Shown here: positions 1 to 35,947 of the stretch, piece by piece | Position numbering within the stretch: the first letter of the stretch is position 1 | Layout: each line of letters opens with the position of its first letter | IMG/VR virus record: IMGVR_UViG_2897375277_000005 | DNA length: 35,947 bases | Direction: 5' to 3' (one strand) | From: a virus | Lineage: Duplodnaviria > Heunggongvirae > Uroviricota > Caudoviricetes | Program-made: the position numbers and the translations under genes | The notes under the pieces: model-generated | Database searches by the model: none | What the model was told of the DNA's origin: nothing | Seen by the model: the letters and a program-made list of their open reading frames with translations, nothing else

Positions 1-1023
1 TTATGTGGATGAAATGTGGATACCTCCTTTTAACGGATTAAGTGAAATTGCATCCTGGAGGAAATCAGGAGCGAGGTGCGCATAGGTCATAGTTTGCTGG
101 ATCGTGGCGTGCCCCATAATTCGCTGGAGCGTAAGTATATTTCCTCCATTAATCATAAAGTGAGCTGCAAAGGTATGGCGTAGAACATGTACAGCCTGCC
201 CTTTCGGTAGGTCAGGCTTAACACTGCGAAGCACCTTGCGATATTCCTCATAATTGACGTCAAACAAAAGGCCGGATTTCTTTGTTTTGATCTCACTAAC
301 AACTTCATCAGAGACAGGAATAATTCGAACTTTTCCGTTTTTAGTTTTGTTAAACGTCACGCGGTTATTGATGATGTGTTCCGCGCGCAGATTTTTCGCT
401 TCTCCCCATCTCGCACCAGTACTGAGACAAAGTAGCGTAATCCGCCGGGCATCACCGCTTACTGCATCCAGTAATTTGGCGATTTCTTCCGTGGTGAGAT
501 ACGTCATTTCGGGTGATTTTCGTTTCAAAGAGGGGAGGGCGCGGAGCGGATTTTCTCCGTGAAATTCCCCGGCATTTGCCAGGAGTGTAAACATTCCTCC
601 GAGATCCGACTCATCACGCCGAACAGTAGACTCTTTTACTCCCAAGGATAAACGGGAGCTTCGATAAGCGGCCATGAAACGAGCATTAATCTGGCTAACC
701 CTTGGATCATTCATTTCTTTGATGATTTTTTTCAACCTGGTTAGAACGCCGTTAGCATATGGCTTATTGCGTCCACCCAATTCCCACCATAACGGAAGCA
801 GATCTGAGAGATGACGTTGCTCTGTTGGCTTTTCAAGCCATTCCTTATCGTGCATGTGGCTGAGAACATAACGCTCAAAGGCCACTGCATCTGCCTTTTT
901 CTTAAAAATCCGCTGAATCCGACGTCCACTTCGGCCACGCGGTCTAACATCCACTTTATACCGTCCACCATCGAGCGCTTTAATTGCCATTGGCAAGCCC
1001 TCCGGTGAAACGAGGAAAGACAT
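1..1023 (-). CDS. int: tyrosine integrase (P2 Int family)
   Basis: 340-aa minus-strand ORF at the prophage end next to the repressor; C-terminal region with HxLRHT and tyrosine-recombinase-like motifs (HVLRHTFAAHF...TMTYAHL). Length matches P2 Int (about 337 aa). Confidence 0.88.
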   Translation of the reverse strand: MSFLVSPEGLPMAIKALDGGRYKVDVRPRGRSGRRIQRIFKKKADAVAFERYVLSHMHDKEWLEKPTEQRHLSDLLPLWWELGGRNKPYANGVLTRLKKIIKEMNDPRVSQINARFMAAYRSSRLSLGVKESTVRRDESDLGGMFTLLANAGEFHGENPLRALPSLKRKSPEMTYLTTEEIAKLLDAVSGDARRITLLCLSTGARWGEAKNLRAEHIINNRVTFNKTKNGKVRIIPVSDEVVSEIKTKKSGLLFDVNYEEYRKVLRSVKPDLPKGQAVHVLRHTFAAHFMINGGNILTLQRIMGHATIQQTMTYAHLAPDFLQDAISLNPLKGGIHISST

Positions 1024-1056
1024 TTCCAGTTTGTAAAACGTAAGAATAATAAAGGG

Positions 1057-1359
1057 TTAACCAATTTTCCTTTCGGATGGGGGTAAGTCCGTTGGCTCTT
1101 GCCCATAGTGTGCGAGAGCCGGAGCTATCTGCCCGGATTCAGGCGCAATTTTTCCAGTCATAAACCACAACGCATATTTCTCAAATCTGGGGTTGTTTAG
1201 TATTTGCTCAATTACTTCAGCATTAGGGATAGTTTTACCGCTTTCATATCTCCACAGAGCATCACGATTTAAACCAAGCATTTTTGCTGTATCCGGGAGG
1301 CTAGTAAGTCTCTCGCTTTCACGCATGATTTTTATGCGCTCTCCAATAGTCATACGCAT
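1057..1359 (-). CDS. C: immunity repressor C (P2 C-like HTH repressor)
   Basis: Translation MRMTIGERIKIMRESE...LWFMTGKIAPESGQIAPALAHYGQ closely matches remembered P2 C (LWFMTNQIAPESGQIAPALAHFGQ). Start set at the internal ATG (1357-1359) with GGAG 9 nt upstream; the track ORF begins at a TTG (1374). Confidence 0.85.
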   Translation of the reverse strand: MRMTIGERIKIMRESERLTSLPDTAKMLGLNRDALWRYESGKTIPNAEVIEQILNNPRFEKYALWFMTGKIAPESGQIAPALAHYGQEPTDLPPSERKIG

Positions 1360-1454
1360 GTTGCAATTCTCCAACGTCTGTATTAATGTTTATACAAATG
1401 AGTTTGATTTGGGGCATCCGTCGCAAGAAATACCCCAAACAGGGAGATTATCAC
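1360..1454. promoter_or_regulatory. divergent immunity switch region (Pc/Pe-type promoters and operators), positional
   Basis: 95-bp AT-rich gap between divergently transcribed C and cox. Assigned by position only; operator repeats not resolved. Confidence 0.45.
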
Positions 1455-1781
1455 ATGAATGAAGAACTATTGAGGGCATTGTTTAAGATCCCAGACCCCA
1501 TCACCGTCGATGAATTTGCCCGCCGCACGGGCAAGACCGAATCAGCCGTAAGAAAGTTGGTGGAACGTCGGCTCATCCCTCTGGCTACTGAGCGTGAAGT
1601 TTTAGGCGAGGAAGGAAGTTCACGCCGCCTCCTCATCTTATGGAACGAGTGGCTCGAAATGGTCTATGACGCAACGAAACAGCTTCCTCCTGAGCGTAAA
1701 GATTGGCGCAACCACTGGCTTAATAAAGCTAAGAAGCTGGCGGAAGATTTGGGATTAGGTTTTCTTAATTTTGCTGCATGA
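1455..1781 (+). CDS. cox: Cox-like early regulator/excisionase
   Basis: First gene of the rightward early operon, divergent from C. AGGGAG RBS 8 nt upstream of ATG 1455. Segment EFARRTGKTESAVRKLVERRLIP...W..W resembles P2 Cox (EFAKLIGKSTGAVRRMIDKGKLP). Confidence 0.65.
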   Translation: MNEELLRALFKIPDPITVDEFARRTGKTESAVRKLVERRLIPLATEREVLGEEGSSRRLLILWNEWLEMVYDATKQLPPERKDWRNHWLNKAKKLAEDLGLGFLNFAA

Positions 1782-1799
1782 GATGCAGGGAGTTTTGAT

Positions 1800-2141
1800 A
1801 TGAAACAGCAACGTAATTCACGCTTTCGTAATGGTGCTGAACGCCACGCTAACCGTTTCGCTACCAGCGCATCACGCAGCAACATCCGCTACAGCCTGAG
1901 TGATACACACGCAACGCCGGATGGCTACCCAGTAAAACAAATCGGCGAGCATGCCTGGCTGATTGAGAAAGCTGGAATCGTGGTCCGCAAATGTCCACGC
2001 AATCCGTTTACCGGAAACCGCATTTTTGCATTGAGCTGCGGCGACAATCAGTTCGGGCAGGATTTCACATTATACGAAGCACTACGCACGGTTGATCGTC
2101 TGCTTCGCGGGCAAAGTTTTATTAAACAGGCTGATTTATAA
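1800..2141 (+). CDS. hypothetical early protein
   Basis: 113-aa ORF with AGGGAG RBS, co-oriented in the early operon. Confidence 0.55.
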   Translation: MKQQRNSRFRNGAERHANRFATSASRSNIRYSLSDTHATPDGYPVKQIGEHAWLIEKAGIVVRKCPRNPFTGNRIFALSCGDNQFGQDFTLYEALRTVDRLLRGQSFIKQADL

Positions 2142-2151
2142 CAGGTGCTTT

Positions 2152-2430
2152 ATGACCAAAGAGCATGCACAAGGTGTATTTATCCGTTTTATTGATTTTC
2201 GCGGTGAACTGTTATTACGCGCATCAGCCATTGACGGAGTTGTTCCATCCGAAAAAAACGCAGCTACTTACGTTTATCTGAACGGTACGCGCTTGACTGT
2301 GGAGCTTCCGTACCAGACCGTGCGAGAAATCATTAGCGAAGCTGAAAAGGCACGTCAGGTTAATGGCGATGAACCATATATCGAAATTATTTGTATGGAT
2401 TCAGAAGCTGAAATTCAGAAAGCAGATTAA
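2152..2430 (+). CDS. hypothetical early protein
   Basis: Internal ATG (codon 21 of the track ORF) preceded by AGGTG; 92 aa. Confidence 0.5.
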   Translation: MTKEHAQGVFIRFIDFRGELLLRASAIDGVVPSEKNAATYVYLNGTRLTVELPYQTVREIISEAEKARQVNGDEPYIEIICMDSEAEIQKAD

Positions 2431-2441
2431 AGGGCGTTGCG

Positions 2442-2684
2442 ATGGGCAAAGAATATAAAACTCTCATTAACAAAGCACTTGAGCGTTTTTATTTTCGCTT
2501 AAGTGCATCAGGCGCTCATGCTGAACGTGCAGCCCGTGACTCATTGACCAGGGCAATCCGGAGTCTGTATGACGTGGCTTTTTACGCTGATGATCTGGAT
2601 GCACTTAACGAACTTTCCGAGCTAATCTGTGCCGCAGAATGCGGGGAACATATTGAACCGTATAAGCTGGGGAATATCGCATGA
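2442..2684 (+). CDS. hypothetical early protein
   Basis: 80-aa ORF with RBS; its stop overlaps the next start (ATGA). Confidence 0.5.
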   Translation: MGKEYKTLINKALERFYFRLSASGAHAERAARDSLTRAIRSLYDVAFYADDLDALNELSELICAAECGEHIEPYKLGNIA

Positions 2685-2794
2685 GTATATTTATTTCATG
2701 GCTTGCTCTGATTATTTCAGTGGCCTGCGCCATTGGGATTATGCGAATTATTCATTCAGTAAAAAAGATTGAACGTTTTTTCACTGGTGAATAA
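2681..2794 (+). CDS. small hydrophobic protein (37 aa, one predicted TM helix)
   Basis: ATGA-overlapped start at 2681; translation MSIFISWLALIISVACAIGIMRIIHSVKKIERFFTGE. Below the ORF-track size cut-off. Confidence 0.35.
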   Translation: MSIFISWLALIISVACAIGIMRIIHSVKKIERFFTGE

Positions 2795-2887
2795 CGATAC
2801 AAATAAAACATCAAATTAAATAAGAAAACGTGAAAACCATCCGTATTAACGGAGGTATTCGCACACGCAGATAACGGAGATACAAAA

Positions 2888-3298
2888 ATGCACGCAAAAG
2901 AAGAAGGTATCATCAGAGCACTGAAAGAAATTTCAAAGATGGAAAGCGAAGTAGCGAAAAAAGCCGTAGCAAATAATCATATAGACGTCGCGACCCACAC
3001 AATGATAGTCGCAAAAGTCACGGCAGAAGCCGCCAAAATCATCGAAGAACAGGGTGCGGAACTTACGCTTTTCAAAACTCAACCAGTCACCGAACTGGAT
3101 TTATCTAACACCGGACGCCTTATTTACACAATTGGCTCAGAGCTACAGCGATACACCATTATTGCCGGATTACAGGACAAATACCTGATCACTCCTCACC
3201 CCATAAGGGAATCAGCGCTTCTGACAAATCTCCGCCTGATAGAGCGCTCTCAAGTTGCATTCATTGATGACGCCCGACACACCGTATTTAACGCATAG
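2888..3298 (+). CDS. hypothetical early protein
   Basis: 136-aa ORF, ACGGAG RBS, co-oriented in the early operon. Confidence 0.55.
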   Translation: MHAKEEGIIRALKEISKMESEVAKKAVANNHIDVATHTMIVAKVTAEAAKIIEEQGAELTLFKTQPVTELDLSNTGRLIYTIGSELQRYTIIAGLQDKYLITPHPIRESALLTNLRLIERSQVAFIDDARHTVFNA

Positions 3299-3321
3299 GG
3301 TTACTGGACAAAGGGGGCGCA

Positions 3322-3525
3322 ATGGCAATTAAGCATTTCCCCGTCGTTCGCTTTACCTCCAGAGGGCGCGAATACGAGGTCGACGAACGACTGATTACCA
3401 CTATCGACAAACATCGTTCGGAAAAGGATGCACACCACATCTACCTCACTGACGGCACTTATTTCTGCGCCACCAACGTGGCGCGGGTGAATCTTATCCG
3501 ACAGGTACAGGAGCCACGCAGATGA
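3322..3525 (+). CDS. hypothetical early protein
   Basis: 67-aa ORF with AAGGGGG RBS. Confidence 0.5.
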   Translation: MAIKHFPVVRFTSRGREYEVDERLITTIDKHRSEKDAHHIYLTDGTYFCATNVARVNLIRQVQEPRR

Positions 3526-3788
3526 CCATTCTGGACTACATCGCTACCCATCCGGGTTGTAGCGGCGGAGAAATCGCAGCAGCACTGAATACTCCAACCA
3601 CAGCCATTAATGCTGAGTTACGCCAACTTTGGCGCGGCGGCTTAGTCATCAGAACAAACCGCAGCACAGGTGGTCGCGCTCGCAAAACTGGAGGCCAGGC
3701 TTCTTACCACGTAAACCCGATGCCGTTCGGGTGTAGCAATCCACTTACTCACATGTTTAACCAGCTACTGAAGGAAGCCAGAACATGA
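3522..3788 (+). CDS. hypothetical early protein, possible winged-helix DNA binder
   Basis: 88 aa, ATGA-coupled to the upstream ORF; N-terminal helix-rich segment (DYIATHPGCSGGEIAAAL...LRQLWRGGLV). Confidence 0.5.
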   Translation: MTILDYIATHPGCSGGEIAAALNTPTTAINAELRQLWRGGLVIRTNRSTGGRARKTGGQASYHVNPMPFGCSNPLTHMFNQLLKEART

Positions 3789-4084
3789 GCACCATCAACC
3801 ACCAGAAGCTACGCGAACTGGCATTTGCCCTGCAACGAATGGCAACACCTCAAAAATTACTGGCATTTCGCGCAATGCTCTCGCCGTCTGCGGTGCTGGC
3901 ATTGCTGGATGAGCTGGAGCACGCCAGAACCACGGCTCCTGCCATTCGCCTGACGCTCCATCATGAAATCGCTGATTTCTGCGCGACATTGGAGGCGCCA
4001 GGCGAACCGGAAACGCCGGAAGCAATACAGCAAGAGCTGTTGCAACGCATTGACAAGGTTTTTGATTTTTTTCTGAACCAGTAA
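3785..4084 (+). CDS. hypothetical early protein
   Basis: 99 aa, translationally coupled (ATGA) to the previous ORF. Confidence 0.5.
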   Translation: MSTINHQKLRELAFALQRMATPQKLLAFRAMLSPSAVLALLDELEHARTTAPAIRLTLHHEIADFCATLEAPGEPETPEAIQQELLQRIDKVFDFFLNQ

Positions 4085-4204
4085 GAAATCAGAGCATGCA
4101 CACACAAAAAAACCGCTTGCCATGCCGCAATCAGTCAGGTTACATTTCTGCTGCACCTCATAAAACGGGTGCCGGGATTCTCAACCTGCTGACAAACGAA
4201 GCGC

Positions 4205-4228
4205 ACAACCGCGCCAGCGGTTTTTTTG
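4205..4228 (+). terminator. intrinsic-terminator-like hairpin inside the early operon
   Basis: AACCGC (4207-4212), loop GCCA, GCGGTT (4217-4222), followed by a T7 run (4221-4227). Confidence 0.4.
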
Positions 4229-4409
4229 TGCGTACTGTATTGCCACGTCTTTTTCGCACACGAATTATGGTGGGGCGTACGGGGCCGACTTCGGTCGGGC
4301 CGGTTTCTTCGTTTGCCGGTGTTGAGAACCCCGTACGTCTCGCCACCCCGAGATTCTCAACTCTGGTTGGTGAGTATCCAAAAACTCACAAACGAAGAGG
4401 CCAAACACC

Positions 4410-4640
4410 ATGGCAAACCGCAAACAGCACCGCGCTATCGCGGAGCGTCGTCACATCCAGACTGAAATCAACCGCAGACTTTCCCGCGCATTCCGCGTCG
4501 CTAAAATCATGCACATCAATATGCTGCATGAGCGTAGCTGCGAACTTTCAAACCTCTATTCATCCGCTGTTTTCAGCTATCTGGCGGATGATCTGCGCGA
4601 GCTTCAGCAGCTCTTTCAGCAGCAAAACAAACTCCATTAA
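4410..4640 (+). CDS. hypothetical basic protein (76 aa)
   Basis: ORF with GAAGAGG RBS about 10 nt upstream; Arg/Lys-rich N-terminus. No family recognised. Confidence 0.4.
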   Translation: MANRKQHRAIAERRHIQTEINRRLSRAFRVAKIMHINMLHERSCELSNLYSSAVFSYLADDLRELQQLFQQQNKLH

Positions 4641-4712
4641 TTCCTGTTCCAGGCCTTTCCTGCACCTTGCGGCGGGAGGCCTTCGCACATCTGTAGTAAA
4701 GAGAATTGCAGC

Positions 4713-5102
4713 ATGATTGACGCTCATGACTTCACAAGATGGGTGCGCACACAGGACACCCGTCTGGCTCCCATTCTTCAGGGATTATTTGATCTCTACA
4801 TCCGTGGTCGTGACAACAGAGCACGCACCACAAAACCGGAGAATGCGGACACCCTTTATTTCACAGTAGACGACTGCTACCGCGTGGATTTCACACCACA
4901 CGGGCTGGCGTTGCACTGCCTGACACCACACGGCGAATCACTGCTGGCGTATTATGACTCCCCGGCCTCCGTATTTGCGGCAATGCTGGCGCATCGCACT
5001 GCTGGCGGGTGTGCCTCGCTGAGTGAATACACCGCTGAATTTAACCGCCTTTCCGCCATCTTCTCGCAGGAGTGGCAGCGCGTGACGGGATACCAGCCAT
5101 GA
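4713..5102 (+). CDS. hypothetical protein, translationally coupled to A
   Basis: 129-aa ORF; its stop overlaps the A start (ATGA at 5099-5102). Confidence 0.55.
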   Translation: MIDAHDFTRWVRTQDTRLAPILQGLFDLYIRGRDNRARTTKPENADTLYFTVDDCYRVDFTPHGLALHCLTPHGESLLAYYDSPASVFAAMLAHRTAGGCASLSEYTAEFNRLSAIFSQEWQRVTGYQP

Positions 5103-7939
5103 GTGAGTTTGCATGGAGCTGGAATGAACCACGGCCAGCCATTGATCCGGCCAGATTTACGGAGCGCAGGCAGGAAACTGAAACCGACCTGCAACGCGCC
5201 ATCCGTTACTACCTTGAGGCGGACAAAAGGGCACAGGAAGAACAGGAAGCGAAGGAAGAAGCCTTTTTCGCACAATCCGCCATGGGTAAAAAACTCATGG
5301 CATCCCTTGAGGAAGCCGGACAGCGTGAAAAGCTGGCACAGAGCATCATCAGTAAGCGCCGGGCAACAGAACAAGACCCGGTAGCCCGTGCCTTTGCCAC
5401 ACTAAAGGCACTACCTGTTTATCTGCGTGAACCACTGAGCCGCCACCTCTCTTTCCTGCGCAAAAAACAGGAAGCCGATCGCCAGAAAGGCAAAAAGAGC
5501 TGGCAGGCGGAACGCTATGCACGCGGAACCCTGCGCAAAATATTCGAACGTCTGGATCGCACTGACGGACGCTGGCTGACACCGGGTTATCGCTCCCTTG
5601 CCGGGCGCGAACGCCTGGACGATTTGCTTTACCTGCCGCAGCTCAACAAGCACCAGATACAGACGCTGGCCACCATGACCGCGGCGATGTTCAGCAGCAC
5701 CTTCGAAACACTCTGCGATGGCTTTGGTGCCAGAGATGGCGAGCTGACCATGGATGTAATGTTGAAGGCTTACCGGATGCTGGCCCGCATGGCGTTACAC
5801 CTGCACGCCATGCCTCCACATTATGACGCACTAACAACAGACAAAGACCGGAGGAACGAACCGGACACGGAGCTGCTGCCGGGCGCAATCCTTCGCCTGA
5901 CCTGTGCGGAATGGTGGAAACGCAAACTGTGGCTGTTACGTTGCGAGTGGCGGGAAGAACAACTCCGCGCCGCCTGTCTGGTTTCCAGAAAGACATCACC
6001 CTATCTGAGCCAGGACGCGTTAAGCGAGTTTCGCGCACAGCGCGAGAAAACACGCGATTTCCTGAAAAGTTTCATGCTGGAAAACGAAGACGGGTTCACG
6101 ATTGATCTCGAGACAGTGTATTACGCGGGAGTAAGTAACCCGGTTCACCGTAAGGCAGAAATGATGGCCACCATGAAGGGACTGGAACTTCTGGCCGAAG
6201 CCCGTGGCGACAGAGCGGTGTTTCTGACCGTCACCTGCCCGTCAAAATACCACGCAACAACGGAGAACGGTCATCCGAACCCCAAATGGAACGGGGCCAC
6301 CATGCGCGACTCCAGCGATTACCTGGTTAACACGTTTTTTGCGGCGGTCCGCAAAAAACTGAACCGCGACGGCCTGCGCTGGTATGGCATCCGCACGGTG
6401 GAGCCTCACCATGACGGCACTGTGCACTGGCATATGATGGTCTTTGCACATCCGGACGAGATTGAAACCATCGTGTCCCACGTCTGCGATATTGCCATTC
6501 AGGAGGACCGCCACGAGCTGGGCGATGACATAACTCCGCGTTTTAAGGCGGAGTATGTCGACGGCTCAAAAGGCACACCAACCAGCTACATCGCCACCTA
6601 CATCGGAAAGAACCTGGACAGCCGCGCCGTGGATGGCATCGACCCGAAAACGGGCAAGCCACGCGTTGACCACGAAACCGGAAAATCAATGGCCGAGAGC
6701 GTGGAGCGCGCCATCGGCTGGGCGCGCCTTCACCGGGTCCGCCAGTTCCAGTTCTTTGGCATTCCCTCCCGTCAGGTGTGGCGTGAACTCCGCCGCCTTG
6801 CCAGCCAGATGGCACGCAACCCGGAGGGCCCGCAACGGCTGAAGGATGACGCAATGGATGCGGTTCTTGCTGCCGCTGATGCCGGGTGTTTTGCCACCTA
6901 CATTGAAAAACAGGGTGGCGTACTTGTTCCGCGCAAGGACTACCTGATTCGCACAGCCTACGACCTCGCAGATGAGCTGAACGATTACGGCGAACAGAGT
7001 GTACAGATTTACGGGATCTGGTCGCCACTCATCGGGGAATCCTCCCGTGTGTGCACGCACCCGGATAACTGGAAGCTGGTAAGACGTAAACCGGAAGCGG
7101 AAGACAGCACCCACGAAAATGGTTTTGACCTTCAGGGCGGCTCTGCCGCCCCTTGGACTCGTGGCAATAACTGTCCCCGTGTACAGGAAACAGACAACAA
7201 CGGGACAGAACAGCCGGAAGAACGGCCAGCACCGTGGCCGCAGCTTCCTGACGGCGTTGACGTGAACGAATGGGTGCGCTCACTGAAACGGCACGAACGC
7301 CGGGCGCTGATGCGTTCGCTGCGTGACAAACAGGCAAAAAACAGCAGTGATGAAATGCAGAACTGGACACAGAGCCGCAAACAGCCACAGCCTTTGCCTG
7401 ATAACCACGAATTACTCGCTAAAGAATGGCGGGAGTCTGCTGAATCTCTCGGCCTGCATATCGGTGAACAGCAGATGCAGCACCTGTTACGGGGCGGCAG
7501 TCTGTACGTTGACGGCAGCATCATTGCACCGCAGGGATTTGAAATTGTACGCAAACCGGATACCCGACCGGACAGCCGGATCACGCAGCTCTGGCAGCGC
7601 CTGAGCCGTAACCACGGCGTAAGCAGCACGGAGATCCGCCATAACCCGGTCGCCAGCTATCTGGAACAGCTGGGGGCATCAGACCCCGAAGCCGCCGCAC
7701 GCCTGGCATCCACACTTCAGCAAGACCAGAACACCATGAAAACACCCGTTACCGTGCTTTCTGACATGCTGCGCGCCATCCGCGACGCAGAGCACGCACA
7801 GAGAATCAGTGAAACCACTGAACGCGCCCGCCGCAAAGCAGACCTGCTGCGGGGTGGCCTGACCATTGGAAACAAAAAACAGACAGAAACGGGATTCACA
7901 AATCCCGTAAATGAGCAAAAAACGCGCCGCGATATATGA
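5099..7939 (+). CDS. A: replication initiation endonuclease (P2 A family, rolling-circle initiator) with long C-terminal extension
   Basis: 946-aa ORF at the P2 A position at the end of the early operon. Relaxase-like core with HWH (VHWHMMVFAH) and tyrosine (TSYIATYIGKN) motifs. About 180 aa longer than P2 A (761 aa). Confidence 0.8.
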   Translation: MSEFAWSWNEPRPAIDPARFTERRQETETDLQRAIRYYLEADKRAQEEQEAKEEAFFAQSAMGKKLMASLEEAGQREKLAQSIISKRRATEQDPVARAFATLKALPVYLREPLSRHLSFLRKKQEADRQKGKKSWQAERYARGTLRKIFERLDRTDGRWLTPGYRSLAGRERLDDLLYLPQLNKHQIQTLATMTAAMFSSTFETLCDGFGARDGELTMDVMLKAYRMLARMALHLHAMPPHYDALTTDKDRRNEPDTELLPGAILRLTCAEWWKRKLWLLRCEWREEQLRAACLVSRKTSPYLSQDALSEFRAQREKTRDFLKSFMLENEDGFTIDLETVYYAGVSNPVHRKAEMMATMKGLELLAEARGDRAVFLTVTCPSKYHATTENGHPNPKWNGATMRDSSDYLVNTFFAAVRKKLNRDGLRWYGIRTVEPHHDGTVHWHMMVFAHPDEIETIVSHVCDIAIQEDRHELGDDITPRFKAEYVDGSKGTPTSYIATYIGKNLDSRAVDGIDPKTGKPRVDHETGKSMAESVERAIGWARLHRVRQFQFFGIPSRQVWRELRRLASQMARNPEGPQRLKDDAMDAVLAAADAGCFATYIEKQGGVLVPRKDYLIRTAYDLADELNDYGEQSVQIYGIWSPLIGESSRVCTHPDNWKLVRRKPEAEDSTHENGFDLQGGSAAPWTRGNNCPRVQETDNNGTEQPEERPAPWPQLPDGVDVNEWVRSLKRHERRALMRSLRDKQAKNSSDEMQNWTQSRKQPQPLPDNHELLAKEWRESAESLGLHIGEQQMQHLLRGGSLYVDGSIIAPQGFEIVRKPDTRPDSRITQLWQRLSRNHGVSSTEIRHNPVASYLEQLGASDPEAAARLASTLQQDQNTMKTPVTVLSDMLRAIRDAEHAQRISETTERARRKADLLRGGLTIGNKKQTETGFTNPVNEQKTRRDI

Positions 7940-7984
7940 AGCGCGCATAAAACAGGCAAAAACGGGATTTCAGAATCCCGTAAA
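7887..7984. repeat. two copies of a 20-bp palindrome (ACGGGATT-N4-AATCCCGT), centres 73 bp apart; candidate parC-like centromere/operator
   Basis: Copy 1 at 7889-7908, inside the last codons of A; copy 2 at 7962-7981, 35 bp upstream of parM. CAAAAAAC-type motifs recur between them. Confidence 0.5.
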
Positions 7985-8015
7985 CGATTAATTAATCAAC
8001 ATAAGGAAAAGCGAC

Positions 8016-8975
8016 ATGAAAATTTGTATCGATGACGGCTCCACCAACATCAAGCTGGCATGGACTGAGAACGGCGAACGCCGCAACGCCATCAGCCCGA
8101 ACAGCTTCAAGTCGGAATGGTCTGCGCCGTTCGGTGGCACGCAGCCCGCGAACTACATGCTTGATGGCGTGCGCTATGGTTTTGATCCGGTCAGCGATCG
8201 CTTTGTCCAGACGACCGACACGCAATACCAGTACAGCGATGTGAATGTCATTGCCATTCATCACGCGCTGGTCAAATCAGGCATCACACCACAGGAAGTG
8301 GATGTGGTTGTCACCCTGCCACTGAGCGAATATTTCGACACAAACGCACAGCCGGACATGGCCAACATCAACCGCAAAAAAGCAAACGTCATGCGCCCGG
8401 TGGCGTACCAGAACGGAAAAGCATTCACTATCCGTAACGTACGGGTTATGCCTGAATCCATTCCGGCTGGTTTTAAAGCACTGGCTGACATGAGTCCGTT
8501 TGAATCCCTGCTGATTGTGGATTTAGGCGGAACCACGCTGGATGTGGCAAAGGTTCAGGGACAACTGGCAGGTATCAGCCAGGTGTTTTGCGATCCACAC
8601 GTAGGCGTTTCCCTGATGGCCGATGCCGTACTGTCGGTGATGGCCACTAACGGTATGCGTACCAGTCACCATATCGCCAATACCATTATCGAACATCGCC
8701 ACGATGAAGCCTGGCTGCGCCAGCACATCCACAATGACGCGCATTACGACAGCCTGATGGCGGTTATTCGTGAAAAGGAAGAAACACTGAAACAACGAGT
8801 GATCCGCGCGCTGGCGGGTTTTTCGGGTTACGGGCGGGTGATGGTTGTCGGTGGCGGGGCGGAGATTGTGGCACCCGCTATCCGCGAAGCCTGCGGAGTT
8901 AATGCGACTTTCATCGCGGACGGGGTGCCACAGTTTGCTCTGGTTAATGGGCTGTACGCAATGGACAAGGAGTAA
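8016..8975 (+). CDS. parM: actin-like segregation ATPase ParM/StbA
   Basis: N-terminus MKICIDDGSTNIKLAW...ISPNSFKSEW...YQYSDVNVIAIHHAL...RKKANV matches remembered plasmid R1 ParM (MLVFIDDGSTNIKLQW...ISPNSFKREW...WQYSDVNVVAVHHAL...RKKAN). Also carries the actin-fold phosphate motifs (DLGGTTLD, VVGGGAE). Confidence 0.85.
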   Translation: MKICIDDGSTNIKLAWTENGERRNAISPNSFKSEWSAPFGGTQPANYMLDGVRYGFDPVSDRFVQTTDTQYQYSDVNVIAIHHALVKSGITPQEVDVVVTLPLSEYFDTNAQPDMANINRKKANVMRPVAYQNGKAFTIRNVRVMPESIPAGFKALADMSPFESLLIVDLGGTTLDVAKVQGQLAGISQVFCDPHVGVSLMADAVLSVMATNGMRTSHHIANTIIEHRHDEAWLRQHIHNDAHYDSLMAVIREKEETLKQRVIRALAGFSGYGRVMVVGGGAEIVAPAIREACGVNATFIADGVPQFALVNGLYAMDKE

Positions 8976-8979
8976 ACCA

Positions 8980-9291
8980 ATGACGACACCAACCAGACGG
9001 ATAAGTTTCTATCTGAAGCCCGCCGCCGTCAAGAACGAAGGCGAAGCATGCGCCTGGCTGGACAGCCTTACACCAGAAGCCCGCAAAAGCGGCCAACGTG
9101 TGGCTTTTCTGGCCGGGCTGGCACTTCTGAAAATGAATCCGGCAGAGGCTTACCGACTGGCTGCATGGGCTGACGATGAGGCGTTATCAGTGACACAAAC
9201 CAGGACAGAACGCCCCGCGTCACAGCCAGTACCAACCTCACAGATAACCAGTCGGATGGCCGGAAATATCAGGGCGTTATTTCCCGAATAA
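8980..9291 (+). CDS. parR: ParR/StbB-like centromere-binding adaptor
   Basis: 103 aa directly downstream of parM with AGGAG RBS. RISFYLKPAAV...LDSLTPEARKSGQRVAFLAGLAL resembles R1 ParR (RTIAFKLNPDV...LDSIPQGERSRLNRAALTAGLAL). Confidence 0.65.
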   Translation: MTTPTRRISFYLKPAAVKNEGEACAWLDSLTPEARKSGQRVAFLAGLALLKMNPAEAYRLAAWADDEALSVTQTRTERPASQPVPTSQITSRMAGNIRALFPE

Positions 9292-9354
9292 CACAACATC
9301 AGGGCGCATCCGCCCTGATGACTTTAATCCGGGAACATAAACAAGGGGGACACA

Positions 9355-9690
9355 ATGCAACACATTGACAGAGAAAAAGCGCAGCGACTGATTGAGCGGA
9401 TGGAAGCGCTGGCGAAAGAAGAAAATGTCAACATCCAAAAAATAGCTGAATGTGGCCAGATAGTTCTTCGTCGTGAAAAAGACCTCAAACAACTGATGTC
9501 TGGCGAAACCAGCAAAACATGGACTTCAGGCGAGGAGACGATTTATTGCAGCTTCTGCAATAAATCTCAGTACGAAGTCACAAAGGTGATTGCCGGACCG
9601 TCTGTTTGCATCTGCAATGAGTGCGTGGATTTGTGCAATGAAATTATCAAGGGAGAAGTGACAGACCATGAAGAAAAAACGCATGAATGA
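9355..9690 (+). CDS. small protein with C-terminal ClpX-type C4 zinc-binding domain
   Basis: Residues 64-105 ([39 protein letters not shown]) are near-identical to the ClpX N-terminal zinc-binding domain ([41 protein letters not shown]). N-terminal 60 aa is helical and charged. AGGGGG RBS. Confidence 0.7.
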
Positions 9691-9750
9691 CGAATTTGAC
9701 GGCTTTTAATTTTATCGGGGTGCACTGTCGCCCCGCACGAGGAAAACACG

Positions 9751-10275
9751 ATGAAAAAATACGAATACATGCTAATGAAAGAAGCACTGCGGGCTGGTCT
9801 GGCTCCCTGTCCTGTATCCGTAGAAGCTGTTGTTGGGAACACGATTTTCCGAACGCTGCGAAATCGCGTATCCGTGAAGATGATTCACCAACCACCCAAA
9901 TCTACCAGCATGATCTATCTGCCGCTGCCCGAGGCTATCAAACTTATGCGTTCGCTGAAATTTGCGATTTGGATGCAGACACAACTCAACAAAGCGGTGC
10001 AAAACACCTTCGTTAAGAAACTGATGCCGGAGCTTGCTGCCAGAAGTGCAAAATGTACCAGACCCGCACTTCAATTTGATCTGTCATTGATTCAACAAGC
10101 TACGGAGGCAGAACTGTACCGCCTGTCACCTCTCCATGATGCTCACACGGAAGCCTCAGAAATGTTCCGGCTCATGTTTCAATTTAATTTTGCCGTTCGA
10201 CGCACACGCATTCAGGTCAATCGCATGATGCAGGCGCAGGAAGAGCTGACGCAACACAAAGGAGGCAACCAGTGA
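9751..10275 (+). CDS. hypothetical protein (174 aa)
   Basis: ORF with GAGGAAA RBS; no recognisable motif. Confidence 0.5.
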   Translation: MKKYEYMLMKEALRAGLAPCPVSVEAVVGNTIFRTLRNRVSVKMIHQPPKSTSMIYLPLPEAIKLMRSLKFAIWMQTQLNKAVQNTFVKKLMPELAARSAKCTRPALQFDLSLIQQATEAELYRLSPLHDAHTEASEMFRLMFQFNFAVRRTRIQVNRMMQAQEELTQHKGGNQ

Positions 10276-10447
10276 GCAAAATTGACTATCAGGCATTACG
10301 CGAGGCGGCACAAAACTATCAATCGACGCTGGCGTGGTATGAGGTTGACGCGGGCTAGTTTTGCCGCAAGGATAATTCGTTTCAGCGGGTGATTTTTTGC
10401 GCTATCATTCCGGCAGTGGTTCACGATTATTGGCAGGAAAGGCAATT

Positions 10448-11041
10448 ATGAGCAGTAAAAAAAATAAAATAACATCTATGGCCGCAGCGCTGGCGGTGGC
10501 TCTCGCCCCTGTTCCTGCCAGTAGCATTGTGCATCATGACTTATCAATCTCCCGGCACAGTACGTCTACGCTATCCCTCCAGGACGTAAAGGATTCTGTG
10601 GCATACCTTCCTATTGATGAGGCCACCAGTTATATGCTTAACCTGGCTGATAGGATGAAGACACACAGGGCAAACCTTCGCATCGAATGGGAAGAAAAGC
10701 AGATCCCTATTATTCTGAAAAATCAGAAAAAAGAGACTCAGGAAGGGTTTGAAAGCCTTTTCCGTCATATTGCGGTATGTGCAAGTTTTGTCGAGGCTGC
10801 AAGGGTTGCGCTGAAAAGCGTACCTGAAAGTAACGCGGAACTGAGAAAAGAGATTGTCGCTTTTGCTCGTTCCGCTGCGACGCTCCGCTATACGATTGAA
10901 GATATTTTATCCTTCATTGAAAGCACGCATGTGCCGAAGAAAACTTCAGATGCTGATCTGGGTGTTACCGCCGATCAGGTTCGCGCACTTATCCGCAGTG
11001 AACATAAAAAGCTGGGCCTTAAAGATCCAACGTTCCATTAA
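10448..11041 (+). CDS. hypothetical protein with N-terminal hydrophobic/signal-like segment (197 aa), upstream partner of the YafO-like toxin
   Basis: AGGAAAGG RBS before ATG 10448. N-terminus MSSKKNKITSMAAALAVALAPVPASS; stop lies 10 bp before the next start. Confidence 0.55.
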   Translation: MSSKKNKITSMAAALAVALAPVPASSIVHHDLSISRHSTSTLSLQDVKDSVAYLPIDEATSYMLNLADRMKTHRANLRIEWEEKQIPIILKNQKKETQEGFESLFRHIAVCASFVEAARVALKSVPESNAELRKEIVAFARSAATLRYTIEDILSFIESTHVPKKTSDADLGVTADQVRALIRSEHKKLGLKDPTFH

Positions 11042-11050
11042 GGCAGGGCC

Positions 11051-11431
11051 ATGATTAAAGTCTCTGTCCACAATGACATAGAACTCCCCGCAGTTGCTCG
11101 TAAATATGCACATGCTTTGCAGTCATGGAAAAACGGCGGATCTTTACCCTCAGTCTTTGGCAACGAAGGGCAGTGGGAAGATAGCGGGCGTCTTCGTGAT
11201 TCTTTTGTTTTTAAGATTCACATTCGTTTACCTGATGAACAGCCGTGGCCTGCAAAGCTACCTGCCGCCTCGCGTAAATCAAACAGTTATCTTGTTTACT
11301 CCCGCCATTTCTTATATCCAGATAAGTATCAGCTAATCAGCATTATGACACCCAATGCGCATGAGTTAGCCCGTACATCCTACATGGCAGAAATTGAGCG
11401 CAGAGCAGAAGAGTTCCAGTCTTCTTTTTGA
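11051..11431 (+). CDS. YafO-family toxin (ribosome-dependent mRNA interferase family)
   Basis: 126 aa. HIRLPDEQPWP...SYLVYSRHFLYPDKYQLISIMTPNAHELARTSYMAEIERRAEEF aligns with remembered E. coli YafO (HIHLANENNPFP...AHLVYCQGAFDEQAWLLIAILKPEPHKLARDNNQMHKIGKMAEAF). Confidence 0.65.
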   Translation: MIKVSVHNDIELPAVARKYAHALQSWKNGGSLPSVFGNEGQWEDSGRLRDSFVFKIHIRLPDEQPWPAKLPAASRKSNSYLVYSRHFLYPDKYQLISIMTPNAHELARTSYMAEIERRAEEFQSSF

Positions 11432-11472
11432 GTTTTGCGACGACTATCTATCAATCCCTTACTAATCTGAAA

Positions 11473-11500
11473 AGCTGCCTTTTGAAGGCGGCTTTTCTTT
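11473..11500 (+). terminator. rho-independent terminator closing the cargo operon
   Basis: Stem AGCTGCC/GGCGGCT (one G-U pair), 7-nt loop, then TTTTCTTT. Confidence 0.5.
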
Positions 11501-11522
11501 CTTCCTGGCCTTCTTTCTCTGT

Positions 11523-11550
11523 TGCACAATAGTGCACAAATTTGCACAAT
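11523..11550. repeat. three helically phased TGCACAA direct repeats in the putative packaging (cos) region
   Basis: TGCACAA at 11523, 11533 and 11544 (10-11 bp spacing), followed by a T7 run. Confidence 0.5.
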
Positions 11551-11923
11551 TTTTTTGAACGACTTTTTACCCTTCCGGCCCGCATGGCGGCTGGATCCGT
11601 CAAGGATCCGTGCGCGCACAAAAAAACGCGCTTTTTCTGCGCGCAGGTGACGGGGGAACAGCCCGCGTTTCAGGGGGTAAATAGCATCCCCTGAACGATG
11701 TCGCAGCAACACAACAGAATGGCTGTATTTCTCACGCTGAGCGTGAAAAAGACGTGAGGGCTTTTGATTTGATGGGGTGGCAGATAAGGCCGTCAAAATC
11801 GCACTGAGGCGGCGAGAACATGCAGTCAGCGCGATGGGATTGCGTAAGAGCCTGACCGTCGATGATGGCAATAAGCTGGAAGACGTCGTGAAATTATCTG
11901 ATTGATACAGGAGCTGGAGAGTC

Positions 11924-11946
11924 GGGGCATAAATTTTTTATGCCCC
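11924..11946 (-). terminator. hairpin terminator downstream of portal gene Q (bidirectional candidate)
   Basis: GGGGCATAAA / TTTATGCCCC perfect 10-bp stem with T-rich loop, 28 bp beyond the Q stop. Confidence 0.45.
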
Positions 11947-11973
11947 GGCGAAGCAGCAGACAAGCGAAGCGCG

Positions 11974-13020
11974 TCAGGATGTGGGCTGGGTGTCCAGCAG
12001 TGCGTAAGGGTTAAAGCGGATCACCTCTTCGCCAAGCCAGTCATTGATGTGCTTCATAGCCTCCATGACGGGCATCAGCTCGTTAATTGCGTAAACCCGC
12101 GCGGCCTTCTCCACATCACCAAACGCACTTTTTTCGCCCGGCATTGCCCCCATCAGTTGCGGCGGAACGCGGTGCGCAGCCAGCACATCATCACGGGATG
12201 CCGCCTTAACATTCATGAACTCATCCTTTGCGGTGATCTGCTGGAACGGCAAAATTTGCACCCCCTCTTTGCCCCCGTTGGGCGCGTGGATGAGCACGTT
12301 TTTAAACGCACCACCACCACGCGCACCCTGTAACGTTTCTTTCAGGGAGTCCATGCTTTCGCGGTTTACCTGCGCTGCACCGATGTAGATGATGCACCCG
12401 GCGTGGGATCCGTTGTCGTAATACAGTTTTCTGAACATGTCCGCCGAATGAGACAGGCTGGCCGAGAGTAATGCGCCAAGATATTCCGGCATGCCGTAAA
12501 TTTCCTGGTTAATGTCCGGATTCATCAGGTGGCACACTTTGCCAGGGCGAAACTGAAACGCGTCCTTGCCATCCTGCACATACCACCATGATTCAAGATC
12601 GCTTCCGCGTCGCATGTATTTCGCCAGTGCGTGCCGTAATTTAAGTGGTTCGCCGAGCATATTGCTCCGAAGCTCAAGGAATGCGTTACCGAACACAAAC
12701 CAGTCCAGCGCCAGCGCCGAGAAATCCTGCCGGGAAAGCAGCGGGTGCGGGATGTAGCAACCGAGCAATACATTGCGCTTAAAGTAAAGCGCAGACTGAT
12801 GCCAGGACGTTTGCCGGGCGGCTCTTGCCAGACCGTACCAGTCCACCGGGGTTTCATACCACCGCCCGTTATCAGCACAGTACATATTGTCCAGCAGGTC
12901 ATGCCCGGTCAGGCGATAAGGACCATCAAATGTGAATGCACTGAGCGATGATTCTTTCCTGAGCGCATCAGCGAGATCAATGCGTGAACTCATGCGCACT
13001 TTTTTATTTTTTCTGCTCAT
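11974..13020 (-). CDS. Q: portal protein (P2 Q family)
   Basis: 348-aa minus-strand ORF, leftward with P and divergent from O-N-M-L as in P2; size matches the P2 portal. Confidence 0.85.
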   Translation of the reverse strand: MSRKNKKVRMSSRIDLADALRKESSLSAFTFDGPYRLTGHDLLDNMYCADNGRWYETPVDWYGLARAARQTSWHQSALYFKRNVLLGCYIPHPLLSRQDFSALALDWFVFGNAFLELRSNMLGEPLKLRHALAKYMRRGSDLESWWYVQDGKDAFQFRPGKVCHLMNPDINQEIYGMPEYLGALLSASLSHSADMFRKLYYDNGSHAGCIIYIGAAQVNRESMDSLKETLQGARGGGAFKNVLIHAPNGGKEGVQILPFQQITAKDEFMNVKAASRDDVLAAHRVPPQLMGAMPGEKSAFGDVEKAARVYAINELMPVMEAMKHINDWLGEEVIRFNPYALLDTQPTS

Positions 13021-14771
13021 CAGAACTCCATAACCGTGAAACGCTCGTTTTCTCCTTCGCCGCCAATTGGTTCGTTAATGACAGCAAGCATGGTTGCCCA
13101 CGCAAGGTCGCCGTGGCTGATCCCCCTCGCGCGGTCCGTTTCGTAAGTGATAAAGCCGCCCGGTGTTTTCACCTTACGCACGGCGTTAAAGGCCGCGACC
13201 AGCTCGCGTTCGGCGCGATCGTATTCCCACCGTCCGGCACGCATTATTTGCAGCATTTTCAGTACCAGCGACCGTTTGGATGACAGCGTGAAGGTGTACG
13301 GAATAGCAGCAGGGAAAAACCGCTTCACTATCTGATAAACAGCCTCCCCGTTCCCGCCCGTCACATCAATGCCGATGTGTTCCACGTTGTAGCGACACGT
13401 GAACTCTTCAATGACTCTGGCCTGTTCTTCAAACTCCAGCCCCTGAACGCGTCGCGTCTCCACCGTTCGAAAACGGCCACCAGGAACAGCCGGAGGAACC
13501 ACCACGGACACAGCGCCGCTGTCGCCGTTGCCACTGCTGCCGTTTGCGTCATACCCAATCCATACCGGACGATTCCCCATCGGGCGGGGAGCAAAAGGTT
13601 TCCAGTCTTTCCAGTCGTCGTATCCGTCAACACCGCAGCCAATCAGGATATTCAGGTTAAATGCCGATTCCCCTTCGCGGACAAACTCACACATATAGAG
13701 ATTGCGGAACTCGTCTTCGGTGTTTTCATCACGAATTTCGTCAATATCGGTGTGTTTCCAGCCGTGATTAACCACATCTTCCAGCGTGACAATTTGCCGC
13801 CACGTCCGGTCAGGGCAGATAAGCCCGTTATGCAGCGTTTTCCAGTCCACAGAAAAACGCTGGCGTTTATGCGTGGCCTTTTTCTCGTTCCAGCGGTCGC
13901 CGTTCCAGTAGGCGTATGCCTCGTGCGTTTCGGTGGATGGCGTGGAGAAGTAGGTGCGCCGCAGTCCGCTGAGGGTTGCCATAGCGCCAGCCACCTTGCG
14001 CAGTTCAGCAAAGCGGCTGACCCAGAAAAATTCATCAAAATAAAAATTGCCCGTGTAGGACTGTGCCGTCGCAGCAGAAGTACCAAGAAAATGCAGCTCT
14101 GCACCGTTGGAGAGGATGATTTTATCGCCCCCTTTCAGCTCCACATCAACTTCAGATGCAGCCTTCTGAATAATGCTTTTAAACTGGAACGCCTGACGAC
14201 GCGACGCAGACAAAAAAATCTGGTTACGCTGGTAAGGTTGTGCCACATCGTCACGCAGTGCCATCAGCAGTGCTTCCTGTGCAAAATACCAGGTCGCCCC
14301 AATCTGTCGGGATTTCAGGATCATCCTGTTACGTATCCCGGCTTCCCTGCAAAGGGTCAGAGAGTCAAACCAGCCCCGCTGATGCCACTCCAGCCTGCTG
14401 ATGATTTTTTCCCGCAGTGCGGCAATCTGTTCCGGCGTGAAATGATTTTTGAGTTTTTTCGCCCGGCTTTTCTTTCCTGTGGCCGTCGCATCCGGCTGGC
14501 CATCATGCAGTTTTTTAAGCTGCCGGGTCAGCAGGTCTATTTCCTTGAAGTCACCACCTGTTTTATTCTGTTTTTCAGTAAGCTGGATGAGGCGCGCATC
14601 GATGGACTGCGTGACACGCTGCACGGGTGGTGTTTCATCCCACTGGTCGCGTTTTTTCCACGCATAAATCGTGTTCGGGTTTATTCCCATCAGACGTGAT
14701 ATTTCTGCGGGCGGATAACCCTGCCAGTAAAGTTGCCGCGCACGCTGGCGCACAAAAGCGTCCTGAATCAT
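13020..14771 (-). CDS. P: terminase large (ATPase) subunit (P2 P family)
   Basis: 583-aa ORF coupled to Q, with an N-terminal HTH-like segment and a central ATPase region. Confidence 0.85.
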   Translation of the reverse strand: MIQDAFVRQRARQLYWQGYPPAEISRLMGINPNTIYAWKKRDQWDETPPVQRVTQSIDARLIQLTEKQNKTGGDFKEIDLLTRQLKKLHDGQPDATATGKKSRAKKLKNHFTPEQIAALREKIISRLEWHQRGWFDSLTLCREAGIRNRMILKSRQIGATWYFAQEALLMALRDDVAQPYQRNQIFLSASRRQAFQFKSIIQKAASEVDVELKGGDKIILSNGAELHFLGTSAATAQSYTGNFYFDEFFWVSRFAELRKVAGAMATLSGLRRTYFSTPSTETHEAYAYWNGDRWNEKKATHKRQRFSVDWKTLHNGLICPDRTWRQIVTLEDVVNHGWKHTDIDEIRDENTEDEFRNLYMCEFVREGESAFNLNILIGCGVDGYDDWKDWKPFAPRPMGNRPVWIGYDANGSSGNGDSGAVSVVVPPAVPGGRFRTVETRRVQGLEFEEQARVIEEFTCRYNVEHIGIDVTGGNGEAVYQIVKRFFPAAIPYTFTLSSKRSLVLKMLQIMRAGRWEYDRAERELVAAFNAVRKVKTPGGFITYETDRARGISHGDLAWATMLAVINEPIGGEGENERFTVMEF

Positions 14772-14925
14772 TGCTCCCCCTGAGTAATTACAGGAAGATT
14801 ACCCGCGCGCGAAACCGTTCTCCTTAACCCCCTGTTCTGGCCGTTTTCTTACAACAAAAGCCCTTTGTATCAGCCTGTTACGCTTTGCCATCATGACTGA
14901 AGAACCAGTCAGAGGGGCAAAAACT
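14772..14925. promoter_or_regulatory. divergent late promoter region (P-Q leftward, O-N-M-L rightward), positional
   Basis: Gap between divergent P and O. Contains TGT...ACA-type half-sites (TGTTCTGGCCGTTTTCTTACAACA) reminiscent of Ogr/Delta-dependent late promoters, but spacing does not match the remembered consensus. Confidence 0.35.
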
Positions 14926-15762
14926 ATGACTAATGAAAAAAAGACATCCCGCAAAAAGTTTCGCGTGGCTGTCTCCGGTGTGACGGCAGACGGGCGCGAA
15001 ATCAACGGCGACATGCTGAAAGCTGCCGCCACCAGTTATAACCCGTCCGTTTATGGTGCACGTGTGAATATTGAGCACATCCTGTCACCACTCCCCGGCA
15101 GCGAGTTTTCCGCTATGGGCGATGTTGTGGGGTTGAGCACCGAAGACATAACCGATGGCCCGCTGGCAGGCCGCACGGCACTGTATGCCGAAATTGAGCC
15201 GACCGCTCGCATGATGTCCCTGCTTAACGATGGTAAAAAAATTTACTCCAGTATTGAGCTGGAACCACAGTCAACCATCACGGGAGGCCCTTACCTGCGC
15301 GGGCTGGCAATGACCGACACCCCCGCCAGCCTGGGCACGGAACGTCTGGCCTTTGCGGCACAACAACGTATGCAACTGATGACATTCAACTGTCAGCAGG
15401 GAGACGTGGCGATGTTTACCGCCGCTATGGAGTCAGAACTTATCGAACTCACCGAACAACGTCAGGAAGAAGGCACCCAGTGGTTTAACCGCGTTATGGG
15501 GATTATTGGCCGTGGCCGCAAAGCGGATGACGCCAGTTTCTCCCGTATTCAGGAAGCGCTGGAAGGTGTCGCAACATCACAGGCCGACATTATCGACCGT
15601 TTTAATGCACTGGAAACCCGCCATCAGCAGGACAGCCAGAAAATCACTTCGCTGACCACAGAGCTGACAGCACTGAAGGAAAAACTGCGCACGCAGGACG
15701 GCGATCCGCAGAACCGGTTCACCGCAACGGGCGCAGCCTCCGACCAGCTGGCTGACTTCTGA
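14926..15762 (+). CDS. O: capsid scaffolding protein (P2 O family)
   Basis: From the internal ATG, MTNEKKTSRKKFRVAVSGVTADGREINGDML...VNIEHI resembles the P2 gpO N-terminus. Confidence 0.8.
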   Translation: MTNEKKTSRKKFRVAVSGVTADGREINGDMLKAAATSYNPSVYGARVNIEHILSPLPGSEFSAMGDVVGLSTEDITDGPLAGRTALYAEIEPTARMMSLLNDGKKIYSSIELEPQSTITGGPYLRGLAMTDTPASLGTERLAFAAQQRMQLMTFNCQQGDVAMFTAAMESELIELTEQRQEEGTQWFNRVMGIIGRGRKADDASFSRIQEALEGVATSQADIIDRFNALETRHQQDSQKITSLTTELTALKEKLRTQDGDPQNRFTATGAASDQLADF

Positions 15763-15785
15763 TAAGACAAAGGAGCAAATTTTTT

Positions 15786-16838
15786 ATGAATCTGGTGATG
15801 TCAGATAATGCCCGTAACAAGCTGGGCTGCTACATGACGCGACAGGCGTCGATTAACAATATCCCGGTTTCTGGACTGGTATCGCGATTTACCGTGGAAC
15901 CCGCGGTGCAGCAGCGTTTTGAAAACGCCTCAAAGGATAGCACCGAACTTACAAAAAAAATTAACGTGATCGGTGTGACCGACCAGAAAGGCGAAAAAGT
16001 CCTCATGGACACCACCGGGCCGATTGCGCGCACAAATACCAGTTATGACGGCACAGATCGCCGCAACCCGATTAACGCTGTCGACCTGAAGTCCCGTCAG
16101 TACCAGTGTGAGCAGGTGAACTACGACACGTTTATTTCGTATCCGCAGCTTGATGCCTGGGCGGCGCACAATGACTTCCAGACCCGCATCAGCGCACAGA
16201 TTGCCCGACAGGTGGCGCTTGACCGCATCATGATCGGCTTTAACGGCACGTCACACGCGGAAAAATCCAACTTCAGCACCAACAAGCTGCTTCAGGACGT
16301 TAACGTGGGGTGGCTGGAGCACATCAGAACCAATGCCAGCGCGCGCGTAATGAATGACGTGACGCTGACCTCCCGCAACATGGACAACACCGTGGCGCAC
16401 GCGGGTAAGTATGCGAATGCTGATGCACTGGTTCAGGACGCACGCTCATCCCTGCTGGATGAATGGCACAAGGAAGCTGACGACCTCGTGGTGATTATGG
16501 GGCGCAACCTGTTTAACTCGCTGCGTCTGCCCGTGCTGAACAGCATCAGCGGCCAGAATCCCAATGCGGAATTACTCGCCGGGCAGCTCATCCTGTCATC
16601 GCGCACCATTGGCGGGCTGGGTGTGTTCCTTGCGCCGTTCTTCCCGGATGCAACGATGCTGATCACCTCGTTCAACAACCTGTCGATTTACTGGCAGAAA
16701 GGTTCAATGCGTCGCCTGATGAAAGACGAGCCGGAATACAACCGCATCGCCACCTACCAGTCCATCAATGACGCTTATGTCGTTGAAGACTATGGCAAGT
16801 GCGCGATGGTCACTGGCCTGAAGTTCGCCGACAGCTAA
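15786..16838 (+). CDS. N: major capsid protein (P2 N family)
   Basis: 350 aa, AGGAG RBS. Motifs FTVEP, GFNGT, LQDV.VGWL, YFPDA.MLIT, NLSIY and YVVEDY align with remembered P2 gpN. Confidence 0.88.
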   Translation: MNLVMSDNARNKLGCYMTRQASINNIPVSGLVSRFTVEPAVQQRFENASKDSTELTKKINVIGVTDQKGEKVLMDTTGPIARTNTSYDGTDRRNPINAVDLKSRQYQCEQVNYDTFISYPQLDAWAAHNDFQTRISAQIARQVALDRIMIGFNGTSHAEKSNFSTNKLLQDVNVGWLEHIRTNASARVMNDVTLTSRNMDNTVAHAGKYANADALVQDARSSLLDEWHKEADDLVVIMGRNLFNSLRLPVLNSISGQNPNAELLAGQLILSSRTIGGLGVFLAPFFPDATMLITSFNNLSIYWQKGSMRRLMKDEPEYNRIATYQSINDAYVVEDYGKCAMVTGLKFADS

Positions 16839-16847
16839 TCAACTCAC

Positions 16848-16866
16848 GGCGGGCATCATGCCCGCC
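16848..16866 (+). other. GC-rich hairpin between capsid gene N and terminase gene M (attenuator or mRNA-stability candidate)
   Basis: GGCGGGCAT / ATGCCCGCC inverted repeat 10 bp after the N stop, with no T-run. Confidence 0.35.
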
Positions 16867-16883
16867 TGTAACGGAGAGAAACA

Positions 16884-17684
16884 ATGATTACTCCTGCACA
16901 GCAACACTGGCAGAACGTGATGGCACAGCGCGCAGGCCGGGCGAATGAAGGCGTGGACCACGCCGCGCGTACCGCGCATGAAGAGGTGCTGTATCGTCTG
17001 CGTCTGGCACAGGCCCGGCTTAAGGGCGTACAGGCCAGAAGCGCGAAAGCCGCCATCAAAAAAGAGTTGTTGCCGGATTTTTCCGGCTGGATTGAGGGAA
17101 CGCTGGAGGCTGACGGCGGGCAGCAGGATGAAGTGATTGCCACGCTGATGGTGTGGGCGATTGACTGCGGCGATCTTCCGCTGGCGTTGCGTATTGGTGC
17201 GTATGTGGTCCGTCATAACCTCATTATGCCGGATAACTTTGGCCGTACTGCTGCCACAGTGCTGACCGAAGAAATCTGCAACCCGGTACTGACGCAGGCC
17301 GGGACGGATGCCGACGCGGATTTGTCCGCCTTTATCGAACCACTGGATACCCTCCGGGAGATTGTCACCGACCAGGACATGCCGGACGAAGTGCGCGCCA
17401 AATTATGCAAGGCGTGCGCCTTTGCCCGCCGTGGCCTGAGCGATGCGGACAGCATGGCACTGTCACTGAAGCTGCTGCGCGAAGCAATGCACCTGAACCC
17501 GAACGCAGGTGTGAAACGCGAGATTGCAACCCTTTCCCGCGCCCTGAAAAAAGCCGATTCCGCAGCCGCACCAGAAGACGCCAGCGCACAGCAGGCGCAG
17601 GACGAAAGCAGCAAAAGTAAAAAGACAACGCGGAAGCCTGCAACACGAAAAACCACCGCGACGCAGAAGGCGAAGCGCGGTTAA
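16884..17684 (+). CDS. M: terminase small/endonuclease subunit (P2 M family)
   Basis: 266-aa ORF at the gpM position with a basic Lys/Thr-rich C-terminal tail. Confidence 0.8.
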   Translation: MITPAQQHWQNVMAQRAGRANEGVDHAARTAHEEVLYRLRLAQARLKGVQARSAKAAIKKELLPDFSGWIEGTLEADGGQQDEVIATLMVWAIDCGDLPLALRIGAYVVRHNLIMPDNFGRTAATVLTEEICNPVLTQAGTDADADLSAFIEPLDTLREIVTDQDMPDEVRAKLCKACAFARRGLSDADSMALSLKLLREAMHLNPNAGVKREIATLSRALKKADSAAAPEDASAQQAQDESSKSKKTTRKPATRKTTATQKAKRG

Positions 17685-17786
17685 CGACTGACCCCGTCAG
17701 CGGGCGGCGTGCTCGGTGTTCCGGTTTGACTCCGTGACCGTTTACACCGCGCACCCACCGCCCGATTTTTTTCAGGAGTGAACCCC

Positions 17787-18281
17787 ATGAGTATGGTTGC
17801 CAGAACTGAACCAGGACCCGCAGAGGACGACATCACCGATACCGATGATGGCGACACTCGCATTTCAGCAGGTGCATTCTGGCCGGATATTGTGCTGCGC
17901 GAGCTGCGTCTGGCGGTACGACTGCCGGGGCGCGTGACCACCTCCCGCCTGCTGCATACCGCCACCGGAGCTGTGGCACACGTTACCCGCGAGCTGGAAA
18001 CATGGCAGCAGGAACAGCAGGCGGCTGGCCATCAGACGCTGGCCGATGTTCCGGCACCCGTAATTAACGGAGAAAGCGTCAATCTCTGGCACTGGCGCAA
18101 TGCGGTTTACACCGCCACACGCGCCCTGATTCTGGAGCGTTACCGCGATGCGGACACAACGGACAAGGGCGACCGCCGGGCGGACGCACTGGATATACAG
18201 ACATCGGATTTGTGGCGCGATGTGAGCTGGGCCATCTCTGACATTCTGTGTCGCCCGCGAATCTTTGCGGAGTTGTGCTGA
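17787..18281 (+). CDS. L: head completion/stabilisation protein (P2 L family)
   Basis: ATG at 17787 with AGGAG RBS (track ORF starts at an upstream GTG); by position and size. Confidence 0.75.
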   Translation: MSMVARTEPGPAEDDITDTDDGDTRISAGAFWPDIVLRELRLAVRLPGRVTTSRLLHTATGAVAHVTRELETWQQEQQAAGHQTLADVPAPVINGESVNLWHWRNAVYTATRALILERYRDADTTDKGDRRADALDIQTSDLWRDVSWAISDILCRPRIFAELC

Positions 18282-18481
18282 TGAAAGTGAAGGCACTGGA
18301 AGGCGACACCGTGGATTCGCTCTGTTTCCGGTACTACGGCACGACGCAGGGCGTCACCGAAAAGGTGCTGGATGCCAACCCCGGACTCTGTCAGCAGGTA
18401 TTTCTGGACGCCGGGCAGGAAGTGGAGATGCCGGAGCCGGAGAAGAAGAAACGAGAAATGATTCAGTTGTGGGGGGAGTAG
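18281..18481 (+). CDS. X: tail protein X (LysM-like)
   Basis: MKVKALEGDTVDSLCFRYYGTTQGVTEKVLDANPGL matches remembered P2 gpX (MKTFALQGDTLDAICVRYYGRTEGVVETVLAANPGL); start overlaps the L stop. Confidence 0.8.
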   Translation: MKVKALEGDTVDSLCFRYYGTTQGVTEKVLDANPGLCQQVFLDAGQEVEMPEPEKKKREMIQLWGE

Positions 18482-18483
18482 CA

Positions 18484-18807
18484 GTGAGCACCATTCAAAC
18501 AGGGATCACAGAGCAGGTTATTGCGTGGCTCTTTGACCACCTGCCAACGGTGTATGCAGCAGGCGCGGCGGTCAGCATTTCCGCGCTGATGAGTCTTTAT
18601 GACGGACGAACACTGGTTCAGACCGTAACGGGATCGCTGGCGTGCGGCGTTCTTGCCATGGCCGTGGCCGGGTCGTTGCGCTTCTTCGGGTTTCCTGAAG
18701 ATGCCGTGACGTTTATCGGCGCATCAATCGGTTTTATGGGTGCAGAGAAAGCACGCGACAAGGTTATTGCGGCCTTTAATCGCAGGGTGAAGGAGAAGGA
18801 CGAATGA
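18484..18807 (+). CDS. holin-like membrane protein
   Basis: 107 aa from a GTG start, with about three hydrophobic segments, immediately upstream of the endolysin. The start codon is uncertain. Confidence 0.5.
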   Translation: MSTIQTGITEQVIAWLFDHLPTVYAAGAAVSISALMSLYDGRTLVQTVTGSLACGVLAMAVAGSLRFFGFPEDAVTFIGASIGFMGAEKARDKVIAAFNRRVKEKDE

Positions 18808-19196
18808 GCAACACATTTAAATTCAGCAGCCGGAGCGAAAAGAATTTGCAGGGCGTAAATCCTGATCTGGTGAAAGTGACACGACGGGCACTGGAAATCT
18901 CGGAAGTGGATTTTGGTATCACCGAAGGGTTGCGCAGCCGTTACCGCCAGAAGCAACTGGTGGCCACGGGTAAGAGCCAGACCATGAACAGCCGCCACCT
19001 TACGGGGCATGCCGTGGATGTTGTGGCTTATATCGGCAGCCAGGTGTCATGGGAATGGCCGCTGTACGAAAAAATCGCAGCAGCATTCAGACAGGCCAGC
19101 CGGGAACTGAATATTCCGGTGGAATGGGGCGGCGACTGGAAGACCCTGAAAGACGGACCGCATTTTCAGTTACCACACGGAGCCTATCCGGCATGA
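18804..19196 (+). CDS. endolysin, peptidase M15 (VanY/L-Ala-D-Glu peptidase-like) family
   Basis: 130 aa with SRHLTGHAVDV and a downstream His, the zinc-ligand pattern of M15 peptidoglycan peptidases. Sits in the lysis cassette. Confidence 0.7.
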   Translation: MSNTFKFSSRSEKNLQGVNPDLVKVTRRALEISEVDFGITEGLRSRYRQKQLVATGKSQTMNSRHLTGHAVDVVAYIGSQVSWEWPLYEKIAAAFRQASRELNIPVEWGGDWKTLKDGPHFQLPHGAYPA

Positions 19197-19600
19197 AGCT
19201 CTGGCCCACGCTGGGTGTCGCTTTCCTTCTGATTGCCGGATGGGGAACATCCATGCGTCTGTCATGGTCGCTTGGCCGGGAGAACGCCAGAAACGAAGCA
19301 CAGGCCAGCACCCTGAAAAGTACCGCCGACACCCTGAATATCATCAGCGCCGGGGTACAGGATATGCAGCAGGTGCTGGCGCAACTCCGCGTGGAAAATC
19401 AGCAACGCAATCAGGACGGAGAGGTAAGACGTGAACAGCTACGCAACGATATTGCAAAAGATGAATGCGCCCACGCTTTGCCTGACGCTCGTTTTACTGA
19501 CAGGCTGCGCAGGCACGCAGAACGCGCCACTGCCAGCGCCGTCAGTCCGGCTTATACCGCAGACGCTGACCATACCGGTAACGCCGCCCCCCTTCCCTGA
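19193..19600 (+). CDS. i-spanin (Rz/LysB-like)
   Basis: Starts at internal ATG 19193; N-terminal TM segment (MKLWPTLGVAFLLIAGW) then a coiled-coil-like periplasmic region. Confidence 0.55.
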   Translation: MKLWPTLGVAFLLIAGWGTSMRLSWSLGRENARNEAQASTLKSTADTLNIISAGVQDMQQVLAQLRVENQQRNQDGEVRREQLRNDIAKDECAHALPDARFTDRLRRHAERATASAVSPAYTADADHTGNAAPLP

Positions 19601-19751
19601 CACTCCCACATGGGGAAATCTCGGTATATGGGGCGACCGCCTTCTGGATGCACTGGAAACCTGTAACGCGGATAAACGGGCCATTGAATTACTGGAACAG
19701 CGCAGGCTGCAACGACTGAACAACGAGGATAACAATCATGCTGAAAACTGA
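19461..19751 (+). CDS. o-spanin lipoprotein (Rz1/LysC-like), overlapping the i-spanin 3' end out of frame
   Basis: MNAPTLCLTLVLLTGCAG has a lipobox (LLTGC); Pro-rich mature part; overlaps and extends beyond the Rz-like gene. Confidence 0.55.
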   Translation: MNAPTLCLTLVLLTGCAGTQNAPLPAPSVRLIPQTLTIPVTPPPFPDTPTWGNLGIWGDRLLDALETCNADKRAIELLEQRRLQRLNNEDNNHAEN

Positions 19752-20205
19752 TTCCCTGCGTGAAGCCATGACCCGTTCATGCCGATGGTGTCAGGCTAAC
19801 CCGGAAAAATTCACCATTTTCGTGGAGAGCGGCAACATTGAAACGACCGGAGAAACACCCTCGTTTGTTTACCGCTATCAGATGGTGATGTTTGTCATGG
19901 ATTACGCCGGAGAGCTGGACGACCTCACGCTGCCGCTGCTGGCGTGGTTATCCGAAAATCAGCCACAGTTGTTGCTCAATCCGGAGCGTAATCAGGACAT
20001 CAAATTTTCCGCCGTTATCAATGACGATGACAGCGCCGATCTCCTGTTTACGCTCCCCTTGCGGGAACGCGTTCGCATTACGCGCAACAGTCAGGGGACA
20101 CCGCAGGCAGAACACCTGCCGGAGCCAAAATCCCGTCTGCCATCTTCCGAAGGCGACTGGTCGCATGTATTCCAGGATGTGACGTGGGGTGAAAGCGATG
20201 GATAA
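19738..20205 (+). CDS. R: tail completion protein (P2 R family)
   Basis: 155 aa, same size and position as P2 gpR. Confidence 0.75.
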   Translation: MLKTDSLREAMTRSCRWCQANPEKFTIFVESGNIETTGETPSFVYRYQMVMFVMDYAGELDDLTLPLLAWLSENQPQLLLNPERNQDIKFSAVINDDDSADLLFTLPLRERVRITRNSQGTPQAEHLPEPKSRLPSSEGDWSHVFQDVTWGESDG

Positions 20206-20833
20206 GGCATTCACCCGCGTGGATGAAACCTTTGAGGCTATCCACGACAGCCTGAATCAGCAGGCCATCAATAACATCGCCAGAAAGCTGGCACAGGATT
20301 TACGTCGCGCCCAGCAGGCACGTATCCAGTCACAGAAAGCGCCGGACGGGACCGCATGGACACCACGCAGACGCCGCGTAACCCGGATACAGGAGCGCAT
20401 TCGCTTTATCTGGAATAACGAAGCACGCACGCTGAAAAACTGGCATCACGACACGGGGAAATACGGGCGAACCATTACCGGGTGGGATGAGGATAAAAAC
20501 AATATCCGCACGTTTTACCGGGATGACATCGACCGTTTTCTGGAAATACGCACCCGGCGCATCAACCAGGACAGCACAAAGCGCGTCCCCATGTTCGTAA
20601 AACTGCGCACCGCCCGCTACCTGAAAGCCCGTGCAGATGCTTCCGGTGTGACGGTGGGTTACAGCGGCGTGGCTGCACGTATTGCACGCGTTCATCAGTT
20701 CGGTGAGCGCGATCAGGTTGCGCCGGGCATTTTCACCGATTACCCGGTACGTGAGCTGCTGGGTATCAGCCAGACAGATGAACGCCTGATTTATAACACG
20801 GTGCTGGGCCGGATTGCGGAGGCTGTACGGTGA
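20189..20833 (+). CDS. S: tail completion/virion morphogenesis protein (P2 S family)
   Basis: Position after R and before V; the start could be 20189 or 20198. Confidence 0.7.
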   Translation: MKAMDKAFTRVDETFEAIHDSLNQQAINNIARKLAQDLRRAQQARIQSQKAPDGTAWTPRRRRVTRIQERIRFIWNNEARTLKNWHHDTGKYGRTITGWDEDKNNIRTFYRDDIDRFLEIRTRRINQDSTKRVPMFVKLRTARYLKARADASGVTVGYSGVAARIARVHQFGERDQVAPGIFTDYPVRELLGISQTDERLIYNTVLGRIAEAVR

Positions 20834-21411
20834 GCGCAGAACTCATGCGGCTGCTGAGCAACATCATCCGCACCGGGATCATCTCTGAAGTTGATGAGGA
20901 ATCCTGGTGCGTGCGCGTTCGCAGCGGCGAACTGGAAACAGGCTGGCTGCGCTGGAACACCACGCGCGCGGGTGCCTTCAATGTGTGGTTGCCGCCATCA
21001 CCAGGCGAACAGGTGGTAATTGCCTGCATTGGCGGCAACCCGGAAACCGCCATGATAATTGGCAGCCTGTGGAGTGATGCCAGTCCGGCCCCCGGCAAAA
21101 GCCTGAAAGAAATCGTGATCAGCGCGCCGGATGGCGCGGTGTTCCGCTACGACGCGGACGCAGGCGCACTGAGCGCCAGCGGCATGAAAACGGCCACTTT
21201 ACAGGCATCCGTCAGCGTGACACTGGACACGCCCGTCGTGGAATGCACAAACCTTCTGAGAACAGCGACGCTTGACGTCACAAAAGGAGGAAAGATGAGC
21301 GGCAATATCACGCACAGCGGCGGCGATTTCACCTCAAACGGCATCACAGTGCATACGCATAAGCACGGTGGCGTTAAAGGTGGCAGCGATTCGACAGGAG
21401 GCCCGCAGTGA
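20830..21411 (+). CDS. V: baseplate spike/assembly protein (P2 V family)
   Basis: 193 aa with Gly-rich C-terminus (HTHKHGGVKGGSDSTGGP); P2 order V-W-J-I. Confidence 0.8.
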   Translation: MSAELMRLLSNIIRTGIISEVDEESWCVRVRSGELETGWLRWNTTRAGAFNVWLPPSPGEQVVIACIGGNPETAMIIGSLWSDASPAPGKSLKEIVISAPDGAVFRYDADAGALSASGMKTATLQASVSVTLDTPVVECTNLLRTATLDVTKGGKMSGNITHSGGDFTSNGITVHTHKHGGVKGGSDSTGGPQ

Positions 21412-21758
21412 CAACCCGCTACACAGGAATGAACCCGGACGGAACGGGAAACCTGAACGATATGGAGCACCTGAAACAGTCAGTCAGGGACATCCTGACC
21501 ACCCCGCTGGCCAGCCGGGTTATGCGACGGGAATATGGCAGCCTTGTGCCTGATTTGATTGACGAACCCATGAATAACACCACGCGTCTGCAATGCATGA
21601 GTGCTGCCGTGATTGCGCTGACACGATGGGAACCCCGCATTGCCCTGGACGCCATCGACGTTGTCTGGAAGGCAGGAGGCCGCGCCGGGGTGACGCTGTC
21701 GGGCACTATCATGCAGACCATGCAGAATGTTGAATTAACCATCACGCTGAGAGAGTAA
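21408..21758 (+). CDS. W: baseplate protein (P2 W / gp25-like)
   Basis: 116 aa, coupled to V. Confidence 0.8.
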   Translation: MTTRYTGMNPDGTGNLNDMEHLKQSVRDILTTPLASRVMRREYGSLVPDLIDEPMNNTTRLQCMSAAVIALTRWEPRIALDAIDVVWKAGGRAGVTLSGTIMQTMQNVELTITLRE

Positions 21759-21761
21759 ATC

Positions 21762-22658
21762 ATGCCTGCTGTTGACCTTTCCCAGTTACCGGAACCCGCC
21801 ATCATCGCGGAGCCTGATTTTGAGGCAATTCTGGCTGACACAAAGGCCATGATGATTGCGTCCTATCCTGCCGAACAGCGTGAAGCCGTCTCCGCCGCGC
21901 TGGAGCTGGAATCGGAACCCCTGAACGTTATCGCTCAAACCATGTCTTTTCGTGAAATGCTGTTACGCCAGCGGGTTAACGAGGGCGCACGCGCCTGCAT
22001 GTTAAGCCACGGTTCAGGGACAAACCTGGACAACCTCGCGGGCAATATGAACACAAAGCGCCTGGTTATCACTCCGGCAACGGATACCACCGACGCGGTG
22101 ATGGAGAGCGACACCTCGCTGAGATTGCGGGCGCAACGAGCGTATGACGGCCTGAGTGTTGCTGGCCCGTCAGGTGCATACGAGTATTTTGCACGCAGCG
22201 CCAGCGGTCTGGTGCGTGATGCGCGGGCCATCAGCCCGTCTCCGGCCTGTGTGACGGTTTCCATCCTGTCCACTGAAGGCGACGGCACAGCAACGGAGGC
22301 GTTGCTTAATACCGTTCGCGCCGTTCTGAATGCAGAGGATACCCGCCCGGTAGCCGACCGCCTGACCGTACAGAGCGCCAGAATCGTGACATGGCGGCTG
22401 AATGCAAAACTGTACTTTTACCCCGGCCCGGAATCCGAACCTATTCTGGCCGCGGCTGAATCGTCGTTCAGGAAGTGGCTGGCTGAGCAGGGGCTTATCG
22501 GTCAGGACGTGGCGTTGTCCGCCATTGCTGCCGCACTGCATGTGCACGGTGTGCAACGCGTGGAGATAATCGAACCCACACAGAATATGGCCATCAGCGA
22601 CATACAGGCGGCGCGCTGTGAGTCATTCACCATCAGCGAAGGTGGGCGCAATGAGTAA
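21762..22658 (+). CDS. J: baseplate protein (P2 J family)
   Basis: 298 aa, position and size of P2 gpJ. Confidence 0.8.
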   Translation: MPAVDLSQLPEPAIIAEPDFEAILADTKAMMIASYPAEQREAVSAALELESEPLNVIAQTMSFREMLLRQRVNEGARACMLSHGSGTNLDNLAGNMNTKRLVITPATDTTDAVMESDTSLRLRAQRAYDGLSVAGPSGAYEYFARSASGLVRDARAISPSPACVTVSILSTEGDGTATEALLNTVRAVLNAEDTRPVADRLTVQSARIVTWRLNAKLYFYPGPESEPILAAAESSFRKWLAEQGLIGQDVALSAIAAALHVHGVQRVEIIEPTQNMAISDIQAARCESFTISEGGRNE

Positions 22659-23259
22659 TTCGTTGTTACCACCATCAGCCAGCAATTTCATGCGTTGTGC
22701 CGAAGCCATCGGAACACGCATTACAGACATTCCGGTAGACCTCAACACGCTGTGGTCGCCGGATACCTGCCCGGTGCATCTGCTGCCTTATCTCGCCTGG
22801 GCATTTTCCGTTGACCGCTGGGATCGCAACTGGCCGGAAGAGACAAAGCGACAGGTGATTCGTGATGCATGGCTGATACACCGACACAAAGGGACCATCA
22901 GCGCACTGCGAAGAGCCGTGGAGCCTCTCGGCTACCTGATTGAAGTAAAGGAGTGGTGGCAACTCAACGAGGAGCCGGGAACATTTCGCATTGTTATCGG
23001 AGTACTTGATCAGGGCATCACCGATGAAATGTATCAGGAACTTGAGCGCCTTATTGCGGATGCAAAACCAGTAAGTCGCCATCTGACGGGGCTGGCGATC
23101 AGCCTGAGTGTGAACGGAAAGATTTTCGTTGGTACGGGATGCTATCACGGCGATGCCCTGACGGTTTATCCCTACACCCCGGAGTCCATTATTGTCGAAG
23201 GGGATTATTTCCCTGCCCCGGCCATTCATTTAATTGATAATCTGAGAGTAAACGCATGA
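22651..23259 (+). CDS. I: baseplate protein (P2 I family)
   Basis: Internal ATG 22651 overlaps the J stop; 202 aa. Confidence 0.75.
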   Translation: MSNSLLPPSASNFMRCAEAIGTRITDIPVDLNTLWSPDTCPVHLLPYLAWAFSVDRWDRNWPEETKRQVIRDAWLIHRHKGTISALRRAVEPLGYLIEVKEWWQLNEEPGTFRIVIGVLDQGITDEMYQELERLIADAKPVSRHLTGLAISLSVNGKIFVGTGCYHGDALTVYPYTPESIIVEGDYFPAPAIHLIDNLRVNA

Positions 23260-24890
23260 CAGTGAAATACTACGCCATTCTGACTAATCAGGGCGCGGCA
23301 CGACTGGCTAACGCGACAATGCTCGGCAGTAAGCTGAATCTGACGCAAATGGCCGTTGGTGATGCAAATGGTGTGTTACCAACACCAGACCCTGCACAAA
23401 CAAAACTGATTAACCAGAAACGCATTGCACCGCTGAATCTTCTGAGTGTTGACCCTAACAATCAGAGCCAGATTATTGCGGAGCAAATCATCCCTGAAAA
23501 CGAGGGAGGATTCTGGATCCGTGAGATTGGTCTTTATGATGATGAAGGCGTACTCATTGCGGTGGCGAACTGCCCGGAAACGTACAAACCGCAGTTGCAG
23601 GAAGGCAGCGGTCGTACCCAGACTATCCGCATGATTCTGGTTGTCACGAATACCGAAGCCATCACGCTGAAAATCGACCCATCGGTGGTTCTGGCAACCC
23701 GCAAATATGTGGATGATAAAATCTCAGAGCACGAACAGTCACGACGTCACCCGGACGCCTCGCTGACCGCAAAAGGTTTTACTCAGTTAAGCAGTGCAAT
23801 TAACAGTGAATCAGAAACACTGGCCGCAACACCGAAAGCGGTTAAGGCTGCATATGACCTGGCTAACGGGAAATATACCGCCCAGAACGCCACCACTATA
23901 CAAAAAGGGATTGTTCAGCTCAGTAGCGCCACGAACAGCACGTCTGAAACGCTGGCAGCGACACCAAAAGCTGTTAAGGTGGTAATGGATGAAACGAACA
24001 AGAAAGCACCATTAAACAGCCCGGCACTGACCGGAACGCCAACAACACCAACAGCGCCACAGGGAACTAATAGTACCCAGATCGCAAGCACGGCTTTCGT
24101 TATGGCCGCGATTGCCGCACTTGTAGATTCGTCACCTGATGCACTGAACACGCTGAACGAACTGGCTGCGGCGCTGGGCAATGACCCGAATTTTGCGACC
24201 ACCATGACTAACGCGCTTGCGGGTAAGCAACCGAAGGATGCCACCCTGACGGCGCTGGCGGAGCTTGCTACATCAGCAGATAAACTCCCATATTTTACAG
24301 GGGCAGATCGTGCCGCGTTAACCGCGTTGACAAGTGTTGGACGTGCCATTCTTGGTAAAACCAGCACTCAGGGAGTTCTTGATTACCTTGGTTTGGGAGA
24401 AGGCTCTGCATTACCGGTTGGGGTGCCTGTTCCGTGGCCTTCAGCCACTCCGCCAACAGGCTGGCTGAAATGCAACGGTGCCGCTTTTTCTGCTGAAGAA
24501 TACCCGGAACTGGCAAAGGCTTATCCGACAAATAAATTGCCTGATTTACGTGGTGAGTTTATTCGTGGCTGGGATGACGGGCGTGGTATTGATGCTGTAC
24601 GTGCCTTGCTAAGTCTTCAGAATGGAGGAGTGGAATCACACACCCACCAAGGGCAGCTCTTCAGAGTTAGTGATTATCGTACAAAAGAAATACCAGCATC
24701 AGAAGTTATGGGAAGAGGATATATTGCAAGCCTGACGCCGGGTGCTGATAGCCCACTTGATTTTGATGATTATTCTGTATCTTCTAATCCAAATGGATAT
24801 TTTGTCGGGAATCAGAGAACAACAGCATATGGGATAAATGAAACCCGTCCACGGAATATTGCATTTAACTATATCGTGAGGGCTGCATAA
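23256..24890 (+). CDS. H: tail fibre protein (P2 H family), current C-terminal variant
   Basis: 544 aa; internal tail-fibre repeats (SETLAATPKAVK twice); the C-terminal third lies inside the invertible segment. Confidence 0.85.
   Translation: MTVKYYAILTNQGAARLANATMLGSKLNLTQMAVGDANGVLPTPDPAQTKLINQKRIAPLNLLSVDPNNQSQIIAEQIIPENEGGFWIREIGLYDDEGVLIAVANCPETYKPQLQEGSGRTQTIRMILVVTNTEAITLKIDPSVVLATRKYVDDKISEHEQSRRHPDASLTAKGFTQLSSAINSESETLAATPKAVKAAYDLANGKYTAQNATTIQKGIVQLSSATNSTSETLAATPKAVKVVMDETNKKAPLNSPALTGTPTTPTAPQGTNSTQIASTAFVMAAIAALVDSSPDALNTLNELAAALGNDPNFATTMTNALAGKQPKDATLTALAELATSADKLPYFTGADRAALTALTSVGRAILGKTSTQGVLDYLGLGEGSALPVGVPVPWPSATPPTGWLKCNGAAFSAEEYPELAKAYPTNKLPDLRGEFIRGWDDGRGIDAVRALLSLQNGGVESHTHQGQLFRVSDYRTKEIPASEVMGRGYIASLTPGADSPLDFDDYSVSSNPNGYFVGNQRTTAYGINETRPRNIAFNYIVRAA
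24376..24401. other. invertase crossover site (hix/gix/cix-like), left
   Basis: TTCTTGATTACC-TT-GGTTTGGGAGAA: 12-2-12 architecture resembling hixL (TTCTTGAAAACCAAGGTTTTTGATAA). Lies inside H codons 374-382. Confidence 0.65.
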
Positions 24891-25492
24891 TGGATAACGC
24901 TGTATTAAATAGCGAGTTTATTGCTACAAAGGCGGGGAATATTACCGTCTATAACTATGATGGCGAAACACGGGAATATATTTCCACATCAACTGAATAT
25001 CTTGCCGTTGGTGTCGGTATCCCTGCATATTCCTGTTTAGATGCCCCTGGCACATACAAAGCTGGTTATGCAATCTGCCGATCTGTAGATTTTAACTCAT
25101 GGGAATATGTGCCAGACCATCGCGGTGAAATCGTCTTTAGCACCGAAACAGGAGAATCAAAAGAAATCACAGCTCCGGGTGATTACCCTGATAATACAAC
25201 CACTATCGCCCCGTTAACGCCATACGATAAATGGGATGGTGAGAAATGGGTGACGGATACCGAAGCACAGCATAGCGCCGCAGTAGATGCAGCAGAAGCA
25301 CAGCGCCAGTCACTGATTGATACTGCAATGGCTTCAATCAGTCTGATTCAGCTGAAATTGCAGGCCGGACGTAAACTGACGCAGGCAGAAACAACCAGCC
25401 TTAACGCTGTACTGGATTACATTGACGCGGTGACGGCAACTGATACCAGCACCGCGCCAGATGTCATCTGGCCTGAACTGCCGGAGGCGTAG
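24890..25492 (+). CDS. G: tail fibre assembly chaperone (P2 G / Tfa family)
   Basis: 200 aa directly after H; conserved Tfa C-terminal motif (LDYIDAV...APDVIWPELP). Confidence 0.8.
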   Translation: MDNAVLNSEFIATKAGNITVYNYDGETREYISTSTEYLAVGVGIPAYSCLDAPGTYKAGYAICRSVDFNSWEYVPDHRGEIVFSTETGESKEITAPGDYPDNTTTIAPLTPYDKWDGEKWVTDTEAQHSAAVDAAEAQRQSLIDTAMASISLIQLKLQAGRKLTQAETTSLNAVLDYIDAVTATDTSTAPDVIWPELPEA

Positions 25493-25904
25493 GCCATTCA
25501 ATATCTGGCGCACTGGCGGTATCGACCAGCTCCAGTGCGTCCAGATAATCCAGCCACAAATTATATTGTGCCAGTTCCTCACCTTTCAGACGACCAATAG
25601 CTGCTTTACCAGGCCATTGCTTACCGTTCATGTAATCATTGGCTAAATCTATTCTTTTTTGCTTCTCGACATCAGCGGTGACAATTAATTCTTCTCGTGT
25701 AGGTGGAGGAATATCACCCCATGATGGCATGTTATTTAAAGTTATAAGTTGCTTACCTGTAGGGGGAGTGCCGGAAAACTCATAATAAATGCTGTCACTA
25801 ACGTTAATGGCATCATGCGGCCAACAATTATTATCAACATAATCAGCCTGCCACTCGATGGCATAAAAACGGGACTCAGATGGACTGAACACAAAACGAT
25901 TCAT
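25464..25904 (-). CDS. alternative tail fibre assembly chaperone (inverted orientation)
   Basis: 146-aa minus-strand ORF convergent with tfa, overlapping its 3' end; shares the Tfa C-terminal motif (LDYLDAL...APDIEWPTPP). Confidence 0.75.
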   Translation of the reverse strand: MNRFVFSPSESRFYAIEWQADYVDNNCWPHDAINVSDSIYYEFSGTPPTGKQLITLNNMPSWGDIPPPTREELIVTADVEKQKRIDLANDYMNGKQWPGKAAIGRLKGEELAQYNLWLDYLDALELVDTASAPDIEWPTPPAVQAR

Positions 25905-25905
25905 A

Positions 25906-26214
25906 TTAATATCCTATAGCTAAAAACATAGCGTCTGAGGTGTTTGTATTTACAGCAATATTCATCATGACCTGAGCGGTAAATCCTGTATTGCTTACCC
26001 ACTCGCATGAGTTAGTTATCTGAACCCATGTTAATTTGGTAGAAAAAACGCCCCAGCAATTAACAGGGAACGGGACAGGGAAAGTCACTGGCACAGAATT
26101 TACTACACCGACAGTAGTCAAATTTGCGAGCGTCCGGCGAAACACCTGAATCTTAAGACCATCAGGACCTGTAAATAACAAATTATCGGTGTACTGCCCG
26201 CTTGCTCTTAAACC
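25906..26214 (-). CDS. alternative tail fibre C-terminal cassette (promoterless; fused to H constant region after inversion)
   Basis: Minus-strand reading frame running from the right crossover site to a stop at 25906. Frame is preserved across the crossover core. Confidence 0.65.
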   Translation of the reverse strand, partial: GLRASGQYTDNLLFTGPDGLKIQVFRRTLANLTTVGVVNSVPVTFPVPFPVNCWGVFSTKLTWVQITNSCEWVSNTGFTAQVMMNIAVNTNTSDAMFLAIGY

Positions 26215-26228
26215 AACGTTTAAGAAAA
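26203..26228. other. invertase crossover site (hix/gix/cix-like), right, inverted relative to the left site
   Basis: TGCTCTTAAACC-AA-CGTTTAAGAAAA; core AA is the reverse complement of the left core TT, as required for inversion. Confidence 0.6.
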
Positions 26229-26283
26229 TGCAGAGATTACGGCTAACTGGCATCATCCCCGGTTTTTATTCAGGGGATCCATC

Positions 26284-26883
26284 ATGCTTATTGGCTATGT
26301 CCGCGTATCAACAAATGACCAGAATACAGAATTGCAGCGTAACGCGCTGGAGTGCGCAGGATGTGAACTGATTTTTGAAGATAAAATCAGCGGAACGAAA
26401 TCAGCCAGACCGGGATTGAAAAAACTGCTCAGAACGCTATCAGAAGGAGATACGCTGGTTGTCTGGAAGCTGGACAGACTGGGCAGAAGTATGAAACACC
26501 TGATCACGCTTATTGAGGAATTGCGGGAAAAAGGTGTTAATTTCCGTAGTCTGACGGACAGCATTGACACATCAACACCCATGGGGCGTTTCTTTTTTCA
26601 CGTCATGGGAGCTTTAGCCGAAATGGAACGTGAATTAATTGTAGAGCGTACACTGGCCGGGCTGGCAGCAGCACGCGCACAAGGACGCATTGGCGGACGT
26701 CGCCCGAAGTTGACAAAAGAACAACACGAGCAAATAGCGAGGCTGATTAAAAACGGTCATGACAGGAAACAACTGGCGATCATTTACGACATCGGCATAT
26801 CGACGATTTATCGTTATCACCCTGTAGGCGATATACAGGCTGAAGAAACAACCAGGCAGATTCAGGAAAATGAAAACCGCTAA
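26284..26883 (+). CDS. serine DNA invertase (Hin/Gin/Cin/Pin family)
   Basis: MLIGYVRVSTNDQNTELQ...GDTLVVWKLDRLGRSMKHL...catalytic Ser in VRVST and C-terminal HTH; 199 aa. Confidence 0.9.
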   Translation: MLIGYVRVSTNDQNTELQRNALECAGCELIFEDKISGTKSARPGLKKLLRTLSEGDTLVVWKLDRLGRSMKHLITLIEELREKGVNFRSLTDSIDTSTPMGRFFFHVMGALAEMERELIVERTLAGLAAARAQGRIGGRRPKLTKEQHEQIARLIKNGHDRKQLAIIYDIGISTIYRYHPVGDIQAEETTRQIQENENR

Positions 26884-26909
26884 TCTGACCATTAGCGGTT
26901 TTGCGTTAA

Positions 26910-27404
26910 TCAAAACAGCCCTTTAACGGAGCTGGCCGCGCTGTTAAGGGATGATGTGACCTTATCTTTGAAGCCGGACAGCATATCACTGAACGATGAG
27001 GATTGCAGGCGCTCCCGCAAATCCTCATCACAGCGTTCAAGAGTCAGTGAAAATTCTATCTTTTTCGCCTTACCGTAGCGATCAAACTCGGAGCGGGTCG
27101 TATTCGTTTCAGTCAGTACATACATGCCGTAAATCTGTCCGACGCCATCAATCAGAGGCCAGGGGCGTCCTGTATACGCCTGCGTGGTCAGCAGCGACAG
27201 CGACACTTCGCCACCTGTGATTTCAGGATAAAGCACACCAGAAAGCACGATGCGATCATCGCCTGCCCCGATATACTGCCAGCTTGCTGAACGGTTAACG
27301 CGTTCATTTTTCACATGCCGCCAGCTTTTATTTTGCTGTAACTGCTGATGCGGCAATGTGCGCAGCTCAAAAACAAACATGCCGTAGATCATCATCATGG
27401 CCAT
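26910..27404 (-). CDS. U: tail protein (P2 U family)
   Basis: 164 aa immediately downstream (minus strand) of the tape measure; ...LSGVLYPEITGG...LIDGVGQIYGMYVLTETN...RYGKAKKIEFSL resembles P2 gpU as remembered. Confidence 0.7.
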   Translation of the reverse strand: MAMMMIYGMFVFELRTLPHQQLQQNKSWRHVKNERVNRSASWQYIGAGDDRIVLSGVLYPEITGGEVSLSLLTTQAYTGRPWPLIDGVGQIYGMYVLTETNTTRSEFDRYGKAKKIEFSLTLERCDEDLRERLQSSSFSDMLSGFKDKVTSSLNSAASSVKGLF

Positions 27405-27410
27405 GACTCC

Positions 27411-30254
27411 TCAATCTTTATCGTAAAAACTGCCACGTCCGGCACGGTCGCGTCGTTCCAATTCTGCCCTGACCATTTCACCGACCAGTTTCGCCAGTTC
27501 GCGGGGATTCTGCGTAACAACGTTATGCAGATGAACATGAATTTCACCGCCAAATCCGGAGACAACAGGCTCCCGGTTACGGGAAGTTGCAGGAACTGAT
27601 GCCACTGGCGATCGTATGGCCTCCGCCACCGGGCGGGAGCTGGCCGCAACAACAGGGACCAGCGCCGGAGGCAGAGGAGTCGGGACCACGGGTGTGATGT
27701 TGATTGCGGAAGCAGGCTTACTGACCTGCGCAATCTTCCGCTCCTGCCACTCCCCACGAACAGCAAGTGCGCGGGGCAGGTTCTTAAAGACAATATCGCC
27801 GGGGCCAATGCGTTTTTTCGTCTCATCAACCAGCTTACCTGTGTTATCAGCAATTTTGCTGAGTCTGCGTAGCGTACCGGTATTGCTGTCTGTGAGCGGT
27901 TTGTTGTCTTTGGGTTTATCACCTCCGGTGCCATTGCCATTTTCCACAGGCTTCGGCGGATTGATTTTCGCCAGGTCCCCCTGAAGCAAGGCAACCTTGT
28001 CCTGAAGAATGGCCGCACGCTGTGCGTCTTCGATTTTCTTGCGCGCCCTTTCCGCTTCATCCGGAAGGACGCCAAGTTTTTCAAGTATCCACGCCAGCGT
28101 ATCCAGTAGCATTTTTGCAGGCGTCAGAACAAGTTGTAACGCACCGCCAAGAACGTTACCGAATATCTCGCCAGCACTGGTACATTTATCCAGCGTTTCC
28201 TTGCTGGACTCCATCGGTGACAGCAGCGATTTAAACCAGTTAAACACCTGGCTGATCCCGCTTCCGATTGCGTCAAAAACAGGACCAAACCGTTCAAAGG
28301 TTTCGCGCAACGGGGCCAGCCTTTCCATAATCCCGCTGAACACCCCGGCAAAAAATGCCCTGATGGGATCCCAGTATTTCCAGATAAGAACGGCAGCTCC
28401 GGCAAGCGCAGCCACGATAAGACCAACCGGACTGAACAGCGCCCCGATAGCACCTCCCAGCAAAGAAACGGAACCCGTCACCATTCCCCATAGTGCTGGC
28501 AGGAGCCTGACAGCATTCATTGATCCGGTCAGGAGGGAAAAACCAAGACGCAGTTTTGCCAGTGGGCCAGCAAGCACACCAAGAGCAAGCGACAACGAGC
28601 CTACGGTTGCAGTCACTGCCAGCAGCGCACCGCCTGCAATCAGTAGCTGGCGCGTCAGTACAGGATGGGCCTGCGCCAGTGCCGTCACCTTTGAGACCAC
28701 CCGCGTTAGCCACTGCGTGACAGAACGCAGCGGACCGTCAATCAGATCTGCAATGCGGATGCGCAACCCTTCCCATGCACTGCCGAGTGATTTCAGATCG
28801 CCGTCAAGGTTGTTGGCCATAACCTTTGCCGTGCGCTCAGCCTCACCGCGCGCGCCTTCAAGTTCTTTTCTCAGTTTAGGTAAGGAGCCGTCACCTGCCG
28901 CATCAACGAGGGCCATAAATGATGTGAAAGCCTCTTCTCCGGCAATGTCCTTAAAGAACGATACCCGGTCAACTTCCCCGTATTTGCGGGTGGCTTTATA
29001 AAGGTCGGCCAGCAAATCCTCCATCGGGCGCATTTTGCCGTTCGCATCAGAGACGGACACGCCCAGCTCTTTCAGAGCTTCTGCCGCCGCCTTTGGCGGT
29101 GATGCCAGACGAGCCAGGCTGGCACGCATTGCCGTCCCGGCATCACTTCCCCTGATACCCATATTCGCCAGTACGCCCGCCATCGCTGCGGCCTGCTCCA
29201 GCGATATTCCCAGCTTGCCCGCCACCGGACCTGCATATTTCATGGTTTCACCCAGTGCGCGAAGGTCAGTGTTGGTACGGGTAAACGCTGCGGTAAGTGT
29301 GTCACCGACCCGGTCCATCTGGTCAGCAGAAAGGCCGAACTGCGTCAGGATATTTGAGCCAATATCCGCCGTCTCGCCGAGATCCATACCGCCAGCCGTT
29401 GCCATGCTCAGCACGCCGGGAAGCGCAGCCTGAATGGCCTGCGGAGTAAAACCAGCCATTGCAAGAAATGCCTGCCCACTGGCGGCATCGCCTGCGGTGA
29501 ACTGCGTTTCAGAGCCAAGTTTTAACGCCTGCTCACGCAGCGCCTTAAACTGCGGGCTGTTTTTGTCGATTCGCGTCAGTGCCTGAACGCGGGACATCTC
29601 TTTCCCGAACCCGATCGCAGGCTGCAAAAAACGCCCGGCAGCATAGCCGCCCGCAGCTGCCGCACCAATTGCCAGCGCACCACCTGTTTTCAGTTTTCCC
29701 GCTGTTTCCTGTACGCGCGAATACCGCTCACGCGCCCGCGTTACACGCGCAAGCGCCTGCCGTTCGCGTTCAAGCTGGTTGTTGTACTGTTCGGTGCGTC
29801 TGATGGCCTGCTGGATGGTGTTATCGCTGCCTGTCAGGGAAATGCCGTGGCGTTTCAGCTCTCCGCCAAGCTCCCGCATTTTCTGAATTTCCCGTGTGCG
29901 CGATTCATTCAGGCGTTCAAGCCGGGTGCTTAACTGCTGCATCAGCTTTTGTTGTTTTTCGCTGAGCACTGTACCCGTGCGTTGTAACTGATTAAGGGCG
30001 TTAAGCTGGCGTCGTGCTTTCACGATACCCGCATCCGCTTTACTGACAGCGTCGCGGGCGCGCTCAAATGAACGCGCCTGACGCTCGAGATTTTTGATCG
30101 CCCCCTGCGTTCGCTGGATGGAGTCACCAAACTGCCCCATCAGGCGGCGTGCGTTTTCTGCAGGTCGGGTCAGCCTGTCAACGGCGCTGAAAGCGACCCG
30201 GATATCAAGAGTCTTCATTGTCTGCATTCCCGCTGCGAAGTGCCGCCCGCTCAC
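27411..30254 (-). CDS. T: tail tape measure protein (P2 T family)
   Basis: 947 aa with long coiled-coil N-terminal region and Gly/Ala-rich hydrophobic central segments; its start overlaps E'. Confidence 0.85.
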   Translation of the reverse strand: MSGRHFAAGMQTMKTLDIRVAFSAVDRLTRPAENARRLMGQFGDSIQRTQGAIKNLERQARSFERARDAVSKADAGIVKARRQLNALNQLQRTGTVLSEKQQKLMQQLSTRLERLNESRTREIQKMRELGGELKRHGISLTGSDNTIQQAIRRTEQYNNQLERERQALARVTRARERYSRVQETAGKLKTGGALAIGAAAAGGYAAGRFLQPAIGFGKEMSRVQALTRIDKNSPQFKALREQALKLGSETQFTAGDAASGQAFLAMAGFTPQAIQAALPGVLSMATAGGMDLGETADIGSNILTQFGLSADQMDRVGDTLTAAFTRTNTDLRALGETMKYAGPVAGKLGISLEQAAAMAGVLANMGIRGSDAGTAMRASLARLASPPKAAAEALKELGVSVSDANGKMRPMEDLLADLYKATRKYGEVDRVSFFKDIAGEEAFTSFMALVDAAGDGSLPKLRKELEGARGEAERTAKVMANNLDGDLKSLGSAWEGLRIRIADLIDGPLRSVTQWLTRVVSKVTALAQAHPVLTRQLLIAGGALLAVTATVGSLSLALGVLAGPLAKLRLGFSLLTGSMNAVRLLPALWGMVTGSVSLLGGAIGALFSPVGLIVAALAGAAVLIWKYWDPIRAFFAGVFSGIMERLAPLRETFERFGPVFDAIGSGISQVFNWFKSLLSPMESSKETLDKCTSAGEIFGNVLGGALQLVLTPAKMLLDTLAWILEKLGVLPDEAERARKKIEDAQRAAILQDKVALLQGDLAKINPPKPVENGNGTGGDKPKDNKPLTDSNTGTLRRLSKIADNTGKLVDETKKRIGPGDIVFKNLPRALAVRGEWQERKIAQVSKPASAINITPVVPTPLPPALVPVVAASSRPVAEAIRSPVASVPATSRNREPVVSGFGGEIHVHLHNVVTQNPRELAKLVGEMVRAELERRDRAGRGSFYDKD

Positions 30255-30441
30255 GCCAGCTAACCACTTCGCCGGGCGTCATCATGAAGATTTCGGCGGG
30301 CGACCAGTTAAAAATAACGGCAATATCTGCCACAAAGTCTTCTATGTGCTCAAAGCACACAACCGTGATCAGGCTTCCGTCGCCTGTTCGTTCTTCCCGC
30401 CAGAGTCCGCACCGCTCAAAAAATTTACGGCAACCACACAT
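30205..30441 (-). CDS. E' frameshift extension of the tail assembly chaperone (expressed as an E+E' fusion)
   Basis: ORF in the -1 frame relative to E, beginning at the slippery site and overlapping the T start. Confidence 0.65.
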   Translation of the reverse strand: MCGCRKFFERCGLWREERTGDGSLITVVCFEHIEDFVADIAVIFNWSPAEIFMMTPGEVVSWRERAALRSGNADNEDS

Positions 30442-30734
30442 AACTGAATAAAGTCACGGGATGCCATTTTTTTGATCGTCACTTCATCCAGTCGCGGTGA
30501 TGTCACGCGTGACAGCAGCGTAAACATGGATTCCGCTTTCAGATTCAGCACATCAGACAGCGACAAATCTCGCAGAGATCCAGCCTGCTCAATAGCCCCG
30601 GTGATCTCCACATACGTGATTTTTTCGCCGCCTCGCTCAATTGGTTGGGTAAGTTTTACGCCACGCTCACTGGTTTCTTTCACAGTGTCAGCAACTACCG
30701 TGTTTTCGGTATCGATGTTTTTCGTCTCTTTCAT
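30369..30734 (-). CDS. E: tail assembly chaperone (P2 E family)
   Basis: 121 aa between tube and tape measure; slippery heptamer near its 3' end. Confidence 0.75.
   Translation of the reverse strand: MKETKNIDTENTVVADTVKETSERGVKLTQPIERGGEKITYVEITGAIEQAGSLRDLSLSDVLNLKAESMFTLLSRVTSPRLDEVTIKKMASRDFIQLCVVAVNFLSGADSGGKNEQATEA
30417..30423 (-). promoter_or_regulatory. programmed -1 ribosomal frameshift slippery heptamer T TTT TTG
   Basis: On the minus-strand mRNA the E codons AAT TTT TTG give the heptamer T-TTT-TTG; the -1 frame continues as the E' ORF. Confidence 0.65.
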
Positions 30735-30788
30735 CAGGAAACTCCTTTCAGTCAGAGGCGGCGCACTGCGCCGCCTGCATATTACTTA

Positions 30789-31301
30789 TCAGCCAAGCCC
30801 AAGCGCGGAACGGATGCGATCAGGCACGATGTCCTTGCCGTCCTTCCGGTAGATGTGGTTCAGCAGGTCGATTTCCCACAGCGGACGATCGTTAACGCTC
30901 AGCTTGTAGTAGGTGTTTTTGACAGCGTAAGTGTGTGATGTGGCTTCGCCCTGTTTGGCTTCCCCCATATCAATTTCCGTCACACGCCCGCGCATCTCGA
31001 TTTCATACAGATCACTTTCTGCATCGGTGTAGTATTCACCCGCAAAACGCAGCAACGTGCCGTCAATCGTGCCGCCATATTTAAGGAACAGCTCACGAAC
31101 TGCGCCCCCCATGACAAAACTCGCATCAAGCGCAGAATCATCAAGACCGAGGTCGATACTCACCGCCCCCATCATGCCACCGCCACGATAGCTTTCAGTT
31201 TTGCGCGTCAGTTTAGGTGGAGTGACGGACGTCACCTTACCCACTTCGTTTTCACCATTCACAAACAGCGTAAAAAAGCGAAGATGTTTTGGTACAGCCA
31301 T
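30789..31301 (-). CDS. FII: tail tube protein (P2 FII family)
   Basis: 170 aa directly downstream of the sheath gene. Confidence 0.85.
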   Translation of the reverse strand: MAVPKHLRFFTLFVNGENEVGKVTSVTPPKLTRKTESYRGGGMMGAVSIDLGLDDSALDASFVMGGAVRELFLKYGGTIDGTLLRFAGEYYTDAESDLYEIEMRGRVTEIDMGEAKQGEATSHTYAVKNTYYKLSVNDRPLWEIDLLNHIYRKDGKDIVPDRIRSALGLG

Positions 31302-32485
31302 CAGACACCTCCCAACACCGCAAATGCGGGATCAAAGTATTCATCAGTAAACGTCTGGTAAAGCTCCATATCTTCCAGCGGAGGAACGGGCGTATATTTG
31401 TAGCGAATACGCACACGCCCCTGACGTAAATCCGTGGTGCTGTTATCCACCACGTCATACCAGCACGACGCGCCAATCAGTTTCCCGGCAGTAACCAGTG
31501 AATCCAGTTTTGCCCTGATGGCACTGATAACATCCTTCACGTTCGCAGGCGTCAGTGGACTGTCGATGGTTTCAAACTGCGCTTCCGCAATTGAATCAGC
31601 CAGCACCTGTGCGGTTCGGGTATACACCTCAAAGATGTAGGCGTTCGTTTCCGGTGTGCGGTTGCCCCAGAAGCGGAACCCGTTGCGACGAATAATGGTC
31701 GTGATTTCTTTGTTGTTGAGGCTGTTGGCATCGCTGTCTTCGGCCTGTAACGACCAGAACACATGCCGGGACATCCCCAGCACATTTTTAACCGGAACGT
31801 TGGACAGCGATTTGTGCCAGCCCTGCTCATGGTCAATGTACGCACGAAGGCCGCACGCATAGGCAGGTGCGGGGAACGTTTCGTTTTTGCCACTTTTCGG
31901 GTTGTAGGCGATGAAGTCCGGCCATAAGAGCATCACCTCACGTTCGTTGAATTTCTGGCGGTAGGTAATCGCCTCAGCCATCGTGTTACAGCCGTGACAT
32001 GAGGCATACACAAACGCGCGCAGCTTACCCGCAATCACGCACAGGGATTTTGTCACCGCCTCCGTGTCCAGCTCCGGCGCGGCCAGAATACGCGGACGGT
32101 ATCCGATGCTTTCATCCTGCTCTGCAACAAGCAGCGCATACATCCCCGTATAGCTGCCGTCATCATCAGAACCACCGATAACCAGTTGATCCTGCGTCTT
32201 TTCGTCCTCTTCTTTGTGTTCAGCCACGCGAACGACGATCACCTTTGTGCTCACCTGGTCTGCGATGGCCTTAAGCGCACGATAAAGCGTCCCCGTTGTT
32301 CCGCATTTTCCCAGCACGTCATTGACGCGGGTCAGCAGTGTGGGCTTGTTCAGCGGGAACAGCTTCGCGTCCGCATCATCCGCCGTTGCCACGATACCGA
32401 TAACGCTGGAATCAACATCGTTAATCGCTGTTACCAGGTCGGTATTTTCCGTAACACGGGCACCATGAAAACGAGTTTCACTCAT
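31301..32485 (-). CDS. FI: contractile tail sheath protein (P2 FI family)
   Basis: 394 aa; first gene of the minus-strand tail operon. Confidence 0.88.
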   Translation of the reverse strand: MSETRFHGARVTENTDLVTAINDVDSSVIGIVATADDADAKLFPLNKPTLLTRVNDVLGKCGTTGTLYRALKAIADQVSTKVIVVRVAEHKEEDEKTQDQLVIGGSDDDGSYTGMYALLVAEQDESIGYRPRILAAPELDTEAVTKSLCVIAGKLRAFVYASCHGCNTMAEAITYRQKFNEREVMLLWPDFIAYNPKSGKNETFPAPAYACGLRAYIDHEQGWHKSLSNVPVKNVLGMSRHVFWSLQAEDSDANSLNNKEITTIIRRNGFRFWGNRTPETNAYIFEVYTRTAQVLADSIAEAQFETIDSPLTPANVKDVISAIRAKLDSLVTAGKLIGASCWYDVVDNSTTDLRQGRVRIRYKYTPVPPLEDMELYQTFTDEYFDPAFAVLGGV

Positions 32486-32642
32486 AGCTTCAGCCCCTTG
32501 TATCCGTTAAATGATTCGGCAACAATCATCACCCACCACGCGCGTAATCTCACCCCTGCGCCGTTCTCCCGCCACGGCGACAACAAAAAGCAGTAACCCC
32601 CTCCGCACGCACATGCGACCATGCCACACAGGGAGGGAGCAG
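32486..32642. promoter_or_regulatory. divergent late promoter region (FI leftward, D rightward), positional
   Basis: 157-bp gap between divergent FI and D; strong RBS (GGGAGGGAG) before the D start. Confidence 0.35.
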
Positions 32643-33743
32643 ATGACCGACACCACCATGCAATTGCTCAGTCAGGGCACAGACCCCGTGAAAATGCCGG
32701 ATTTTGATATTCTCGCCGAGGGGGAAACACTGTCCGGCGTGGCAGAGCGCCTGATGAGCCTGTCACTGACCGACAACCGGGGATTTGAAGCAGACCAGCT
32801 CACCATCACGCTGGATGATGCTGATGGTCAGTTGCAGTTGCCGCCACGGGGCGCTCGCCTGACGGTTCTCATTGGCTGGAAAGGCGAACCGCTGACAGAA
32901 AAAGGCACTTACATTGTTGATGAAATTGCTCATGAAGGACCGCCCGACAGACTGACCATTTCAGCCAGAAGCGCAGATTTTCGGGATGAATTTAACGTCA
33001 AGCGCGAAGTGTCCTGGCATGATGTGACCGTTGAGCGAGTGGTATCCGCCATCGCTCATCGGTACGGTCTGAAACCGCAAATCAGCGAAATGCTGATGGA
33101 TATCGAAATCGACCACGCCGACCAGACCGAAGAAAGTGACATGTCCTTCCTTACGCGCATGGCGGAAATGCTGGGCGCAATCACCACGGTAAAAAGCGGT
33201 AATCTGTTATTCATTATGCCAGGTGGTGGCGTGAACGCGCAGGGAAAACCATTGCCATCGTTTGCCATCACACGCAGCAGCGGCGATCGCCATCAGTTTC
33301 GCATTGCTGACCGCGAGGCGTATACAGGTGTACGCGCCTACTGGCTTGATCTTAATTACGGGAAAAAGAAAAAAGTCAGCGTGAAACGCCGCAAACCGAA
33401 AAAGGAGAAAAGCAGCAGCCGTGAAGGTGATTATATGGAGGGCGCGGAAGGCAATGTGTTTGTGTTACGCAAGACTTATCAGAACGAGCAGGCAGCAAGA
33501 CGCGCAGCGGCGGCAAAGTGGCAGCAGCTACAACGCGGAGCCGCATCATTCTCCATCACGCTGGCGCGTGGACGCGCAGAACTCTATCCCGAAATGCATG
33601 GCACGGTAACAGGATTTAAAAGCGAGATTGATAATCAGGACTGGATTATTGCAAAAGCCGAGCACACCATTGATAACAGCGGCTTTACCACGCAGCTTGA
33701 GCTTGAGGCAAAAATCCCGGAATGGATAGCGGAAACAGAGTGA
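32643..33743 (+). CDS. D: tail protein D (P2 late gene D family)
   Basis: Internal ATG 32643 with GGGAGGGAG RBS; 366 aa, matching P2 gpD size class; followed by ogr. Confidence 0.8.
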   Translation: MTDTTMQLLSQGTDPVKMPDFDILAEGETLSGVAERLMSLSLTDNRGFEADQLTITLDDADGQLQLPPRGARLTVLIGWKGEPLTEKGTYIVDEIAHEGPPDRLTISARSADFRDEFNVKREVSWHDVTVERVVSAIAHRYGLKPQISEMLMDIEIDHADQTEESDMSFLTRMAEMLGAITTVKSGNLLFIMPGGGVNAQGKPLPSFAITRSSGDRHQFRIADREAYTGVRAYWLDLNYGKKKKVSVKRRKPKKEKSSSREGDYMEGAEGNVFVLRKTYQNEQAARRAAAAKWQQLQRGAASFSITLARGRAELYPEMHGTVTGFKSEIDNQDWIIAKAEHTIDNSGFTTQLELEAKIPEWIAETE

Positions 33744-33785
33744 AGAACTTAGAATAGCGGCAGCACCACGTTAAGGGAGGTCGCT

Positions 33786-34046
33786 ATGTTCCGTTGTCCG
33801 CTTTGTGGCGCATCTGCCCGTATCCGCACCAGTCGTCCGGAAAATGATTCAAACACCGTGCGGCAAAAGTATTACCAGTGTAACAACCTGGAATGCGGCG
33901 TATGCTTCTCAACACTGGAAGCCTTCCATAAATTCACATCGAAACACGCCTCCGGCGTTCACTCATCAGAAGGTATCCCGTGGCATGAGCTGCCAGCTTC
34001 ACACAGGGGAAACAATCAGATGAGTTTGCCTTTACCTCAGAATTAA
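33786..34046 (+). CDS. ogr: late-gene transcriptional activator, Ogr/Delta zinc-finger family
   Basis: MFRCPLCGASARIRTSR...YYQCNNLECGVCFSTLE matches remembered P2 Ogr (MFHCPLCQHAAHARTSR...YHQCQNVNCSATFITYE). Confidence 0.85.
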   Translation: MFRCPLCGASARIRTSRPENDSNTVRQKYYQCNNLECGVCFSTLEAFHKFTSKHASGVHSSEGIPWHELPASHRGNNQMSLPLPQN

Positions 34047-34236
34047 CAGGCAGAATTGCCGGAGTAACAAAAAAGCGATAGATTACGCGCGGGTGCCTTT
34101 CGGCTGATGGTCGGAGGGAATACCCGAAGGCCAGATGTGGAAAGGCCCCGGAAAACACTTTTGTTTAACCGAGGCCCTAACCGTCTACCCTAAGCAAGTG
34201 AAAGGTTAGCGCCTCTCCGGAAAAGGAGCAAGTGCT

Positions 34237-34377
34237 ATGTCGCAAAAATCGCTTACAGCCATCACGTTCTGCGTGACGGTAATCCTCATCATCTGGATAT
34301 TGCATGGTTCGCTGTGCGAAATACGGATGAGCTTCTGGGGCGCGGAGTTTGCGGCGTTCTTACAGTGTAAGCAGTAA
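34237..34377 (+). CDS. hok: Hok/Gef-family type I toxin (46 aa)
   Basis: Translation MSQKSLTAITFCVTVILIIWILHGSLCEIRMSFWGAEFAAFLQCKQ: N-terminal TM helix, then SLCEIR and EFAAF motifs as in Hok (SLCEIR...EVAAF). AAGGAG RBS 8 nt upstream. Below the ORF-track size cut-off. Confidence 0.65.
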   Translation: MSQKSLTAITFCVTVILIIWILHGSLCEIRMSFWGAEFAAFLQCKQ

Positions 34378-34386
34378 GGAAACCGC

Positions 34387-34408
34387 GACGGGGGAGCAAT
34401 CCCCCGTC
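34387..34408 (+). other. GC hairpin 10 nt downstream of the hok-like ORF (3' stability or terminator element)
   Basis: GACGGGGG-AGCAAT-CCCCCGTC. Confidence 0.35.
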
Positions 34409-34512
34409 AATCGGTTGCCTGGGTATGGTCGAAGTGGCACCCAAATTTAAATTGAGGCCCACCAGTAAGAGTGGTGGGCTTAACGCTTATTTAAATTTGA
34501 AAGGAACTCTTT

Positions 34513-34809
34513 ATGAGTGAAATGGTATTTTGTCGCGGATGCGGCAAGGAAATACATAAAGATGCCACATCCTGCCCCAATTGTGGAGCACCTCAAAGAA
34601 CAGCAAGTTCAAAAAGCAGAATGACAGCCGCACTACTGGCTTTCTTTTTAGGTGGTCTTGGTGCACACAAATTTTATTTAGGTAAAGTGGGGCAAGGATT
34701 CCTTTACCTTATTTTTTGCTGGACATTCATTCCGGCAATCGTGGCATTTATTGAGTTTTTTATCTATCTATGCACCTCTGATGAAGACTTTGCCCGCAAA
34801 TATGGCTAA
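34513..34809 (+). CDS. zinc-ribbon plus TM2-domain membrane protein
   Basis: N-terminal CxxC...CxxC (CRGCGKEIHKDATSCPNCG) followed by two hydrophobic helices typical of TM2-domain proteins (LAFFLGGLGAHKFYLGK...). Confidence 0.6.
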   Translation: MSEMVFCRGCGKEIHKDATSCPNCGAPQRTASSKSRMTAALLAFFLGGLGAHKFYLGKVGQGFLYLIFCWTFIPAIVAFIEFFIYLCTSDEDFARKYG

Positions 34810-34835
34810 TGCCTAGTGGGCGAATCAGAATGACA

Positions 34836-34869
34836 AACCCGCAGCGTAAAAACTGCGGGTTTTCTTTTT
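34836..34869 (+). terminator. rho-independent terminator
   Basis: AACCCGCAG-CGTAAAAA-CTGCGGGTT followed by TTTTCTTTTT. Confidence 0.65.
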
Positions 34870-34998
34870 GGTGTCCTCACAAATGAGGGCACCACCCATA
34901 AGCAATAGGCATAACAGATCGATGCAATAAATCCGATCGATAAAAACGATCGATTTGTTATCATATCGGCAGCAGTAACCACACAAGAGGTGCCGCAA

Positions 34999-35196
34999 AT
35001 GACGCAAAATGTACGATGCAAAAATTGCAACAAACTACTTGCCCGCGCCTCATTTCACTACATTGAAATAAAATGTCCGCGCTGCAAAACACTTAACCAG
35101 ATAACGAGAGCCATCGAGCACCCCACACACATGAGGAGTTATGACCGTGGGGATCGCAATCCAGCACCAACCAGCACATACACCGGAACACACTAA
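34999..35196 (+). CDS. com: Com-like zinc-finger protein (Mu Com family translational activator)
   Basis: VRCKNCNKLLARASFHYIEIKCPRCK matches Mu Com (IRCKNCNKLLFKADSFDHIEIRCPRCK); AAGAGG RBS; its 3' end overlaps the methyltransferase start. Confidence 0.65.
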   Translation: MTQNVRCKNCNKLLARASFHYIEIKCPRCKTLNQITRAIEHPTHMRSYDRGDRNPAPTSTYTGTH

Positions 35197-35947
35197 GGTT
35201 TATCAGACTGACAATGCCACGCTCTGTCGTGGGAATGCGCTGGAAATATTGCCGCTGATTGAGCCAGAAAGTATTGATGCCTTAATCACTGACCCGCCTT
35301 ACAGTTCGGGCGCGACACACAAGGCCGGACGCACCAACCAGGGCAGCCACGCAAAATATCTGAACGGCGAGAACCTTCATCGCTTTGATGGGTTTGCGGG
35401 TGAAAACATGGATGCCCGTTCGTGGGCTTACTGGACACAATTATGGATGGCACAGGCACACCGCGCAGTCAGGCCGGGCGGTTATGCCCTGGTATTTACT
35501 GACTGGCGACAACTACCAGCTTTAACCGATGCGTTTCAGGCCAGTGGCTTTACATGGCGCGGTATCATTGCGTGGAACAAGGGGAGGGGGTCACGAACAC
35601 CCCATACCGGGTATTTCCGGCATCAGTGCGAATACATTGTCTGGGGCAGCAAAGGCCATTTAGATAAATCGCCTTCGGGGCCGTTCGACGGCTGCATGAC
35701 GTTCCCGGTTATCCCGTCAAAGAAAATGCACCCGACCGGAAAACCAGAAGAACTAATGGCAGAGCTGGTCAGGACTGTGAATAGTGGCGGAACAGTCCTT
35801 GATCCTTTTATGGGGTCAGGGACAACGGGTGTGGCTGCACTGAAAGCAGGGCGAAAATTTATTGGTATAGAAACCAGTGATCATTATTTTGAGGTAGCAG
35901 CGCAGCGGCTTCGGGGGACTATTACCACAACCATTTCGGCTACATAA
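35141..35947 (+). CDS. DNA amino-methyltransferase (N6-adenine or N4-cytosine, beta-class motif order)
   Basis: DPPY motif (LITDPPYSS) followed C-terminally by the SAM-binding FxGxG motif (FMGSGTTGVAA); GAGGAG RBS. Specificity cannot be told from sequence alone. Confidence 0.8.
   Translation: MTVGIAIQHQPAHTPEHTKVYQTDNATLCRGNALEILPLIEPESIDALITDPPYSSGATHKAGRTNQGSHAKYLNGENLHRFDGFAGENMDARSWAYWTQLWMAQAHRAVRPGGYALVFTDWRQLPALTDAFQASGFTWRGIIAWNKGRGSRTPHTGYFRHQCEYIVWGSKGHLDKSPSGPFDGCMTFPVIPSKKMHPTGKPEELMAELVRTVNSGGTVLDPFMGSGTTGVAALKAGRKFIGIETSDHYFEVAAQRLRGTITTTISAT

Follow-up and report, generated by a model that had tools for sequence, protein, structure and literature searches.

A com homologue overlapping an orphan beta-class DNA methyltransferase gene in a P2-like Escherichia coli prophage: a predicted cassette of the Mu mom type

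[quoted passage not shown]

Com recognizes the sequence CC(N)2-3GAG in the hexaloop of a short hairpin located beside a translation-inhibition structure (TIS), the GUG start codon of Mom lies in the TIS stem, and the motif defined by SELEX is GAGNNCC(N)2-3GAGNNCC (Nowacka et al. 2019, PMC6483171). An adenine methyltransferase gene standing in for mom behind a com homologue has been reported for FluMu and Pnm1 (Morgan 2002) and for Pseudomonas phage B3 (Braid 2004). The enzymes Hia5, Hin1523 and Nma1821 have been characterized, Com-type control has been suggested for this group and the 5' end of hin1523 was noted to carry Com-binding sites (Drozdz 2012, PMC3299994). In the Stenotrophomonas P2-like phage Smp131, a com-like gene (orf5), called hypothetical in the Smp131 paper, overlaps a methyltransferase gene (orf4). 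The pairing of com with a methylase gene is already published, and the locus presented here is a well-preserved new example of it and not a new mechanism. A preliminary description of this DNA had suggested that Com-type control is coupled here to another DNA-modifying enzyme; the enzyme is indeed different from Mom, but com-methyltransferase coupling has been described since 2002-2012 (PMC3299994). In the literature searched we found nothing on this exact protein, on P2-like com-methylase pairs or on E. coli methylome data for the enzyme, nor any description of a beta-class payload, of P2-like cargo context in E. coli, of a retained GATC/OxyR triad overlapping the promoter or of a GUGGGG junction shared with C5 methylases. 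The value of the locus is the extension of a known concept to a beta-class payload and a P2-like context with a retained Dam/OxyR site.

The DNA analyzed here (the window, a stretch of 35,947 nucleotides) is a P2-like E. coli prophage that carries the com-methylase pair as cargo at its right (attR) end. The genes of the pair are located as follows.

34985 to 34990, plus strand: Shine-Dalgarno sequence of com, AAGAGG, 8 nt before the ATG, read from the sequence
34999 to 35196, plus strand: com, encoding a 65-aa CxxC...CxxC zinc-ribbon protein homologous to the Mu translational activator Com, identified by ORF, Pfam, PHROG and alignment
35147 to 35947, plus strand: gene of an orphan beta-class DNA amino-methyltransferase, with GUG 35147 as the likely start (the RefSeq start is AUG 35141)

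The com ORF extends from the ATG at 34999 to the stop at 35196, and an in-frame GTG further upstream (34990) would give a product of 68 aa. Its product matches Pfam PF10122 (Zn_ribbon_Com; E 9.5e-12, 44.6 bits with a cutoff of 22.9) and PHROG 13819 'gpCom control of modification' (E 2e-17), and shows 60% identity with Mu Com over 42 aa, so the preliminary description rightly called this small ORF a clear Com homologue. The zinc-ligand cysteines C7, C10, C26 and C29 are invariant in an alignment with the proteins of Mu, B3, Smp131 and an E. coli Mu-like element (L006).

The methyltransferase ORF spans positions 35141-35947 (268 aa) and its last base is the end of the window. It matches Pfam PF01555 (N6_N4_Mtase) with an E value of 2.7e-33, and its DPPY motif (aa 51-54, nt 35291-35302) precedes the FMGSG motif (aa 223-227, nt 35807-35821). 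Motif IV (DPPY) before motif I (FxGxG) is the beta-class order, in agreement with the earlier assignment of the overlapping downstream gene to the DPPY/FxGxG beta-class amino-methyltransferases. All the closest solved relatives, DpnA/M1.HpyAVI (1e-20), CcrM, MboIIA, RsrI and PvuII, are likewise of the beta class. Matches to adenine enzymes were stronger than those to N4-cytosine enzymes (1e-20 vs 2e-12) and, together with the DPPY motif, they favour an enzyme that probably methylates N6-adenine. Concerning the start codon, the Shine-Dalgarno sequence is 8 nt from GUG 35147 but only 2 nt from AUG 35141, the GUG is at the position homologous to the payload starts of Mu, L006 and a Citrobacter locus (L009), and 266-aa versions of the protein starting at the GUG are found in databases. 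On these grounds GUG 35147 is likely the start, rather than AUG 35141. The overlap of the com and methylase ORFs is 56 nt long, or 50 nt with the GUG as the start.

Compared with com-mom of Mu, the pair shows the same +1 frame relation between com and its overlapping payload; it differs in that the payload is a beta-class methyltransferase instead of Mom, and in being carried by a P2-like element instead of a transposable phage. FluMu (HI1522.1/HI1523), Pnm1 (NMA1821) and Hia5 also have a com homologue directly 5' of an orphan adenine methyltransferase gene in the place of mom (PMC3299994). Yet the enzymes of this group are Dam-related, alpha-type and sequence non-specific, with DPPY near aa 190, whereas the window enzyme belongs to the beta class of PF01555 and has no relation to them in motif order, and the com and methylase genes of Haemophilus do not overlap. 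In phage B3 the genes for Com (ORF47) and the methyltransferase (ORF48) do overlap; however, ORF48 resembles the window enzyme in DPPY only, and the pair lies among the clustered tail genes of a Mu-like siphovirus. The Smp131 enzyme has 47% identity to that of the window, but its gene pair is located beside the portal gene and has no GATC triad upstream.

Two assignments of the enzyme to known non-specific methylases were rejected. M.EcoGII, a non-specific prophage methylase, has 349 aa and is of another prophage family, and the M.EcoGII paper makes no mention of com. The Hia5/Hin1523 family is Dam-related, and its com-linked relatives match PF02086, not PF01555. Among the phage records matching the window enzyme (E<=1e-20), the ten most frequent genera do not include Escherichia, which is represented among the 40 phage matches listed by phage Chuche alone. 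The 3' end of the window allele (35880-35947), which encodes the ending RLRGTITTTISAT before the stop codon, is unlike that of the Salmonella, L008 (a contig labelled Vagococcus sp.) and Chuche alleles, which end in RLEAAIKL; this suggests that recombination or an indel has affected the attR-proximal part of the gene.

Prophage context and orphan status

Upstream of com the window carries gpD (32511-33743) and ogr (33786-34046), followed by a hok-like gene and a TM2/zinc-ribbon gene. The hok-like gene is part of a hok/sok-type toxin-antitoxin module (34091-34377), with a Hok/Gef-family ORF at 34237-34377 (phrog_251 'MokW-like host killing', E 9e-23) and an Rfam sok match at 34091-34250 whose 51.9 bits are slightly below the gathering score of 59. 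The 98-aa product of the TM2 gene (34513-34809) combines a zinc ribbon at its N terminus with a TM2 membrane domain (PF05154, E 5.5e-19); the gene is cargo between hok and com, absent in phage Chuche, and has its own terminator:

34835 to 34862, plus strand: intrinsic-terminator-like hairpin at the 3' end of the TM2 gene, a 10-bp stem followed by a T-run

Since this hairpin follows the TM2 gene, com and the methylase gene constitute a separate transcription unit. E. coli CFS3292 is 100% identical to the window over 34810-35947, and its prophage lies between pheL and raiA with the integrase at the left end and the com-methylase pair at the extreme right; there the methylase gene is followed by a hairpin and then by the host raiA. 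In Chuche, an isolated phage, the pair is located between hok and attP/int.

The best PADLOC profile for the enzyme is 'Type II methyltransferase' (E 8e-64), which would suit a Type II restriction-modification system of the ordinary kind, with this enzyme for modification and the endonuclease encoded beyond the window. However, no endonuclease gene adjoins the methylase gene in the identical and related genomes: the 3' side is occupied by the hairpin and raiA, or by attP/int in Chuche, and the 5' side by hok, TM2 and ogr. We thus consider a restriction-modification system extremely improbable. The methylase is an orphan, as had been proposed from the window, where no restriction endonuclease was seen, and the next gene beyond position 35947 is the host raiA.

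The cassette is present at >=97% identity in 172 of the 5,426 complete E. coli genomes (about 3%), where RefSeq annotates the pair as 'Com family...' and 'DNA-methyltransferase', and it also occurs in Salmonella. At this frequency the methylase could affect phage host range, the transfer of plasmids across restriction barriers and the interpretation of methylomes. One copy is interrupted: in E. coli 2014EL-1346-6 (L035, 3100-5200) an IS100 lies inside com, at a position equivalent to about 35108 of the window, and cuts the intact methylase gene off from the promoter, com and the Com site.

The junction between com and the methylase gene

Two RNA elements were predicted at the end of com.

35106 to 35122, plus strand: predicted Com RNA recognition motif, GAG-AG-CC-AUC-GAG-CA-CC, an exact fit to the bipartite SELEX motif
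35121 to 35152, plus strand: predicted translation-inhibition hairpin with outer stem CCCCAC/GUGGGG and inner stem CAUGA/UUAUG, -14.3 kcal/mol

The CC(N)3GAG core of the putative Com site is at 35111-35118 and adjoins the inhibitory hairpin. Mu shows the same arrangement, a CC(N)3GAG loop motif directly 5' of a CCCAC...GUGGG hairpin with a GUG start, in the equivalent sequence GAGCAUCCCAC-GGAGAAACAUU-GUGGG, although its hairpin is shorter and less stable (-9.5 kcal/mol). The methylase Shine-Dalgarno sequence GAGGAG (35133-35138) is in and around the tetraloop of the window hairpin, and AUG 35141 and GUG 35147 are both paired with a predicted probability of 1.0; pairing of the start was likewise predicted in Mu, L006, L009, a Desulfovibrio locus (L013) and Haemophilus. 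Start-codon pairing of at least 0.93 was also found in 7 of 33 control genes, often enough that thermodynamics alone is not diagnostic. Mean pairing of the Shine-Dalgarno/start region did not discriminate either (0.58 vs 0.56±0.12 in the 33 controls), the fold of the whole 141-nt region was nothing unusual (z = -0.29), and Rfam has no family for a com-methylase RNA element. Start sequestration was not predicted at the more distant com-methylase loci of Smp131, B3, L011 and L014, with the start codons as we chose them.

The short hairpin at the Com site, GAGC[CAUCGA]GCAC (35108-35121), has a 4-bp stem with one A.A mismatch and is not the minimum-energy fold, as RNAfold favours another 3-bp stem over the GAGC/GCAC pairing. 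The same loop, CAUCGA, is found in B3 within a GCGC/GCGC stem. Across 13 loci the 4-bp stem was paired in 47 of 52 cells, while shuffles gave 38.9±1.4 and none of 5000 reached 47; these counts come from a hand-anchored alignment, necessary because MAFFT misaligned the 13-14-nt hairpins, which is biased towards the model and leaves kinship uncontrolled. Compensatory changes produced the stems AUGC/GCAU, AUAC/GUAU, GCAC/GUGC, GCGC/GCGC and UCGC/GCGA. All five unpaired cells correspond to the third pair (A.A or C.A) in the subgroup of the window itself, and therefore the Com-site stem is weak here.

This imperfect stem would be compatible with plain translational coupling, in which ribosomes translating com through 35121-35152 would melt the hairpin with no specific activation by Com; the com ORF continues 44 nt beyond GUG 35147, so that the hairpin must be unwound in any case. 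Mu Com, though, reportedly works when supplied in trans. Moreover, the bipartite Com motif is kept in full and without change amid drifting neighbouring sequence and the zinc ligands of Com are invariant. Mu Com has also been described as a positive regulator of mom translation that binds the mRNA directly (Wulczyn 1989, cited in PMC3299994; PMC6483171). Coupling as the whole explanation appears to us improbable. Even less credit is due to a role of Com as a DNA-binding transcription factor acting on the promoter and not on the mRNA, which would follow from its RefSeq product name, 'Com family DNA-binding transcriptional regulator': the Com proteins of Mu and Haemophilus bind RNA and activate translation (PMC6483171) and the RNA motif is present in the window, so that this role is very improbable. 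Gating of the methylase start by Com bound to its RNA site is the reading that we favour.

A search of species-representative genomes with a three-sequence Com alignment (a five-sequence alignment was too diverse) returned 28 loci. Matches in Firmicutes and Anaerolineae (L017 and L025-L034) were left out as com cassettes owing to their unrelated or unclear neighbours. A DNA-modification gene is directly 3' of com or overlaps it in the window and in 13 other proteobacterial loci, and the payloads are of the following kinds.

C5-cytosine methylases (PF00145): Citrobacter L009; E. coli Mu-like elements L006 and L036
Dam-type D12 methylases (PF02086): L011, L012, L014 and L018, plus the Haemophilus Hin1523 type
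Beta-class methylases: the window, Salmonella L007, L008, Desulfovibrio L013 and phage Smp131
Mom: Mu

In the loci of the first kind (L006 2501-3707, L036 2988-4194, L009 3001-4207), a com 59-65% identical to that of the window overlaps the PF00145 gene, and the C5 methylase start is the GUG of the same CCCCAC...GUGGGG hairpin. Com-type gating thus appears to be attached to cytosine methylases too. The junction GAGCAYCCCAC...GUGGG precedes three unrelated payloads (Mom, beta methylase and C5 methylase), and GAGCACCCCAC...GUGGGG is common to the window, L006 and L009. Nucleotide identity between the window and L006/L009 falls from 70-72% to 41-45% right after GUGGGG, which places the recombination boundary of the module at the start codon itself. 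In more distant loci the two-hairpin design is kept with a changed sequence, as in the pair seen in Haemophilus, AUGC[CUUGA]GCAU followed by GCCAUAG...CUAUGGC. Among the close E. coli and Salmonella copies the enzyme has diverged more than the regulatory module; L008 and the window have 0 differences in the 49 nt of the Com site and TIS but 82 in the 684 nt of the methylase body. From these comparisons the com/hairpin junction looks like a portable module, and the gate appears to be a portable way to prevent the expression of potentially harmful DNA-modifying enzymes until they are needed.

The peptide EHPT, conserved in Com (35116-35127), is encoded by GAG CAC CCC ACA, codons that make up the 3' arm of the Com-site hairpin and the 5' arm of the inhibitory hairpin. 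The conservation of this protein motif may have RNA reasons.

The upstream Dam/OxyR region and the control of the cassette

Two further elements were located between the TM2 terminator and com.

34905 to 34954, no strand assigned: OxyR-consensus-like region with three GATCGAT sites, GATC at 34917, 34935 and 34948 (spacing of 18 and 13 nt)
34937 to 34964, plus strand: predicted sigma-70 promoter, TCGATA, a 16-bp spacer and TG-n-TATCAT, by consensus match

These GATCGAT sites are the only three in the 36-kb window, and the chance probability of three sites within 38 bp is about 3e-6 by our own arithmetic. Scored out of 20 with the E. coli OxyR consensus ATAGnTnnnAnCTAT-N7-ATAGnTnnnAnCTAT (quoted in PMC10580950), the region gave 15/20 and 14/20, the best values in the whole window (mean 4.8, sd 1.8, maximum elsewhere 13), while the OxyR site of Mu scores 13/20. 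Mu com has three upstream GATC sites with the same 18/13 spacing, also on an OxyR-like site; the spacing is found in Chuche and Salmonella as well, and L006 and L009 retain the 13-nt pair. The Mu site is reportedly bound by OxyR only when unmethylated, which is said to make mom transcription Dam-dependent.

The putative promoter is the sole promoter-like site within 34780-35200; its -35 hexamer overlaps the second GATC and its spacer contains the third. Here the window departs from Mu: the triad is 27 nt nearer com and overlaps the predicted core promoter, and the 27-nt segment that holds the C site and the promoter in Mu is absent, leaving no recognizable C-activator region. No late-promoter site of the Ogr type (TGT-N12-ACA) was found upstream of com, the one match (35074) being inside com codons. 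Without these two activator sites the arrangement resembles that of the agn43 (flu) switch of E. coli, where three GATC sites with 19/13 spacing are inside an OxyR site at the promoter; unlike the cassette, agn43 has no Com or translational layer. From the sequence we infer OxyR/Dam control of cassette transcription, which could be late lytic or phase-variable.

Com-dependent translational gating, combined with a Dam/OxyR promoter and an anti-restriction role of the orphan methylase, is in our judgement the probable explanation of the locus. The last 1.1 kb of the window would then be a self-contained expression cassette of the mom type, carried as cargo by the P2-like prophage. A sigma-70 promoter placed inside an OxyR-type site with three Dam targets would produce a single mRNA for com and the methyltransferase. 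From this mRNA com would be translated freely, with the methylase start GUG 35147 and its GAGGAG sequence locked in the hairpin; Com would bind the CC-AUC-GAG loop motif just 5' of the hairpin and open it, so that the methyltransferase would be made only once Com has accumulated. The enzyme would methylate replicating phage DNA, and incidentally host DNA, allowing the progeny to escape restriction in the next host. The predicted Com motif, the start-sequestering hairpin and the GATC triad, read by homology with Mu, lend support to the Com-type translational control suggested in the preliminary description. The locus offers a clean and experimentally tractable E. coli example of the control logic of Mu mom, with a different enzyme and in a different phage family.

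The same promoter could alternatively act in the resident prophage as a Dam/OxyR phase-variable switch like that of agn43, turning the orphan methylase ON or OFF in subpopulations, with Com still gating translation. The overlap of the triad and the OxyR-like site with the core promoter (-35 and spacer), the lack of a recognizable late-activator site upstream, the agn43-like spacing, the near-identical sequence in the related L009 and the position of the cargo between its own terminators, beside hok and the TM2 gene, are all consistent with such a switch. Yet the triad of Mu is said to give no phase variation, as transcription there reportedly requires the late activator C as well, and the window promoter is predicted from its match to the consensus only. 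Related prophage methylases, besides, are silent in lysogens (PMC5778455; PMC3299994). We regard resident-prophage switching as rather unlikely, and equally so its corollary that the function would be epigenetic or one of lysogenic conversion, instead of or besides anti-restriction. The full proposal of a Dam/OxyR-controlled phase-variable orphan methyltransferase ('phasevarion') of P2-like prophages is doubtful, a step below the switch itself. If true, it would mean a heritable ON/OFF state in lysogens, sharpened translationally by Com, and subpopulations with different genome-wide methylation. Just as doubtful is the wider proposal that the promoter, com and the GUGGGG hairpin together make up a portable gate, by which at least four unrelated DNA-modification enzymes have been captured, and that the cassette is in addition a phase-variable phasevarion. 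Com-dependent gating of an anti-restriction methylase remains our preferred reading.

Some minor features of the GATC region were also observed. The CGATCG palindromes of the triad (34934-34952) score as terminator-like hairpins on both strands, which probably reflects the repeats themselves rather than a genuine terminator. In L008, at about 2940-2960, a 31-bp deletion between GATCGAT repeats has left one GATC where the window has three; the occurrence of this enterobacterial P2-like sequence in a Vagococcus assembly suggests contamination or mislabelling. In the prophage as a whole GATC is rarer than expected, with 92 sites vs 130.5±10 in dinucleotide-preserving shuffles, yet three of them are found within 35 bp upstream of com.
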